A stretch of 64,000 nt of DNA from Candidatus Poribacteria bacterium. GTDB lineage: Bacteria > Poribacteria > WGA-4E > WGA-3G. Shown in pieces: positions 1 through 64,000 of this stretch (its first letter is position 1; each line of letters begins with the position of its first letter). The DNA is taken from positions 2,400,001-2,464,000 of the forward strand of contig OZ244048.1 in NCBI GenBank assembly GCA_965215265.1, written 5' to 3'. The translations under genes and the position numbers were made by a program. The notes under the pieces are model-generated. The model saw only the letters and a program-made list of their open reading frames with translations, was not told where the DNA came from and did no database searches.

Positions 1-1
1 T

Positions 2-344
2 ATTATAGGAAAGAAAAGCGCTCGGCATACCACTTCATCAACTCTTAGGGGAAAAGGTTCATGACAAAACACCGTTCGCATACGGTTCTATTGACATGAG
101 CCCGGACGAATGGGCAGCCGAGGCAAAGCGTGCTTACACCCTCGGCTATCGGTTACACCAAATAAAAGCACGCCCCTGGTTCGAGATCCGGGAACAGGTC
201 TCCGCAATTAGCGAGGCAGTCCCAGCCGACTATCAGTTCCGCGTCGATGCAAACGACTCCTTTGAAACGCCTGAACGCACCCTTGAATCTGGCTGCCGTG
301 ATGCCGAATGCAACCATGCCAGCGATTACCCTTGTCGCGTCTAA
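2..344 (+). pseudogene. Mandelate racemase/muconate lactonizing (enolase superfamily) fragment, frameshifted and truncated
   Basis: 'IIGK' (frame at nt 2) and 'LGIPLHQLLGEKVHDK...KARPW...FRVDAN' (frame at nt 21) are enolase-superfamily motifs in different frames. Similarity appears to end after 'ERTLE'. Confidence 0.65.
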
Positions 345-419
345 AGCAGGGTCCAAAACTGAAAGACGGATCAATAGAATTTACGCAGACACCGCGGATA
401 ATAGAGAAGGAGCATTCTG

Positions 420-1187
420 ATGAGAATAAGCATTCTGATCTTGCTCATTTGTCTTATGAGCACCTATATCTCTGTACAGGCAGCACAACTCGGATTAACC
501 AGTGCATGGCTGTTTGAGGAAAATAGCGGAAAGATTGTTAAAGATATTGTCAGCGGACACGACGGTGAAATTAAAGGGAATCTGAAATGGGTGCCTGATG
601 GCAAATTCGGCAGAGCATTAGAATTTCCAGGGAAAGGCGATAGTTACGTTCGTGTAGAACATGACGATGTTTTCAACGCCGAGCCCTATACATTTGTCGC
701 ATGGACGAAGCTCGAAGCAGCATCATGGCAGTACATCGTCTGGCGAAACGGCGATGTCTGGCCTGAACCCGAGAATGTACGTCACCTCGATATCTGGATT
801 CACGATGCAGACTATCCGGTCTTTATGTGGCACGTGAAGGGGGAAGTCGGGCGCATTGATGGCAAAACCGTCGTTGCAGATGGCGAATGGCATCACATCG
901 CCAAAGTCTACGATGGTAAAAATGTCCAGATGTTCGTTGATGGAAAACTAGAAGGTGAAAAACCGACCGGCGGCACGCTTGATACCAGTGAAAGCCCTAT
1001 CTGGATTGGTGCACGCCCCGGAAATGTTGCAGCCACTGGGCTTTTTGACGAAGTTGGCTTCTTCACTCAGGCACTCTCCGAAGATGAACTAAACGATGTC
1101 ATGGATAATGGGTTAGCAGGCTACGCCCCCGTAGAGGTAATTGGCAAAGCAACAACAACCTGGGCTGTGCTGAAAGCACAACATTAA
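420..1187 (+). CDS. Secreted LamG/concanavalin A-like domain protein with conserved C-terminal tail
   Basis: Signal peptide; WLFEE..G, GKFGRALEF, WHHIA, FVDGK, FDEVGFF motifs; C-terminus VEVIGKATTTWAVLK; AAGGAG RBS. Confidence 0.85.
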   Translation: MRISILILLICLMSTYISVQAAQLGLTSAWLFEENSGKIVKDIVSGHDGEIKGNLKWVPDGKFGRALEFPGKGDSYVRVEHDDVFNAEPYTFVAWTKLEAASWQYIVWRNGDVWPEPENVRHLDIWIHDADYPVFMWHVKGEVGRIDGKTVVADGEWHHIAKVYDGKNVQMFVDGKLEGEKPTGGTLDTSESPIWIGARPGNVAATGLFDEVGFFTQALSEDELNDVMDNGLAGYAPVEVIGKATTTWAVLKAQH

Positions 1188-1208
1188 ATAAATGGAGGAA
1201 GATGGATT

Positions 1209-2627
1209 ATGCGAATGCACGTAGGTGGAGAATGGATTGACAAATCCAGCAAAATTGATGTACTCAGTCCTTTTGACGGTACGGTTGTGGATACTGTACC
1301 AAGAGGTGACGCGCACGACGTTGAAACCGCACTTCAAACAGCTGAGCACGGTGCCAAAATCATGGCCGGCTTAACCGGCTATGAACGTTATGAAATCTTG
1401 CGGAAAGTCGCAGATTTGATGCTAGAACGTTCCGATGAGCTTGCCGAGGTCATCACGCGCGAGGAAGGTAAGATTTTAGCCGAGGCAACGGTTGAAGCGA
1501 CTCGTGCTGCAGAGATTATCGCACTCTCGGCTGAAGAGGCAAAACGGGTAACCGGGGAAGCTATTCCACTAGAAGGCGCGCCCGGCGTTAAAGGCAGAGT
1601 CGGCTTTACAGTCCGCGTTCCGTGCGGCATTGTTGTTGGCATTAGCCCTTTCAACTTCCCACTCCATCTCGTGTGCCATAAAGCAGGTCCGGCAATCGCA
1701 GGTGGAAACGCTATTATTATCAAACCTGCAACAGATACCCCCCTTTCCGCCCTTAAGTTAGTTGAACTGTTTGTGGAAGCTGGCACACCGCCGGAAGCGA
1801 TTCAGTGTGTAACAGGACCCGGCGGCGACATCGGCGATGCACTCTGTGCCGACGCACGCGTCCGAAAAATTACCTTTACCGGCAGCCGCGATGTCGGCGA
1901 ACATATCTGTCACGTCGCTGGATTGAAGCGCGTCACCATGGAACTCGGTTCTAATTCGCCACTCATTGTTATGCCAGATGCCGACCCGGAGAAGGTCGCA
2001 CGCGCAGCAGCAGCATCCGGATACTCCAATGCAGGGCAGGTCTGCATCTCAACACAACGCGTCATCGCACATGAGAAAATCTACACGGATTTCTTAGATG
2101 CCTTCCAGGCAGAGGTGGCTCAGATTAGTATCGGCAACCCATTGGAAACAGGCACGCGCATGGGACCCATGATTCGAGACGGCGATGCTACCCGCGTCAC
2201 AGAATGGATACACGAAGCTGTCAGTGATGGTGCTGAACTGCTTACCGGCGGCGAAAAACAAGACCAGTTTGTAACGCCTGCCATCCTAGCTAACGTTAAG
2301 CCAGAGATGAAAATCTCGTGTGACGAAGTGTTCGGGCCGGCAGTTGGGGTAACGCGCGTCAACGACATTGATGAAGCCATCACCCTCGCTAACGATACCA
2401 ACTACGGCTTGAGTGCCGCAATTTTCACTCAAAATGTGGATTGGGCGATGAAGTTCGTCCGAGAGGTCGAATCCGGCAACCTTATGGTGAATTGGGGAAC
2501 GCAGTGGCGCGCAGATTTGATGCCGTACGGCGGACTCAAAGAGAGCGGCATGGGGAAAGAAGGACCCAAATACGCTATTGAAGAGATGACGGAGACCAAG
2601 ATGGCAATTTTCCATCTCGATGGGTAG
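1209..2627 (+). CDS. NAD(P)-dependent aldehyde dehydrogenase
   Basis: PFNFP, KPA, FTGS, MELG, GQVCIS (catalytic Cys), EVFGP and YGGLKESG motifs. Confidence 0.95.
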   Translation: MRMHVGGEWIDKSSKIDVLSPFDGTVVDTVPRGDAHDVETALQTAEHGAKIMAGLTGYERYEILRKVADLMLERSDELAEVITREEGKILAEATVEATRAAEIIALSAEEAKRVTGEAIPLEGAPGVKGRVGFTVRVPCGIVVGISPFNFPLHLVCHKAGPAIAGGNAIIIKPATDTPLSALKLVELFVEAGTPPEAIQCVTGPGGDIGDALCADARVRKITFTGSRDVGEHICHVAGLKRVTMELGSNSPLIVMPDADPEKVARAAAASGYSNAGQVCISTQRVIAHEKIYTDFLDAFQAEVAQISIGNPLETGTRMGPMIRDGDATRVTEWIHEAVSDGAELLTGGEKQDQFVTPAILANVKPEMKISCDEVFGPAVGVTRVNDIDEAITLANDTNYGLSAAIFTQNVDWAMKFVREVESGNLMVNWGTQWRADLMPYGGLKESGMGKEGPKYAIEEMTETKMAIFHLDG

Positions 2628-2642
2628 CAAATTTTGTCAACG

Positions 2643-2687
2643 GTAGGATGTTGCACCCGACACGATTCTGGACGGTGCAACATCCTC
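2643..2687. repeat. GTAG-type REP-like hairpin / terminator between convergent genes
   Basis: gtAGGATGTTGCACC ... GGTGCAACATCCT inverted repeat. Confidence 0.5.
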
Positions 2688-2812
2688 AGAAAAACAGGCG
2701 TGTCTCGATGCCTCGGTGTTAAGCAACACCTCAATAATCAAATCACTCCTCGTTCCGCTCTAAATCGGATCCTGTCTCTCTGACAATCTCTTGCTATAGC
2801 ACGGATGCCTTC

Positions 2813-3409
2813 TCATGCGTTTTGTGCCACCATACTTAAGAGAATGCCCAGGATTTTGTCGGGTTGCTCAATTGTGTAAGCCGCTATGTCAATATCGAGT
2901 CTATTTTCCTCCAGTTTGAGGAATATCCAATCTATGCCCGACGTGATTGCACCATAAATGTAGGGTATGTCATTCTGCTTTTCTACATTAAAACGTTGGG
3001 CGGCAACCATTTCCGATACGCACTGCCCGAACCCGACCGTCAGGTCCTGTTTTGTCTCAATAAGTATGATGGCCGGCGCTTCCAAGTGAAATTGGGCAGG
3101 CGATAGACTTATCAAAAAATCACAAACTACTCCGTCTTCTGCATCTACGTTAAAGTCAACATCCGAAAAGAGACTAATGCGCCGCGCTAGCTGCTCACGG
3201 AGTTCAATCAGAACATTAGCGACGATCGTTTCCGATTTTGCCTTTCCCGGACTAATAGCAAAGGCTAACGGCACATTGCACGCCAATTTTGTGATAAGAC
3301 GTGCACTCGGCTTGACCGGTTCTATGTCAGCACAGATGTCTGTCATGTTCACCGCTTCCAAGTGAAACCTTTTCTTTACTGTTTCTAAGTGCCAATTGTG
3401 ATCCACCAC
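2813..3409 (-). CDS. Hypothetical protein, PD-(D/E)xK restriction-endonuclease-like fold
   Basis: CDFLIS...LIETK...GQCVSEMVAAQRFN...YGAITSGIDWIFLKL pattern of a widespread nuclease-like family. The 5' end may be degenerate. Confidence 0.65.
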   Translation of the reverse strand: MVDHNWHLETVKKRFHLEAVNMTDICADIEPVKPSARLITKLACNVPLAFAISPGKAKSETIVANVLIELREQLARRISLFSDVDFNVDAEDGVVCDFLISLSPAQFHLEAPAIILIETKQDLTVGFGQCVSEMVAAQRFNVEKQNDIPYIYGAITSGIDWIFLKLEENRLDIDIAAYTIEQPDKILGILLSMVAQNA

Positions 3410-3562
3410 GCGAAAAGGCCTCCGACAGTTAGTTGAATGGGAGTTTCCCCGGAAAGTGCAAAAACATTATCCTAATAGTGACGATTTTACGATTTTACGA
3501 TTTTAGGTAGGGCAATCTAGAACTATAGAGTGCCCCGCCTTTTTTATAAATTGAGAGAGGCG

Positions 3563-5635
3563 CTACTCTTCGGCCTCCGCTTTTGCAGCAGCGATGACTT
3601 TCTGGGCTACATCATCCGGAACTACCGCATAATGCACGAACTCCATGGTGAAGCTGCCGCGTGCACTGGTCATAGACTTCAGATCTATTGAGTAGCGGAG
3701 CATTTCCACGAGCGGCACTGTGGCTTGAATCACTTGACGTTTTCCGACTTGTTCGACGCCCATCACCTGCCCACGCCGTCCATTCAGGTCGCCGATGATG
3801 CTCCCCATAAACTGCTCCGGTACGGTGATAGTAACATTCATAATCGGTTCGAGCAAGACAGGGTCGGCCTGTTCAGCCGCTGCAGCGAACGCGATGGAAC
3901 CGGCAATTTGGAACGCCATATCCGAGGAATCAACCGGATGGTGCTTTCCATCGTAAAGATCGATTTGGAGGTCAACGACCGGGTATCCAGCGATGAGCCC
4001 ACGTTCCATTCTCTCGCGAATCCCCTTTTCGACGGCCGGGATATAGTTGCGCGGAATAGCCCCACCGACAATATTGTTAATAAACTCAAACCCTTCACCG
4101 CGCTCTATCGGTGCTAGGTTAATCCAGACATCCCCAAACTGCCCTCTTCCACCGGATTGGCGTTTGTGCCGCCCCTGGATACTTCGGACACGCCGCCGAA
4201 TCGTCTCACGGTACGGGACCTTCGGCGGGGCTATATCGGTTTCTACCCCAAACTTGGCTGATATCCGCTCACGGTTGACCGTGATGTGAAGGTCACCGAG
4301 CCCAGAAATGAGCAGCTGCTTGGTAATCTCGTTACGCTCAATTCTGAACGCTGGATCTTCTTCGGACATCCGCGTCAGGGCGTTCATCAGCTTTTCATCA
4401 TCACCTTCGCGCGTGGGCCGCACCGCATAAGAGATTACTGAATTCGGGAATTCTATACCGGCCAGTTGAATTGGCGCGTCCCTATCAGACAAGGTGTCCC
4501 CGGTTTGCGTCACAGAAAGCTTCGTAATCGCACCGATATCGCCAGCTTCAACTTGTGAAGTGCTAATCGTATTTTTTCCGTTCATGAACGTCGTTTTTCC
4601 GAGGCGCTCCACCTCTCCCCGGCTGGAATTGCTGACTTGTGTATCACTTTGTAAGATGCCGGAGTACACCCTGAAGAAACTGAGCTGCCCCGCAAACGGG
4701 TCGGCAATGCTTTTGAAAACGACCGCGCTCATCGGCGCATCCGGTGTCGGTTCACGGGAATTTTCTGTACCGTCACCACTCGCTACGGATCCAATATCCG
4801 CAGCAGAGGGGCAGCAATTCACGAGCGTATCCATCACCTGCTGCACACCGATATTGTTCAGTGCAGAGCCACATAGCACCGGAACAAATTGGTTTTCGAA
4901 AATCCCTTTTTTCAGTCCGTCCTGAATTTCTTCATCCGAAAGTTCGCCTTCAAAAAACTTCTCGATGAGGGCATCATCACTTTCAGCGGCAACTTCAACC
5001 AGTGCCTCGCGTGCTTCCTCAGCATATTCAACGAATTCCGAGGCGATCTCTGTTTTCTCAGAGCGTTTGCTTCCGTCGGGTTGCATAAAGGTGCCCATCT
5101 GAATAAAATCAACCACCCCCGAAAACTGTGCTTCTTTCCCAATAGGGCCCTGAATCGGAATCGCCCGCGTTTCAAGCGTATCCTCAATACTTGCCAGTGC
5201 GTTTTCAAAATTGGCGTTCTCCTTATCCATTTTATTGATAAAGATTAGACGCGGCAGTTTATATTTCTCTGCTACCTCCCAAACCTTTTCAGTCCCGCCT
5301 TCAACCCCGGTTGTTGCATCGACGACAACGATAACGGCATCAACGATTCGCAGGACACTATAGAGGTCTCCGTAAAAATCCTCTGCCCCCGGCGTATCAA
5401 TTAAATTTAATTTATGTCCTGCCCATTCGCCGATACATACCGAACAATTGATAGTCGTTTTCCGTTCTATTTCGTCAGTGGCATAGTCCGCTACGGAATT
5501 TCCTTCATCTACGGCACCCATACGTTCAATGGCTCCGCCGTTGTAAAGCATCGCTTCAACGAGGGATGTCTTGCCTGCCCCTGAATGTGCGATAATCCCT
5601 ATGTTTCGGATCTGGTCCGTCCTATACTGTTTCAT
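3563..5635 (-). CDS. fusA: Elongation factor G paralogue (EF-G2-like)
   Basis: AHSGAGKT, DTPG, NKMD, YRET, QSGGRGQFG, DSSDMAF and LLEP motifs. Not in an str operon, and G1 deviates from the canonical AHIDAGKT. Confidence 0.92.
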   Translation of the reverse strand: MKQYRTDQIRNIGIIAHSGAGKTSLVEAMLYNGGAIERMGAVDEGNSVADYATDEIERKTTINCSVCIGEWAGHKLNLIDTPGAEDFYGDLYSVLRIVDAVIVVVDATTGVEGGTEKVWEVAEKYKLPRLIFINKMDKENANFENALASIEDTLETRAIPIQGPIGKEAQFSGVVDFIQMGTFMQPDGSKRSEKTEIASEFVEYAEEAREALVEVAAESDDALIEKFFEGELSDEEIQDGLKKGIFENQFVPVLCGSALNNIGVQQVMDTLVNCCPSAADIGSVASGDGTENSREPTPDAPMSAVVFKSIADPFAGQLSFFRVYSGILQSDTQVSNSSRGEVERLGKTTFMNGKNTISTSQVEAGDIGAITKLSVTQTGDTLSDRDAPIQLAGIEFPNSVISYAVRPTREGDDEKLMNALTRMSEEDPAFRIERNEITKQLLISGLGDLHITVNRERISAKFGVETDIAPPKVPYRETIRRRVRSIQGRHKRQSGGRGQFGDVWINLAPIERGEGFEFINNIVGGAIPRNYIPAVEKGIRERMERGLIAGYPVVDLQIDLYDGKHHPVDSSDMAFQIAGSIAFAAAAEQADPVLLEPIMNVTITVPEQFMGSIIGDLNGRRGQVMGVEQVGKRQVIQATVPLVEMLRYSIDLKSMTSARGSFTMEFVHYAVVPDDVAQKVIAAAKAEAEE

Positions 5636-6040
5636 TTTCCATCCTTTTTTCGTCTATTAAAGAGGTAAGGCTAGCCTGGCCTAAAGCACCATGTGCCCAT
5701 CTCCGCCAGAGCAGCCGCGGCCATTTGCATATTCAAATCTCCTTTTGCCGTTAACCACACGGATTTACGGGAGCAACCCATAAATCCCTGGCGAGCGTGA
5801 AAGTCTGGCGTTCCCGTCAAGACAACCGTATGTGAGCACCATACAAAAATTTGTATTCCGTGGAGAAGGAGGCCATTTAAACTAAACTATTTTAGCATAA
5901 AGACACAAAAATTTCAACATTTAAACTGGATTTTTTTAGCAAGGCGTGGTATAAATGATGTTGGTAACCTGCAACACGATGCTGAAAAAAACAACTAGCT
6001 CTACCAGACACTTTCGCAGGCTACGCCCTAAGGAGGACTT

Positions 6041-6862
6041 ATGCCAGATTATACGAGAACCCAGGTCTTAAACCGCCTTCAAACAGAATTGGATACCGGA
6101 AAATCCCTCTTAGCCGTTGGCGCGGGCACAGGCATTACTGCTAAATTCGCCGAACAGGGAGGTGCAGACCTCATCGTCATTTATAACTCCGGACGTTACC
6201 GCATGTCCGGCTTCGGGTCCTGTGCAGGACTTTTGGCCTACGGCGACGCAAATGCTATCGTCATGGAAATGGGAGAACGCGAGGTGCTGCCGGTCGTCAA
6301 AGAAGTCCCAGTTATTGCAGGAGTCAACGGTACAGATCCGACACGACGGATGAGCAACTTCCTCAAACAGGTACGCGACATCGGGTTTGACGGTGTCAAC
6401 AACTTTCCGACCGTCGGGGTAATTGATGGGACCTTCCGTCAAACGCTTGAAGAGACCGGAATGGGTTTCTACAAAGAGGTCGAGATGGTAGGCATTGCAC
6501 ATGACATGGAACTTTTCACCATTATCTATGTATTTAACCCCACAGAATCGGAAAATATGGCATCCGCCGGGGCAGATGTTATTATTGCACACATGGGGAC
6601 GACGGTCGGCGGCTCCATTGGAGCTGAAACCGCTTTCACACTTGAGGACGCAGCAGTACGCGTACAAGAAATCTGTGATGCCGCGAAAACGTCCAACCCC
6701 GATGTGATTTGCCTCGCACACGGCGGCCCCATCTCAACAGCACCCGAAGCAGCCTTTATCAATGACAAAACGGATACAGTCGGTTTTGTCGGTGCCTCCA
6801 GTATTGAGCGGTTCGCGTGTGAGGAAAGCATTCCGAGAGTCACAGCCTCGTTCAAAGTTTAG
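6041..6862 (+). CDS. Phosphoenolpyruvate hydrolase-like / TIM-barrel signal transduction family protein
   Basis: GAGTGITAK, YNSGRYRM, YGDAN, NFPTVG, HGGPI and GASSIER motifs. Confidence 0.88.
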   Translation: MPDYTRTQVLNRLQTELDTGKSLLAVGAGTGITAKFAEQGGADLIVIYNSGRYRMSGFGSCAGLLAYGDANAIVMEMGEREVLPVVKEVPVIAGVNGTDPTRRMSNFLKQVRDIGFDGVNNFPTVGVIDGTFRQTLEETGMGFYKEVEMVGIAHDMELFTIIYVFNPTESENMASAGADVIIAHMGTTVGGSIGAETAFTLEDAAVRVQEICDAAKTSNPDVICLAHGGPISTAPEAAFINDKTDTVGFVGASSIERFACEESIPRVTASFKV

Positions 6863-6989
6863 GTTGAAAACCGTAAAAAAATAGGGTGCACAGCCGGGCT
6901 AAATGAATGAATAGGGGCGGATATAGATAACGCCCCTATAGGTTGCAATACCCAATTAAGAATTCAGCGGTCAATTGCCGCCGGTAGTT

Positions 6990-7748
6990 TTAGACATTAC
7001 ACACATCAAAAGCGGCTTGCATCGCCTCGAGCGCGTCGCCTTTCGGCCCGAATTCATGCCCGACGTAAAGGTCATATCCGGTTTTTGCGATGGCACGCAT
7101 CACGGCAGGATAGTAGATTTCCTGCTCGTCATCCAGATCATGGCGGCCGGGGTTGCCTGCCGTATGGAAATGTCCGATGTACTCAATATAATCGGTGATG
7201 TTGCGAATCAGATCGCCTTCCATAATCTGCATGTGATAGATGTCGTAGAGCAGCTGCGCCCGCGGTGAACCGACACTTTTGCACACCTCAACACCCCACG
7301 CCGTCTTGTCACACTGGTAGTCTGGATGGTTGACTTTGCTGTTGAGGAGTTCGATGCAGAGGTTAACCCCTTTCTCCTCGGCAGCCTTCGTCACGCGCGA
7401 TAGCCCCTCTACCGTATTATCCCGCCCCTCTTCTTCCGATTTGCCTTCACGGTTTCCAGAGAAACAGATCAGACCGGGAATGTCGTTTGCCGCTGCGATG
7501 TCAATATTTTTAAGGATTTCGTCTTCAATTCTGTCGTGATTTTCGCGTTTGTTCAAGCCGTCGGGTAGCGAACTGTGTCCTACGATAATTGCGACACGCA
7601 TCCCGTTGTCACGGACGACGGGCCAGAGCGTCGACGGTAACATTTCAACAGATTTATAACCGATTTTGGCGGCTTTGCGAATGACATCTTCCGGATTTTC
7701 AGCGCCACGGCTGAACCCGCCAAAACAGATGGATTGATTGATTCCCAT
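6990..7748 (-). CDS. Hydroxypyruvate isomerase / xylose-isomerase-like TIM barrel protein
   Basis: ELLNSKVNHPDYQ, LYDIYHMQIMEGD, HFHTAGNPGRH and HEF motifs. Start placed at the ATG at 7748. Confidence 0.88.
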   Translation of the reverse strand: MGINQSICFGGFSRGAENPEDVIRKAAKIGYKSVEMLPSTLWPVVRDNGMRVAIIVGHSSLPDGLNKRENHDRIEDEILKNIDIAAANDIPGLICFSGNREGKSEEEGRDNTVEGLSRVTKAAEEKGVNLCIELLNSKVNHPDYQCDKTAWGVEVCKSVGSPRAQLLYDIYHMQIMEGDLIRNITDYIEYIGHFHTAGNPGRHDLDDEQEIYYPAVMRAIAKTGYDLYVGHEFGPKGDALEAMQAAFDVCNV

Positions 7749-7873
7749 AATTAATGCATTCTCTCTTTTGATATTAGGACAGGCTTGAGCCGCCCCTGAC
7801 AATTTTTTATCTCACACTTAGCACTTAATAAGTAAGTTAAATACCGTTGTTATCACTGTTTGTCTATTGAGGC

Positions 7874-8839
7874 TTACAGGTCAACTGCTTTGCCGGTGCA
7901 GAAGGACGTGCTTGCAGCGAGCATGATGCGGAGCGTCTGGAGTGCGTCGCTATACGGTGATAAGATTTTTGAACCGTCGCCGCTCTTCACTGCATCAATA
8001 AACACACGATCCCGGTCCTGTCCCCCCGCGCCCGAAAGCGGTTCAACTTCGCCTTTGCGGTCTACGTTGTTTGCCCCGCCAACGGTGACGACGAGCCCAC
8101 GGCAGAATACTTCAAGGCGAACGCGTCCGAAACCTTCCATTGCACACGAAGAGACGATGTTCGCCACAGCCCCGTTCTCAAATTCGATGTTCACCATGCT
8201 GATGTCGTCCACGTCGTAATTGGGGACATCTGTCATGCTGCCGCTTGCGGCGACACCGTGTACGGTTTTGCCGTCGCTGCCGACGAGAAAACGAGCAAGA
8301 TCGAAGATATGCGTTGTCTGCTCGACGTGTTGTCCACCGGATTGTGCACGCACACGCCACCATGGGGTACCAGGCAATCCGCCCATCCAATAACCGAGTG
8401 CACCCAGGATTTGTGATTCCGCTTCAAGCATCGCCTTTGCATTCTGTGCATTACCGCCGTAACGCCAATGGTAACCAACACTGGTGATAACACCGGTCTG
8501 TTCAATGTAATCGTTAATGATAATTGCCGGTTCCAGTTCGGAATGGATGGGCTTCTCAATAAACATCGCGATACCTTTTTCGCACGCGATGCGTTCTTGC
8601 TCACCGTGTGCAAACGGAGGCGTACAGATGTAAACCGCGTCCAAATCCTCTTTGTCGTACATTACACGATAATCGGTATAGGCATTTCCCCCGAATTCGT
8701 CTGCGCGTTGTTTCGCACGTTCTTCGGAGATGTCGCACATGGCAGTAAATTCAACGTCGTCAAAGTTATCCTTGAGGTTATTCATGTGTGCGCCTGCCAT
8801 GCCGCCGGTCCCGATAAAACCGAGTTTTACTGTATCCAT
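7874..8839 (-). CDS. Gfo/Idh/MocA family oxidoreductase
   Basis: GFIGTGGMA, ICTPPFAH, EKP and EQTTHIFD motifs; AAGGAG RBS. Confidence 0.92.
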   Translation of the reverse strand: MDTVKLGFIGTGGMAGAHMNNLKDNFDDVEFTAMCDISEERAKQRADEFGGNAYTDYRVMYDKEDLDAVYICTPPFAHGEQERIACEKGIAMFIEKPIHSELEPAIIINDYIEQTGVITSVGYHWRYGGNAQNAKAMLEAESQILGALGYWMGGLPGTPWWRVRAQSGGQHVEQTTHIFDLARFLVGSDGKTVHGVAASGSMTDVPNYDVDDISMVNIEFENGAVANIVSSCAMEGFGRVRLEVFCRGLVVTVGGANNVDRKGEVEPLSGAGGQDRDRVFIDAVKSGDGSKILSPYSDALQTLRIMLAASTSFCTGKAVDL

Positions 8840-9011
8840 AGTTTCTCCTTAAAAAGTGGGTGATTATGAAAAAAATCCGTTAATTTTTCACACTATAGTT
8901 TACCAGAAATCAAACGTTTATAGCAAGATATTTATTTAATCTCACTTACCCCCCCCATTTTTTTCTGAGAGTCGTCTGTGTGATATTGTTAGGTGTGTGT
9001 GTGAGAAAAGT

Positions 9012-9068
9012 GGCAGGATAGGTATTCTTTGTCTGTCCTGAGGGAGAGACAAGAAAACCGAACCTGCC
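9012..9068. repeat. GGCAGG...CCTGCC REP-like palindromic element (copy 1)
   Basis: GGCAGGATAGGTATTCTTTGTCTGTCC..GAGACAAGAAAACCGAACCTGCC; related copies at 26040, 28039 (inverted) and 33945. Confidence 0.8.
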
Positions 9069-9168
9069 GAACCGAACCCCGCCAATCGTTTTGATGTTTG
9101 AAGGTGATTCGCGTGTGTGAGGTTGGAGTTCCGCCCGGTGTCAAAAGACGCGCGGGCGGTTCGTTTTG

Positions 9169-9486
9169 TTATGGAGCGTCACTCGCACGCGTCGGCTTTT
9201 GCTGTGAAACAAGGATTTCGTTCGGCCCTGCTTGTTGTGCTGCCATTCTGCGTTCGCGTGCTTTCCGAATCTGTTCTTTGAGGCGTGCGATGCGTTCGGC
9301 ACAACAGTCACAAGATTTCTTTTTCACTGTGGGCTGGGTTGTTGAAGCAGGCGTGGGTGTTTCCACTCGTGCTTGTTGCTGGGGTGTCTGCGTGTCACGT
9401 GTCTGTGTTGCGTAACTGATAACGCCCAAGCCGAGTGCGATGATGGCAAGGGTGACAATGCAGTAGAAAAGATATATCTTTTTCAT
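9169..9486 (-). CDS. Small membrane-anchored/secreted protein with CxCC motif and coiled coil
   Basis: N-terminal hydrophobic segment, T/P-rich linker, KKKSCDCCAERIARL. Its ATG abuts the stop of the upstream gene. Confidence 0.7.
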   Translation of the reverse strand: MKKIYLFYCIVTLAIIALGLGVISYATQTRDTQTPQQQARVETPTPASTTQPTVKKKSCDCCAERIARLKEQIRKARERRMAAQQAGPNEILVSQQKPTRASDAP

Positions 9487-10599
9487 TCAGTCGTTCTCCT
9501 TATTTCTGCGGATGAGACGTTCAACCTGTTTTGCGATGCCTGGATCTGATTCTTTGAGTCGACGGAGTCCTTCTTCCGGACCATAGCGATTCAAGGTTTG
9601 TAGTGCGCGGTTGAAACGTTCCGGCGAAAAGTATTTACGCAGGGCTGTCTCTATATTTTCTTCGCTAAGTGCTTTGAAATCCGATTGCCTTAGCGGTGCC
9701 GTCGGCTCTATCACGAGGTCTGCCGCTGTTTTGGGTAGGGCTGGAACGTCGTCTTTTTCGTCTGATGTCAAATCTCTTTGCGGACTTCGTATCGGATCTG
9801 ATGGGCTGACAGTTGAGCGATCCACTGATATCTCTTCAGAAGTTGAGAGGGGCTGTGTCCGCGTTTCTCCTAATGCTTCCGTTGACTGCATCGCCCTGTT
9901 TTTTATCTCCTTGAGCCAAGATACGGCACTATCTAGATTCATATCTCGTAGCGAAATATTAGAGCCAAAATGGGCAAGATACCACGCCGATGCCCGTTCA
10001 TCTGCCATAAATTTATTCAACACGCCGCTATCATAGCCGCCATTTTCAATGATCATAGCCGTTAGTTTTTGGCGCATTTCCGGCTCATAATCCGAAGGGT
10101 CGCCCACAGGAAAGTGTTTGCGAAACGGCTGGTGCAACAGATCTCTGGAAATCGACAATCCTTTATCTGCTAAGAAATTCATCAGCTCATTGTAAGTCGC
10201 GCCGCTATTGATGAGGTCAAGATACTCTTGGGATTCTACAATCTCATAATATCTTTTTACCTCTGGCTTCGCGAGCCTTTCAGGCGTTTGCCAGCTCTTT
10301 TGCCGATCTATTATCACTTTCAGCCTTGCTTCTACGTTACGTGGATGTGAAATCGGTAAATTTGGATCCGTCACATCCACGAGAGTTATTTCATTATCAC
10401 CATCCTTGTCTACAAAATCCTTCGAGCTCGTTTCTGTTTTCTGAGGCGTAGAAGCCGCATCGCTCGCAGATTTTGGTGCCGTAGCCCGATAGATTGTCTT
10501 GACTTCTGGGGTATCTGTCGTTGACAATTTCCATAAGGCAAAAACAATCAGGACACTCAGGAGCATGAGAATTGGATACAAAACTCGTTTTTCCTTCAT
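9487..10599 (-). CDS. Uncharacterised single-TM protein ('YGPEEG..DP' C-terminal family)
   Basis: N-terminal TM after MKEKR; C-terminus RYGPEEGLRRLKESDP resembles that of 52301..53170. Confidence 0.75.
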   Translation of the reverse strand: MKEKRVLYPILMLLSVLIVFALWKLSTTDTPEVKTIYRATAPKSASDAASTPQKTETSSKDFVDKDGDNEITLVDVTDPNLPISHPRNVEARLKVIIDRQKSWQTPERLAKPEVKRYYEIVESQEYLDLINSGATYNELMNFLADKGLSISRDLLHQPFRKHFPVGDPSDYEPEMRQKLTAMIIENGGYDSGVLNKFMADERASAWYLAHFGSNISLRDMNLDSAVSWLKEIKNRAMQSTEALGETRTQPLSTSEEISVDRSTVSPSDPIRSPQRDLTSDEKDDVPALPKTAADLVIEPTAPLRQSDFKALSEENIETALRKYFSPERFNRALQTLNRYGPEEGLRRLKESDPGIAKQVERLIRRNKEND

Positions 10600-10621
10600 T
10601 TTTTTTCTTCCTTTGAGCAGT

Positions 10622-10674
10622 GTTGTCCGTCTGGATCCCTTAGGCAATTCCACCCAAAGAACTCGACGGACAAC
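10622..10674 (-). terminator. Intergenic stem-loop directly downstream of the Cys-rich peptide gene
   Basis: GTTGTCCGTC ... GACGGACAAC perfect 10-bp stem. Confidence 0.5.
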
Positions 10675-10685
10675 CTCAGAGATTT

Positions 10686-10967
10686 CTAATGATCCTCATT
10701 GATGTCATGTGAACAAGCTGTAGAAGCAGCGGCACAGGCGCTTCCCATAATACTCCACGCCGTATTACATAATTCGGGATCATAGACCTCACCGCTGTAA
10801 CAATAATACATTACTAATGTATAGGCACCCGAGCACATTTGTTGTAAACCGTCACATTCTGAGGAATTATCGTGTGCATCCGTCTTCAGGACGAATAGAC
10901 TGACAGTCGTGAAACCTACAGCAAGGATACAAACAATAGCAATCGTCTGGCATAAAGACATTTTCAT
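10686..10967 (-). CDS. Secreted cysteine-rich peptide (6 Cys in mature region)
   Basis: AAGGAG RBS; signal peptide ending TDA; mature part Cx6Cx10Cx10Cx10Cx6C. Confidence 0.78.
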   Translation of the reverse strand: MKMSLCQTIAIVCILAVGFTTVSLFVLKTDAHDNSSECDGLQQMCSGAYTLVMYYCYSGEVYDPELCNTAWSIMGSACAAASTACSHDINEDH

Positions 10968-11260
10968 TGGTTTTCTCCTTTATTTTTCGGGGACTGCTGT
11001 CAGGAAAGATCTGGCAATCTCCCTATAAGGTGCTAACCAAAAAGTGTCACAAAATGCATCCATTCTATAATACAATTTAGGTTCACGCTGTCCTACCTAA
11101 ATTATGGCAGTGCAGCGTCTAGGATTGCTAGTGACATCCTCGGCACACCTCTCAATTTGCAGGAGATATCAAATAGTATAACACATCTCCTACCTTAAAT
11201 TCACTAAAAAAAACAAGTTTCGGACATTTACTGTTTTGCGTTCACTATACGTTAACATCT

Positions 11261-12049
11261 CTACCTCTTCCTCTTAATTTCGTTACGAACCTTTGTGGAT
11301 ACTGAAGCCGTGGCGGGTTCTCTTGTGGATGTTCTCCACTGTTTTATCACACGCGCCACTTTATCACTCACCGCTTGAGCGGAAAAAGCTACATGTTTGG
11401 CAATCTCCGCCGGAGATTGTCCGTCTAAATACCGCTCCATTATTTTGAATTCTGCCGCAGGCAGAGAACGGAGCAACTCCTCCAACTGCGGGGCGATACT
11501 TTTTAACCACGCCTCCGCCCGTTTCAGTCTTTTTCGCGTCGCCTCCGGCGTTAAGCCTAACGCTTCCGCTATTTCTATAGGCTTGAACCCGTCTAAAAAG
11601 AGGTCCATCGCCTGGTCCATCTCGGAAAGGAGGCGCAGGAGTCTAGCCAATCGCTCGCGCCTTTCCTGCTTTTGTGCCGTCTGCCTCGCTGCGTCAATAG
11701 ACGCTGACCCTATCGCTTGCTCGGCAGGTGGCAGTGCATCTAAAGAGACGAACCGGGCACCTTCTGGCAGGTGGTCTGCTCTGCTCAGAGCGGCTCTTCG
11801 TCTATCAATCGCGACATTCTGAGCGGTTTTATATAACCATCCCGGCAACTTCTCAGGATGCTTGATTTTTTCGCGCCCTTGGAAGGCTTTACTGAAGGTG
11901 TCGTTAGCAACCTCCTCAGCATCCTGCGGATTTCTTAAAATGCGGAACGCAGCCTTAAACACGCCGTGGTAATACCTTTTAAAAATCCGCGTGAAACTGT
12001 CTGTGTCCCCTGTTTGTAAGAAATGCCGATTGAGTTCTACCTCATTCAT
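11261..12049 (-). CDS. ECF-type sigma-70 factor with duplicated region-4-like HTH
   Basis: DAEEVANDTF and WLYKTAQNVAIDRRR (region 2); EIAEALGLTPEATRKRLKRA (region 4); a second EIAKHVAFSAQAV HTH-like segment. Confidence 0.88.
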   Translation of the reverse strand: MNEVELNRHFLQTGDTDSFTRIFKRYYHGVFKAAFRILRNPQDAEEVANDTFSKAFQGREKIKHPEKLPGWLYKTAQNVAIDRRRAALSRADHLPEGARFVSLDALPPAEQAIGSASIDAARQTAQKQERRERLARLLRLLSEMDQAMDLFLDGFKPIEIAEALGLTPEATRKRLKRAEAWLKSIAPQLEELLRSLPAAEFKIMERYLDGQSPAEIAKHVAFSAQAVSDKVARVIKQWRTSTREPATASVSTKVRNEIKRKR

Positions 12050-12396
12050 TCAGGTTTACCTCCCGTCCGTCTTATCGCAGCAATTGATGTGCTGCCTTCT
12101 ATAATGACATGACGAAAATTAAAGACAAAATTGGACAAAAATATTATTTTTCTTATTTTTTTTGTCTTTAACCCACCACGGAACCGAAAAAAACGAGCTC
12201 TGTGTCCCCTGTTTGTAAGAAATGCCGATTGAGTTCTACCTCATTTATTCAGATTTACCTCCCGTCCGTCTTATCGCAGCAATTGATGTGCTGCCTTCTA
12301 TAATGACATGACGAAAATTAAAGACAAAATTGGACAAAAATATTATTTTTCTTATTTTTTTTTCTCCTTAACCCTCACGGCCCCCAAAAAAACGAG
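12000..12396. repeat. 199-bp tandem duplication of the sigma-factor 5' end and upstream region
   Basis: 12000-12197 and 12199-12396 are near-identical. The distal copy has ATA in place of the ATG. Confidence 0.93.
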
Positions 12397-12421
12397 GACG
12401 GAATCGTCCAGAAAAAATCGC

Positions 12422-12450
12422 TTGACAATTCAAGCGGAATTTGGGATACT
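12422..12450 (+). promoter_or_regulatory. Sigma-70-type promoter
   Basis: TTGACA-17 nt-GATACT upstream of 12511. Confidence 0.55.
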
Positions 12451-12510
12451 TTATAATTAACCTAAACCACTACCTACAACAGGAACAGGGTTTTATATAG
12501 GACAGTTTAG

Positions 12511-13707
12511 ATGAAAAACGTGAAAATCACAAACATTAAAACAATATTAACCGCACCAGATGGAATTCGGTTGGTTGTTGTCAAGGTTGAAACCAGCGAA
12601 CCGGGACTATACGGTATCGGCTGTGCAACCTTCACGCAACGTCCACTCGCCGTCGCAACGGCTGTTGATGAATACCTCAAACCTTTTCTTATCGGGAAAG
12701 ACCCGAGTAACATAGAGGACATCTTTCAGACGAGTTTCGTCAGTTCCTATTGGCGAAACGGGCCCGTGTTGAACAACGCGCTTAGTGGTGTAGATATCGC
12801 CTTGTGGGACATCATGGGAAAGCGCGCCGGCATGCCGGTTTATCAACTCCTCGGTGGGAAATGCAGAGAGGCGGTGCCTCTTTATGCGCACGCCGGTGGA
12901 ACTGATTTCCAACAAGTAACAGAGAATATCCAACGCTATATGGAACAAGGGTATCGCTACGTACGTGCACAGGTGGCAATACCGGGCTATTCTACCTACG
13001 GTGCGGCTGGAGGCGGCACCCCCGCTTTCGAACCGACACCTTATGTCAATACCGTCATCAAACTTTTCGCGCATTTACGTGAAGAGTTAGGCGACACGGT
13101 GGAACTGCTCCACGACGTGCATGAACGCATCCCGCCAATACAGGCGATTAATCTCGCCAAGGCGTTAGAACCTTATCACCTCTTCTTCTTAGAAGATCCG
13201 TTTGCCCCCGAGGATGTCGACTATTTCCAGTTGATGCGCCAACAGACAAGCACCCCCATCGCCATGGGCGAATTATTTAACAACCCGAACGAATACGTCC
13301 ACCTTATCAAAGACCGGCTCATCGATTTCATTCGCGTACATATCTCCCAGCTCGGCGGCATCAGTCCTGCGCGGAAGTTAGCTGCACTGTGTGAATTTTT
13401 TGGCGTGCGCACCGCCTGGCACGGCCCGGGCGATGTATCGCCGGTCGGACATGCTGCGAATATCGCGCTCGATTTGGCGTGTTACAATTTCGGCATTCAG
13501 GAACAACACGTCTTTGGAGAAAATACAAGGGAAGTTTTTCCGGGTTGCCCCGAGATTCGTGACGGATGTTATTGGGTCAACGAAGCACCAGGACTCGGCA
13601 TAGACATCAACGAGGCACTCGCGGAAAGATTCCCGTTCCCGGAACATCCGCTTAACGGCGGATGGGCACCTGTCCGAAGGAGAGATGGAACTGTTATTCG
13701 GCCGTAG
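12511..13707 (+). CDS. Mannonate dehydratase/RspA-like enolase superfamily protein
   Basis: SSYWRNGPV, ALWDI.GK, LLHDVHER, FFLEDP, MGELF and AWHGPGDVSP motifs. Confidence 0.9.
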   Translation: MKNVKITNIKTILTAPDGIRLVVVKVETSEPGLYGIGCATFTQRPLAVATAVDEYLKPFLIGKDPSNIEDIFQTSFVSSYWRNGPVLNNALSGVDIALWDIMGKRAGMPVYQLLGGKCREAVPLYAHAGGTDFQQVTENIQRYMEQGYRYVRAQVAIPGYSTYGAAGGGTPAFEPTPYVNTVIKLFAHLREELGDTVELLHDVHERIPPIQAINLAKALEPYHLFFLEDPFAPEDVDYFQLMRQQTSTPIAMGELFNNPNEYVHLIKDRLIDFIRVHISQLGGISPARKLAALCEFFGVRTAWHGPGDVSPVGHAANIALDLACYNFGIQEQHVFGENTREVFPGCPEIRDGCYWVNEAPGLGIDINEALAERFPFPEHPLNGGWAPVRRRDGTVIRP

Positions 13708-13713
13708 TCAGGT

Positions 13714-14311
13714 ATGTTGTGGATAATTTGTGTATTGCTTTTACTCTGTACAAATCCGTTAGACGTACAGATTCAGTTTACCGAAGTTACATCGGCGGCA
13801 GGCATCCACTTCCGTCATGTCAACGGCGCGACGGGCGAAAAACATCTCATCGAAACGATGGGAGTAGGTGCCGCTTTTATCGATTACGATAACGACCGGG
13901 ATGCAGATCTCTATCTGGTTAACGGTGCACCGCTCTCACCTCCGCTAAAACCTCTGCCAACGAATCGGCTCTACCGCAATAACGGAGATGGCACCTTTAC
14001 CGATGTCACACAGAACGCCGGTGTCGGAGATACCGGATACGGCATGGGGTGTTGCGTTGGCGATTACGATAACGATGGCAATAGAGACCTTTTCGTAACT
14101 AACTGCGGATAAGCAATTATGGCGCGAACTGAAAAGTGGCGCGAGTTATCTCTCACATCATCAACTAGTTCTTCTCATTGGAGTCGGTGCAGCAGAAGAC
14201 GTAGAGCGGTTAACTGTGCTTTGGCCGAGTGGGTTGCAAGATGAGATTCGCAATGTGCGGTGCAATCAGGCACTGACGATTCGAGAAGGCACCGGTGTTA
14301 TATCGAATTAA
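13714..14311 (+). pseudogene. CRTAC1/ASPIC-UnbV (FG-GAP repeat) protein with large internal deletion
   Basis: N-terminal part has FTEVT..AGI and DYDNDxDxDL repeats and stops at 14112. The +1 frame from 14111 reads KQLWRELKSGASYLSH...GVG...VERLTVLWPSG...IREG, the ASPIC/UnbV C-terminus, with a stop at 14311. Confidence 0.85.
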
Positions 14312-14416
14312 ACGAGCTCATCTCGTTCGGTTGATGGATTCACCTGGATCCTGCCCGAAATCGGCATCAAAAGCACATTCTTGACTTTTTAACCTGTTTG
14401 GAGAATTCAGCAGCAT

Positions 14417-15916
14417 TTACAAAATATATTTGCTCAAATCTTGGTCTTTCACAATCTCAGCGAGTGCCGATTTCACATAACCGCTATCTATTGTAATTTC
14501 CTGAGACTCAAGGTCTGGGGCATCAAAAAAGAGATTTTCAAACAGTTTTTCCATGATAGTGTGGAGCCGTCGCGCCCCAATGTCTTCAACGGATTCGTTA
14601 ACCTGAAACGCGAGCGCAGCGATTTCGTCAATAGCATCATCGGTAATCGTGGTCTTTATCGCCTCAGTATCGAGTAAGGCAGTATATTGCTTGACGAGTG
14701 CATTCTTAGGTTCGGTTAAAATTGACTTAAAATCATCTTGCGTAAGGCTTTTTAACTCAACGCGAATCGGGAATCGCCCTTGCAACTCAGGAATCAAGTC
14801 CGAGGGACTTGAGACATGAAAAGCCCCAGCAGCGATGAATAAGATATGATGCGTACGCACCGCTCCATACTTTGAACCGACTGTACTGCCTTCAATGATC
14901 GGTAGGATGTCACGCTGCACGCCTTCACGAGAAACGTCTGGCCCCTGGCGCGATTCACGCCCAGCTATCTTGTCAATTTCGTCCAAAAACACAATGCCTG
15001 AATTTTCGACACGCTTAATGGCCTCACTGATGACGACATCCATGTCAATCAGTCTCTCTGCTTCTTCTTGCATTAAAATTTGACGTGCCTCTGAAATAGG
15101 CAAACGCCGTTTCTTCGTCTGATTCGGGAGGATACTACTGAACATATCCTTAAAGTTTATGTCCATTTCCTCAATGCCGCTTGGTGAAAAAATTTCAATA
15201 AAAGGCAGGTTCCGAGGCTTGACATTGATTTCAACCGGTTTATCCTCAAGCTTACCTTCACGAAGCCATTTTTGGAACATCTCGCGTGTCTTAAAGTATC
15301 GCTCGCGCTGTTTCTTCCGCGACACCTTGGTTCCCTCTCCGTCCTCTTCTTCTACTACCTCCTCAGAGTTATCAAACGGCAATTGTAGGATATTGTCAAC
15401 CAATGATTCGGAATCTTCGCTCTTCGCATCATCGTTCTCCGCCTTTCTCTCGTCTCTACTGGAACGCATGAAACGGGGCATCGGGATCAAGCAATCGAGC
15501 AAACGTTCATCAGTAAGGCTCCGCGCTCTATCTTTAACCGCTTCGGTTTGCTCTGCTTTAACGCGGCTGATCGCGACTTCCGTAAGATCGCGAATCATCG
15601 ATTCAACGTCACGGCCGACATACCCGACTTCAGTATACTTTGACGCTTCTACTTTGATGAATGGTGCATCGACGAGGCGCGCCAACCGTCTCGCTATTTC
15701 TGTTTTGCCGATGCCGGTTGAACCGATCATAATAATATTCTTTGGGGCAACTTCGTCCTGAATATTTTCTGCTAACATTTTACGCCGAGCCCGGTTACGG
15801 AGCGCAATGGCGACTGCCCGTTTGGCATCAAGCTGCCCTATGATGTACTTATCAAGTTCCTGAACAATCTGCCGTGGCGTGAGCGCGGTTTCTAAGGTTC
15901 TATTTTCACTAGTCAA
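14417..15916 (-). CDS. hslU: ATP-dependent protease ATPase subunit HslU
   Basis: [58 protein letters not shown] and C-terminal YIL. Confidence 0.97.
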
Positions 15917-16454
15917 TTTTAGTTTCTCCTATAGATTCAACTTCAATGCGGGCATTGGTGTAAATGCAAATGTCACTTGTAATCTGTAACGCCTCCGCTA
16001 CAATCTCTTTTGCTGTGAGTGCGGAATGCATCAGCAACGCCTTCGCCGCTGCAAGGGCGCTGGACGCTCCAGAACCAATCGCGAGCATCGCGTCGTCAGG
16101 CGCAATAACATCACCATTACCTGAGATGAGGTAACTGCTCTTGTCATCCACTGCAATCATTAAAGCATCAACCCGTCTGAGCACCCGGTCGCTTCGCCAA
16201 TCCCTGGCAAGTTCAACCGCGGCTCTCTGAAGGTTACCGCCATAACGTTCCAAGCCTTTTTCCAACGTTTCATAGAGTGTCAGTGCGTCTGAGGCAGAAC
16301 CGGCAAATCCCAGCAGCACCTGCTCATTGTGAATTTTCCGAATTTTGCGTGCACCGTGCTTTATTGCCATATCGCCGAGCGTCACTTGGCCATCGCCACC
16401 TATGGCTACCTGGCCATTTAGACGGACAGCTAAAATTGTTGTTGAACGTATCAT
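15909..16454 (-). CDS. hslV: ATP-dependent protease peptidase subunit HslV
   Basis: N-terminal TTI nucleophile, GDGQVT, GFAGS, AIGSG and ICIYTN; overlaps hslU. Confidence 0.97.
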
Positions 16455-16537
16455 TTTATCCTTTTTTTTGCGTGATGCGCATCGTCAGGCGGCAGACACA
16501 AATGAATCTTCCAAGAAGGGTTTGACACAACTTCGTC

Positions 16538-17281
16538 TTAAAAAACATAAAAAAGTAAGAAGCTAAAAAACTGCAGCGCCCCCATAAAGATACCACAGCG
16601 TATTCCTGCAACCACGGGATGTTGTTCCCTATGAAAGTAATATGGGCACAATAGGAAAGTCAGGAAAAAAGCGATCGGCACGAAAACGGGCACCGACGCG
16701 ATATGGGGAAAATTGCCCACTCGCGTTGCATTCCATATCCATAATTCGGATTCTCCTAACTGATAGATAATCGTTGCTCCTATACCTGCCATCAAACCCG
16801 TTAATACCGCTGCAATGAGACGATGCCTGAAAATCATGAGGCCCCTATCATAGCAGTAGGCCATCAACATCGCAAAAATTGCCCACGTCAAGATAAGCCC
16901 CAAAGGTACACCGAGGCGCTCAAATTCTGAGCGGAGGTAGAAGACGATATGCGCTTTTCGTGAAAAGAACCAGTCTATCGGCAGATAGAGCGCTGTCGCA
17001 GCTACGCCAAAAAGCATGCACCTTGAGAGAACCGATTTTTCGTGTGATACTGGAACCTCACTTTTCAATGAAACCGGATCTTCTCTCGGCCCTGATAACT
17101 CGAAAATTTCTTCCTCAGTGCTCCGACAGAGCAAGTACCCAAACCATCCGATAGTTAATAACACATTTGGGTAAAGCACCCAGATGGAACCAATTTGATT
17201 GACAATTAAGAACGTTAAAAACGTGGTGCATGCTACAGTGATAACTGCGGTATCCGTTCTACTCCGATAGTTTAAAGACAT
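16538..17281 (-). CDS. Multi-pass membrane protein, unknown function
   Basis: About 7 hydrophobic segments; co-oriented in the arsA-like to hslVU string. Confidence 0.7.
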   Translation of the reverse strand: MSLNYRSRTDTAVITVACTTFLTFLIVNQIGSIWVLYPNVLLTIGWFGYLLCRSTEEEIFELSGPREDPVSLKSEVPVSHEKSVLSRCMLFGVAATALYLPIDWFFSRKAHIVFYLRSEFERLGVPLGLILTWAIFAMLMAYCYDRGLMIFRHRLIAAVLTGLMAGIGATIIYQLGESELWIWNATRVGNFPHIASVPVFVPIAFFLTFLLCPYYFHREQHPVVAGIRCGIFMGALQFFSFLLFYVF

Positions 17282-17324
17282 AAGATTCTCAGAATGGCTG
17301 GGGCGAAAAAACGTTGTGCGGCAA

Positions 17325-17528
17325 TCACCGATTACGAGATTCAGCCTGTTTCTCTAACCAATCCTCTATACCTTTGATCTCTTCACCTATGAACGCCCGG
17401 ACTCCTTTCAGAAACTCTATCTCTGCGTTCCGAAGATGTGAGATCGATTCCTCATGTCCCTTTGAGATTTCGTCCACAATTCGTTCCTTAACATCATTCA
17501 GCAGTGAAAATAACATCGTGTGCTCCAA
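17325..17528 (-). CDS. Small helical hypothetical protein
   Basis: Amphipathic helix HLRNAEIEFLKGVRAFI; fills the gap downstream of the ArsA-like gene. Confidence 0.6.
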   Translation of the reverse strand: MEHTMLFSLLNDVKERIVDEISKGHEESISHLRNAEIEFLKGVRAFIGEEIKGIEDWLEKQAESRNR

Positions 17529-17552
17529 TTCATATTCCCCAAAACGTTCTTT

Positions 17553-18755
17553 TTATTCAAGCCCGGGTGTATCCGCTTCAAATCTAATCACCAGTTCTTC
17601 GCCTGTCAATTTTGCGCCGACCGGTTTTTTGTTGGCAATGCTGCGTGGCAGTGCCACATGGCGCTTGAACCCACCTATCGTGACGATTAATTCGTCTCCA
17701 TGTTTGGTAAGGTCAATTTCCTGCTTTGTCAAAAATGGAAGGTGCATCGTCAGTTGGTATGTGCCATCTTGCTTCCCAAATCGATAAGGGCTCCGGTCAG
17801 AAAACCGGCGTGCCGGATCCGTTTCGTGATAGAGGGTATCCGCCAACCGCTGCAATCCCGTTTTTCCGACGATTTCGTCGGAAAACAGGTTAACCTTCCA
17901 AATCGGCACGCCTGAAAAATAGTTAGATGCCTCTTGAATATAATGTTGTTGTGTCTGTTTCCATAGTTCAAAAAATTCCGTATCAATCGCTTGGGGGAAG
18001 ATGCGGTTGATAATCACAGCATCTATGCAGAGCCCATATAGACAGAAGTACATAAACGCACGCTGTGTCTCTTTGATGACAATTTTCTCTGGATTCGTTA
18101 CCAGACGCACGGTTGTGATTTTGGGATCTGTCAGAACATCATCAACGCCCTCCAATTTATTGAACAGGTCTTGAATGTTTTGGAAGTAGTTATCGCGTGG
18201 AATCGGCACGGAACTCACCCGTTCAATGACCGGTCCCGCAACTTTCGCCAAATTCCGCTCTAATTTAAAAATGCGGTTCATATACCACTCTAACGTTGTC
18301 GGAATACTAACGAACCGGAGGGATTCTCCGGTCGGTGCACAATCAAGGATGATGACATCATACGTCTCTTCTCGTACGTATTGATTGATATAGAGCAGCG
18401 CGCAAATTTCCTCCATCCCTGGGAAGACTGCGATCTCTTCCGCGACTAGTGTATCAAGGCCGGAGCGGTTCAGCAGAGAGCGGATGTAGTTGTAAACCTC
18501 GTCCCAATATTCGACAATCGCTTCCTGAATATTAATCTCTTGGATCCAGAGGTTTTTGGTAACCGCTATCTGTTTTTCTGTATGAATGAGTTTCTCTCCT
18601 GGAACGTCGCTATCAAAAGCGTCTCGAAGAGAGTGTGCCACATCCAGCGAAATCACGATAGTCTTGTAACCGAGGGCAGCCAGCTTCATGCCTGTTGCTG
18701 CCGCGATAGTTGTTTTGCCGACACCGCCTTTACCGGTGTAAAAAATAATTCGCAT
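17553..18755 (-). CDS. ArsA/GET3-family ATPase with C-terminal HSP20-like domain
   Basis: GKGGVGKTT, SLDVAHSL, PGMEE and DCAPTG; C-terminal GDELIVTIGGFKRHVALP. Confidence 0.9.
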   Translation of the reverse strand: MRIIFYTGKGGVGKTTIAAATGMKLAALGYKTIVISLDVAHSLRDAFDSDVPGEKLIHTEKQIAVTKNLWIQEINIQEAIVEYWDEVYNYIRSLLNRSGLDTLVAEEIAVFPGMEEICALLYINQYVREETYDVIILDCAPTGESLRFVSIPTTLEWYMNRIFKLERNLAKVAGPVIERVSSVPIPRDNYFQNIQDLFNKLEGVDDVLTDPKITTVRLVTNPEKIVIKETQRAFMYFCLYGLCIDAVIINRIFPQAIDTEFFELWKQTQQHYIQEASNYFSGVPIWKVNLFSDEIVGKTGLQRLADTLYHETDPARRFSDRSPYRFGKQDGTYQLTMHLPFLTKQEIDLTKHGDELIVTIGGFKRHVALPRSIANKKPVGAKLTGEELVIRFEADTPGLE

Positions 18756-19100
18756 CGTTTGAAATCCAATTTGCTCCTATCTGTATACCCTTTAAAGTAT
18801 ACCAAAAAAAATTGTGATTTGCAAGCAAGATATTGCAAAATTTACCTGAACCAGACGTGAACTTTCTCGCAGCCGTAGTTAGGTGGAAGCAGCAAAGCGC
18901 GTCATGAATCTAGGCATTAGCCTTCGAAGGCGATATGCACTGGTGGAATGCTATACATAGATTCGCGCTTGATTCGGAGCGACATGTTTATGGAAAACCA
19001 ATTTGGCTCACGCGGTGTGGCCTGTTTAGATGCCGGGCAGGCAGTTTCTAAACTAACGTTTATAAAAACTGATAGTCTCTAGCGCAATTCCAAAATAGTT

Positions 19101-19129
19101 TTGACAAACGGCTTTTTTTGTGGTATAAT
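19101..19129 (+). promoter_or_regulatory. Consensus sigma-70 promoter of rplM-rpsI
   Basis: TTGACA-17 nt-TATAAT with an extended TG. Confidence 0.8.
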
Positions 19130-19200
19130 ATACAATAGCTTTGTGTTGGCAGAATCGCAGTTACATGCCACAAAACTTACGGGTTAAAGGACAAGAAATT

Positions 19201-19638
19201 ATGGTACTAAGAACCAAAACCTATTTTCCAAAAGCAGATAAAGAAATTAAATGGTACGTGGTCAGCGCGGAAGGGCAAATTTTGGGACGTTTAGCCTCGA
19301 AAATCGCCCAGGTACTCAGAGGGAAACACCATCCCCGATTCACTCCGCACGCAGACCTCGGCTTCAGGGTTGCTGTTGTTAACGCTGAAAAAGTGGTTGT
19401 CACTGGAAATAAGAAAAAACAGAAAACCTATTTTCGACATAGCGGCTACCCCGGGGGTGATAAATATCGCACCTTTGATGAACAGATGAACGTGAAGCCG
19501 GAGTCCATTATCTCCATGGCCGTCCAAGGAATGCTTCCAAAAAATCACCTCGGCAGGCAGCTGATGAAGGGGCTCAAAGTCTACACAGGACCGAATCACC
19601 CCCATCAAGCCCAGGAACCGGAAGTCTTAATATTTTAG
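19201..19638 (+). CDS. rplM: 50S ribosomal protein L13
   Basis: WYVV.A.GQILGRLAS, LRGKH.P.FTP, HSGYPGG, GMLPKN and HPHQAQ. Confidence 0.97.
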   Translation: MVLRTKTYFPKADKEIKWYVVSAEGQILGRLASKIAQVLRGKHHPRFTPHADLGFRVAVVNAEKVVVTGNKKKQKTYFRHSGYPGGDKYRTFDEQMNVKPESIISMAVQGMLPKNHLGRQLMKGLKVYTGPNHPHQAQEPEVLIF

Positions 19639-19686
19639 GAGAGGGAGGCGGATACGGCACCGCATCCATAAGAAGTGAGGAACAGA

Positions 19687-20082
19687 ATGGCTATTGAGCA
19701 ATATTGGGGAACCGGCAGACGTAAAACTTCGGTGGCGCGCGTCCGAATTATCCCCGACGCGGAAGCAGGCATTATCGTCAATAAAAAACCGATTGACGAA
19801 TATTTCAATCGCGCAGACCACGTTCAAGTCGCACAAAGACCTATTGAACATGTCGAGAAACTTGGAGATTACGGAATTTTCGTCAACGTGAAGGGCGGTG
19901 GAAATACCGGACAGGCCGGCGCGATTTCCCATGGACTCGCACGCGCACTCGTTAAAGCAGACGAGACTTTGAAGCCTGCCTTGAAAAAGGCAGGATTTTT
20001 AACACGTGACCCAAGAATGGTTGAACGCAAGAAATACGGGCAAAAAGGGGCACGGGCACGCTACCAATTCTCAAAACGTTAA
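19687..20082 (+). CDS. rpsI: 30S ribosomal protein S9
   Basis: [35 protein letters not shown] and QFSKR. Confidence 0.98.
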
Positions 20083-20228
20083 AAATTTCTCGACAGATAT
20101 CAAACGCCGTTCTCATAGACGAACCTGAGCAGTTACAAACATCTTTTAGAGAATTACGCACATTTTTGATCTTCATAATATCTCTTGGACACTGACACGC
20201 TTGGGCAAAACTGAAGGATCTATTAAAT

Positions 20229-21515
20229 ATGTCTAACATGGTTATCTTAGGCGCGCAGTGGGGCGACGAAAGTAAAGGGAAACTCACCGACGTTTTTGCA
20301 GAAAACGCCGATATTGTCGCACGTTATCAGGGCGGGGATAACGCCGGACATACCATTGTCCTTGGAGACAAGACGTTTATCCTGCATCTCATCCCCTCCG
20401 GAATCCTCCGGCCCGGTACTGTCAACGTCATTGGAAACGGGGTTGTCATTAATTTAGAAACCCTTTTCGGTGAAATCGATCTGTTAAGCGCACAAGACAT
20501 TGAGGTTACCAGCCAAAACCTGAAAATTAGTGACCGGGCACACCTAATTTTGCCTTATCATAAACTTGTCGAACAGTGGCAGCAGATGGGAAGTGGCATA
20601 AAAATCGGCACCACTTCGCGTGGAATCGGACCTACTTATTCTGACAAGATGAATCGATACACCGGTATACGCGTCGGAGACCTGCTTGACTTTGACTGCT
20701 TTAAAAAGAAGTTGGATTACAACCTTGAAACTAAAGCAGAGGCGCTTCAAATCGCTACTCTGGATAGGCACGCCTTACTTGAAACCTACTACGGCTACGC
20801 CCAACGTCTCGCACCTTACGTAACCGATACGGTGAACTACATGCACAACGTACTCACTGCCCAAAAACGAATACTCTTTGAAGGCGCGCAGGGAACTATG
20901 TTGGACATTGACTTTGGTACTTATCCGTATGTCACATCCTCTAACTGTACCGCAGGAGCGGTTTGCGCCGGACTCGGTATCGGACCCAAAGCGATTAATA
21001 AAGTGATGGGAGTTTCAAAGGCTTATGTGACGCGCGTCGGCGGCGGACCGTTCCCGACAGAAATGCACCCCGAGCTCGATGAAGAAATTCGGAATATCGG
21101 TAAGGAGTACGGGGCTACAACACAGCGGCCCCGGAGATGTGGATGGCTTGACCTCGTAGCACTTCAATACGCAACCCGAATTAACGGATTCACCGCCATC
21201 GCTATGACAAAATTGGATGTCTTTGATACACTTCCCGAGCTGCAAGTCTGTGTCGCTTACCGCTATAACGGAAAAGAGACGACGACCTTTCCCAGTAGCA
21301 CGCGGGTTTTGGAGGAGTGTGAACCGGTTTATGAAACCTTCCCCGGATGGCAACAGCCACTTACGCAGGCACGGATACCTGAAGACATCCCCAAAAATAC
21401 AAAAGCCTATATTGATTATGTAAGCGAATATCTCAATGTTCCCATTCCGATTATCTCTGTCGGACCTGATAGAGCTCAGATCGTTACCTTGGATTCGAGT
21501 CACGTTTCTATCTAA
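20229..21515 (+). CDS. purA: Adenylosuccinate synthetase
   Basis: GAQWGDESKGK, GGDNAGHT, GTTSRGIGP, EGAQG, TRVGGGPFPTE and RRCGWLD. Confidence 0.97.
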   Translation: MSNMVILGAQWGDESKGKLTDVFAENADIVARYQGGDNAGHTIVLGDKTFILHLIPSGILRPGTVNVIGNGVVINLETLFGEIDLLSAQDIEVTSQNLKISDRAHLILPYHKLVEQWQQMGSGIKIGTTSRGIGPTYSDKMNRYTGIRVGDLLDFDCFKKKLDYNLETKAEALQIATLDRHALLETYYGYAQRLAPYVTDTVNYMHNVLTAQKRILFEGAQGTMLDIDFGTYPYVTSSNCTAGAVCAGLGIGPKAINKVMGVSKAYVTRVGGGPFPTEMHPELDEEIRNIGKEYGATTQRPRRCGWLDLVALQYATRINGFTAIAMTKLDVFDTLPELQVCVAYRYNGKETTTFPSSTRVLEECEPVYETFPGWQQPLTQARIPEDIPKNTKAYIDYVSEYLNVPIPIISVGPDRAQIVTLDSSHVSI

Positions 21516-21717
21516 GCAAATCTGATATCGTCCAAGAATAAGTGAGCACTTAAAGTAATATGAGCGAAAGTGTTTCCTTGTTTTGAACTAATTTCGCCCG
21601 CCTCGTGCCAACTGAACAGAAAAATAACTGAATAATTCGACATTGCATCGCCAGGGCAGCGAACTGACTTCAAACTGCAACAGGAACAACGAAAAAACAA
21701 TTTTTCTACGTTTTAAT

Positions 21718-21746
21718 TTGACATTCGGCTAAAAATGTGGTATCCT
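21718..21746 (+). promoter_or_regulatory. Promoter for the tRNA pair
   Basis: TTGACA-17 nt-TATCCT with an extended TG. Confidence 0.65.
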
Positions 21747-21766
21747 TAAATATCGCTCATTAATTT

Positions 21767-21839
21767 GAGCCGTTAGCTCAGTAGGTAGAGCATCTGACTT
21801 TTAATCAGGTTGTCACAGGTTCGATTCCTGTACGGCTCA
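21767..21839 (+). tRNA. tRNA-Lys(UUU)
   Basis: Acceptor stem GAGCCGT/ACGGCTC, anticodon loop CT-TTT-AA, T-loop GGTTCGATTCC; CCA not encoded. Confidence 0.95.
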
Positions 21840-21880
21840 TGTTATAACCTAAAATAGCGAAGATTTCTCAAAAAAAATAC

Positions 21881-21955
<75 letters not shown>

Positions 21956-22021
21956 TCCTTCCCTCTTTCTCAATACGGGCATCAGAACCAGCCCGCTACT
22001 TTCATTGTTGTTTGCTAAAGC

Positions 22022-22062
22022 AGTCAAGTCCTCCCCCACACATAGGGCTTGACTACTTTTTC
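22022..22062 (+). terminator. Rho-independent terminator after the tRNAs
   Basis: AGTCAAGTCCT ... AGGGCTTGACT stem followed by a T run. Confidence 0.6.
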
Positions 22063-22342
22063 GTGAAGGAAAAACAGCGAGTCTTTACATAAAGAGAGAA
22101 AAAGCAATTTGTCGGAAGCTACACCTTTTCAGAAGTCGATGAACCGGCCCGACAACAAGCATCACTGCCACATCCTTTTTTTCATTGATGGATTTTACCC
22201 GAAATTTCTCCATAAGGCAATGCTCTCGAAAAATGAACTTCGAAAACCCGTTTCATGATATAATGATATCATAATCTGTCAGCGCGATGAGTCTTTTTCT
22301 CCGTATACATCATGAGGTTCGACTTCCAGGGTACAAATACCG

Positions 22343-24445
22343 ATGACTTCACATGCCCCTTTTGTGGTACCACTGCTACTTCTCTGCCCCGCTTTGGGAA
22401 TTTGCCAATCCCCGGATGGTAGCCTGCAATCCAAAATCATTCGTGGACAAGTTACAGATGAACTGGATAATCCTCTCGCTGGATACGTCATTTCAGCAGT
22501 TTCACCAACAAGTGACGTGACTTTTGCTGATAGGACGAACCAAGCTGGGAAATTTTCGCTCGTGAATCTGCATGCTGGAACATGGTTGCTGCAAGTCCGC
22601 TACGACAGCATACTTATCACACAACGAGGGATTACCGTTAGCCGAAGTTTCTCCGAAATTGACACCTATTTTACCATAAAAGGCAACGGGACGCTGTCTG
22701 GATTTCTAATCGAGACTCACAGCCAACTTCCTGCACAGATTGATGGAGACATCCATATCGCACGTCTTGAAGCCAATAGTGAAACATATTCAAGCCTATA
22801 TAGCGGTGATGTTTCGAACGGCTGTTTTGAAGTCAGAAACCTGTTGCCAGGGCGATACGTTATGATTGATGCCTTCAAAGGGTACATTTTTAACCAACCT
22901 GATTCGCCTATCTTGACGATTTATCCTGATAACCATGTAGGCGGTGTAGAACTACTTTTGAAGCAAGGGGCATTGCTGCATGGCAATTTCGTTGACGCTA
23001 AAAATGGAGCGTCCATTTCTGGTGTCAACGTTCAAGTCGCATCCGAAAAAAGCGATAGTGTCTATCCGAATTGGGAGTTCATGCACGAAACAGAGACGGA
23101 TACAGACGGCACATTTTGGCTCACAACCCCGAATGACGCTCATGAGTATTACCGCTTTTCTATCATCGCCCTGCATCCGCGTTATCAAGCACAACGTTTC
23201 CGTTTTGACCTGTCCCCTCACAACAGCACATACCACTTAGGTGATATTGCCTTGAAACGGATGCTCTCCTTAGAAGGCAATGTCTCCGGGCCGAAAGGGG
23301 GGTATGTCGAAGGGCTCGTCGTTCGCTTGAAAATGCACACCACCTCAGCCAATTTCTTTCGTCCAGCAGCAGAGACGGAGCTCACAACACAAACCGATTC
23401 GCAAGGTAAATTCGTTTTTCATCAACTCTATCCGATTGAATACACGTTGACAATTTCTCGGAATGATGTTATTGTAGCCTATGCGGAGACAGTCCATCCA
23501 GAAAATCGGAACCGAATTTCAGTGCGCTTGCCGCAACTCAAGAGGCTACACGGGAAGGTTGTAGATGGGCAGCAGATGCCAATAGCTGCAGCTGAAATTT
23601 CGGCGACACGGTATAGCGAGGCACCGTCCGCACACAGTGTCCTGCTAACGAAAGCCGAAACCGAGGCAGACGGGACGTTTGAGATGCAAGTATTAGAGAC
23701 GCAAGCACAGTTACTTTCTGTGGATATCGGAAAAAGCGGCTATTTTTCTACCGTTTACGAAAACGTGGAGATTGCAGCAGTGCCTTTGCTCGTGACGCTT
23801 GAAAAAGGCGTGACACTGACAGGGAAACTGATTTTACCTATGAACGTTCCGCTTGATGGATATTACGGTGTCAAGATATTTCCGGCAGATGCACAAATCA
23901 GAACCACGCTAAATCCGCTGACACTACAGAAGCCGCTGCTCTCAAAATGGTTTCCGGTAACGCAGTCCAATTTCACAATAGAAAGCCTCTTTGCAGAAAA
24001 ATATCAGCTGTACATTGTCGGTCCGGGTATCGCGGCTTCTGGTATAGAAGTAGATACAGAAACCGGTCGTGAAAATATCTTCATCGTGGCGGATGTACCC
24101 ACACAAACACTACAGGGACAAGTACGCGATGCAAGCACAGGGGAACCCGTCCGCAACGCGCTTGTCTTGCGTTCATGGTACCCGTGGGAATTAGAGCCTT
24201 ACGATATGTCAATGACGTTGGATAGATTTGAAACAGAAACGGATGAAGAAGGACAATTTATTTTTCCAGACCTGACCTGGGGCCCTTATCAATTGCGTAT
24301 CCTGAGCGTCAAAAGGGTATTCGACAAGGCGAGTGGTACCTACCGGCAAACGCACGCACAGAAGCAGATTGACTTCATATATCCGAAGGAACTAAATCCA
24401 TATTGCATCTATTTAGGGCGACAGGATGGAAGAACGTTCAAATAG
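22343..24445 (+). CDS. Secreted protein with repeated carboxypeptidase-regulatory-like (CarboxypepD_reg) beta-sandwich domains
   Basis: Signal peptide; repeated 'I/LxGxVxDxxxxPxxGxxV...TDxxGxF' units. Confidence 0.8.
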   Translation: MTSHAPFVVPLLLLCPALGICQSPDGSLQSKIIRGQVTDELDNPLAGYVISAVSPTSDVTFADRTNQAGKFSLVNLHAGTWLLQVRYDSILITQRGITVSRSFSEIDTYFTIKGNGTLSGFLIETHSQLPAQIDGDIHIARLEANSETYSSLYSGDVSNGCFEVRNLLPGRYVMIDAFKGYIFNQPDSPILTIYPDNHVGGVELLLKQGALLHGNFVDAKNGASISGVNVQVASEKSDSVYPNWEFMHETETDTDGTFWLTTPNDAHEYYRFSIIALHPRYQAQRFRFDLSPHNSTYHLGDIALKRMLSLEGNVSGPKGGYVEGLVVRLKMHTTSANFFRPAAETELTTQTDSQGKFVFHQLYPIEYTLTISRNDVIVAYAETVHPENRNRISVRLPQLKRLHGKVVDGQQMPIAAAEISATRYSEAPSAHSVLLTKAETEADGTFEMQVLETQAQLLSVDIGKSGYFSTVYENVEIAAVPLLVTLEKGVTLTGKLILPMNVPLDGYYGVKIFPADAQIRTTLNPLTLQKPLLSKWFPVTQSNFTIESLFAEKYQLYIVGPGIAASGIEVDTETGRENIFIVADVPTQTLQGQVRDASTGEPVRNALVLRSWYPWELEPYDMSMTLDRFETETDEEGQFIFPDLTWGPYQLRILSVKRVFDKASGTYRQTHAQKQIDFIYPKELNPYCIYLGRQDGRTFK

Positions 24446-24494
24446 GCAGATTTCAGACTACCGACAGCGGCAACGCAAAAGAAAACAGGAGATC

Positions 24495-25217
24495 ATGAAC
24501 CGTATCCACATCTTCATCTTACTGCTCTTCATATCTGTTTTGGAAGCTGCCACAGCACGGATTTGGCAGGATGACTTCGTCTCTGAGGTATCCACCCCCG
24601 CTGAGCAAACAGAGAATTGGCAGCTCAAAGGAAATGAGTCGATATGGAACGTCAAGGATGATTTGCTAAGGGCAGAGCTTCGCCCCCGGAAACAAGTCGG
24701 CGTTATCTTTGAGCAGCTTGAATTCGTAGCACTGCCAGGACCTTATGCTGATTTTACGATTACATTAGAAACAGTTGGCGTTGAGGCTGCGCGATTCGGG
24801 ATTGCCCTGGGGAAAATTTTTAAGAAAGAACCGATGCAAGAACCTGAACCCCAACGAGACATCGAAGATATAGGGTACTATCTCTTTTTTACAAATGATA
24901 TGGGGGTAGCCAGAAATGCAAGTGTGCAGGTCGGCGCGGGACAACGCTGGAACACGGATACGCTGGAACAGATGGAGCTGCGTTTTAAAGCAGGCAGGTT
25001 TCAACTGTGGGCTGATGGTGACGCACGCCTCGATTTTGAAGATGCCAATTTTTATACAATCCATCGCATCAGTTTTGTACTCGCCGGTTTTGTTCCGAAT
25101 AATGGGAACGTCGGAAAAGCTTGGGTGGATGCATTTACGTTTGAAACGCCATCGCTTAACGTCTCGCAGAGAGAGAAATTAACAACACGCTGGGCAGCCA
25201 TTAAGCAGGATAGATAG
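24495..25217 (+). CDS. Secreted ConA/DUF1080-like beta protein with conserved C-terminal tail
   Basis: AGGAG RBS, signal peptide, IWQDDF..W.VKDD; C-terminus LNVSQREKLTTRWAAIK; paralogue of 26282..26971. Confidence 0.75.
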   Translation: MNRIHIFILLLFISVLEAATARIWQDDFVSEVSTPAEQTENWQLKGNESIWNVKDDLLRAELRPRKQVGVIFEQLEFVALPGPYADFTITLETVGVEAARFGIALGKIFKKEPMQEPEPQRDIEDIGYYLFFTNDMGVARNASVQVGAGQRWNTDTLEQMELRFKAGRFQLWADGDARLDFEDANFYTIHRISFVLAGFVPNNGNVGKAWVDAFTFETPSLNVSQREKLTTRWAAIKQDR

Positions 25218-25228
25218 GAACTGCAGTT

Positions 25229-25990
25229 GTGCGAAACGACAAGAAAAAAAATCATGAATACCTAAATGTGCTTGTTGCGGTGCTCTTACCGATTGTTGTA
25301 TTAGCGATTGGATTCTGGGGCACTTTAGCACGGGCACGGCTGAATCCTGGTGAAAGTGCCAAACCGTTCGGTTCGGGGAGTTACTACAGAACGCCCGGCA
25401 AAGGCGGACAATGGTTCGGTCCTGAAGTCAATTCTCTGACACTTTGCCCCGGTGTTCACAATCCTTACAACAATCGGGGGCTGTTTGACATTGCAGAAAC
25501 GATCGAACAAGCAGAAGTGTCGGCTTCACGCATCCGAGGCGCTTTACATTGGTACCGAGCACAAAAATGGTATTTTCGCACATCGCACACACCCTGGGGC
25601 ACCAATTACGCCTATATTACGTTGCGGGACGACCTCGGATGGAGCGAGATTAATGCAGGCAGCGGCACCACAGGATATCCGTGGAGTGGTACTGAGAGAC
25701 ATTGGCGTGACGGCGGTATTATTAGAGCACAAGCCACAGTCACTGGATGGCGACGGTACCCCCGTGGTCAGGAACGTTGGGTTTGCCCCATGTACTATAA
25801 AACCGGCGGCTGGGGCGACGAAAGTTTGGAAGTCAACTGCAAAACATTGAAAACCTGGTTCCCTCCAGATTGGGATGTTCTCAAACAGAAAGACGGAGAC
25901 TTCGGTCCGCCTACTGAACGCAAACCGGGCATTCTCAGTCGAAAAGGGAAAAAGACTAAGCGGTGGTACGATTGTATCAAGATTAATTAA
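25229..25990 (+). CDS. Hypothetical secreted/anchored basic, Trp/Gly-rich protein
   Basis: N-terminal hydrophobic segment; long ORF in operon context; no family recognised. Confidence 0.65.
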   Translation: MRNDKKKNHEYLNVLVAVLLPIVVLAIGFWGTLARARLNPGESAKPFGSGSYYRTPGKGGQWFGPEVNSLTLCPGVHNPYNNRGLFDIAETIEQAEVSASRIRGALHWYRAQKWYFRTSHTPWGTNYAYITLRDDLGWSEINAGSGTTGYPWSGTERHWRDGGIIRAQATVTGWRRYPRGQERWVCPMYYKTGGWGDESLEVNCKTLKTWFPPDWDVLKQKDGDFGPPTERKPGILSRKGKKTKRWYDCIKIN

Positions 25991-26020
25991 CAGTGATTGA
26001 AGAATCATAACCTAGAATGG

Positions 26021-26280
26021 CTCTGGCGAGCTATAGATTGGCAGGATAAGGTATTCTGCCAAGATTTACACACGAGTTATCATTACATAGACGTTGATGG
26101 TCCGGAGATTCTTTCGTCTACAGGAGCCCCATAAAGGCTGCTGCTATATTAAATCCTTTACAAATCTCATCGGAGCCGTTTATGTCTACGATTTTAAAGA
26201 CATTACCTAGTTAACCTCCGACGAGATTTACATCGGATTTAACAACACATAACCCTTGATGGGGCTGAAATATACAAAAA
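26021..26280. mobile_element. MITE-like inverted-repeat element plus an extra arm carrying a nested GGCAGG element
   Basis: 26112-26280 has two ~65-bp inverted arms around a ~40-bp core, and matches 40121-40294 in reverse orientation. Confidence 0.7.
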
Positions 26281-26281
26281 T

Positions 26282-26971
26282 ATGACAAAAATCATATCAC
26301 TTTGCTTGCTGATCGGTTGCATCCCGCCCGCCTCTGCAGATATTTGGCATGACGATTTTGATGTCGAAAACCCAGACGCATGGCATATCGTCGGCAATGC
26401 TGCAGTCTGGACAGTGGAAGATGGGTTTTTACGTGCACGGGTTCAGCGCGAATGGGAGCTGCAATATGAGCTCTATCAATTTCATGCTTTTCCGGCACCC
26501 TATCGCCACTTCACTGTCACCATCAACAATTTTGGCGGAGACAAGGCCCGGTTCGGTTTCACTCTCGGAAAGAATTTTCCAGATACGCCCTTCGAAGATC
26601 CGTTTTTTTACGTTTTTTTCACCGACGAAATCCGAGCACGCCGGTTTAACGGCAAAGGAAGCAGCCACCCGTTTGAGGTACGCGTCTCCAAAGAACCTCG
26701 AATTCGTTGGGACACAGAAATACTCACAAAAATGGAGTTGCGTTTTAACGTCGGCGATTTCCAACTGTTCGCTAATGGCGAGCTTCGGGCTGAATTCCAA
26801 GATGCTAACTTTGATCAGATCGAAATTCTCGGGTTCGTTATGGAAGGCATCAATATCGCAAACGAGTGGGTAGCCGAAGCCTGGGCAGATTCTTTCACGA
26901 TTTCTGGACCAACACTCAACGTTTCCGACAAACAGAAACTCGCCACGATGTGGGGTGAACTCAAGAAATAG
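26282..26971 (+). CDS. Secreted ConA/DUF1080-like beta protein with conserved C-terminal tail
   Basis: Signal peptide, IWHDDF..WTVEDG; C-terminus LNVSDKQKLATMWGELKK. Confidence 0.8.
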   Translation: MTKIISLCLLIGCIPPASADIWHDDFDVENPDAWHIVGNAAVWTVEDGFLRARVQREWELQYELYQFHAFPAPYRHFTVTINNFGGDKARFGFTLGKNFPDTPFEDPFFYVFFTDEIRARRFNGKGSSHPFEVRVSKEPRIRWDTEILTKMELRFNVGDFQLFANGELRAEFQDANFDQIEILGFVMEGINIANEWVAEAWADSFTISGPTLNVSDKQKLATMWGELKK

Positions 26972-26996
26972 TCAGCCTTGCTATTAGGACGCGGAA

Positions 26997-28028
26997 ATGC
27001 AAAAACGTGCATGGATAGTCACATCCATCATCCCGGCCCTGCTTATCTGTGGAACCGTCGTTGTACTACTCAATAATCAGCGAGAACTTCCCGGTGAGTT
27101 AGTGCTTGCTCAAGAGCGCATCGACTTTGGAGCTGTTGCGGTGTGGGAGGGACCCGTCACCAAGAGTCTCACAGCGAGAAACGTAGGCGAAACCCGCCTT
27201 CAAATTGGCAGAATTCAACCAGGCTGCACTTATGCTCAGATTGAGGGACCTAGTGTGCTCCCTCCCAGAGCGGACGGAACGTTCAAAATTGTCCTAAATC
27301 CTGAAACGCTTCCACCGGACCCGCGCCCTACAACGGCGACGTTTTTCACGGATAGCCCCAAAACACCACAAGTCTATTTGACAATTGTCGCTTCCACCGT
27401 CCCATTTGCTGCACTGAGCGCCGAGATTTGCGATTTCGGAGCCATCCTACCAAACACACAGCATAAAAAGAAGGTTGAACTCTATCTGAACGCCCCGCTG
27501 AACTTGGATGCAGTCCGGCTCCTACCATCAAATCAACCCTCTTTAACCTGGGAAATGGAACGAGAGCTAGGGCATCACACAGCACCGCTAACCGCACTCC
27601 TGACGGTTCATTTAGGCCCCTTGCAAAACAGAAAACGCTTTTCCGGCCAACTCACGGTTGCTTTTCCGAACGAACGGACGTTGACGCTGCCCGTCATCGC
27701 CCACGTTGTCGGCCCCGTGACAGTACAGCCACAAACCCTTTCCTACGGAGCCATCCCATCTGAAACAGAGCCTACGTTAGAAGTCACACTGTCCGCGAAA
27801 ACGCCTTTTGAAGTCCTAAACGTAGAAGCACCGGAGGTTTTGCAGGTGGTGTTCCAGGCGGAGGCACTCTCTGTCGCACAAAACCGGAAACGCCTAAAAA
27901 TTGTGTGGAAATCCTCAAATTCGCCTCAATTGCTGCGTGAAGAAATACGAGTCAAGACCACGGCAGACGCTTTAACTCTCCGCATACCTGTTTATGGATT
28001 CAGAACTCACGCAACTTCAGAACCCTAA
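26997..28028 (+). CDS. DUF1573-like Ig-fold repeat protein
   Basis: IDFG..., NVGETRLQI..IQPGCTY and FTDSPKTP (DUF1573-type), then two further DFG/SYG Ig-like repeats; N-terminal TM. Confidence 0.75.
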   Translation: MQKRAWIVTSIIPALLICGTVVVLLNNQRELPGELVLAQERIDFGAVAVWEGPVTKSLTARNVGETRLQIGRIQPGCTYAQIEGPSVLPPRADGTFKIVLNPETLPPDPRPTTATFFTDSPKTPQVYLTIVASTVPFAALSAEICDFGAILPNTQHKKKVELYLNAPLNLDAVRLLPSNQPSLTWEMERELGHHTAPLTALLTVHLGPLQNRKRFSGQLTVAFPNERTLTLPVIAHVVGPVTVQPQTLSYGAIPSETEPTLEVTLSAKTPFEVLNVEAPEVLQVVFQAEALSVAQNRKRLKIVWKSSNSPQLLREEIRVKTTADALTLRIPVYGFRTHATSEP

Positions 28029-28038
28029 CCCAATGGGT

Positions 28039-28091
28039 GGCAGGTAAAAGGTAATCTTGTCTCATGGACAGACAAAGATACCTATCCTGCC
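28039..28091. repeat. GGCAGG...CCTGCC REP-like element (inverted copy)
   Basis: Reverse complement matches the 9012 and 33945 copies. Confidence 0.8.
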
Positions 28092-28105
28092 ACTTGCAAG
28101 AAGAC

Positions 28106-30799
28106 ATGTGGATATCTACCCGGAAGACAGTTCCAATCGTTTCATTTTTGCTGCTCAGCACTTCAATCCTTCTCTCTATTTGCATCCGGACAGCCAATCT
28201 ACCCCAATTAGAACGAAAATATCTGCTGGGAACCGATGCGTATCATTTCCTTCGACAAGCCGAACTGATTGTTTCTGAAGGGCACCTACCTAACATTGAT
28301 ACACGGCGCTGGCAACCCGAAGGACGCGATCTGAGGACTTCGCTGAACCTCTTCTCTTACGTCCTTGCCTACAGCTATCACCTTGTGCACCGGTTTTTTC
28401 CATCGCTCAGCCTCTACGTTGTGGCTGTCTACGCACCTATTATCTGCTACGCGTTCTCTCTATTGGTACTTTACGGGTTATGGCGGAACGTTTTTGATAC
28501 ACCGACCGCACTCCTTGCTGTTAACTTTACCGCAATTTGCCCAACGTTGAACCTACACCGTTCGAGTGCAGGATTCGCAGACAGAGATGCGTTTGTGCTA
28601 CTGCTCTGGCTCATTATGTTCCTCTTTTACCTGAAATCCTCAGAAAGTCTGCGGCGAACTAGGCAGCGGGTGGTTTGTTTACCGTTCAAAGCGTACTTTT
28701 ACGCGATTCTCTCTGGCATGACGGCAGGCTTGCTCGCACTCACTTGGGAAGGTGTGGGCTTGGCAACAGTGATTCTCGTTATCTGGCTCGGTTTGCGTGT
28801 GCTGAGAGGGCACTTTTCGCAGGCGGATTGGCTAATTTATAACGTCTGGTATCTCTGTTTTATGACACTTTCGCTTACGTTTACCCGTGCCTATCACAAT
28901 ATCTGGCTGCCTTACACCTTCCTCGCCCTTGTGCTTCCAACCTTTTTCCATATCTGGCTCTGTCTCTCATTGTTAAAAAACGGAGAATACCGCTGCATCA
29001 TGTTACGGGCATTTCACTCACTGTTTGCCACCGCGGCTTGTACAGGTGGGTTTATTACATTGGTCGTGCTAACCGTGTTAAAACCGCCGGACCTCCGAGA
29101 GTTCTTTCAACAACTTTTTGACAATTTTATCTCGCCTCTCGGCAGCAGCCCGCTCATGCAGTCTATTACTGAACTTGCTGAGTTGAGTGGAATGCGGTTT
29201 CTGACGACATATTCAGTGACAGGACTGGCGGCAATGGCAGGTTGTGGTTTACTCGCTTATCGTTTCTTCGCGCAGGAAAGAATTGTCCCTGCAAGCAGGG
29301 CGAATTCTTATCCTAAAAATCACAGCACGTTTTTTTGGTTCGCACTCCTCGGTTTCGAAACCCTTCTCTGTGGAACCCTTTTCTCTCTGTTCATCGCAAA
29401 TACGAAATTCTCTTTCGCAATCTATAGTCTTTCTCTTTGTGTGGGTACGCTCGCGCTCGTAGGTGCCTACCACTTCTGCCGAAGTGCGGATACTGTCAAT
29501 AGCGCAAACAACAAATTACTGCTGCTATTGGTGTGGGGGCTCATCTTGCTTTTTAGCAGCAGGGGTGCAGAGCGATACCTCTTTTTTCTGGATGTGTTAC
29601 TCCATGCACTGAGCAGTTTTCTGATAATCCAGATACTTCGTTTTGTTACAGCGAGTACTTCAAACGAAAAAGCCCGTGAACACAGCACAAATCTGGAGTT
29701 GTGTGCGCTATGTCTGCTCGTAGCATCGGAATTATATGTCGCTACTCGTCTCTTCTCCGGGATAAATACCCCGGTTTGGATGCTTGTGGGCGTGGCACTG
29801 CTCAGCACGGTTTTCGGGATGTTCCTGCTGCACCAATTGGCAGGCATGGAAGCCTCTTATTTTCACAGATTCGCTTACCTCGCTGTGGTACTACTCCTCA
29901 TCTTACTCACGAGCTCAGACGTGTTCTACAAAGGGTTTGTACGCGCAAGTACCGAGTCGCTACGTGAAACTGCCACACCACACCCACCGCAGTTACAAGC
30001 TAGTTTCGCCGACATTGCGGTGCATACCGATGACGATGCAACAATTGCGGCATGGTGGGATTACGGTAGTCTGATTAACTATTTTACCAAACGCACGACT
30101 GTCGTTGACAGTGACCACTACATGCCCGCACGGATAAGGGCTATGGCACAGCATGTTTTTAGCGGCACCTCTCCTACAGAGGCACTCACTTTTTTACGCG
30201 CACACAACGCCACCCATCTGCTGATAACGACAAACGAACTGCTTCGATTGGATACAATCACCTATACCGGAACTGACGATGGTTATGACCGTTTAGCCTC
30301 TGTCCATTTTTTGACACCTATTCGGAGTAAACAGGTGGATGCCTCTATGGAACAGACAGACTTCATACTGCACAATTCTCAAACGACGGATACCTTAGCA
30401 GTGAATTCAGAAATCTACCCGCCTGGGGAGTGGAGGCTGTACGGTGTCTCACTCACTTACGATAGAACGAACAACGCTTGGACAGCAATAGTTCACGGCA
30501 CGGCAGGCAACCGAGAATTCGCGCTCCCGCCGAGCGAGCTTCAGGTAGGCACAACGTCCATTACTTATGATAACGCGTGTGTACCAGGGACGATTGTTAT
30601 CTTTCCAAACCATGCCGGAGAGAACCTACAGGCATTCTACGTTTCTGCACGCGCCAGACTCATGCTGACAGTGCGGCTCTACCTCTTTCTAGAAGATATA
30701 CCGGAGTTTTCATTGGTATATGATACCAATGCCACAGCGCGGTGTGAACCGTATGGACTTCGGCTTTTTCGTATATCTCCGTACCGTCAACGCTTATGA
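28106..30799 (+). CDS. STT3/PglB/AglB-family oligosaccharyltransferase
   Basis: EL1 'GTDAYHFLRQAE', 'GFADRD' (DxD-like), 'SITE' (TIxE/SVSE-like) and the hallmark 'AWWDYG'; many TM helices. Start uncertain because the ATG at 28064 lies in a repeat. Confidence 0.88.
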   Translation: MWISTRKTVPIVSFLLLSTSILLSICIRTANLPQLERKYLLGTDAYHFLRQAELIVSEGHLPNIDTRRWQPEGRDLRTSLNLFSYVLAYSYHLVHRFFPSLSLYVVAVYAPIICYAFSLLVLYGLWRNVFDTPTALLAVNFTAICPTLNLHRSSAGFADRDAFVLLLWLIMFLFYLKSSESLRRTRQRVVCLPFKAYFYAILSGMTAGLLALTWEGVGLATVILVIWLGLRVLRGHFSQADWLIYNVWYLCFMTLSLTFTRAYHNIWLPYTFLALVLPTFFHIWLCLSLLKNGEYRCIMLRAFHSLFATAACTGGFITLVVLTVLKPPDLREFFQQLFDNFISPLGSSPLMQSITELAELSGMRFLTTYSVTGLAAMAGCGLLAYRFFAQERIVPASRANSYPKNHSTFFWFALLGFETLLCGTLFSLFIANTKFSFAIYSLSLCVGTLALVGAYHFCRSADTVNSANNKLLLLLVWGLILLFSSRGAERYLFFLDVLLHALSSFLIIQILRFVTASTSNEKAREHSTNLELCALCLLVASELYVATRLFSGINTPVWMLVGVALLSTVFGMFLLHQLAGMEASYFHRFAYLAVVLLLILLTSSDVFYKGFVRASTESLRETATPHPPQLQASFADIAVHTDDDATIAAWWDYGSLINYFTKRTTVVDSDHYMPARIRAMAQHVFSGTSPTEALTFLRAHNATHLLITTNELLRLDTITYTGTDDGYDRLASVHFLTPIRSKQVDASMEQTDFILHNSQTTDTLAVNSEIYPPGEWRLYGVSLTYDRTNNAWTAIVHGTAGNREFALPPSELQVGTTSITYDNACVPGTIVIFPNHAGENLQAFYVSARARLMLTVRLYLFLEDIPEFSLVYDTNATARCEPYGLRLFRISPYRQRL

Positions 30800-30919
30800 T
30801 TTTACGCTCCTGTTTTAACATTGCAGCAGCCTTGTTACGGGCTCCTGTATACAAAAAAACGAGATTTTCACAGATTTTAACATTGCAGCAGCCTTTATTG
30901 GGCCGAAATATACGAAAAA
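30765..30919. repeat. Cluster of MITE-like repeat arms overlapping the STT3 3' end
   Basis: TTTTTCGTATATCTCCGTACCGTCAACG and two ...GCAGCAGCC..GGGC....TATAC.AAAA arms. Confidence 0.75.
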
Positions 30920-30969
30920 TCGACTACAAAATTTGCATGCTTTTCCAAGTTGTGCTAAACTAGCAGCTT

Positions 30970-33033
30970 ATGAAAACGAAGCCAAAGGTCGATGCACTGA
31001 TTAAATTAGACCCGTTGCTAAAACCGTATAGTGCGGAGCTGGAGCACCGCGTTGCGTGCTATCAGGACTGCAAATTGCAAATTGAGTACGCAGACGCAGA
31101 TAGGCGAGGACTGCTGGGACAAGTCAGCCAAGGTCACCGGTATTTCGGGTTCAACCGAGGCGAGAAAGCCGGGCAGCCGGGTATCTGGTATCGCGAGTGG
31201 GCACCGGCAGCTCATGCACTCTCGCTCGTCGGTGACTTTAACGATTGGAACCGTGAAGCGGCCCCGATGACAGTGGATGAATGGGGTGTGTGGCACCTCT
31301 TTCTGCCGGACAGCGAATATGTGTCTCGGTTCATGCACGGTAGCCGGCTAAAAGTGCATGTCGTCTCCGAATTAGGTGGACGTGACCGGATACCGGCCTA
31401 TATTCAGCACGTTGTACAGGAGGGTGACAGTGGGTTTGTTGGAGAGTATTGGGCCCCGCCGGAGCCGTATCGATGGAAGCATCCGCGAGCAGAATTGGAC
31501 AGAAAATCTGAGGGGTTACGGATTTATGAGGCACACGTAGGGATGGCACAGGACGCTGAAAAAGTCGGCACGTTTACAGAATTTACGGAAAAGGTTTTGC
31601 CACGCATTGCGGCGCTTGGCTATAATGTCGTGCAGCTCATGGCAATCATGGAACACCCGTATTATGCGAGTTTCGGGTATCATGTGAGTAATTTCTTTGC
31701 TGTCTCCAGTCGATTCGGGACACCAGAAGAACTCAAGGCATTAATTGATACCGCCCACGGACTGGGTTTACTCGTGGTGATGGATCTGGTGCATAGCCAT
31801 GCTGTGAAAAATTTTGAAGAAGGGTTAAACTGTTTTGACGGGACGGATTACCACTATTTTCATAGTGGTGCGAGGGGTGAGCATGTGGCTTGGGACTCGC
31901 GCTGTTTTGATTATAGTCAGTATGAAGTGCTGCGATTTCTGCTGAGCAATATCCGTTATTGGTTAGAAACCTATCGTTTTGATGGGTTTAGGGTTGACGG
32001 TGTGACGAGTATGCTTTACCGCGACCGGGGTCTCGGGCGCGAATGGACAGGCTACGCCGATTATTTCGGTGAAGAGAATATTGATATGGATGCGTTGGTG
32101 TACCTTATGTTAGCCAACGATGTGATTCACGCTGTTAACCCGGATGCTATTTCGATTGCGGAGGAGGTGAGCGGCATGCCTGGGCTGGCATGTCCAACAG
32201 AAGAAGGCGGGCTCGGATTTGATTATCGGTTGGCGATGGGGATTCCGGATTATTGGATAAAACTCTTGAAGGAGAAAGCAGATGAGGCGTGGCACCTGGG
32301 TGAGATTTACGGTATGTTGCTAAACCGGCGGGTTGGTGAGAAGCACATTGCTTACGTTGAAAGCCACGACCAGGGGCTTGTAGGGGATAAGACGCTTGCG
32401 ACGGAATTGATGGATGCGGAGCTCTACACGAAGATGAGCATCTTTTGTGAGAGTCCCATCATTGCACGGGGGGTTGCGTTGCATAAACTGATTCGCCTTC
32501 TCACGTTTAGCCTTGGCGGTGAGGGCTATCTTAACTTTATGGGTAATGAATTCGGGCATCCAGAATGGATTGACTTCCCGCGTGTGGGCAACGACTACTC
32601 TTACCGGTATGCACGGCGGCAGTGGCACCTTGTGGATAATGAGACGCTCCGCTACCGAGCACTCAACGCTTTTGATGCAGCGATGCAGCAGCTTGATTCA
32701 CAATATCACGTTCTGATAAACACAGCGGTTGAATTTTTGTTCATTCACGAAGAGGCAAAACAACTGGTTTATCAACGTGGTGCACTCCTGTTTGTGTACA
32801 ACTTCCATCCAACAGCGTCGTACAGGAATTGGCGTGTCCCGGTGCCGAATAAGACAGATTACCGGCTGATACTCAACACAGATGAACCCATATACGGCGG
32901 CCGGGGAAACGTTTCGGGCGAGATGTCCTATCCGTGTCAGGCGATTGCGATGCATCCGCATACGCAGTCAATTCAGTTGTATGTCCCTGCGCGAAGCGCG
33001 CAGGTGTTAGCGCCTTCAAGCCTTGAAATCTGA
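30970..33033 (+). CDS. glgB: 1,4-alpha-glucan branching enzyme (GH13_8, eukaryote/Bacteroidota-like type)
   Basis: YREWAP, IYEAHVG, YASFGYHVSNFFA.SSRFGTPEELK, FDGFRVDGVTSM, ESHDQ and NFMGNEFGHPEWIDFPR. Confidence 0.95.
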   Translation: MKTKPKVDALIKLDPLLKPYSAELEHRVACYQDCKLQIEYADADRRGLLGQVSQGHRYFGFNRGEKAGQPGIWYREWAPAAHALSLVGDFNDWNREAAPMTVDEWGVWHLFLPDSEYVSRFMHGSRLKVHVVSELGGRDRIPAYIQHVVQEGDSGFVGEYWAPPEPYRWKHPRAELDRKSEGLRIYEAHVGMAQDAEKVGTFTEFTEKVLPRIAALGYNVVQLMAIMEHPYYASFGYHVSNFFAVSSRFGTPEELKALIDTAHGLGLLVVMDLVHSHAVKNFEEGLNCFDGTDYHYFHSGARGEHVAWDSRCFDYSQYEVLRFLLSNIRYWLETYRFDGFRVDGVTSMLYRDRGLGREWTGYADYFGEENIDMDALVYLMLANDVIHAVNPDAISIAEEVSGMPGLACPTEEGGLGFDYRLAMGIPDYWIKLLKEKADEAWHLGEIYGMLLNRRVGEKHIAYVESHDQGLVGDKTLATELMDAELYTKMSIFCESPIIARGVALHKLIRLLTFSLGGEGYLNFMGNEFGHPEWIDFPRVGNDYSYRYARRQWHLVDNETLRYRALNAFDAAMQQLDSQYHVLINTAVEFLFIHEEAKQLVYQRGALLFVYNFHPTASYRNWRVPVPNKTDYRLILNTDEPIYGGRGNVSGEMSYPCQAIAMHPHTQSIQLYVPARSAQVLAPSSLEI

Positions 33034-33867
33034 TTAGAAGGTTCTGTTTTCTATAGAGTATGCGCGGTTTCCACTGGGCCCGCCGCCGATTGCCCAGGTT
33101 CCACGGAACAACGACTGTCGTTTGGGTGGCATCTTCTGAATAGTTTCATGGCTTAAGTTGAGACGGTGCCACTGTGCCCATATTGAGTTGTAGCAGTTAA
33201 AGACGGCACACCGTGGATTTTCAGAATATGTCCAATTATTCGCTGCATGGACTAAGCTTTCGGTGAAAATGACGACGGAGCCTGGCGGGCAGCTATAGTC
33301 ATCCATTGCCTCACGCATCTCTGCTTCCCAGGGCGAGCCGCCGATATTGGGTCGGTACGGATCGGGTCCGCCGTAATTGAAATGTGCTTTATGTGAGCCA
33401 CTGAGAAAAGAGGTGCCGCCTTGTCCGGCCTTGACTTCCTCAAGTTCCCAGACAACACGTGTAAGTCCGGAGAAGATTTTTCCGCCTGCGACCTGATAGC
33501 GCATAGCGTTTGCCTGCTGTGGTGGTCTCACCACATGCGGCATCCCGTTATCCCCGCGTTCGGAGGTGCTCCATCCTGGGTGTCTGACCGTGGTGAATGA
33601 ACCTTCACACCGGAAACTGTAGCAGTCGTCGCTCACAAAAGGTTCTTCAGCTAGAATCTCATTCAGGATTCCGACAATTGCCGGATGATCTAGCAAATTC
33701 TGGAGTGCGCCGTGGTAGCTTTGTCTAGCACCTGCATAGACTTCGGTTTTCATCTCCTCAGTTTCAGTTTCGGAGAGGACCGCTGGTAGCAAGATCCAGC
33801 CGCGGAGGTCGAAGAAAAACTTCTGTTCTGGGTTCATTGGTACTGGTGCTTCATATAATGTTGTCAT
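33034..33867 (-). CDS. Phytanoyl-CoA dioxygenase (PhyH)-family protein
   Basis: FFFDLRGW, GGTSFLSGSHK and PGSVVIFTESLVH motifs. Confidence 0.8.
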   Translation of the reverse strand: MTTLYEAPVPMNPEQKFFFDLRGWILLPAVLSETETEEMKTEVYAGARQSYHGALQNLLDHPAIVGILNEILAEEPFVSDDCYSFRCEGSFTTVRHPGWSTSERGDNGMPHVVRPPQQANAMRYQVAGGKIFSGLTRVVWELEEVKAGQGGTSFLSGSHKAHFNYGGPDPYRPNIGGSPWEAEMREAMDDYSCPPGSVVIFTESLVHAANNWTYSENPRCAVFNCYNSIWAQWHRLNLSHETIQKMPPKRQSLFRGTWAIGGGPSGNRAYSIENRTF

Positions 33868-33918
33868 TATTTTCTCCTTTGAGGGGGAAGGTGATATTTA
33901 GAGTCAATACATCGAACA

Positions 33919-34049
33919 GCTCAGACGAGATTTATCTATAGATTGGCAGGATAAGGAATTCTTTGTCTGTCCATGAGACAAGAAAACCGAACCTGCCAAC
34001 ACACGAGTTATCATTATATAAACCTTGATGGTACGGAGATATACGAAAA
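33919..34049. repeat. MITE-like arm with a nested full GGCAGG element (33945-33997)
   Basis: GCTCAGACGAGATTTA-[CTATAGATTGGCAGG...CCTGCCA]-ACACACGAGTTATC...GGAGATATACGAAAA. Confidence 0.78.
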
Positions 34050-34112
34050 TCCTTATCAGAAACCGTTTCTAACTTTAGACAGTTTATAAGACTGCAGCAC
34101 TTTTCAAGGGAA

Positions 34113-35894
34113 CTAATCTGTGGTCAATGCGCGTTGCAAGCCGGGTAAGAAATAGTCCTTAACCACAACCTCCCAGCTCATTCGAGAGGCGATAGCATAG
34201 CCATCTTGGATCATCTCTTCAACATCACGCGGTTTACGTGGTAAACGGCCGAGTAGTTTTGCGGCGATGTCCCTGCTATTCTCTGCTTCGATCTTATTGC
34301 GTTCGACTAACCCGATTTGGAGGATGCGTTCTAACGATTCAGGTTCGGCATCGCCAAGGTTTGTATAGTCAGCGATGACAATATTGGGGATGTCGCGATT
34401 CCCTGTTGCGCGTTGTATGAACCCACAACAGCCACAGATATTACTGACCACACAGATAGCGCCGAAGCTTAGGGGTTCTACTTGTGCGATTCCGAAGGGT
34501 TCATAAATAGATTGCCCAAATTCGGCATCGCTGCCTTTCCTGATGTCCATAAATTCCATCTCTATCGGCATACGCGTTCCACATGTGGCTTGACTCCATC
34601 CAAACTGATTGACAAAGACGACTTTAATAGCGTTGGAATTGAGGTTAAAAGCGGATACGCCGTTGTTTAGTTCAATTTCGGCCCCGACGAGGTCAGGGTA
34701 TCCGATTTTGTGATAGACGGGCCAGCCGTATTCTTTTTCCATGTGATGGATGCTATCGTTCGGGCGTCCGGTTGCGATTTCTGTGGAGAGAATGAATAGG
34801 ACTGCGGTTTTGTCATTGGATGCGAGGAGTGCATCCAGGTGGGTGAGTACCTGTAAATCGCGCCACAACCCCTTACTTTTAACGAGCCGCGTTACGTGTG
34901 TGAAGACATAATCCGGTCGGTAGCCGAGTAGCGTTTGCGCGTACTGTTGGAGGCGCGCTTTGGAGGTGAGCTTCTGCTGTAAATTGAGTTCAAAGGCTGG
35001 GATGCCATTGTAAACGAGATGAATGGGGTACTCCTCAAACGGTTTTGCGAGAAATTGGAGTTCGTCTACGACGAAGTCACCGACTGCAAAGATAGCATCA
35101 CAAAGATGTGCTTTATCAATGAGCGCGTGCTTAAAGGACCAGGACGGTTCATCAAAGACATCGGTAATTGATTTTCCATGCGCCATTGTCTGCTGTAGTA
35201 CATTGTAGAACCGGACATCGTGCCCGGGGTGTCCTTCCACAATTGGGCGGACTGTGGCGACTTCGTGTGCATAAAAAATGGTGCGAAATTTCGCTGCGCC
35301 GTTTTTCCTTTCAATAAGCGTTTTGAGTACGAGCGGCATACCCATAAATTCATGCGAAATGACAAATACGTCCGTATCCTCGCCAGCGTTGTCCGGACCT
35401 GCATCCCCGCCTGCTGCAAGGAGTATCCGCAGCGCTGCGTATGCAGGCTCGGCGAGCCGAATATATTCCTCAAATTCCCATTCACTCTCGTAACGGCTCG
35501 ATTCAATACCAAAATGCTCATAGAGTTGCCATTTGAAATCGGCGGTGAGCTGTTCATTGCTATTTGAGACATTGACGAGAAGGACCTCGGTGACTGTCGT
35601 GATATTTTGGTTTTTATCTTTGAAACGCCGCTGTCCGTAGACGATTTCAACGTGATAGGTTTGCTCAATCTGGCTGAGAGCCGCCGCATGAGGTGTGTTT
35701 TGTATACCCTTGGAGGCTTGATACAGCACGGGTTCTAATTCGCCTAAATCGGCACCGTCGAATAGCGGGCCGACCAGGAAGGTGCGCTTAATCGCTTGAT
35801 TATAGCTGCGGGTAGTGAGCAACCCATCTAAAACGGCACCGATTCCGCCCACTTTTTGGATAGCTTCGTGCGTAACATGTACAACAATACTCAA
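34113..35894 (-). CDS. GT-B glycosyltransferase, probable glycogen synthase of GT3-like type
   Basis: HEAIQKVGGIGAV (cf. EVANKVGGIYTV), SHEFM, YAHE, VYNG and SIYEPFG; sits in the glycogen cluster; TTG start. Confidence 0.75.
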   Translation of the reverse strand: MSIVVHVTHEAIQKVGGIGAVLDGLLTTRSYNQAIKRTFLVGPLFDGADLGELEPVLYQASKGIQNTPHAAALSQIEQTYHVEIVYGQRRFKDKNQNITTVTEVLLVNVSNSNEQLTADFKWQLYEHFGIESSRYESEWEFEEYIRLAEPAYAALRILLAAGGDAGPDNAGEDTDVFVISHEFMGMPLVLKTLIERKNGAAKFRTIFYAHEVATVRPIVEGHPGHDVRFYNVLQQTMAHGKSITDVFDEPSWSFKHALIDKAHLCDAIFAVGDFVVDELQFLAKPFEEYPIHLVYNGIPAFELNLQQKLTSKARLQQYAQTLLGYRPDYVFTHVTRLVKSKGLWRDLQVLTHLDALLASNDKTAVLFILSTEIATGRPNDSIHHMEKEYGWPVYHKIGYPDLVGAEIELNNGVSAFNLNSNAIKVVFVNQFGWSQATCGTRMPIEMEFMDIRKGSDAEFGQSIYEPFGIAQVEPLSFGAICVVSNICGCCGFIQRATGNRDIPNIVIADYTNLGDAEPESLERILQIGLVERNKIEAENSRDIAAKLLGRLPRKPRDVEEMIQDGYAIASRMSWEVVVKDYFLPGLQRALTTD

Positions 35895-36167
35895 TTTCCA
35901 CCTCGCTTGAATTTAATGTGATGGCCATGAACCCTAAGACATGGATGTCTGGCTCTTCCTATTTTATTAAAAAATTAGCATGTGAAAAGGAAAATGTCAA
36001 GGTATTTTTGGCAAAACCGTTTGTGCTTCCGACATACCGTAGGGTTCATTTCCTCTTTACGCTCAATTTTGAGTGAGTTGAAAATTCTTCGCCTCAGATG
36101 CTAGGTGTTAGGAGGTATTAAGTGTGGTATAGATGCGAACGAAAAATTTGGTGAGATTCAGTTTGGC

Positions 36168-36196
36168 TTGACAACAGCCCAAAAAGCAACTATAAT
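36168..36196 (+). promoter_or_regulatory. Consensus sigma-70 promoter upstream of the wHTH-glgP operon
   Basis: TTGACA-17 nt-TATAAT. Confidence 0.7.
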
Positions 36197-36439
36197 ATAT
36201 ACGGACTGATGTGGAGGTTTTTGAATTCGCCACAATTTGCATGAAACATCCACGTTCGAGCAATCTGGAGTCTATTAAGAGATTAGATTTAACGATGAAC
36301 ACGCTCTGGGCCTCGAGTTATAGTAAAGTTCGCAAGTTGATAAAAAGTATCGACTGTGAATTTAGCGTAACTGGAATTGGGGTTAGATGGGAGCTATTCC
36401 TGATACAAACAGACAAAATTACAAAGTGCGGAGTTAGCT

Positions 36440-36658
36440 ATGCAAGATAATATTGGAAAAGTCGCTGGGGCAATCTGGCATTATTTATCGATAAACGGCG
36501 AGGCGACGCTGACCAAATTAAGACGCGATATTGATGGTACGGAGTCGCAAGTTATGATGGGTATAGGTTGGTTGGCGCGTGAAGGGAAGTTGAATTTCAA
36601 GAAACGGAGACGTGCTACCTACATTATGCTGAGAAAATCGGAACAAGAGGGTCGATAA
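36440..36658 (+). CDS. Small winged-helix protein (DUF2582-like)
   Basis: IGKVAGAIWHYL ... MGIGWLAREGKL signature. Confidence 0.85.
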   Translation: MQDNIGKVAGAIWHYLSINGEATLTKLRRDIDGTESQVMMGIGWLAREGKLNFKKRRRATYIMLRKSEQEGR

Positions 36659-36681
36659 GGCCAGAAAGGAAAATGGAGTAA

Positions 36682-39366
36682 ATGAAGCCACTTCGCCACT
36701 TGACTGTGGAACCGACACTGCCGCAGAACCTTGAGCTCCTGCGTGAGCTTGCCCTGAATCTGTGGTGGACTTGGGACCGTGAGGCGTTAACGCTCTTCCG
36801 TCACCTGGACGCGGAGCTGTGGGAAAAAACGTACCACAATCCGGTCGCCATGCTGGGTCAGATTTCGCAAAAACAGTTAGAAGCTGCCTCTGAAAACGAT
36901 GCGTTCCTTGCCCGTCTTGAAGTTATCCACAAAAAGTTTAAAGCATATCTCACAGCCCCTTCGTGGTTCGAAACCCATTTCAGCAAAGCGGGCATCTCAA
37001 TTGACGAAAGGCAGGGGGGTGAGGTTCCTGATATAAAAATCGCCTACTTTTCGATGGAATATGGTTTGACAGAGTGCATGCGTCTCTATTCTGGGGGTTT
37101 GGGTGTGCTTGCCGGAGATCATCTGAAATCAACAAGTTATCTGGGGCTTCCTTTCGTTTCGGTTGGCTTGCTGTATCAGCACGGCTACTTTCAGCAACGT
37201 CTTTCAGCGGATGGTTGGCAGCTGGCGGCCTACCCAAAGAATGACTTCTATAACATGCCAATTCAACCTGCATTTTCGGAAGACGGTTCTCCGCTTTTGG
37301 TCGAGATTGATTATCCGGAAGGGAAAGCGTTTGCCAAGGTTTGGCATGCGCAGGTTGGGCGCGTTCCGTTATACTTGCTGGATACTAATATCTCCGAGAA
37401 CAGAAATGATGATTTGCGGAACATAACGGATTATCTGTATGGTGGTGATGAACAGATGCGCATCAAACAGGAAATTCTATTAGGCATTGGTGGCTATCGT
37501 GCGTTAGCCGGATTAGGAATTCGCCCGACTGTTTGTCACATGAATGAGGGCCATGCGGCGTTTCTCGCGATAGAACGGATGCGGCAATTGATGGCAGAGA
37601 CGGGTATCCGCTTTGAAGAGGCGTTGGAAGTAACGAAAGCCGGGAATATCTTCACAACCCATACCCCGGTTGCTGCGGGTATTGATTGGTTTCCGCCGGA
37701 TATGGTAAATTACTATTTGGGTGGCTATTATGGGGCGCTAGGTGTTTCGGAGACGACGTTTCTCGGCTTAGGCAGGGCGAATCCGGCTGATACCACGAGT
37801 GAATTTAGTCCTGCGCTGCTTGCGCTGCGGTTGTCCTCAATGTGCAACGGTGTCAGTCAACGCCATGCGTGCGTTGCACGCGATATGTGGAAGGGGCTGT
37901 GGCCGGGACTTCCTGCTCACGAGGTCCCGATTGCCGCGATTACGAATGGAATTCACACCCGTTCTTGGGTGTCAGAAGATATGCAGGGGCTTTTTGACCG
38001 GTACCTCGGTCCTCAGTGGATTGTGGATTTGACAAACCAAGAGGTATGGACGCAGATAGAGCAGATACCGGATACGGAGCTCTGGCGGACGCACGAACGG
38101 CGCCGGGAACGTCTGATTGCGTTTGCACGGCAGCGCCAGGCTCAGAAACGGCGGGCAGGGGCGAGTGGTGCCTCAAATTCCAGTCAAAATCATTACAGTG
38201 CCAAAGCCCAAACACTTGACTCGGCAGCGTTGACGATTGGGTTCGCGCGCCGGTTTGCGACTTATAAGCGTGCGACTTTATTGTTCCAAGATGTGGAACG
38301 GCTAGACAAGATTCTCAACAACCCGGAGAGGCCGGTGCAACTGATTTTCGCGGGGAAGGCGCATCCACATGACTATGAAGGGAAATTGCTGATACAACGT
38401 ATCTGCCGCATCGCGGCTGAACCGAGGTTCCATCATAAAATTGTGTTCATTGAAAACTACGATATCTGTGTCGGCCGTTATCTCGTTGAAGGCGTTGATG
38501 TCTGGCTCAACAATCCGTTACCGCCGAATGAAGCGAGTGGTACAAGCGGCATGAAAGCCGCCGCGAATGGGGTTCTTAACCTGAGCATCGCCGATGGCTG
38601 GTGGGCAGAAGCCGCTGAATTAGGCGGCGGTTGGACAATTGAGACAAGCCCTGTACCTGACGATGCGACATCGGTGGATAAAGCGCATGCCACGGCTATA
38701 TATGAGCTGCTTGAGAATGAGATTGTTCCGCTATTTTATCAACGGCATCGTGTTGACGATATTCCGTACGAGTGGGTGGTGCGTATGAAGCATGCCATGC
38801 AGAATCTGGCGCCGGTTTTCAATACAAAACGGATGGTTTCGGAATATGCAGAACAGCTCTATTTTCCGGCGCATCGGCACTGGCAGCACCTCAATCAAGA
38901 GGGTGCAAAGCGCGGCATTGCATTGGCACATTGGAAATCTCACATCCGGAACCATTGGGATAGTGTCCGGATTGAGGAAATTGAGACTGCATCAGAGGCA
39001 CGGTGCAGCGAGAAAGGCATGGATGCATCCAGCGAAGCACGCGAAGATAGCCCTGCGCATTCAGCTAGGACGGCACTCGGCGTTCTAGAATCGATAAAGG
39101 TGCAGGCAGTTGTCTACGCGGAGGCACTGTTTCCGCATGAACTGGCTGCCCAAATTTATTACGGTGTATTAGACGCGGCGGGTGAGATTCACAACGGCAA
39201 ATCTACGCCGATGCGTTACCAGGGTGAGCTCGGCGGCGGTGCCTATCTTTTTGAAGGGACGCTCGGTTTTCAAGAGACCGGACTGCATGGCTATACGCTG
39301 CGTGTCTTCCCGTACCATGAAGACTTGCAATCTCTCTCTGAACTTGGGCTTGTCACATGGGCATAG
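36682..39366 (+). CDS. glgP: Alpha-glucan (glycogen) phosphorylase
   Basis: NLWWTW, YFSMEYG, YSGGLGVLAGD, HMNEGH, GFARRFATYKR and EASGTSGMK (PLP lysine). Confidence 0.96.
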   Translation: MKPLRHLTVEPTLPQNLELLRELALNLWWTWDREALTLFRHLDAELWEKTYHNPVAMLGQISQKQLEAASENDAFLARLEVIHKKFKAYLTAPSWFETHFSKAGISIDERQGGEVPDIKIAYFSMEYGLTECMRLYSGGLGVLAGDHLKSTSYLGLPFVSVGLLYQHGYFQQRLSADGWQLAAYPKNDFYNMPIQPAFSEDGSPLLVEIDYPEGKAFAKVWHAQVGRVPLYLLDTNISENRNDDLRNITDYLYGGDEQMRIKQEILLGIGGYRALAGLGIRPTVCHMNEGHAAFLAIERMRQLMAETGIRFEEALEVTKAGNIFTTHTPVAAGIDWFPPDMVNYYLGGYYGALGVSETTFLGLGRANPADTTSEFSPALLALRLSSMCNGVSQRHACVARDMWKGLWPGLPAHEVPIAAITNGIHTRSWVSEDMQGLFDRYLGPQWIVDLTNQEVWTQIEQIPDTELWRTHERRRERLIAFARQRQAQKRRAGASGASNSSQNHYSAKAQTLDSAALTIGFARRFATYKRATLLFQDVERLDKILNNPERPVQLIFAGKAHPHDYEGKLLIQRICRIAAEPRFHHKIVFIENYDICVGRYLVEGVDVWLNNPLPPNEASGTSGMKAAANGVLNLSIADGWWAEAAELGGGWTIETSPVPDDATSVDKAHATAIYELLENEIVPLFYQRHRVDDIPYEWVVRMKHAMQNLAPVFNTKRMVSEYAEQLYFPAHRHWQHLNQEGAKRGIALAHWKSHIRNHWDSVRIEEIETASEARCSEKGMDASSEAREDSPAHSARTALGVLESIKVQAVVYAEALFPHELAAQIYYGVLDAAGEIHNGKSTPMRYQGELGGGAYLFEGTLGFQETGLHGYTLRVFPYHEDLQSLSELGLVTWA

Positions 39367-39476
39367 GTTGGCGGGCTGTATGCGGACGAGGCGCGCTTAG
39401 CGTCTATCCAGCGGATAGAAAATTTACGCCAACCTTTTTTTAAGGTTTCTTAACGCTTCAGCATTTGGAAAAATAG

Positions 39477-40085
39477 ATGAGAGTTAACTATACAGAAAAC
39501 CCCCGGCAAGCGGATATTCTGCGAGAGACGGCGGAGACGAAGATTCGCCTTCGCCTCAATCTTGATGGAATAGGAAATTCTGATATAAAAACAGGCGTAG
39601 GATTCCTCGATCACATGTTGGACCTCTTTGCGAAACACGGTTTTTTCGACCTGGAAGTCGAAGCGAGTGGGGATTTGCACGTGGATGCCCACCACACGAC
39701 GGAGGATGTTGGTATTTGTCTGGGCATGGCACTCAATAAAGCCGTCGGCGATAAAGCGGGCATGCGGCGGTTCGGCAGCTTCACGGTTCCGATGTACGAA
39801 TCTCTCGCCCGCGTCGACTTGGATGTTTGTGGGCGCCCTTACCTTCACTATAAGACACCTCTAAGCCAGGGAAAAGTAGGGGATTTTGATATTGAGTTAG
39901 CAGAAGAATTTTTTCATGGATTTGTCAACCATAGCGGGACGACGTTACATGTGAACGTTGCCTACGGGACAAATCAGCATCACGTCATAGAAGCGATTTT
40001 TAAAGCGGTTGCGAAGGCCTTAGATGCTGCTACCGCCCGCGATGAACGTATTAGCGGTATTCTGTCGACCAAAGGGCACCTTTAA
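39477..40085 (+). CDS. hisB: Imidazoleglycerol-phosphate dehydratase
   Basis: RETAET, TGVGFLDHML, DAHHTTED, NQHHVIEAIFK and STKG. Confidence 0.96.
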   Translation: MRVNYTENPRQADILRETAETKIRLRLNLDGIGNSDIKTGVGFLDHMLDLFAKHGFFDLEVEASGDLHVDAHHTTEDVGICLGMALNKAVGDKAGMRRFGSFTVPMYESLARVDLDVCGRPYLHYKTPLSQGKVGDFDIELAEEFFHGFVNHSGTTLHVNVAYGTNQHHVIEAIFKAVAKALDAATARDERISGILSTKGHL

Positions 40086-40087
40086 CC

Positions 40088-40294
40088 TTTTGTATATCTC
40101 CGTAGCATCAACGTTTATGCTTTTTTCGTATATCTCCGTCCCGTCAATGTTTATGGCGTGAATACTCGTGTGTAAATCTCGTCGGAGATTCCTTAGGTAT
40201 AATCTTTAAAAATCAAAGCACCAGACGGCTCAGACGAGATTTTCACAGATTTTAACAAAACATAGAGCGTCATGGGGCTCCTGTAGACGAAAAA
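40088..40294. mobile_element. MITE-like inverted-repeat element (complete 40121-40294 plus a partial arm)
   Basis: Arms TTTTCGTATATCTCC...AAATCTCGTCGG and CAGACGAGATTT...GGGGCTCCTGTAGACGAAAA; the core resembles the reverse complement of the 26-kb copy. Confidence 0.72.
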
Positions 40295-40373
40295 CCTTTC
40301 ATCTATGTGCGTGTTCACGAGTTTTTAATCACAATATCTTTCATTGGATGATAGAGAAAAATAGGGGGATTTC

Positions 40374-41666
40374 ATGAGTACCCAGAACGTTATTGCAGTT
40401 ATCTTGGGTGGTGGGCGCGGGACTCGTCTGTTTCCACTAACCCGCGACCGGGCGAAACCGAGTGTCCCGATTGCAGGCAAATTTAGGCTCGTTGACATCC
40501 CGATCAGCAACTGTTTCCACTCCGGATTGGAGCGAATCTATGTGTTAACGCAGTTCAATTCTGTCTCGTTAAATCGACATATTGCGCAGACGTACCGTTT
40601 TGATACCTATCGGCGCGGTTTCGTCCAGATTTTGGCTGCGCAACAAACGTTGATGGGTGAGGAATGGTATCAGGGGACGGCAGACGCTGTGAAGCACAAT
40701 CAACCGTATATTCTCAATCCGCGTTTCTCAGACGATTACGTCCTGATTCTTGCCGGGGATCATCTCTATCGGATGGATTACCGTAAAATGCTACAAGTGC
40801 ATACCGAAACGAAGGCAGACATCACTGTTTCGGTGATTCCAGTCCGTGAAGAGGCAACGATGGGCCTGGGCATTCTTCAGGCAGATGCGGATGGCCGTAT
40901 TGTAGATTTCGTCGAAAAACCGGAAACAGCAGAGGCACTCCATCCGTTACGTGTGGAACCGGATGTATTTACGTCGCACGGCATCCAACCACGTGGCAGG
41001 GAGTACATCGCCTCTATGGGTATCTATATTTTTAACCGGGCGGTCTTGCGGGAAGTTCTCCAAGATGAATCGAATGTGGACTTCGGCAGGGACATTATTC
41101 CAAAATCCATCGGCACACGTCCGGTTTCGGCGTACTTTTTTGATGGATACTGGGCGGATATTGGCACGATTCGTTCGTTCTATTCCGCAAATATCTCGCT
41201 CACAGATGCGACACCTGCCTTTAATTTTTACGATGAACAGGCCCCCATCTATACGAACCGTCGCCATCTGCCTAGTACCAAAGTTAACAGCAGTACCGTC
41301 CGCTCCTCAATTCTCGCAGAGGGCTCAATAATTGACGATTCTGAATTGGATCGAACGATTGTAGGGATTCGGAGCATTATCTCCAAAGGCAGTAGAATTT
41401 ATCAATCGGTATTGATGGGCTCTGACTACTATGAGTTAGATGAGCTGAAGGCAGAGAACGCGAAATTAGGGATTCCGAACGTAGGGATTGGTCGAAATTG
41501 CCTCATTCAGAATGCAATTATTGACAAAAATGCGCGTATCGGTGATAATTCCTTGATAGTCAATAGCGCTGGTATTGATAATTACGATGGCGATAATTAC
41601 TACATTCGGGATGGCATTATCATTGTCCCAAAAGACGCGACAATTCCGCCGGGAATGAAGTGCTAA
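40374..41666 (+). CDS. glgC: Glucose-1-phosphate adenylyltransferase
   Basis: ILGGGRGTRLFPLT.DRAKP, QFNSVSLNRH, WYQGTADAV, GDHLYRMDY, ASMGIY and IIDKNARIG. Confidence 0.97.
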   Translation: MSTQNVIAVILGGGRGTRLFPLTRDRAKPSVPIAGKFRLVDIPISNCFHSGLERIYVLTQFNSVSLNRHIAQTYRFDTYRRGFVQILAAQQTLMGEEWYQGTADAVKHNQPYILNPRFSDDYVLILAGDHLYRMDYRKMLQVHTETKADITVSVIPVREEATMGLGILQADADGRIVDFVEKPETAEALHPLRVEPDVFTSHGIQPRGREYIASMGIYIFNRAVLREVLQDESNVDFGRDIIPKSIGTRPVSAYFFDGYWADIGTIRSFYSANISLTDATPAFNFYDEQAPIYTNRRHLPSTKVNSSTVRSSILAEGSIIDDSELDRTIVGIRSIISKGSRIYQSVLMGSDYYELDELKAENAKLGIPNVGIGRNCLIQNAIIDKNARIGDNSLIVNSAGIDNYDGDNYYIRDGIIIVPKDATIPPGMKC

Positions 41667-41730
41667 TTGTAGGCATCAGCAACCGTATACTAAAAAGGAA
41701 GTAAAGAAGATTAAAAAAGGAGAAATTCTC

Positions 41731-42504
41731 ATGGATAAGGTACTAATACTTTTGATTCTGGCTCTGTTTGCCATCTCGCCTGCTGTGATGGCATTAGATA
41801 CAGAGGGGCTCGTTGGTTCGTGGCTGCTGGATGAGGGTAAAGGCGACACGGTCACGGATTCCTCGGATAACGGCTTGGATGGAAAAATCGCGCAAGGAAA
41901 GCCAAAATGGGTTGCAGGGAAGTTTGGGGGCGCGATGGAGTTTGGCGGTTCGGATATGGTGACAGTTCCAGATGACGATGCGCTAGATCTTGAAGATTTT
42001 ACACTTGCTGCCTGGGTGAACATTCCGAAAATTTCTGGTGCCTGGCAAATCATAGCATCTAAGGAGACACGGAATCCGACTGGACGCAACTACGGGCTCT
42101 TCGGCAATATCAATACCGGGGTCATCCACTATTCCTTTACGACAAACGCCGGGTGGAAATCCTTTGATGCCAAAACCGCTGTCACGGATGGGGATTGGCA
42201 TCACGTAGCAGGCACTTATGATGGTTCAGACTTCAAACTCTACCTTGATGGAGAAGTGGATGCACAAGTCGCACCCGGGACAAAGCCGGATACCAGCGAT
42301 AATCTCTTTTTTATCGGGGGATGCGATATCGGTAATTATTGGATGACCGGAACCATTGATGAGGTTGTTCTCTACGACAGGGCACTCAGCGATGATGAAA
42401 TCAATGAATTAATGGAAGACGGTATATCTGTAGCGTTGGATGTACAACCGGGTGGTAAACTCGGAACGACCTGGGGCGAGATAAAGTCAGCATTCATCCG
42501 GTAG
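41731..42504 (+). CDS. Secreted LamG domain protein with conserved C-terminal tail
   Basis: Signal peptide, WLLDEG, GKFGGAMEF, WHHVAGTYDG, IDEVVLYDRALS; C-terminus LDVQPGGKLGTTWGEIK. Confidence 0.88.
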   Translation: MDKVLILLILALFAISPAVMALDTEGLVGSWLLDEGKGDTVTDSSDNGLDGKIAQGKPKWVAGKFGGAMEFGGSDMVTVPDDDALDLEDFTLAAWVNIPKISGAWQIIASKETRNPTGRNYGLFGNINTGVIHYSFTTNAGWKSFDAKTAVTDGDWHHVAGTYDGSDFKLYLDGEVDAQVAPGTKPDTSDNLFFIGGCDIGNYWMTGTIDEVVLYDRALSDDEINELMEDGISVALDVQPGGKLGTTWGEIKSAFIR

Positions 42505-42556
42505 TCGTAAAGTCTGCGGCGACCGGCATATTAAATTCGGAGGGTTACCCGTTAAG

Positions 42557-42841
42557 ATGTCTGAATTAAGACAGCAACTTTTGGTGCTATATCTACACAC
42601 ACCGGACCTGAACAGCAGTGTTGTCGCCTGGGCGATGTACGATGGGACCGGTGCTGTGAAGCATACGACTGGGGACAGCGAGACACCGCCCTATAACTCG
42701 GTCTTGGAAGCGATGAAAGATGGATGGCGTGTGATTCAGTTCCCACAACAATTTCCGGCCTACCCCGGCATGGAATATCATACCTCCTATCTCAGGTTTG
42801 AGTACATCCTTGAGAAAAACGTGAGCGTAGGGCAGCCTTAA
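42557..42841 (+). CDS. Conserved-looking hypothetical protein
   Basis: GGAGG RBS; PPYNSVLEAMKDGWRVIQFP...FEYILEK. Confidence 0.7.
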   Translation: MSELRQQLLVLYLHTPDLNSSVVAWAMYDGTGAVKHTTGDSETPPYNSVLEAMKDGWRVIQFPQQFPAYPGMEYHTSYLRFEYILEKNVSVGQP

Positions 42842-42983
42842 TCAAACTGAGATTTTTGGGCGGGCGAGTTTTATCAACGCGTCCATCCAATGCTCGATTG
42901 TAAACGCATCTACTGAAGTACTAGCAGGTCTAAAATCAACAGTCAAGGGTTGTAATAACTGAGAAAATCAGAGGGGTCTTCTC

Positions 42984-43733
42984 GTGAAAAGTGCAATCAT
43001 CGTGGGCGTGTTTTTTGTGTTAACATCTTCTGCCTGGGCCGGCACGTTTATTGAAGCCTTCAATGACGGAGACTTGGAGAATTGGCGTGAACTAAAAACG
43101 GAGGATGCTGTTCACTGTTCTTGGGAGGTCATTAATGGTGAACTTCACGCGATAAATCGTAGTGGTGCTGCTTGTTTCTTCGTGACAGGTGACGAGACAT
43201 GGCAAAATTACACTATCGCATTTGATGTCAAGCCGCTTGAAAAACTCGGCCCCGGAACTATTGGGATTGTCGCACGGGTTGAAGAAGCTGCTGTGTTTTG
43301 GTGTCGGATTACGGACCTAATATTAAACGATCCTGAATCAAAAGTAATGTGTTCTAGCTTTGAGATTGGCGAAAAGGTAGGGCATGTCTTTCACATGGAC
43401 GCTCACCCGTTTCTTAGGGCGAATAAATGGTCTAGACTGAAGTTGAGCGTTGACGAGGATCATTTTAGTTTCTGGATAAATGGGAAGAAAATTGTGGAGC
43501 CGGGAATGGGCTTTATTGTAAAACAAGATGATCAAGCAATCAGGTTGAAGACACAAAATCTCTTACTCCATCCTACGGGCACAGGTAGTACGGGTTTGGC
43601 TTTTTCGAATTATATCGCGCGATTTAATAATATTACCGTCGCCGGTGAGGGTATATTGGACAAAGACGGCTTATCGGTATCGCCTCGGGGGAAACTTGCG
43701 GCGACGTGGGGTAGTTTGAAAAAATCTTATTGA
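42984..43733 (+). CDS. Secreted DUF1080/ConA-like protein with conserved C-terminal tail
   Basis: Signal peptide ending AWA, WEVINGEL, GDETWQNYTI, FNNITV; C-terminus LSVSPRGKLAATWGSLKK. Confidence 0.8.
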   Translation: MKSAIIVGVFFVLTSSAWAGTFIEAFNDGDLENWRELKTEDAVHCSWEVINGELHAINRSGAACFFVTGDETWQNYTIAFDVKPLEKLGPGTIGIVARVEEAAVFWCRITDLILNDPESKVMCSSFEIGEKVGHVFHMDAHPFLRANKWSRLKLSVDEDHFSFWINGKKIVEPGMGFIVKQDDQAIRLKTQNLLLHPTGTGSTGLAFSNYIARFNNITVAGEGILDKDGLSVSPRGKLAATWGSLKKSY

Positions 43734-43794
43734 GGAACACTCATGCTGCAATGTCCGGCTTTGAATCATAACATCAAAGGATTTGGGTGGGTGG

Positions 43795-43858
43795 GCGACG
43801 AGATTTGTACAAGGGTTATCAAAACATAAATCTTTATTGTGCTCCTATGTACAAAAAT
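43795..43858. repeat. Single MITE-like arm
   Basis: GCGACGAGATTTGTACAAGGGTTATCAAAACATAAATC...GCTCCTATGTACAAAAA. Confidence 0.6.
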
Positions 43859-43947
43859 TTGAAATTCCCATAATTTTTGAAAAAAAGTGCAACTTTTTTG
43901 CAACTCGTTTGTAGTATCAGTAACGAAAAAACGCGCGGAGTTGCAAC

Positions 43948-44190
43948 ATGACAGAAGACGAATTCCTTGAACTGGTCCAAAAGCATCAAGTTTGGGTTTA
44001 TCGGCATGCTCTCTATCTGCTTAGAAATTCTGAAGATGCCAAGGATATCACTCAGGAAACGTTCATAGTTGAGGTTAACCTACCAGGGCGATATGCTCCC
44101 GGTTGTGCGCTGCCAGCACCATCTTCTCAATCTCAGTGTCAGTGGAAAACTTTACCGAAACGGACCGCAAAGAGATATCTACACGCTTAA
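43948..44190 (+). pseudogene. Truncated ECF sigma factor (region 2 start only)
   Basis: FLELVQKHQVWVYRHALYLLRNSEDAKDITQETFI, then unrelated sequence; no region 4. Confidence 0.75.
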
Positions 44191-44353
44191 CAAGGGGTTA
44201 TCAACGCCTGTGGTATAGTTTCAGTTGCACTGCATAACGTTCTAAAGTAGACTGTAACTCCATCCTTATGCCTCCTTTGGAGTGTTGCTTTTCTCATAAG
44301 GATAGCAGAAGGATGGACTTATTCAAACATCAAAACTAATTAGCACAAGTCGT

Positions 44354-45628
44354 TTGTCTCAGGAGATCTTTGAAATGTTACAAACACATTTACCGTTTAA
44401 ATCAATCGGCATCCCATCGCTTATACTCGCGGTTTTATTGATGAGCATCCGTTTGACACAAGCTATCCACGCTGACATCGATGCATACGTATTTTCTGCC
44501 AAAACACTCAAAGACCCGGGCAGTTTCGCAGTGAAACTCCAAGACACGCGTGCCGCGGTGTCGGTATCCATAGCCATGCAATTGTCTACTGATACACAAC
44601 ATTTGTTAGGTGAATACGATGGATTGAGGCCTCCTTCTTCTGATTTACAGAACGCACTACTTGTAGACTTAAATCGGCTGCTTCAGACAGAGTCCTTCTA
44701 CAATGCCCCAAATTTTTCAGGTATCCAACTGAGTGAACAGACTCAGGCACTTATCTCGGAAAATCCGAAAAGCGGGGAAGCCTTGCGGCGTCTTAACCGT
44801 TCCCTCTTAGCAGATGCCTATCCATACGAGTTAGCCTCGCCTTCAGAGAAACAGATGCCTCGGCATTCTGAAGGCATTGAGATCTGTAGAGAAAATTTGA
44901 GGACTATCAAACTTGCTTTCAACAGTTATCAGGATTCCAATGGAGATACAGTCCCGCAATGGCTTTCCGAACTTTCACCACAATATATAGACGAGAAAGT
45001 GCTTCTCTGCCCCGCAGATGCGACAAACGGGATGCCCGGTGTCTTAACTGAAGGGGGAAGCGACCCAACACGCCCGTGCAGTTATCTCTATGAGATGCGT
45101 CCTGTTCAGAAAACGGATCATGAACTTTTACAAGCACTCGAAGGGGAGATGACCCCGATCGTTCGGTGTGAACACCATCGTCTCAACCTAAGCATCGGCG
45201 GAAAGCTCTATCGCAATGGACCCCAAAGAGGCATTTATACGAGTCATAAGACGGGAATGGCTTTGCTAACCGATTTTTTGCAGGAGTTACGCACAAAACA
45301 CGGTGAAGCGTTTCTCAAGACAAAAGAAGGCAGAAAAAAAATAAAGCACGCCACCGAGGAATTCGTCCTAAAAAAAATGGTGCCCCAACTCATCGCTGTT
45401 TTTGAGAAAGAAATTTACTCGCAACTTCAAGCAGAACTCGGGAAAGATATTCTCAACACCCCAACCGGTAAGGAGATATTAAAACAAGCCTTGGGGCAGG
45501 CGAAAAGTCAAATTAAGGAGCAACTGCTGGAGCAACTTCAGGCAGAGCTCGGAGAGGATTTTTTCCAAAAGCAAGAAGGGAAAGACATACGCAAGCAGAT
45601 ATCTTCCTTAATGAATTCTAATCTCTGA
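44354..45628 (+). CDS. Secreted multidomain protein with a pseudopilin/DUF1559-like segment and three C-terminal helical repeats
   Basis: CRENLRTIKLAFNSY....P..LSEL.P.Y....LLCPAD...SYLY; repeats L.(T/A)(K/E)(H/L)G..(F/I)....EG/TG(R/K)..I. Start uncertain. Confidence 0.6.
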   Translation: MSQEIFEMLQTHLPFKSIGIPSLILAVLLMSIRLTQAIHADIDAYVFSAKTLKDPGSFAVKLQDTRAAVSVSIAMQLSTDTQHLLGEYDGLRPPSSDLQNALLVDLNRLLQTESFYNAPNFSGIQLSEQTQALISENPKSGEALRRLNRSLLADAYPYELASPSEKQMPRHSEGIEICRENLRTIKLAFNSYQDSNGDTVPQWLSELSPQYIDEKVLLCPADATNGMPGVLTEGGSDPTRPCSYLYEMRPVQKTDHELLQALEGEMTPIVRCEHHRLNLSIGGKLYRNGPQRGIYTSHKTGMALLTDFLQELRTKHGEAFLKTKEGRKKIKHATEEFVLKKMVPQLIAVFEKEIYSQLQAELGKDILNTPTGKEILKQALGQAKSQIKEQLLEQLQAELGEDFFQKQEGKDIRKQISSLMNSNL

Positions 45629-45915
45629 TCTGCGCTCTGCCCTCAAGGTCGCAGATTTTTTCTTGTAGGAATATTCCTTGGGTCTAAAAATGGCGAGTTT
45701 TTAGTCTTGTAGACTTTGATAACCGTTATTCGGAAACATGTTGCTGTTTTGCTTTTCGTCTGCAAAACATCACCAGTTTTTCAATCTAAATAACCGTTGG
45801 CACTTCAGGTTCATTTGCCAGACTTTCGGTCCCCCGCAAATTGTAACGTATTGTAACGTTCTGTTTGGAAACCTTAACAAATAGGCTCTCCCCTGTCCAT
45901 TGATGGAAAATTATT

Positions 45916-47358
45916 ATGTTGATGATATTAATTCAGAAAGAGATTCTGCATCATGTCCTGAGCGTCCGATTTGTCTCGCTTCTGCTGATGTCTGTTTTGC
46001 TTCTCCCGCTCACGCTTTCTATCAATTACCACAAGTATAACCAGAAGCGGGTTGATTATCAAGAGGCGATGAAACGCTCACAAACAGAACTAGCGGAAAA
46101 TCCACCAAACGCGCAGGATCCAAATACGGAAGTTTCCCAGTTGTTTCTTAAACCTACACCGTTGAGCACCTTCGCAAACGGTTTAGAGATGGCACTGCCT
46201 ACCTATCTTGGACTGACGCGCAATGGAGTACGGCAGGGGTCAACGGGGCTTGCACAGGCATCCGTCGCATACGTATTAGGAAATCTTGATTTCCTGTTTA
46301 TTGTCGGGACTGTTTTCAGTCTACTGGCACTTCTATTTACCTTTGATGCTGTCGCAGGGGAAAGAGAGGCGGGAACACTTCGGATAAACCTATCAAACCC
46401 CCTTCCACGAGATGTGTTTTTGTGGAGCAAACTCATCGGTGGATACATTGTGTTCGTGGTTCCATTCTTGGTATCTTTCCTCTTGGGGCTACTCCTTATC
46501 ACTTTGCAGGGGTTCCCTTTGGGCGAGTTTGAAGTCGTCTCCTCCGTGTTCTGTCTCACGATGGCCGCGTTGCTCTATATTGCTGTCTTTTTTGCAATAG
46601 GGGTGTTTATCTCAACCTATTTTGACGATGCCAAGACCGCTTTGATTGTTGCTTTTACGTTTTGGGTGTTTGTTGTACTCGTCGCACCACGGGGAGGGTT
46701 TGTCATCGCTAAACTTGTTGCCCCTACCCGAACACAACAGACTTTTTATATGGAAAAAAGAGCACTTCGTAATAACCTGACCAGAGATAAGGAAGACAAG
46801 ATTGGAAAAAGAATAACTGAAACCATGGCTGTGGGGGGCAGTGTTAATCTTATGCTAAACGATCAAGCAACGCAAAGAAGACTTGATGAACTCAGAACCC
46901 CCATTGAAGAGGAGTTTCGACTGAAGTTCCAGAATCAATTGGCTAAGATTAACAGGGAATATCAGCGCGAAAAGGAGAGGCAAGAACAACTGGGCGAGAT
47001 GCTTTCCCGGCTCTCACCTACCTCTTCCTTCTCTTATATTGCTACAAACCTAACGCAAACCGGTAGGTTAAAAAGGGACCTCTACTTTCAAACGGGTGAA
47101 AGGTATTACAAGCAACTTGAGAATACGTATTTCAGCGATTTTTCAGACGGTGATTTTACGCAGCTGCTCCAGTTGGCTGCTCGGATGGATTCGGCTAATA
47201 AATCAGAAAAAACAGAAATCCTGCCTCCACCAACGTTGACGGAACCCGATATATTCACAACTGTGCTTCGTTCTTCTGCAGATGTGTGCCTACTCGCTTT
47301 CTTCACCTTGGCGTTTATAACAGGAGCTTTTCTGAAATTCTTCCGTTCCGATATTTGA
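45916..47358 (+). CDS. ABC-2 type transporter permease subunit
   Basis: LIQKE, FDAVAGEREAGTLR..LSNP.PR...SKL, RLSP and C-terminal FFRSDI. Confidence 0.85.
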   Translation: MLMILIQKEILHHVLSVRFVSLLLMSVLLLPLTLSINYHKYNQKRVDYQEAMKRSQTELAENPPNAQDPNTEVSQLFLKPTPLSTFANGLEMALPTYLGLTRNGVRQGSTGLAQASVAYVLGNLDFLFIVGTVFSLLALLFTFDAVAGEREAGTLRINLSNPLPRDVFLWSKLIGGYIVFVVPFLVSFLLGLLLITLQGFPLGEFEVVSSVFCLTMAALLYIAVFFAIGVFISTYFDDAKTALIVAFTFWVFVVLVAPRGGFVIAKLVAPTRTQQTFYMEKRALRNNLTRDKEDKIGKRITETMAVGGSVNLMLNDQATQRRLDELRTPIEEEFRLKFQNQLAKINREYQREKERQEQLGEMLSRLSPTSSFSYIATNLTQTGRLKRDLYFQTGERYYKQLENTYFSDFSDGDFTQLLQLAARMDSANKSEKTEILPPPTLTEPDIFTTVLRSSADVCLLAFFTLAFITGAFLKFFRSDI

Positions 47359-47441
47359 AGCACTCTTCGGGCACCTAAAGGAAATTTGATAAGGATTTTA
47401 ATATATTAAAGTGTTCAGGTTTGCCGTGGTGTGAAAGCGAG

Positions 47442-47497
47442 TGTGCCCATCTCGTCGGAGCAACCTTGGCCAAGATGTCTCCGACGAGATGGGCACA
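47442..47497. repeat. Perfect 19-bp inverted repeat related to the MITE inner ends
   Basis: TGTGCCCATCTCGTCGGAG ... CTCCGACGAGATGGGCACA; a half-site-like relative lies near 5692. Confidence 0.75.
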
Positions 47498-47546
47498 TAC
47501 AGTTTCACACCCTGTGATGCCTTATCGCTACCGTATACAAAAAAGG

Positions 47547-47711
47547 ATGCAATCGATTATTTTGTGCGGCGGGCTCGCCACACGGCGGGGAAACTATCCG
47601 TATCTTGAAACACCTATCGACGGCTTATCTGTCCGATTTGCCACGAACCCCCGTTCACTTGCTCCTGATAGTTCAGAACATGGGAGTTGGCGCTTCAATC
47701 TCCGGGAATAG
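47547..47711 (+). pseudogene. Nucleotidyltransferase N-terminal remnant
   Basis: AAGG RBS, then MQSIILCGGLATR (NTP_transferase glycine-rich motif) fused to a short unrelated tail. Confidence 0.55.
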
Positions 47712-47873
47712 AACACAAACAGACCGCAGTAAAATCTTGTGCAAAAAAGAGCGGCAATCTGGTAAAATAGGGAGGGTGCTATCTCTCTGTTATTTTCAAA
47801 GAGATGCTACCGTTAGAAATGTTAATTTGTGTGCTCTTACGGTTCTATAGGTAAAATTGGAGGTAGGAAACTG

Positions 47874-48692
47874 ATGAGTGAGAAAAAGTATTTGCTCAAT
47901 ACAGAACAGATGGCGAATTTCGTAGCGGATGGCTACCTGCGCTTTGATGAATTAATCCCGCGCGAATTAAACGAAGCTGCACATGCGGAAATGGAATCCG
48001 GTGTGATTGTGCGTGGCCGGGGCGGCACGGTGTTAGACGAAGTCTGGGACGATGGCTCCGCTGTCGGACAGGTTTTCCGTATGCCGGAGGTGCAGGGCAT
48101 TATCCAGAGTCTTGTCGGCGAAAATCCGCTCTATGACCATCATGCGGTTCACATTGTGCGTCCTCAGAACGAGATGGGTCAAATTTGGCATGCGGATGCC
48201 ATCATCGACTTGCGGATGCACTTTGATATCCAATTCTTCTATTTCTCGCATGACACGCCGCGCGAAATGGGTGGTACGATGATTTTGCCGGGCAGTCACT
48301 ATCGCCGTGTCTGCGAAACGGACATCGCCCGCTACCAAAACTTTCTCGGTCAGCTTCCTGTTGTCTGCAAGGCAGGTACGCTGCTGGTAGTGCATCACGG
48401 GATGTGGCACTGTGCGCAGCCGAATCTCACGGACTGGACGCGCTACATGTTCAAGCTGCGGCTCAATCCGACCGTGCGCCAACTCCGTCTCTGGAATACA
48501 GATGAGTTGGAGACAGCCGGTATCCACGGTATTCTTGGACGGAACCATAGATGGTATGGGAACGATGTTCGGCTTGAGATTGTCAACCGGATTAAGCAGT
48601 GGCGTTTCTTGATTGGCGATGACTCGTTTGATGTGAGTTACTGGTTATCTCGCCTAGAAAATATGCCGGAGAACACGCGTGACGCTGCCTAG
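47874..48692 (+). CDS. Phytanoyl-CoA dioxygenase (PhyH)-family protein
   Basis: FVADGYL, WHAD, GGTMILPGSH and AGT....H..MWH; GGAGG RBS. Confidence 0.85.
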   Translation: MSEKKYLLNTEQMANFVADGYLRFDELIPRELNEAAHAEMESGVIVRGRGGTVLDEVWDDGSAVGQVFRMPEVQGIIQSLVGENPLYDHHAVHIVRPQNEMGQIWHADAIIDLRMHFDIQFFYFSHDTPREMGGTMILPGSHYRRVCETDIARYQNFLGQLPVVCKAGTLLVVHHGMWHCAQPNLTDWTRYMFKLRLNPTVRQLRLWNTDELETAGIHGILGRNHRWYGNDVRLEIVNRIKQWRFLIGDDSFDVSYWLSRLENMPENTRDAA

Positions 48693-48732
48693 TTGAAAGG
48701 TGAATGGGGCGGGATGTGCTTTCGGGCGTATA

Positions 48733-48764
48733 AGTAGGCGCGAAAAAAAACGCGCCTACGCCTA
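48733..48764. terminator. GTAG-type hairpin between convergent genes
   Basis: GTAGGCGCG-A8-CGCGCCTAC. Confidence 0.55.
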
Positions 48765-48794
48765 CAAGTTGAAGTTTTTGATGACTCACTAGAA

Positions 48795-49637
48795 CTAGCG
48801 GTCTCGCCTTCTCCTATTCGCTCTTCTTTCACGTGCTTCCTTTCTTCTAATTTCGACCTGTTCTCTCATTTCTGCTTCTTTCTCCTTGAATTCCTCCATC
48901 ATCCGTTCGCGTTCTTCTTTAGAAGCGTTCTGGAACTTCTCTGCCATTTCCGCCTTCATTTTTTGCAGGTTTGCTCGTCCGCGATCCGCTGCGTTGGCAT
49001 TGGCGTTACCTCTTTCGTTGGTTTTATTTTCGCCTGCTTGTTGAGTGCGTGGGTTACCGCCCTTTCCCGTACCACGTGATGCGGAGAGAAACTGCAGGGA
49101 GCTCGTTTTCAACGTTAACGGCTTCCCGGCCTGGTCCAACGTAATCTGTTTGGCTTGGATATCCGTGACGGTGACCTCACCGATTTTTTCACCGATGGTG
49201 ACAACGTGATACTGATTAGATCTTTTCTCTAGTACAATTGCCTGTGCAATTGTGCTGTTTGTATCAACGACGGTACCAATCAGTGAGTATTGCGGTTCTG
49301 ATTTTTTGGGTGCCCAGCCGAGCGGTCTAAAGAGATTGTAGTCAATAATAACACGATAAAATTCAGCGTGTTTACCGTAGTCAATTTTCCTACTGCTTGT
49401 CCGGTTGCGTGCTCGAGCCTGTTGTGGAATGCCTTTTCTCGCTGCCAAGGCTTTCTGCCTGGATGCCATGGCTTTCTGTTTTGCGGTGCTGAATTCCGGC
49501 TTTGTGGCTATTACATCTTCTTTCGCCTGATTTTGTGCATGGATGTGCAGTGCCAAAACCAGAAACAGGCATATTACACAGCCGAGCGCGACTTTCAATA
49601 AATATCTGGAATTAGCAAGTTTCAATCGCGGATTCAT
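48795..49637 (-). CDS. GspC/PilP-like domain protein with charged helical tail
   Basis: N-terminal TM; NLFRP...YSLIGTV....AIV......VTIGEKIGEVTVTDI....ITL pattern of the T2SS-C/PilP HR domain. Confidence 0.6.
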   Translation of the reverse strand: MNPRLKLANSRYLLKVALGCVICLFLVLALHIHAQNQAKEDVIATKPEFSTAKQKAMASRQKALAARKGIPQQARARNRTSSRKIDYGKHAEFYRVIIDYNLFRPLGWAPKKSEPQYSLIGTVVDTNSTIAQAIVLEKRSNQYHVVTIGEKIGEVTVTDIQAKQITLDQAGKPLTLKTSSLQFLSASRGTGKGGNPRTQQAGENKTNERGNANANAADRGRANLQKMKAEMAEKFQNASKEERERMMEEFKEKEAEMREQVEIRRKEARERRANRRRRDR

Positions 49638-50050
49638 TTTTCCCTCCTATGTGGGTGGCATTGCAGGTATAACGAACGACACAATATACGTTTGACGACC
49701 ACAACAAGCAGGACTTTTTGCCAATAGACGCTTATTAGCATCTCATACAAGAGATGTGACGTGTTGACTGAGCAAAAAGTTCGTCACAAAATGCTACTCA
49801 ATTATATCACATCTTTTGTTAGAAGTCAAATTTGGGTGCCATAATAGAATTAGCACAGTTTCTGTGCTTTCTCATATTGTGAGAAAGAAAGCGCCGAGAT
49901 TTCCATTGTGATTGATAATGATGCGCTCAAGCAACGAGTTACCGAGTTTGCCGAGCCTGTCGAAAAAAAACGCGCTGTGCACTTTGTGTCGGGAACTTGC
50001 AAAACGGTCAGAGGCATGCTTCAAAGTCATTAGCACTTTAGGATGTTGCC

Positions 50051-51331
50051 CTACGACCGGTCTATCTGATTTCCCCTTCGTTCTAACATGCTGCTGGCGG
50101 GTTCATCATCAGGATTTTGCGAGACGAGTTTACCAGAGAAGGCGTGCTTGAGAATCGACTGCCGCAGCCGTTCGGCGCGTCTGCTTTCTGCCGCAAGCGT
50201 CGCCTCAACCTCATCTACGATGGAGAAGTGGTGCTCAACTTCGGAGACGATGCGGCGTTGTTCCGGGAGGGGCGGAAGGGGGATTGGGGCCTTCTCTAAA
50301 AATTGGAAATGTCTTGCATATCCTTTGTCTGGAAGTGGAATCGCTTGCGTAAAATAATAGAATAGCTTAGGCTCATACATTTCTTGAGGTTTAATGACTT
50401 TTATTCCGTCGGCTCCGGCGACAAAATCAAAATTTACATATTTGATAGCTTTGGTATGGTCTCCGAAAACTATAGCAGGCAGTTGACATTCAACTCTGAG
50501 ATTTTCGTTATCGGTATATCCACCGATAAAAGATAATCCCTGATCTATAACAGGAAGTTTTCCGCTGGCTTGATAGTCTCTTTTTTTTACTTTTTTCCCG
50601 CTTACGGATACCTTATTTATGACGTGCCCAACCTGTGTCCAGACCCACCCGTTTGGCAAATCAGACGAATGACTTGTTGCTTGAAGAGGATCCAAACGCG
50701 CTTCGCGCCATTCCTTTGTGAGTTCGCCTTCAAAGGCGGCTTTGAGGAGGGAGCGGCGATACCTTTTCAGTTGTGCTTGTGCTTGTTTGAGGGCATCAAC
50801 GCCTGCGTCTAATTGTGTAAACAGCGCGTCCAACTTAGCAACGATACGACGTTGTTCCGGGAGTGGGGGCAGGGGGATTGGAATTCGTTTAAGTTTGCTT
50901 GCATTTACATTTGGGAGGGTGATGCCTGCTTTTTCTTCTGAGAGGGTTTGCCAATAAAATGGACTCTGTAAGAAAAACGCGAGATAATTTTCATCAATTA
51001 TTGATAACGGGCGGAACCGAATGAGGTATGAGGCAAACACAGCATTTTGCGGGTTTTTAAGCAGATAACTGTAGCCAATAGAGCCGGCTCGTGAAATGAC
51101 AATATCCCCTGTTTTTAGCAGGTATTTTTCGCTTTTTGGTGGTTCAACTTCGCAGAATGGGACGGTTTCCCAATTGACATTTCCGGAGGTAATATCGGTT
51201 GTTCTAAGTAGATGCAGGGTTCCCTGTGGACTTGCCTTAGTTGTCCAACCGTATTGTGGAGTTGAGCAAACATTTTGAAGTGTTGTCCACACCCATCCGT
51301 TTGGCAAATCATTAGAAAATGGAGTTAGCAT
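50051..51331 (-). CDS. hsdS: Type I restriction-modification specificity subunit
   Basis: Two LPNGWVWT and two PIPLPPLPEQRRIV conserved regions flanking two TRDs; LLKAAFEGEL and ILKHAFSGKLV..DEPAS. Start placed at the ATG at 51331. Confidence 0.93.
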   Translation of the reverse strand: MLTPFSNDLPNGWVWTTLQNVCSTPQYGWTTKASPQGTLHLLRTTDITSGNVNWETVPFCEVEPPKSEKYLLKTGDIVISRAGSIGYSYLLKNPQNAVFASYLIRFRPLSIIDENYLAFFLQSPFYWQTLSEEKAGITLPNVNASKLKRIPIPLPPLPEQRRIVAKLDALFTQLDAGVDALKQAQAQLKRYRRSLLKAAFEGELTKEWREARLDPLQATSHSSDLPNGWVWTQVGHVINKVSVSGKKVKKRDYQASGKLPVIDQGLSFIGGYTDNENLRVECQLPAIVFGDHTKAIKYVNFDFVAGADGIKVIKPQEMYEPKLFYYFTQAIPLPDKGYARHFQFLEKAPIPLPPLPEQRRIVSEVEHHFSIVDEVEATLAAESRRAERLRQSILKHAFSGKLVSQNPDDEPASSMLERRGNQIDRS

Positions 51332-51520
51332 TTGTGATTTCCTTAGCGATACCGAGCATGAAGCGGCCGCCTTCTTGCGGAGGCAGAGATGCACAGCTTC
51401 CTGCTTTGTGTAAGCGTTTTAATCCGATTAAAGCGAGGGCTTGTAAGATGCTGTCGCAGCTTATACTGTCTAGGGCTTATTGACGAACTGATTTCCACGG
51501 GTTTCGGGTAATAAGAGACG

Positions 51521-51597
51521 GTGTTATTAACGTTAAGCCCACTTAACGTTAATAAGAATTGTGTTATTAACGTTAAACCCACTTAACGTTAATAAGA
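51521..51597. repeat. Two tandem 40-bp-period units, each a perfect 13-bp inverted repeat
   Basis: TTATTAACGTTAA-(G/A)CCCAC-TTAACGTTAATAA twice, giving four TTAACGTTAA palindromes. Confidence 0.9.
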
Positions 51598-51664
51598 GAC
51601 GGAACTCCGTTGCAACAGCTTTATGTTAAGTTTAGCATAAAGTTGATTTGGATGCAATTCGGGT

Positions 51665-51868
51665 TTAGGAGACTAACTGTTGCGTGAGGTCCTTTAATAT
51701 TGTCTCTAACTCATGCTCGAAGAGTTGGTAGACTTTGGCTCCGTTTCCGCGTGCTGCAAAAGGTGCGTATTCAAAATCGGCTATGCGGATGTCAAGCGAA
51801 ATGGCGATGTGCTCGCGTATCATCTCAAGCCATGTGTGTTGTTCTTCGGTGAAGGTCTGCGCGGTGAC
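51665..51868 (-). pseudogene. hsdR: Type I restriction subunit HsdR C-terminal remnant
   Basis: The minus strand reads TFTEEQHTWLEMIREHIAISLDIRIADFEYAPFAARG...LFEHELETILKDLTQQLVS*, an EcoEI-R C-terminal-like pattern. No start or N-terminal part is present. Confidence 0.75.
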
Positions 51869-52300
51869 TAATTGTGAAATTGTCGGTTGACGGTTGCGGT
51901 GATCGGAGATTCGCAGGAGAAGGTAGTGACCTAAAGGTCAATACCTTACCTACGAAAAGGCTCTCGAGAAAGGTGTTGTCCGGTGGCGAACCGCATCAAG
52001 GCGCAGATCAACTCTTTTAGACTGAACGAAAGATGTTTTGACGGAGGTGAAATTTATGTTTTTAATATGCTACGATCCAGCTCTTGAATGTTGAGAAGTT
52101 TTTCTGATAATTTCAAGTTTTTTTTGTGGGATCCGATAAAAATTGAAAAAAATGTAAGATGAGGTATAAACTTTTACAAGTTCATCTTTATACGTTATAA
52201 TATAGGTGAAGAGGCAGCTAACGCGAACGAACTGATGCAATGGACGTATCAGCGTGACGCATGTAATCTTAACTCTTCACATGAAATAGGAGAAAGAGAA

Positions 52301-53170
52301 ATGTATAGGTGGCTTTGGTTAATTTGCGTTTTCACGGTGCTTTTTTCTATTGGAATTGTAATATATCTCGAGTTTGACAAAAGGAACTTTGAAAACAGTC
52401 TTCCGAACGTGCAGCACCTTGTTGAACAGAAGCAGCATGAGCAGCGCTTGGATGACACGACTCACAAGGTGACAGTCCCTTCTGAGGACACCGTAAAAAA
52501 AGAGGTATCTGATGATTACGATTGGCAAAGCGATGATGAGGCAGCCGACATCAAAGCAGACAAAGATCCGTGGGCCCAGTTAAGTTCACTAGATGCTGAT
52601 ACGGTGGAAGACGGATCCGAGGAGCAATACCCACCTCAAGGTTGGTGGCGTACACTTGACCCTGAGTTATATGCCGAATATTGTCGTGCACAACTCATCA
52701 AACAGTTTAGTGATGTGCCACAAATTGAGAGTCTCGCAGATGCGATTGCGGCTGGAAGGGCTAAGTTAAGGGCATACATACCGAGGACACTTGATGAATC
52801 AATAGCACAGGCGGAGGCAACGTATGTCCTATGGCCTCATGAGGATACTCTGAGGACCATTGAACATCTACACGAAATTAGGGCATCAGGACAACCTTAT
52901 AATCCAACCTATGGTCCTCGGATCAGACCTCCAGAAAATCCGGTTCAGCATCTGGAGCCGGTTCTTCTCCCGCTAATAAAAGAATATGGCGAGCTAGAAG
53001 GGATTAGAGTCTTCAAAACTCTTGATCCGCACGGGGCAATGGAGTTAAAACACGCTATGATGCAGGATGCCATAACGGTTGGTGAGACAAATCCGGGGTA
53101 TTATGAGGCAAAGATGAAGGCGATAGAAGAAGCCTTCGGTGACATAGATGTCTATGCTCCGGAAGACTAG
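52301..53170 (+). CDS. Uncharacterised single-TM protein ('YGxxEG..DP' family)
   Basis: AGGAG RBS, N-terminal TM, acidic linker, C-terminal EYGELEGIRVFKTLDP. Confidence 0.72.
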   Translation: MYRWLWLICVFTVLFSIGIVIYLEFDKRNFENSLPNVQHLVEQKQHEQRLDDTTHKVTVPSEDTVKKEVSDDYDWQSDDEAADIKADKDPWAQLSSLDADTVEDGSEEQYPPQGWWRTLDPELYAEYCRAQLIKQFSDVPQIESLADAIAAGRAKLRAYIPRTLDESIAQAEATYVLWPHEDTLRTIEHLHEIRASGQPYNPTYGPRIRPPENPVQHLEPVLLPLIKEYGELEGIRVFKTLDPHGAMELKHAMMQDAITVGETNPGYYEAKMKAIEEAFGDIDVYAPED

Positions 53171-53285
53171 GCGGCATGCTGTTTAGATGATCTGTGCCGG
53201 AGGGTAGATGCCATTGGCATTTCCTACAGTTAAAGAAGTGCCAATGGCACACCCCGTGCGATGCTTGACTGGAGGAATTTCAGAA

Positions 53286-53780
53286 GTGAAAACCATCCGA
53301 ACAATATCACATGTCGTGAAATGGGTACTCTTGTGCTCAATTCTGTTTATAGCCTTCTGGATCCGAATTCAAGGGGTTTCCAACATCCCAACTGGGCAGT
53401 TTACTGAAACCGATGCCTATCTGTATTATTGGCAGGCAGAGCTAGTTAATGATACTCTGTATAGAGATTTGGCGGTTTCTCACCGTAGAAAAAGAGGAGC
53501 ATCTAGCGGAGTACCTCTTATGGACATCAATATTTGTGCCAACGCTCTTCCTCGCGTCCCCTGCTTATCGTAATGGGCAGGGCTTTTCTACACATTTAAC
53601 GGCCTTGTTACTTATCCCACCTTTAGTCGTTTTGGTGCTGCGGTTTTTTCGGCTTATGCTGCAACTAAACGAGGGGCTCTTAAAATGGCACCGGTCCCAC
53701 GCGTGAAGCATCACGTTTCTGCTGACGCTACTCAGTCTCGCTGCCGGGGTATCTACTTTTTGAGTCAGCAAGACACTTTC
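53286..53780 (+). pseudogene. STT3-like oligosaccharyltransferase remnant
   Basis: FWIRIQG...FTETDAYLYYWQAELV matches the N-terminus of the 28106 protein (IRTAN...GTDAYHFLRQAELI). It is followed by out-of-frame TM fragments and has no WWDYG domain. Confidence 0.7.
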
Positions 53781-53835
53781 GACTTAAGTACCGTCCCGTT
53801 GTGATGATCTTTAGATTCATAACAGAGAAAAACTC

Positions 53836-53895
53836 CGGCGAGGTTTGTAAAGGTTTTAATAGAGCAGCAGCCTTTATAGGGCTGAAATATACAAA
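53836..53895. repeat. Single MITE-like arm
   Basis: CCGGCGAGGTTTGTAAAGGTTTTAATAGAGCAGCAGCCTTTATAGGGCTGAAATATACAAA. Confidence 0.68.
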
Positions 53896-53898
53896 CAC

Positions 53899-53928
53899 TT
53901 GACTTTTTTCAACGCATTGGAGTATAAT
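53899..53928 (+). promoter_or_regulatory. Sigma-70 promoter, probably giving a leaderless rpn transcript
   Basis: TTGACT-18 nt-TATAAT, with the ATG 6 nt downstream at 53935. Confidence 0.55.
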
Positions 53929-54578
53929 AACTTTATGGCACAGGACTATGATAATATGGCAAAAGAGCTGTTGACGGAGCATGCCCACGACATCTCACGG
54001 TTTATACTCGGGGTGGACAATGTTCAGGTGCTTGAAAACCTTGACACCGAACAACAAGTGGTTATCGGGCAGCGTGTCGATAGCACCAAGCGTATCCGCG
54101 TTGATAACGAGGAGGCTATCTTACACATAGAGTTGCAGGTGCGAGATAGCACACCCAAACCGATGTGGGCGCGAACCGCAGCGTATCACGGGTATCTGCT
54201 TGGGGAATACCAGCTGCCGTGCCGGTGTATTCGAATGTGCTGTACTTTCATCCGTCAGCGGGTAGAAGGGATGGGGGTGTGTATGAATATAGTCTGTGTG
54301 GCTACGCCTATCGGTTGCGGTATAAGGTTATCCGTCTGATAGAAGTAGAAGGTGAATCTATTTTAGCGTTGGCTGCGCCTGGGCTGTTGCCGTTCACGCC
54401 GTTGATGAAACCGCCCGGGGGTTTGGAGTCAGCGGCTTGGCTTCAAAGATGTATAACCGCGACGACAGGTACGGATTTGGATGAGGGGGCGCAAGGGGAT
54501 TTACTGTGTGCGCTGTCGGTTTTCGGGGGTATTGTGCATGACGCGTCGCTTTTCAAACGTCTGATACCGGAGGGACTG

Positions 54579-54911
54579 ATGCGAGAATCTAAATATTTCC
54601 AACTGTTACGCGATGAATTTATCGCACAAGGCATAGAACAAGGTATAGAACAAGGTATGGAACGAGGTATAGAACAAGGTATGGAACGAGGCATAGAACA
54701 AGGTATGGAACGAGGCATAGAACAAGGACGCGCTAAAGGACACATCGAGGCTATCTTAGATATCCTTGAGACGCGTTTCCATCCTGGGGCGGTGCACCTC
54801 TTAAAACCGTCTCTGGAAGCCGTCCAAGACATCGAGCGCCTCAAGCACTTATGCCAAGCCGCCGCCACCGCTGAGAACCTTGAGACGTTCATGCAGCACT
54901 TCACCGAATAA
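54579..54911 (+). CDS. Putative internally initiated small Rpn C-terminal protein (RpnS-like)
   Basis: GGAGG followed by an in-frame ATG (MRESKYFQLL...), 110 aa, unaffected by the upstream frameshift. Confidence 0.55.
   Translation: MRESKYFQLLRDEFIAQGIEQGIEQGMERGIEQGMERGIEQGMERGIEQGRAKGHIEAILDILETRFHPGAVHLLKPSLEAVQDIERLKHLCQAAATAENLETFMQHFTE
54627..54728 (+). repeat. 12-bp coding tandem repeat (GIEQ/GMER)
   Basis: C(A/G)AGG(C/T)AT(A/G)GAA units, about 8 copies. Confidence 0.9.
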
Positions 54912-54980
54912 AGTGGTGCCGCTGAGACAACCCAACGCCTACTCGCACACGGCGGAATCGCCCCTCTGTTTACACACGGC

Positions 54981-55133
54981 ATGCTCGTTCGGACACTGTC
55001 GCTCGGGCATCAGCAGGCGGGGTTTTACCGGGCTCCGGCCCGTGCCGCGTATTGGGATGGCCGGAACGCCGTCGGGGAGCCGGTGGCGAGCGGTGTCTAT
55101 TTCTACACGCTCACCGCGAGGGATTTCACCGCA
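54981..55133 (+). pseudogene. FlgD-Ig / T9SS type A sorting-domain-like C-terminal remnant
   Basis: LVRTLSLGHQQAGFY....RAAYWDGRN.VGEPVASGVYFYTLTA.DFTA with no upstream body; the terminal residues are replaced. Confidence 0.75.
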
Positions 55134-55448
55134 GACACCGCCCGCTGCTACCCCAACAACAGACAAAAAGTCACTGATGTGGGATTTACCGGTTTCGGGT
55201 TTCTCTAACCCACTGCTTTTCTCACACTTTTCCAAACAAAAACCTTTCACCACAAACCTTCAAAAAAAAAGGGGGTAAGTGAGTTAGCACTTTTACGTTG
55301 TTTTTTTTTGCCAATACTTGTATAATATAATAGAGGATAGTTCGTAATGTTGGTATGCTCTAGAATTTTTGATTGAGGCATGCCAAGCATTCGTAGGAAA
55401 AATTAGATTTTTTTCGACGCGGAATCTGCTGTGAAGGAGGCGAAAGCT

Positions 55449-56108
55449 ATGTCCTTGAGATGTTATAACCGAAAAATGAAATGTCCTCCATACAAGCATC
55501 AAGGGACTTTTATTGCTACTGACACAAGCGTTAGACGATTATTCCCTGATTTACATCGATGTGCGAAATGTATCGCTTATGCTAATCCTCAACGTCTAGA
55601 TTTACAAGCTCAGTTTTTCTCAGCCGGTTGCGAGGTGCTTGTCCGAAACGGGCCCTTGTATGATCCGGGGCACCGAAGCAGCGCGAACTTTGGCTCCTTC
55701 ATCCGTCCAAAAATCTGTGGGACTTTGATGAATGAAAAACGCCGCGAGCTTGAGTACAGCAGGCGTGCGTCAACCGAGCTCTATCCTCAGTGGAATACGT
55801 GCGAATCAGTAGATGCTGAAATCAACCACGACATCGGGCTGCTGTGGGAAATACCGGATCCTGTCGCTGAATTTGAGGATGAGGTCATCTGGAATATCTT
55901 TGTTCAAGATTTTGAGAAGGCGCTGCCGATACTTGTAAAAAAACTGACGCCCATGGAACAGAGGGTTTTTGCGCTGATTCGCGAGAATCGAGTAAATAGT
56001 GAAATCGCGGCTATCTTGGAACGGACACCGGGACGCATCAGTCAGCTAACGCGACAAGTGGCAGTGAAATTAAGGAAAGCGTGTAAAGAGCTCGGTTTAG
56101 TGGAATAA
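55449..56108 (+). CDS. Divergent sigma-70-family factor
   Basis: AAGGAGG RBS; YDP....ANFGSFIRPKICGTLMNE resembles group 3 region 2; LTPMEQRVF...EIAAILERTPGRISQL is region 4. Confidence 0.7.
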   Translation: MSLRCYNRKMKCPPYKHQGTFIATDTSVRRLFPDLHRCAKCIAYANPQRLDLQAQFFSAGCEVLVRNGPLYDPGHRSSANFGSFIRPKICGTLMNEKRRELEYSRRASTELYPQWNTCESVDAEINHDIGLLWEIPDPVAEFEDEVIWNIFVQDFEKALPILVKKLTPMEQRVFALIRENRVNSEIAAILERTPGRISQLTRQVAVKLRKACKELGLVE

Positions 56109-56232
56109 TCTTCGCGTTCTACTTGTAAACCGATATAGGGCGATGTTTGTAATCACTGATATTACACTGCGCTCGTATTGCGAAGTTTGGAGTTTTATAG
56201 ATTCTTGAAAATGCGAACAGTCCAACCGTAAC

Positions 56233-56282
56233 GGCGATTGCACATACCGGCAGCAATACCGGAATGCAATCGCCTTTTTTAT
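56233..56282 (+). terminator. Rho-independent terminator-like hairpin
   Basis: GGCGATTGCA ... TGCAATCGCC followed by a T run. Confidence 0.55.
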
Positions 56283-56451
56283 TGTACTGCAGTGCGTTTT
56301 ATACAAAAGCATCGGAAATCTCTGAGGGAATTTACACCGCATCGAGGCTATTGTAACTTCTTCTTCAGTTCTGCTTGCAGGTGGATATAGGCGGTAGGAG
56401 CGTCTCTTAGATTTTAGTATTTGCCCGGTTGCTACTCAAAGGAAAAATGCA

Positions 56452-56480
56452 TTGACTTTGAAAGAAAAGTGTGTTAAACT
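56452..56480 (+). promoter_or_regulatory. Sigma-70-type promoter
   Basis: TTGACT-17 nt-TAAACT with an extended TG. Confidence 0.5.
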
Positions 56481-56517
56481 TTATGCAACCTAATTCATTG
56501 ACTTAAAGGAAAGCATC

Positions 56518-57060
56518 ATGAAACATCAGAGATGTATCGCATTCGTGTGTTGCTGTGCCTTTACTCTGCTGATAACGGGTGGAGATGCAGGGGCGGCACG
56601 CAGTTCGCGTACGTTAACGCTTGCACTCTTTGTCTCCGGTATGGGGCTCCAATTCAGTGGGAGTGTGCTCAAGGCTTCTGCTCAAAGTCGTTATGACGAT
56701 TACCTCAATGCTGCAATTCAAGCTGACATCCAAGCGCGTAAGCGTGCGTACCTCAGCAGACAAAATACTAGTGTCATTATGTCACGCGTGGGTTACGGCT
56801 GTATCGGGCTGGCTGTACTTTTCTCAATCTATAACCAATTGAATACGCCTAAGGCACCGAGTCCGCCGGACGAGGCACTTCAGAATCGAGTACAGGGGTT
56901 ACACCAAGGTTTTCAAACTCACGGTGGCCGGTACAATGGGCTTGGTGCGAATCGTCTTTATGGAAACACGTCTGGCTTGCTACAATTCTTCAACAGAATA
57001 AGTCCGTATTATGATTGGCAAACCCGAGGGGCGAGTTTAAGGTTTCTACACCGTTTCTAA
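56518..57060 (+). CDS. Hypothetical envelope protein
   Basis: Signal peptide, two hydrophobic helices around 'YDDYLNA', C-terminal beta-strand ending in F. Confidence 0.65.
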   Translation: MKHQRCIAFVCCCAFTLLITGGDAGAARSSRTLTLALFVSGMGLQFSGSVLKASAQSRYDDYLNAAIQADIQARKRAYLSRQNTSVIMSRVGYGCIGLAVLFSIYNQLNTPKAPSPPDEALQNRVQGLHQGFQTHGGRYNGLGANRLYGNTSGLLQFFNRISPYYDWQTRGASLRFLHRF

Positions 57061-57073
57061 AGGAGAACATGCA

Positions 57074-58246
57074 GTGCGTCTATTCCAACTTACATTTTTG
57101 AAATTCTACCGGGTTCCACAGGCTATTCGCCTGCGGCCGTTGCGAAGTTCAGAGGCTTATGTCCAAAAAGTCTTTCGGAAAATAACCGTACCTGCATTCC
57201 TCATCTGCGTAACACTCATTGCTTGTACAAATAGCGATGATTTCGCGAATCCACTGGATGCTGAGAATCTACGGACCGCGGGTGCGCCGGACGGGCTGGT
57301 TCTTTATGCTGGGGACGAGCAGGTCCGTGTTACCTGGAACGCTACAGGACAGGAAGGTATCGCAGCTTACCGTATCTACCGTCGTTCAACCACCGATGCT
57401 GAATTTAGCGAGGTAGGGTCTGTTGAAGCGCCGGCGAACGAGTTTATTGACACGAAAGAACTAGAAAACGACCGGCGTGATGAATTGGGCAGAATTCTTT
57501 CGTATGAATATCGCATCTCATATATAGATATAGACGGTGTTGAAACGCCAGATCCGAACGACCCGCCCGGTGAGACCGAAGAACCGCGTAGGTTTTGGCA
57601 AACGGCTTTCGCCACGCCGAGTATCCCCCCGCCAGCCCCGGTTGTCACTGTTGGGGAACCAACAGACCTCACGGTTAAACTCTTTTGGGAAGATTACGTG
57701 CTTCCGCAGGATTTTTCGATTTTCCGCGTCTATGCCGCACTTGATACTGAGAGTGAAGCGCTCTTAAAATTTAGACTGATTGCTGAGCCCAAGCGAGATA
57801 AACTGTACTATTTTGACTTTGATTTTGAGGAAGATGGCACGCGAAAAGTGTATAGGATTGCCGCTGCTGATGAATTTGGTGCGGAAGGCGTTACGACACT
57901 GAGCGTCACGGTGCCGAATTTGCCACCGGCACCGCCTAAAGACGTTCGGGTGCGTTATCTACCCAGGTCTCTGTTCAACACAAAGTACGATGCGGTCATC
58001 TCTTGGACACCAAATCGCGAGGCAGATCTTGCTGGGTATCAGCTCTATACCGAAGATGCAGCAGGCGAGCTTCTGCCACGTCCGGCTGTTGGACGGAAAG
58101 AACGCAGCTTCACCATCCCCGGCGAGGACCCAATTCTCGTAGGTCAGGCTCTGAAATTTAGGCGTTACTATATAACAGCTTACGACGACACCCCTGGGCC
58201 GGATGGTCGGCGAGATGAGAGTGCGTTAGTTGAGGCGCGTCCGTAA
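57074..58246 (+). CDS. Lipoprotein with fibronectin type III-like repeats
   Basis: Lipobox LIA-C then NPLD; VRVTW...IAAYRIYR, LFWE..FRVY and ISWTPN.E.DLAGYQLY. Confidence 0.75.
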   Translation: MRLFQLTFLKFYRVPQAIRLRPLRSSEAYVQKVFRKITVPAFLICVTLIACTNSDDFANPLDAENLRTAGAPDGLVLYAGDEQVRVTWNATGQEGIAAYRIYRRSTTDAEFSEVGSVEAPANEFIDTKELENDRRDELGRILSYEYRISYIDIDGVETPDPNDPPGETEEPRRFWQTAFATPSIPPPAPVVTVGEPTDLTVKLFWEDYVLPQDFSIFRVYAALDTESEALLKFRLIAEPKRDKLYYFDFDFEEDGTRKVYRIAAADEFGAEGVTTLSVTVPNLPPAPPKDVRVRYLPRSLFNTKYDAVISWTPNREADLAGYQLYTEDAAGELLPRPAVGRKERSFTIPGEDPILVGQALKFRRYYITAYDDTPGPDGRRDESALVEARP

Positions 58247-58403
58247 TCTTTCGTCCGCGTTCTCAACCTGATGCATCTTGGCAGGTTCGCGGTTCCGGAA
58301 TTTTTATTAACAGAGTGGTGCCGATGCAATCAATAGGCGGCCATTCACGCTAGGAAAACCAGGGTAGAGAATCAACCCCCAATTTAGAAATAAGGATAAA
58401 CCT

Positions 58404-59402
58404 ATGTGCTATAAACCCATCGTTCCGAAGAAGAGAAGAGAAGTTTCCTCAAAAAGCGCCTCCGGTTCCATGATGTGCATTCTGCTTGTAATTGGCTTGG
58501 CGATGCCGTCGTGGGCACAATTGCCCCCCGTGCCGTACCTCAGCACTATCCAGACAGCAGAGCCGATGGGCAAAGGCGGTTCTACCACGACCTTTGGCCT
58601 TTTTCAGTATTCCAAAGTAGACCTGCTTCCTGACCACAGCCAGAAGGTTGACATCGGGGGATTTGAAGAGTCGCATCGCGTGACACTTGAAATTGAGACG
58701 TTTTTTATTCCTGTCCGGTTCACTTACGGTATGAGCGATGCGCTGGACCTCGTGTTAGGCGGCACCTTTTCAACAGGGGGTGTGCGAAAAGTCATTCACG
58801 ATTTCTATAATGTTCCTCGCGAAGTTGAAAGCGAGAATGGGTTCTCTGCTCAGCGGGTTTATGACCAGCCTTTATTTGAGGGGCTCATAGGGCTGAAGTA
58901 TAATATCAAGCCGGATTGGAACGATGATTTTCCGAGTATCTCGGTTGGTGGTGATGCACAGTTCGGGTTTACCTCCGATGACAGACTTAACAGCGATAAT
59001 GAATTCCTCGACCACAGTCCGGCGGATGGTTTCCCGTTTGTAGGGGTTAATACATATCTGGTCGGTACGCAAAGATTTGGTAATCTGTTCAAAGTTCATG
59101 CGGGGGTGGGTGTTTTTTTAACGTCAAAGGCCCTGAAAACGACAGACTTTTTTACCCTGAATTGGCAGGTAGGTGGTGAAATTGCGGTAGCGGATAACAT
59201 GCGTCTGATAGCCGATTTTTCGCGCGAGCTGCCTTACGCGGGGGTGAACGTATCGAATCTGCTGGGTCTTGGCTTCCGCTATGAGATTAGCAACACCTTA
59301 GCATTTCAGGTTGGGTACGTGAATCGACCGGGCTTCCAATTTAACCTCACCTTCGGTGGAGAGGCGGTGCAGGCACTTGAAGGCGAGAATTTGCTGTTTT
59401 AG
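58404..59402 (+). CDS. Putative outer-membrane beta-barrel protein
   Basis: Signal peptide (SWA), alternating amphipathic strands (RFTYG, GLKYN, GFRYEIS, FQVGY). Confidence 0.6.
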   Translation: MCYKPIVPKKRREVSSKSASGSMMCILLVIGLAMPSWAQLPPVPYLSTIQTAEPMGKGGSTTTFGLFQYSKVDLLPDHSQKVDIGGFEESHRVTLEIETFFIPVRFTYGMSDALDLVLGGTFSTGGVRKVIHDFYNVPREVESENGFSAQRVYDQPLFEGLIGLKYNIKPDWNDDFPSISVGGDAQFGFTSDDRLNSDNEFLDHSPADGFPFVGVNTYLVGTQRFGNLFKVHAGVGVFLTSKALKTTDFFTLNWQVGGEIAVADNMRLIADFSRELPYAGVNVSNLLGLGFRYEISNTLAFQVGYVNRPGFQFNLTFGGEAVQALEGENLLF

Positions 59403-59507
59403 GATTTTGTTGTTTGTTACTGGTTCTGGTTCTGGTGAGGATTATCGTGCAAAAACGCGTCTCTATTTTAGTGATGGCGTGTGAGAATCCCCGTGGAGGC
59501 TATACAG

Positions 59508-59957
59508 ATGAGGGCAGTCGTTCAGCGCGTCAAATCTGCGAGCGTTAGGGTAGGCAGCGAGCTTGTCTCTGAAATCGGAACTGGGCTGCTTATCTTCCTT
59601 GGTGTCGCTCATGATGATACCCAAGCAGAAATAGAGTATACTGCGAACAAAATTGCGAACTTGCGTATCTTTGAGGATGTCGAAGGACGAATGAACCGTT
59701 CGCTTTTGGAAATAGGTGGCGAGGCGCTTGTGGTTTCACAATTTACACTCTACGGTGACTGCCGGAAGGGGCGTCGTCCCAGTTTTATCAACGCTGCACG
59801 CCCGGAGCAAGCGAAGGAAATTTATGAACAGTTCATCGGTGTGCTTCAAGAACAGCAGATTCGGACGCAGGGCGGCACCTTTCAGGCGATGATGGATGTG
59901 CAACTGATTAATGACGGGCCCGTTACGATACTGTTGGATAGCAGTAAGGGATTTTAG
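59508..59957 (+). CDS. dtd: D-aminoacyl-tRNA deacylase
   Basis: MRAVVQRV, LRIFED, VSQFTL, KGRRPSF and NDGPVT. Confidence 0.97.
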   Translation: MRAVVQRVKSASVRVGSELVSEIGTGLLIFLGVAHDDTQAEIEYTANKIANLRIFEDVEGRMNRSLLEIGGEALVVSQFTLYGDCRKGRRPSFINAARPEQAKEIYEQFIGVLQEQQIRTQGGTFQAMMDVQLINDGPVTILLDSSKGF

Positions 59958-59984
59958 CTCTCGGACAAATCGGAAGGAAAAACC

Positions 59985-60794
59985 ATGAAACCGTCTGAGT
60001 GGATTGATACTATCAAATTGGGAGACTGCATCGAACTGATGGCGAAAATACCAGATGGATGTGTAGACCTGGTGATCACGGACCCGCCGTTTGCTATTGA
60101 CTTTAAAGCGACTCGCCACAATTACAATAGAAAAGGGAGCCGGGTGCTTCAAGGCTACAACGAGATTAAAGGTAGCGATTATCTCACCTTCACGCTGGAG
60201 TGGCTTTCAGAGGCGGCGCGTGTCCTCAAAGATTCGGGGAGTCTATATATTTTCTCCGGGTGGAATTACCTCAAAGAGCTTTTGATAGCGATTGATGAGT
60301 GCGATCTGATTACCGTTAACCATCTGATTTGGAAGTACCAATTTGGTGTTGTCACGAGGCGCAAATATGTCACTTCTCATTACCATTGCCTTTTTCTCTG
60401 CAAAAATGACCGGAAGCGGAAGTTTTATCCGTATAGCCGCTTTGCTCAGGGTATCAAAACGGAAACAGGCGGGTCTGCACACTATAGAGATAAAGAAGAT
60501 GTGTGGGAAATCAAACGCGAGTATTGGAACGGTGCCGTGAAAACGCCCACAAAATTGCCTGCTGAGTTAATTGAGAAAATCCTTGACTATTCAAGTGAAA
60601 AGGGCGATGTTGTTTTAGATCCGTTCTTAGGTTCAGGGCAGGTTGCTGTTGTCAGTAAAATGAAGGGCCGGCATTATATCGGTTTTGAGATAGTCCCAGC
60701 TTACTATGAGTTCGCACTGAATAGGCTTAAGTCAGGAAAATATCTAATTCAGGACTCAAAAGAAGATGAAGCTGTGAGAGATTTGTTCAGTTAA
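59985..60794 (+). CDS. N4/N6 DNA methyltransferase (beta class)
   Basis: GDCIE; motif IV DPPF near the N-terminus; motif I DPFLGSG near the C-terminus. Confidence 0.92.
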   Translation: MKPSEWIDTIKLGDCIELMAKIPDGCVDLVITDPPFAIDFKATRHNYNRKGSRVLQGYNEIKGSDYLTFTLEWLSEAARVLKDSGSLYIFSGWNYLKELLIAIDECDLITVNHLIWKYQFGVVTRRKYVTSHYHCLFLCKNDRKRKFYPYSRFAQGIKTETGGSAHYRDKEDVWEIKREYWNGAVKTPTKLPAELIEKILDYSSEKGDVVLDPFLGSGQVAVVSKMKGRHYIGFEIVPAYYEFALNRLKSGKYLIQDSKEDEAVRDLFS

Positions 60795-60827
60795 GCGCAT
60801 AATTAACAGGGGATATCAATTCTCATC

Positions 60828-61493
60828 ATGTTAGCGAAAAAGATAATTGACACAGTTGAAAGATTGCAGCTCGCTTTGCAAAACATGCCAGAGGTTTGGG
60901 ATGGCAAAAACGCTATTCTAGAGATGAGAAATGCTGCATCCAGACAGTGGCGGCAGATGGAATGGATGGGGTTCTACTTTGAGTTTTTATGTGAAAAATA
61001 TTTCGACAGCATTCTTGAGATGCCCGGGAAGAGATATGGCAACACAGAGTTTGACGCTTTTCGGGAAATTTCATGGGACTTTAAGGCACACGCAGCCAAT
61101 TCAACAAGTCATCATGTTATTGCAAACGACTCAGAAGCGATAAGCAACACACTGAAAGATTATGGGCACTACGGACTTATTCTCGCGGTAGGGGAAGTGG
61201 AGTATAACGATGAAGAAGGAACTTTCAAAAAATGGCATGATGAATTGAAAGAAGGCATAAGCAAATATGAAATAAACCGGATAAGCAGAGGGGCAATGTC
61301 GAGGAGACGTAAGACAGCATTTGTTTTATCAGAAATTCATTTTATCTGTTTTAATAATTCCACTTTGAGTGAGTGTAGCGGTTCATTCCAGAAAGGCTTT
61401 AGAAATGCAGATGGCAGTCCGAGGCGTGCGAAAGTCATGATTAACATCCGGAAAATTCCTGATGCAGCGCTGGTTGCCACTGAAAATTTCTAG
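60828..61493 (+). CDS. Putative type II restriction endonuclease
   Basis: Directly follows the MTase; GFYFE ... EFD....WDFK catalytic-like pattern. Confidence 0.65.
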   Translation: MLAKKIIDTVERLQLALQNMPEVWDGKNAILEMRNAASRQWRQMEWMGFYFEFLCEKYFDSILEMPGKRYGNTEFDAFREISWDFKAHAANSTSHHVIANDSEAISNTLKDYGHYGLILAVGEVEYNDEEGTFKKWHDELKEGISKYEINRISRGAMSRRRKTAFVLSEIHFICFNNSTLSECSGSFQKGFRNADGSPRRAKVMINIRKIPDAALVATENF

Positions 61494-61561
61494 CATTGAA
61501 TCCCTTTTTCTTTTTTTGAAGGCTTCAATTTTAAATACAGAGAATTTCTACGTACAGATAC

Positions 61562-63211
61562 ATGATGAGGTTATCTATGCAAGACAGACCGCCTACTATT
61601 GGCGAGTACCTATTGCGAAAATTGCACAGTTATGATATTGAACATATCTTCGGCATCCCCGGGGATTATGTGTTACGGTTGTATCACTTAATTAAGCAGA
61701 GCCCGATTGAACTTATCGGTATGAGCCGAGAAGACTCCGTAGGCTACGCAGCAGACGCTTACGCGCGCACAAAAGGCATCGGAGCGGCTTGTGTTAACTA
61801 TTGCACTGGCGGGTTGTCTATGGTGAGTGCGGTTGCAGGTGCCTACGCGGAGAAATCACCCCTTGTTGTGATTAGTGGGGCACCCGGTATCAAAGAACAC
61901 GGAAAGGATGCTCTTCTACACCATACGGTGCGAGATTTCCATACGCAGCAGCGCATCTATAAGGAGATAACGGTGGCAACCACTTTACTTGACGAGCCGT
62001 TTACTGCCTTTAACGAGATTGATAGGGTGCTCGATGCGGTTCATCGGTATAAACGTCCCGGCTACATTGAACTGCCGCGTGATATGGTAGACATCCATGG
62101 GGCGTTAGACCAAAGGCCGTCAACCGGTGGACATCTCAGTGATTCGGAAACATTGGATGCAGCGGTTGAGGATGCCGTTGATTTCATTAACCATAGCAAA
62201 AAGCCTGTTATACTCGCTGGCGTAGAAATCCATAGATTCCGCTATCAGAACAAACTGCTTAAGTTGGTTGAAGGCAAGGGGATACCGGTAGCTGCAACGC
62301 TGCTCGGTAAATCCGTTGTACCGGAGACGCATCCGCTGTACTTAGGGATTTATGAGGGTGCAATGGGGCAGGAAAAGATCAGACAGTTCGTTGAGGACTC
62401 GGATTGTCTCATTATCCTCGGTGCATTCATGCCAGATGTGAACTTTGGCATCGTAAACTTGGACCGGGGCCGCACCATCTATGCGACATCGGAGAGAATT
62501 TCGGTGCGCTATAGCACTTATGAAGGAGTGAAGTTTGATGATTTTCTTGATGGTATGGATTCGCCGCACCTACGTAAACGTCGGAAAATCAATTTAGAAT
62601 GGGCGGCACCATCTTCAGTAGCGTTTGAGGTAGTGACTGAAAAGCGTTTAACAGTGAAACGTCTGTTCCAACATCTCAACGGTTTTTTGAGTGATGAACT
62701 GACTGTCATCACGGATGCGAGTGACGGTCTCTTCGGTGCGGTGGATTTGCAGATGGGGCGACGCAACGATTTTATGAGTCCTGCGTCCTACAACGCGATG
62801 GGATTTGCTGTGCCTGCTTCAGTTGGGGTGCAGCTAGGCAGAGCTAACACGCGTCCTGTCGTAATTGTTGGTGACGGAGCGTTTCAAATGACAGGCACTG
62901 AGCTCTCAACAGCGGCACGCCATGGGCTCAATCCGATTGTAGTGGTTTTAAACAACCAGGGTTATGGTAGCGTAAGACACGATCAAGATGCCGCGTTTAA
63001 CGAGATAAGGCGCTGGAATTATGAGCGACTCCCAGAATTGCTCGGTGTGGGCCGTGGGTTCCGCGTCCGGACCGAGGGTGAATTTGACGTTGCCTTCAAA
63101 GCGGCCCTTGGCGAGCCAGAACAATTTGTGATTATCGAAGTGGAACTCGGAAAGTTAGATAGGTCTCCGGGACTCTCCCGATTTAGGGAGCAGTTGGTTC
63201 AGAAAATGTGA
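61562..63211 (+). CDS. ThDP-dependent alpha-keto acid decarboxylase (indolepyruvate/pyruvate decarboxylase family)
   Basis: IFGIPGDY, YAADAYAR, AGAYAE, LHHT and GDGAFQMTG..NNQGY. Confidence 0.9.
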   Translation: MMRLSMQDRPPTIGEYLLRKLHSYDIEHIFGIPGDYVLRLYHLIKQSPIELIGMSREDSVGYAADAYARTKGIGAACVNYCTGGLSMVSAVAGAYAEKSPLVVISGAPGIKEHGKDALLHHTVRDFHTQQRIYKEITVATTLLDEPFTAFNEIDRVLDAVHRYKRPGYIELPRDMVDIHGALDQRPSTGGHLSDSETLDAAVEDAVDFINHSKKPVILAGVEIHRFRYQNKLLKLVEGKGIPVAATLLGKSVVPETHPLYLGIYEGAMGQEKIRQFVEDSDCLIILGAFMPDVNFGIVNLDRGRTIYATSERISVRYSTYEGVKFDDFLDGMDSPHLRKRRKINLEWAAPSSVAFEVVTEKRLTVKRLFQHLNGFLSDELTVITDASDGLFGAVDLQMGRRNDFMSPASYNAMGFAVPASVGVQLGRANTRPVVIVGDGAFQMTGTELSTAARHGLNPIVVVLNNQGYGSVRHDQDAAFNEIRRWNYERLPELLGVGRGFRVRTEGEFDVAFKAALGEPEQFVIIEVELGKLDRSPGLSRFREQLVQKM

Positions 63212-63251
63212 GTGTTTTTATAGGTTTCATGAACTTTTTTGGTAGTCGGAC

Positions 63252-64000
63252 TTAGTACCCAAGCCATTCCAATATCCGTTGCATGAACGAACCAAAAGCC
63301 CCGGATTTCTGTCGGGAAACCTGTTCTTGCTCCTGATGCCGCAGTATATTGCCGTAAAGGACGAGCCCTGTGCTGTTAGCGTACATGGGTTGATTTACCC
63401 GGTCGATGAGCCCCGTCAGGCCTTTGGGGTAACCGATTTGTGCGCGGAGCGGGAGGATGTCTTCTGCAAGTTCGGTGAGGCCGTCCATCAATGCGGTGCC
63501 GCCGGTGAGAATCAAGCCGCCGGGCAGTTCGATGTTTTCGAGTTGATACGAGAGTTCTACTAAGATTTCTTCCATACGGTACTCTATGATTTCAGCGAGT
63601 TCGATTCTGCTGATAAAACGGGTGCGGTTTTCGCCTTGTCCTATCGGAATAGCCTCAGTGTTGTCTCCGTCTGCCCATGCTGTCCAAGCACATCCGCGGT
63701 GAAGTTTGAGTTCTTCAGCTTCTGGGAGTGTGACTCTTAGGTATTGTGCTATATCATTAGTGACGTGTTGTCCTCCGACAGGAAAAACAGTCATGTGTTG
63801 GATAGCATCTTCTTTATAGACGACAATTTCGGTTGTTCCGTCGCCAATGTCAACTAACGCGATTCCGACTTCGCGTTGTGCTTGGGACAGTACGGATTGG
63901 GTTGATGCTAAGGGTGCGGCAATAAGGGCTTCCACGTCTTGTATGCCTGCCTTCTCGATACTATTCAAGAGGTTTTGCATTGCCATCACGCTGCTTGTGA
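63252..64000 (-). CDS. ftsA: Cell division protein FtsA (C-terminal part; runs off the window)
   Basis: VDIGDGTT, PVGGQHVTNDIA, AEELK..G, EII..RMEEI, LTGGTA and a C-terminal amphipathic helix. Confidence 0.9.
   Translation of the reverse strand, partial: TSSVMAMQNLLNSIEKAGIQDVEALIAAPLASTQSVLSQAQREVGIALVDIGDGTTEIVVYKEDAIQHMTVFPVGGQHVTNDIAQYLRVTLPEAEELKLHRGCAWTAWADGDNTEAIPIGQGENRTRFISRIELAEIIEYRMEEILVELSYQLENIELPGGLILTGGTALMDGLTELAEDILPLRAQIGYPKGLTGLIDRVNQPMYANSTGLVLYGNILRHQEQEQVSRQKSGAFGSFMQRILEWLGY

Follow-up and report, generated by a model that had tools for sequence, protein, structure and literature searches.

A probable decayed copy of a Poribacteria operon in which membrane proteins linked by a C-terminal module partner an STT3-like transferase

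Two membrane-anchored proteins of no described family, a Cys-rich peptide gene and genes of the oligosaccharyltransferase (STT3) type lie at three places in one stretch of a Poribacteria genome, which raises the question of whether they are pieces of a single system. The stretch analyzed, called the window here, is 64,000 nucleotides long (assembly GCA_965215265.1, contig OZ244048.1, positions 2,400,001 to 2,464,000); one of the proteins, ORF A, precedes a broken STT3-like gene at its far end, and the other, ORF B, lies in the 9- to 12-kb region with the peptide gene and a sigma factor gene. Here, we report that the segment at 52.3 to 56.1 kb is probably a decayed copy of a Poribacteria operon in which membrane proteins linked by a C-terminal (ct) module partner an STT3-like transferase. 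The operon is kept in many copies by sponge-symbiont Poribacteria and seems to be undescribed so far; a full-text search of the open literature gave, at the level of titles, no link of Poribacteria to STT3, GT66, oligosaccharyltransferase (OST) or N-glycosylation. Features are listed in Table 1, and G and L numbers are our labels for genomes and loci.

Table 1. Features of the window that bear on the operon and its relatives
Feature	Position	Strand	Evidence or remark
Small single-pass "CxCC" membrane protein, KKKSCDCCAER then basic helix	9169..9486	-	In other genomes, homologs immediately precede STT3-like genes
ORF B, 370-aa membrane-anchored protein, C-terminal ct module YGPEEGLRRLKESDP	9487..10599	-	Family widespread in Poribacteria
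Small secreted Cys-rich peptide gene	10686..10967	-	Conserved signal sequence MKMSLCQ.. and conserved 5' leader
ECF-type sigma factor of the 9- to 12-kb module	11261..12049	-	
DUF1573 protein and canonical STT3 (911 aa, WWDYG intact)	26997..30799	+	Separate system
ORF A, 289-aa membrane-anchored protein, intact	52301..53170	+	No Pfam/NCBIfam match
ct module of ORF A, residues ~223-256, LPLIKEYGELEGIRVFKTLDPHGAMELKHAMMQD	52967..53068	+	BLASTP, hhalign, HMM
STT3-like pseudogene piece 1, enzyme codons 1-72 (TM1 and start of external loop 1), TETDAYLYYWQA	53238..53453	+	61-64% identity to the G111/G156 enzymes after A orthologs
STT3-like pseudogene piece 2, codons ~227-327, other frame	53446..53748	+	Alignment to orthologous enzyme
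STT3-like pseudogene piece 3, codons ~328-345, after 1-nt frameshift in G4 run	53748..53801	+	
Multi-copy repeat ending the pseudogene	53800..55132	.	5 other copies, 818-1247 bp, 91-95% identity
Sigma-70 region-4 (sigma-r4) protein, Cys-rich N-terminus	55431..56108	+	46% identity, E 9e-60 to G111 ortholog

ORF A starts with the ATG at 52301, with GGAG 8 to 9 nt 5' of it. Its N-terminal transmembrane helix leads into an acidic, disordered linker; a helical core with the family motif LIKQFSDVPQIE ... LWP comes next, and an extension forms the C terminus. Full-length orthologs share 48 to 58% identity with it, and in most of them the Tyr of "YG" is replaced by H or F. An AlphaFold2 (AF2) model built from 14 sequences was weak (pLDDT 56.5), with a predicted helix at residues 2 to 33 and predicted disorder at residues 34 to 108. 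Poribacteria paralogs make up the A family, of which an iterated HMM collected 31 ORFs from the source genome, where near-identical A paralogs and sigma copies occur and several members are frameshifted. Pfam and NCBIfam placed A, B, the CxCC protein, the peptides and an extra protein of 265 to 280 aa in no family; the ESM Atlas returned only unnamed clusters for ORF A (0.78 to 0.79, below the useful range) and no usable match for ORF B.

What surrounds A in the window is explained by its relatives. Intact operons in two other Poribacteria genomes (G111:C4 and G156:C4) run from a small secreted Cys-containing peptide through A and an STT3-like enzyme of 806 to 822 aa to a sigma-r4 protein, the four-gene order of loci L133 and L132; the sigma-r4 gene is the conserved last gene, and its ortholog is syntenic. 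At the window locus the peptide gene is gone (with the G111 and G156 peptides as queries, the source genome gave no significant match; best E, 0.8), A is intact, the transferase is broken and the sigma-r4 gene survives 1.6 kb further on. The transferase gene (53238..53801) is left as three pieces in two frames with no intact ORF; the remnant ORF at 53208..53573 encodes 121 aa. About 154 codons are absent between pieces 1 and 2, and the gene stops near codon 345 at the repeat edge, with the remaining ~470 C-terminal codons missing; the G run at the frameshift reads G5 in two of four runs. The pieces sum to 231 and 217 bits against the G111 and G156 enzymes, compared with at most 170 bits for other STT3-like proteins. 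The decay is real, because contigs from four runs of four studies remain colinear from A through the junction of the deletion, and because the gene breaks off at the border of a repeat that has five other copies. The STT3 N-terminal remnant noticed after A in a preliminary description of the window is a genuine pseudogene that continues past the coordinates given there.

The ORF of that repeat is itself frameshifted at the window locus (53899..54339 plus 54165..54911) and intact, at 319 aa, elsewhere in the genome. Pfam assigned it to no family, and its identification as an Rpn/PD-(D/E)XK-type transposase was dropped, as neither Pfam nor NCBIfam gave such a match.

A is tied to B by the ct module, a small helical module that ends A and also ends the otherwise unrelated B. 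Both proteins have a membrane helix at the N terminus as well as a disordered linker, as had been claimed for them, and the C-terminal motif also said to be common to both proved significant at the family level. Pairwise BLASTP was marginal (34 aa, 29% identity, E 0.013), and in hhalign the families, represented by 14 A orthologs and 29 B homologs, aligned in a single match of 32 columns (probability, 81.7%; E 1.1e-5). When an HMM of the A-ortholog C termini (48 columns) was run against the genome's 24,893 ORFs, B-type proteins took ranks 2, 4, 5 and 9 (E 6e-4, 0.0075, 0.061 and 2.1); genome-wide searches in reverse, with B-motif HMMs, put A at rank 9 to 10 (E 0.23 to 1.3), which alone is not significant. 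Homology is confined to these ~32 to 35 residues, and the rest of both proteins is unalignable. The iterated A-family HMM, with its 31 ORFs, never recruited B, and the first-round B search never recruited A; an iterated own-genome HMM from B was discarded after it drifted, past round 1, to unrelated long low-complexity proteins. The "YGxxEG..DP family" in which the two had been placed thus survives as a homologous module; A and B as one protein family was rejected, since hhalign aligns just 32 C-terminal columns and the protein bodies show no homology. Some B homologs have a second, internal copy of the module, and in L051, L054, L057, L060 and L064 it is fused to a CxCC protein; in other genomes it thus forms the end of a small CxCC membrane protein whose gene immediately precedes an STT3-like gene.

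The enzymes to which these proteins are linked are predicted to have the STT3 fold, with a multi-span GT-C membrane domain and a C-terminal soluble domain. An AF2 model of the L051 enzyme (pLDDT 79.1, pTM 0.83) had as its top Foldseek matches yeast and human STT3, AglB and PglB (8agc_A, 8b6l_I, 7e9s_A, 3rce_A and others; probability 1.00, TM 0.46 to 0.66). D51, D165-R166-D167 and E346 are invariant in 34 STT3-like sequences and, judged by position and by the motif descriptions in PMC8342417, would be the STT3 catalytic acidic motifs (two DXD and TIXE/SVSE). The WWDYG motif, which forms the Ser/Thr pocket for the sequon in STT3, AglB and PglB, is not conserved: WWD is kept in 0 of 37 distinct STT3-like proteins, with just the second W and the G retained. 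In its place stands a variable xWx[YFH]G, with 24 different pentapeptides among the 37 enzymes (AANWGYG in those after A orthologs), at a site that a profile alignment maps to WWDYG of yeast STT3 (PDB 2lgz). With the WWD sequon pocket missing and so variable a motif instead, the enzymes probably do not read the canonical N-X-S/T sequon, and canonical N-X-S/T glycosylation by them appears doubtful from their sequences; the co-encoded peptides hold, by a count made by eye, three such sequons in one, one in another and none in a third.

These enzymes are homologous to the canonical STT3 of the same window. Most of them escape the Pfam STT3 model, including the own-genome copy and those of L095, L085 and L075, and the match to NCBIfam TIGR04154 is weak (2.5e-11, far below cutoff). 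Their genes come in many copies per genome, often broken, and 120 of 176 genomes contain STT3-like matches (98 of the 111 of the window's family).

Around B, the module at 9 to 12 kb has a counterpart with an enzyme elsewhere. The CxCC protein (87 to 116 aa) has three Cys residues that are invariant in 25 of 25 sequences, and four peptide genes of the MKMSLCQ type have a common conserved 5' leader. Compared with the rRNA-leader copies at about 2.30 Mb, this leader gave only a 27-nt match, at the ribosome-binding region. Peptide, B, CxCC protein and STT3-like enzyme stand in a single operon in L095, L085, L075, L069, L070 and L067, which bears out the co-occurrence with small Cys-rich peptides that the preliminary description had proposed to look for. 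It had further held that one family partners both a Cys-rich peptide and an OST; proteins with the ct motif are indeed tied to both, through two separate families. No STT3-like gene adjoins the closest A orthologs (G068, G067, G065) or the orthologs nearest to B (L071, L072 and the window itself), so A and B proteins can persist without an adjacent transferase.

Enrichment beside STT3-like genes, likewise predicted, was found from both directions. An STT3-like gene lies downstream within 8 kb, always on the same strand, in 12 of 59 motif loci, and of 29 non-own STT3-like loci, 17 have an A-family, ct-motif or CxCC ORF on the same strand no more than 1.5 kb upstream (none of the three in the other 12), against 0 of 29 control loci with a canonical STT3; these counts come from related, non-independent Poribacteria genomes and so overstate the number of independent events. 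In the source genome, 4 of 11 scattered STT3-like pieces fall within 1 kb of an A-family ORF (expected, 0.2), a number reached by 1 of 20,000 random placements. An STT3-like neighbor is absent from most A-family genes, and only 2 of 29 non-own A-like loci (1.5-kb flanks) have one. The same controls part the third locus from the other two: DUF1573 adjoins the canonical STT3 in 9 of the 29, and with no partner gene in any of them the proposal that the DUF1573 and STT3 genes at 27 to 31 kb belong to one modular system fails. That locus is a separate system, and its canonical STT3 at 28 to 31 kb should not be merged with the dying copy at 52 to 56 kb.

For the intact operons, we infer that A, B and the CxCC protein are single-pass membrane proteins that cooperate with the transferase on the outer side of the inner membrane. 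Their part could be that of adaptors or accessory subunits to which the exported peptide of the same operon binds, or that of acceptors, and the transferase, which seems to retain the STT3/AglB/PglB catalytic carboxylates, would move a lipid-linked group onto the target. It is possible, if on balance somewhat unlikely, that the three proteins are the acceptors, modified on their Thr/Pro/Ser/Asp-rich linkers or on the ct module, and that the peptides are unrelated cargo or co-substrates. All three are anchored at the N terminus and contain a long linker of low complexity, a type often glycosylated, and the high variability at the WWD-aspartate position would fit co-variation with different acceptors; however, conservation is high in the ct module and in the CxCC motif, neither of which shows an obvious pattern of acceptor residues, and a transferase gene is missing beside many A and B genes.

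Control of partnered operons probably falls to the ECF-type sigma factors and sigma-r4 proteins beside them. Of 59 motif loci, 22 have an ECF sigma gene at a distance of up to 8 kb, compared with 14 sigma-like matches in the whole 4.83-Mb genome, in line with the place given to an ECF sigma factor in the modular system first proposed. Together with the sigma-r4 protein that closes the A operon, and with a CxCC motif and basic helix that could bind metal or sigma, this proximity would also suit an improbable arrangement in which A, B and the CxCC protein are anti-sigma-like membrane partners of the ECF sigma or sigma-r4 proteins and the transferase is one of several outputs. Unlike classical ECF anti-sigma factors, however, the three proteins have no N-terminal ASD/zf-HC2 or other anti-sigma domain by Pfam or NCBIfam, and their membrane helix sits at the extreme N terminus (start within the first ~5 to 15 residues), leaving no room for a cytoplasmic N-terminal domain.

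Partnership with the transferase also has to be set against simple hitch-hiking, in which the genes would spread as one cassette that duplicates and decays, without a common biochemical function. The scattered STT3-like pieces, the near-identical A paralogs and sigma copies, the frameshifted members and the mobile repeats flanking the window locus are what such a cassette would leave behind. We consider it quite improbable, as the neighbors recur across genera in varied arrangements, with ct fused to A, B or CxCC, start/stop overlaps in L051, L095 and L121 suggest translational coupling, and canonical STT3 controls have no such neighbors. That the A-B motif similarity is due to chance or composition, and the two window loci are unrelated, is very improbable and disfavored: the weak pairwise BLASTP and B-motif HMM scores would allow it, but the hhalign E value, the four B-type proteins in the top nine ORFs, the same slot filled by A and B elsewhere (between a secreted-peptide gene and an STT3-like gene) and, in L071, the A-family genes immediately ahead of the closest B ortholog all speak against it.

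Known systems resemble the partnered operons in part. As in STT3/AglB/PglB (GT66), the enzymes combine the fold with a D-x-D, an Asp in external loop 1 that does not vary and a Glu at a TIXE-like site; they differ in their xWx[YFH]G, in their many, often broken copies, and in operons with secreted peptides and unknown single-pass membrane proteins. Eukaryotic OST has accessory subunits with a CxxC motif (Ost3/Ost6, MagT1/Tusc3) and the small single-pass Ost4, and an analogy of role only may be drawn with Cys-motif and single-pass proteins encoded with a catalytic subunit and with Cys-rich candidate substrates. MagT1 is the subject of PMC4137057. No sequence or domain similarity was detected between OST accessory subunits and the CxCC proteins, which, unlike Ost3/Ost6, have no thioredoxin-family match (Pfam), are too short and consist of one membrane helix and a basic helix. 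In glycocin clusters (sublancin), a small Cys-rich exported peptide is encoded beside a soluble cytoplasmic GT2-type S-/O-glycosyltransferase; the Poribacteria loci also place such a peptide next to a glycosyltransferase gene, but their enzyme is a predicted polytopic GT-C protein that would act outside the cytoplasm, and no immunity or export genes were recognized at them. The Campylobacter pgl locus holds a bacterial STT3-family enzyme in a dedicated N-glycosylation gene cluster. The Poribacteria loci share the dedicated cluster, with a GT2 gene following in L095, and differ in having genes dedicated to a peptide and to membrane anchors, a sigma factor, no full glycan-assembly set in flanks of 1.5 to 8 kb, and no conserved sequon pocket. 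According to PMC8342417, bacterial STT3-family enzymes are known mainly from N-glycosylation of the Campylobacter type.

Sponge symbionts of this phylum thus carry a multi-copy STT3 branch in which the catalytic core appears kept and the sequon-reading motif is absent, with copies wired to exported peptides and membrane proteins of no described family. Tentatively, this could be an expanded branch with fast turnover in which each enzyme has its own small secreted Cys-rich peptide and ct-joined single-pass adaptors and modifies the peptide in the periplasm in a non-canonical way, by a new acceptor rule set by xWx[YFH]G. If so, a GT-C enzyme governed by ECF sigma factors would be the basis of ribosomal-peptide glycosylation, or of the transfer of another lipid-linked group, perhaps in the interaction with the sponge. 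The coupling proposed here, if right, would supply enzyme-substrate candidates for a new periplasmic modification of peptides or proteins and a function for three uncharacterized protein families.

The GT2 gene after the L095 operon was identified by Pfam. At several other loci the next two genes resemble, as read by eye from the sequence, a CDP-alcohol phosphatidyltransferase and a methyltransferase; a methyltransferase of the same kind in the source genome was identified by Pfam.

The genome containing the window is a single contig of 4.83 Mb, and homologs of the window proteins came from Candidatus Poribacteria records. ORF A (289 aa) had no match in Pfam or NCBIfam; neither A, ORF B nor the CxCC protein (a small single-pass membrane protein, 9169..9486) belongs to a family catalogued there, and ESM Atlas searches with A and B returned nothing usable. 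Twenty full-length relatives of A (283 to 286 aa, 48 to 58% identity) share an N-terminal hydrophobic helix, a core (YPP..W..T.DP.LYAEY.RAQ..KQF.DVP.I ... LWP) and a C-terminal stretch (G-x-x-EG-x-R-x-x-K-x-LDP-x-x-A). With an open frame and these positions conserved, A looks functional. Its AF2 model was weak (pLDDT 56.5), with a helix at residues 2 to 33, disorder at 34 to 108, and helices beyond. An iterated search from A converged on 31 ORFs in this genome, B not among them; members of this paralog family start with an anchor that ends Y..D.KRF.ESLP, continue through a linker rich in acidic residues and Pro, and have a helical core of the FGDIPEV type, and only 4 of the 31 carry the C-terminal (ct) extension.

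The preliminary description had proposed a C-terminal motif shared by A and B. Pairwise BLASTP gave a single, marginal 34-residue match (29% identity; E, 0.013), and hhalign (14 A against 29 B sequences) gave one match of 32 columns (probability, 81.7%; E, 1.1e-5). B has at least 125 homologs, best conserved in the C-terminal FSPERFNRAMQTLNRYGPEEGLRRLKESDPEVAKQVERL, and some of them carry a second, internal copy of this type of motif. For HMM searches, the target set was the 24,893 ORFs of ≥50 aa in this genome. The A-ortholog C-terminal HMM ranked A first and an A paralog third; B-type proteins came second (the paralog of B at 2880138; E, 6e-4), fourth (the small motif protein at 4496401; E, 0.0075), fifth (B itself; E, 0.061) and ninth. 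In the converse direction, B-motif HMMs placed A at ranks 9 to 10 (E, 0.23 to 1.3). From the hhalign match and the HMM ranks, we conclude that a ct module of ∼32 to 35 residues is homologous in A and B, but that the remainder of the two proteins is unrelated, which narrows the proposed likeness to this module.

Downstream of A, the 121-aa ORF 53208..53573 is an STT3-like start. It matched the window's own 911-aa STT3 weakly (E, 0.002) and an STT3-like paralog of the same genome (4494354..4496498, 714 aa) far better, and its best matches were the enzymes directly 3′ of A orthologs on contigs of two other Poribacteria genomes (G111:C4 and G156:C4). The STT3 remnant reported directly after A is thus real, with three pieces that match those enzymes; ∼154 codons have been lost internally and ∼470 at the end. 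Similarity stops where a multicopy repeat starts, whose 319-aa ORF (frameshifted in the window, intact elsewhere) has an EQGIEQG repeat near its C terminus and matched no Pfam family. Contigs from four runs in four different studies were colinear with the window over the 3′ half of A and the deletion junction, so the gutting of the gene reflects the population and not an assembly error. Two of the four have an extra G in the G4 run at 53745, abolishing the last frameshift, which may be strain variation or homopolymer error. In two loci elsewhere in Poribacteria, an A-family gene again precedes an STT3 N-terminal stub of 68 aa, so this pairing is recurrent.

Coordinates of the features (window positions unless marked genome or locus)
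Feature	Position	Strand	Details
ORF A	52301..53170	+	289 aa; ATG preceded by GGAG at 8-9 nt
ORF B	9487..10599	-	C-terminal ct = FSPERFNRAMQTLNRYGPEEGLRRLKESDPEVAKQVERL
STT3-like remnant, codons 1-72	53238-53453	+	61-64% identity to G111:C4 / G156:C4 enzymes
STT3-like remnant, codons ∼227-327	53446-53748	+	different frame; 58-59% identity
STT3-like remnant, codons ∼328-345	53748-53801	+	after another frameshift
Multicopy repeat	from 53800-53899 to 54656-55132		5 other genome copies, 818-1247 bp, 91-95% identity
Intact 319-aa repeat ORF	L130:700-1659	-
Short repeats	54973-55132 (∼160 nt); 55176-55311 (∼110-138 nt)		many genome copies, 73-94% identity
Region 5′ of A	51395-51902		duplicate at genome 4446012-4447724, 91-98% identity
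A-family gene, then 68-aa stub	L121:10736-11634; L049:3992-4890
Leaders of MKMSLCQ-type peptide genes	10968-11260	-
	genome 1895593-1895850; 2878495-2878625; 2884228-2884444
ECF sigma factor	11261-12049	-
Further ECF sigma copies	genome 1894806-1895588; 1903029-1903637		92% and 90% protein identity; one frameshifted, one without N terminus
Split CxCC/ct gene	genome 4496401-4496809 (L038:10402-10810)	-	membrane helix in one frame, CxCC and ct in another
B paralog and split PMT_2/GT39-like gene	genome 2880138-2882996 (L039:4139-6997)		B paralog has terminal ct
STT3-like/ABC-ATPase-like joint	genome 2885554..2886735 (L039)		STT3-like third, ∼330 aa

On G111:C4, one strand encodes a 100-aa secreted peptide (YYKCTRDDGKIC ... 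SCSGCCAPW), the A ortholog (283 aa), an 822-aa STT3-like gene and a 221-aa protein with a Cys-rich N terminus and sigma-70 region 4; the order on G156:C4 is the same, but there A is present as three tandem copies and the enzyme has 806 aa. Window ORF 55431..56108 is an ortholog of the last gene (46% identity; E, 9e-60), and its ortholog also follows the A ortholog in genome G068 and three more loci, with no STT3-like gene between. No ortholog of the operon's peptide could be detected in this genome. Given the order in relatives and the orthologous last gene, the window locus is this same operon after loss of the peptide, destruction of the enzyme and insertion of the repeat; A and the regulator have survived. 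The duplicated region 5′ of A suggests a rearrangement where the peptide gene would be expected.

Among the enzymes tested, the Pfam STT3 model matched only that of L121 (3e-14) and not the own-genome copy or those of L095, L085, and L075 (loci of other Poribacteria); NCBIfam TIGR04154 matched weakly (2.5e-11). The AF2 model (34 sequences) was good (pLDDT, 79.1; pTM, 0.83), and its first 19 Foldseek matches were yeast and human STT3, archaeal AglB, and PglB. Residues D51, D165-R-D167, and E346 are invariant and were assigned to the DXD and TIXE motifs of STT3 enzymes as given in PMC8342417, where WWDYG plus DK/MI forms the Ser/Thr pocket of the sequon. At the WWDYG position, 37 distinct STT3-like proteins read xWx[YFH]G in 24 different pentapeptides, none combining the first Trp with the Asp; a PDB-sequence profile search aligned this site to WWDYG of yeast STT3 (2lgz; E, 1.5e-4). 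The window's canonical STT3 (28064..30799) keeps WWDYG. The linked enzymes thus belong to the STT3 superfamily in fold and catalytic residues but fail the WWDYG test, and for that reason we call them STT3-like, not oligosaccharyltransferases; we infer that they are probably active as GT-C transferases and that their acceptor rule differs. A full-text literature search, with most subscription journals outside its range, found no paper linking Poribacteria with these enzymes.

At E ≤ 1e-10, 120 of 176 genomes of the phylum gave STT3-like matches; within the window's family, the figure was 98 of 111. A single genome often has at least six, and some of the matches contain stop codons. The best 29 STT3-like loci outside this genome were surveyed upstream (1.5-kb flanks, same strand; counts from HMM tables): an A-family ORF was found in 10, a ct-motif ORF in 8 and a CxCC homolog in 9, giving 17 with at least one, and the other 12 had other neighbors or none of the three. 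Canonical STT3 loci, present in 24/176 genomes, served as a control; DUF1573 lay in the flanks of 9/29, whereas A-family, ct, or CxCC ORFs lay in 0/29. A scan of 185,579 species genomes with the pattern G[PT][EK]EG[LVI]R[RK]LK gave 59 confirmed loci (57 from Poribacteria and 2 from one “uncultured bacterium” MAG), with an STT3-like gene ≤8 kb downstream on the same strand in 12 (two partial) and a CxCC gene in 21, mostly immediately 3′ of B. Chance adjacency of motif and STT3-like gene is expected at well under 1% (at most ∼8 copies in a ∼5.5-Mb genome). In this genome, 4 of 11 STT3-like pieces lie ≤1 kb from an A-family ORF (0.2 expected; 1 in 20,000 random placements reached 4). The proposed link between the ct family and STT3 is borne out by these counts (12/59 and 17 of the best 29, against 0/29), in which genomes share ancestry and loci are not independent trials.

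Gene arrangements varied: peptide, B, CxCC, and enzyme (L095, L069), this order plus a 265- to 281-aa protein (L085, L075, L070, L067), A-family, CxCC fused to ct, and enzyme (L051, L054, L057, L064), a B-like gene in direct overlap with the start of the enzyme (L121, L049), and A carrying ct, then enzyme (G111, G156, window). The ct module is therefore fused to three different carriers, each time next to the same enzyme family, which we regard as the strongest argument for a functional tie. In L042, L043, L050, L062, L064, L066, and L068, the STT3-like gene is often followed, as judged by eye from the sequences, by a ∼180- to 210-aa polytopic protein that looked like a CDP-alcohol phosphatidyltransferase and then by a methyltransferase (Pfam was run on the own-genome methyltransferase of this kind).

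The window's 52- to 56-kb locus is one of this genome's decayed STT3-like copies. The sole intact gene of this branch is 4494354..4496498, with a split CxCC/ct gene upstream. In another copy, the N-terminal third continues in frame into an ABC-transporter-ATPase-like C-terminal end (by eye), which looks like a fusion by deletion or recombination; nine more fragments are scattered over the genome. A B paralog and a split PMT_2/GT39-like GT-C gene overlap at the start of the latter, a methyltransferase comes next, and on the basis of this overlap ct may also accompany a second GT-C family.

The 9- to 12-kb locus (ECF sigma, Cys-rich peptide, B, and CxCC) corresponds to the front half of an L095-type operon without the enzyme, which is also absent from its closest orthologous loci (L072; L071 in part). 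A-family genes come after both extra ECF sigma copies. Four MKMSLCQ-type peptide genes of this genome have a common 5′ leader, in which a ∼36-nt block lying ∼140 to 170 nt 5′ of the start codon is invariant and the ribosome-binding region, CCCCGAAAWATAAAGGAGAA, is conserved; the block has a 24-nt core with exactly four genomic occurrences and could be a promoter or RNA element.

We propose that the operon would export a small peptide and anchor the A, B, and CxCC proteins next to the transferase, which might transfer a lipid-linked group to the peptide or to these anchors, the anchors being helpers or substrates. ECF-type control is suggested by the leader common to the four peptide genes and by sigma genes in 22/59 motif loci, versus 14 sigma-like matches in the whole 4.83-Mb genome. 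N-X-S/T sites, counted by eye in three peptides, numbered 3, 1, and 0; this unevenness fits loss of the WWD pocket and proves nothing. Many A and B genes have no adjacent enzyme and so could function in trans or serve other purposes.
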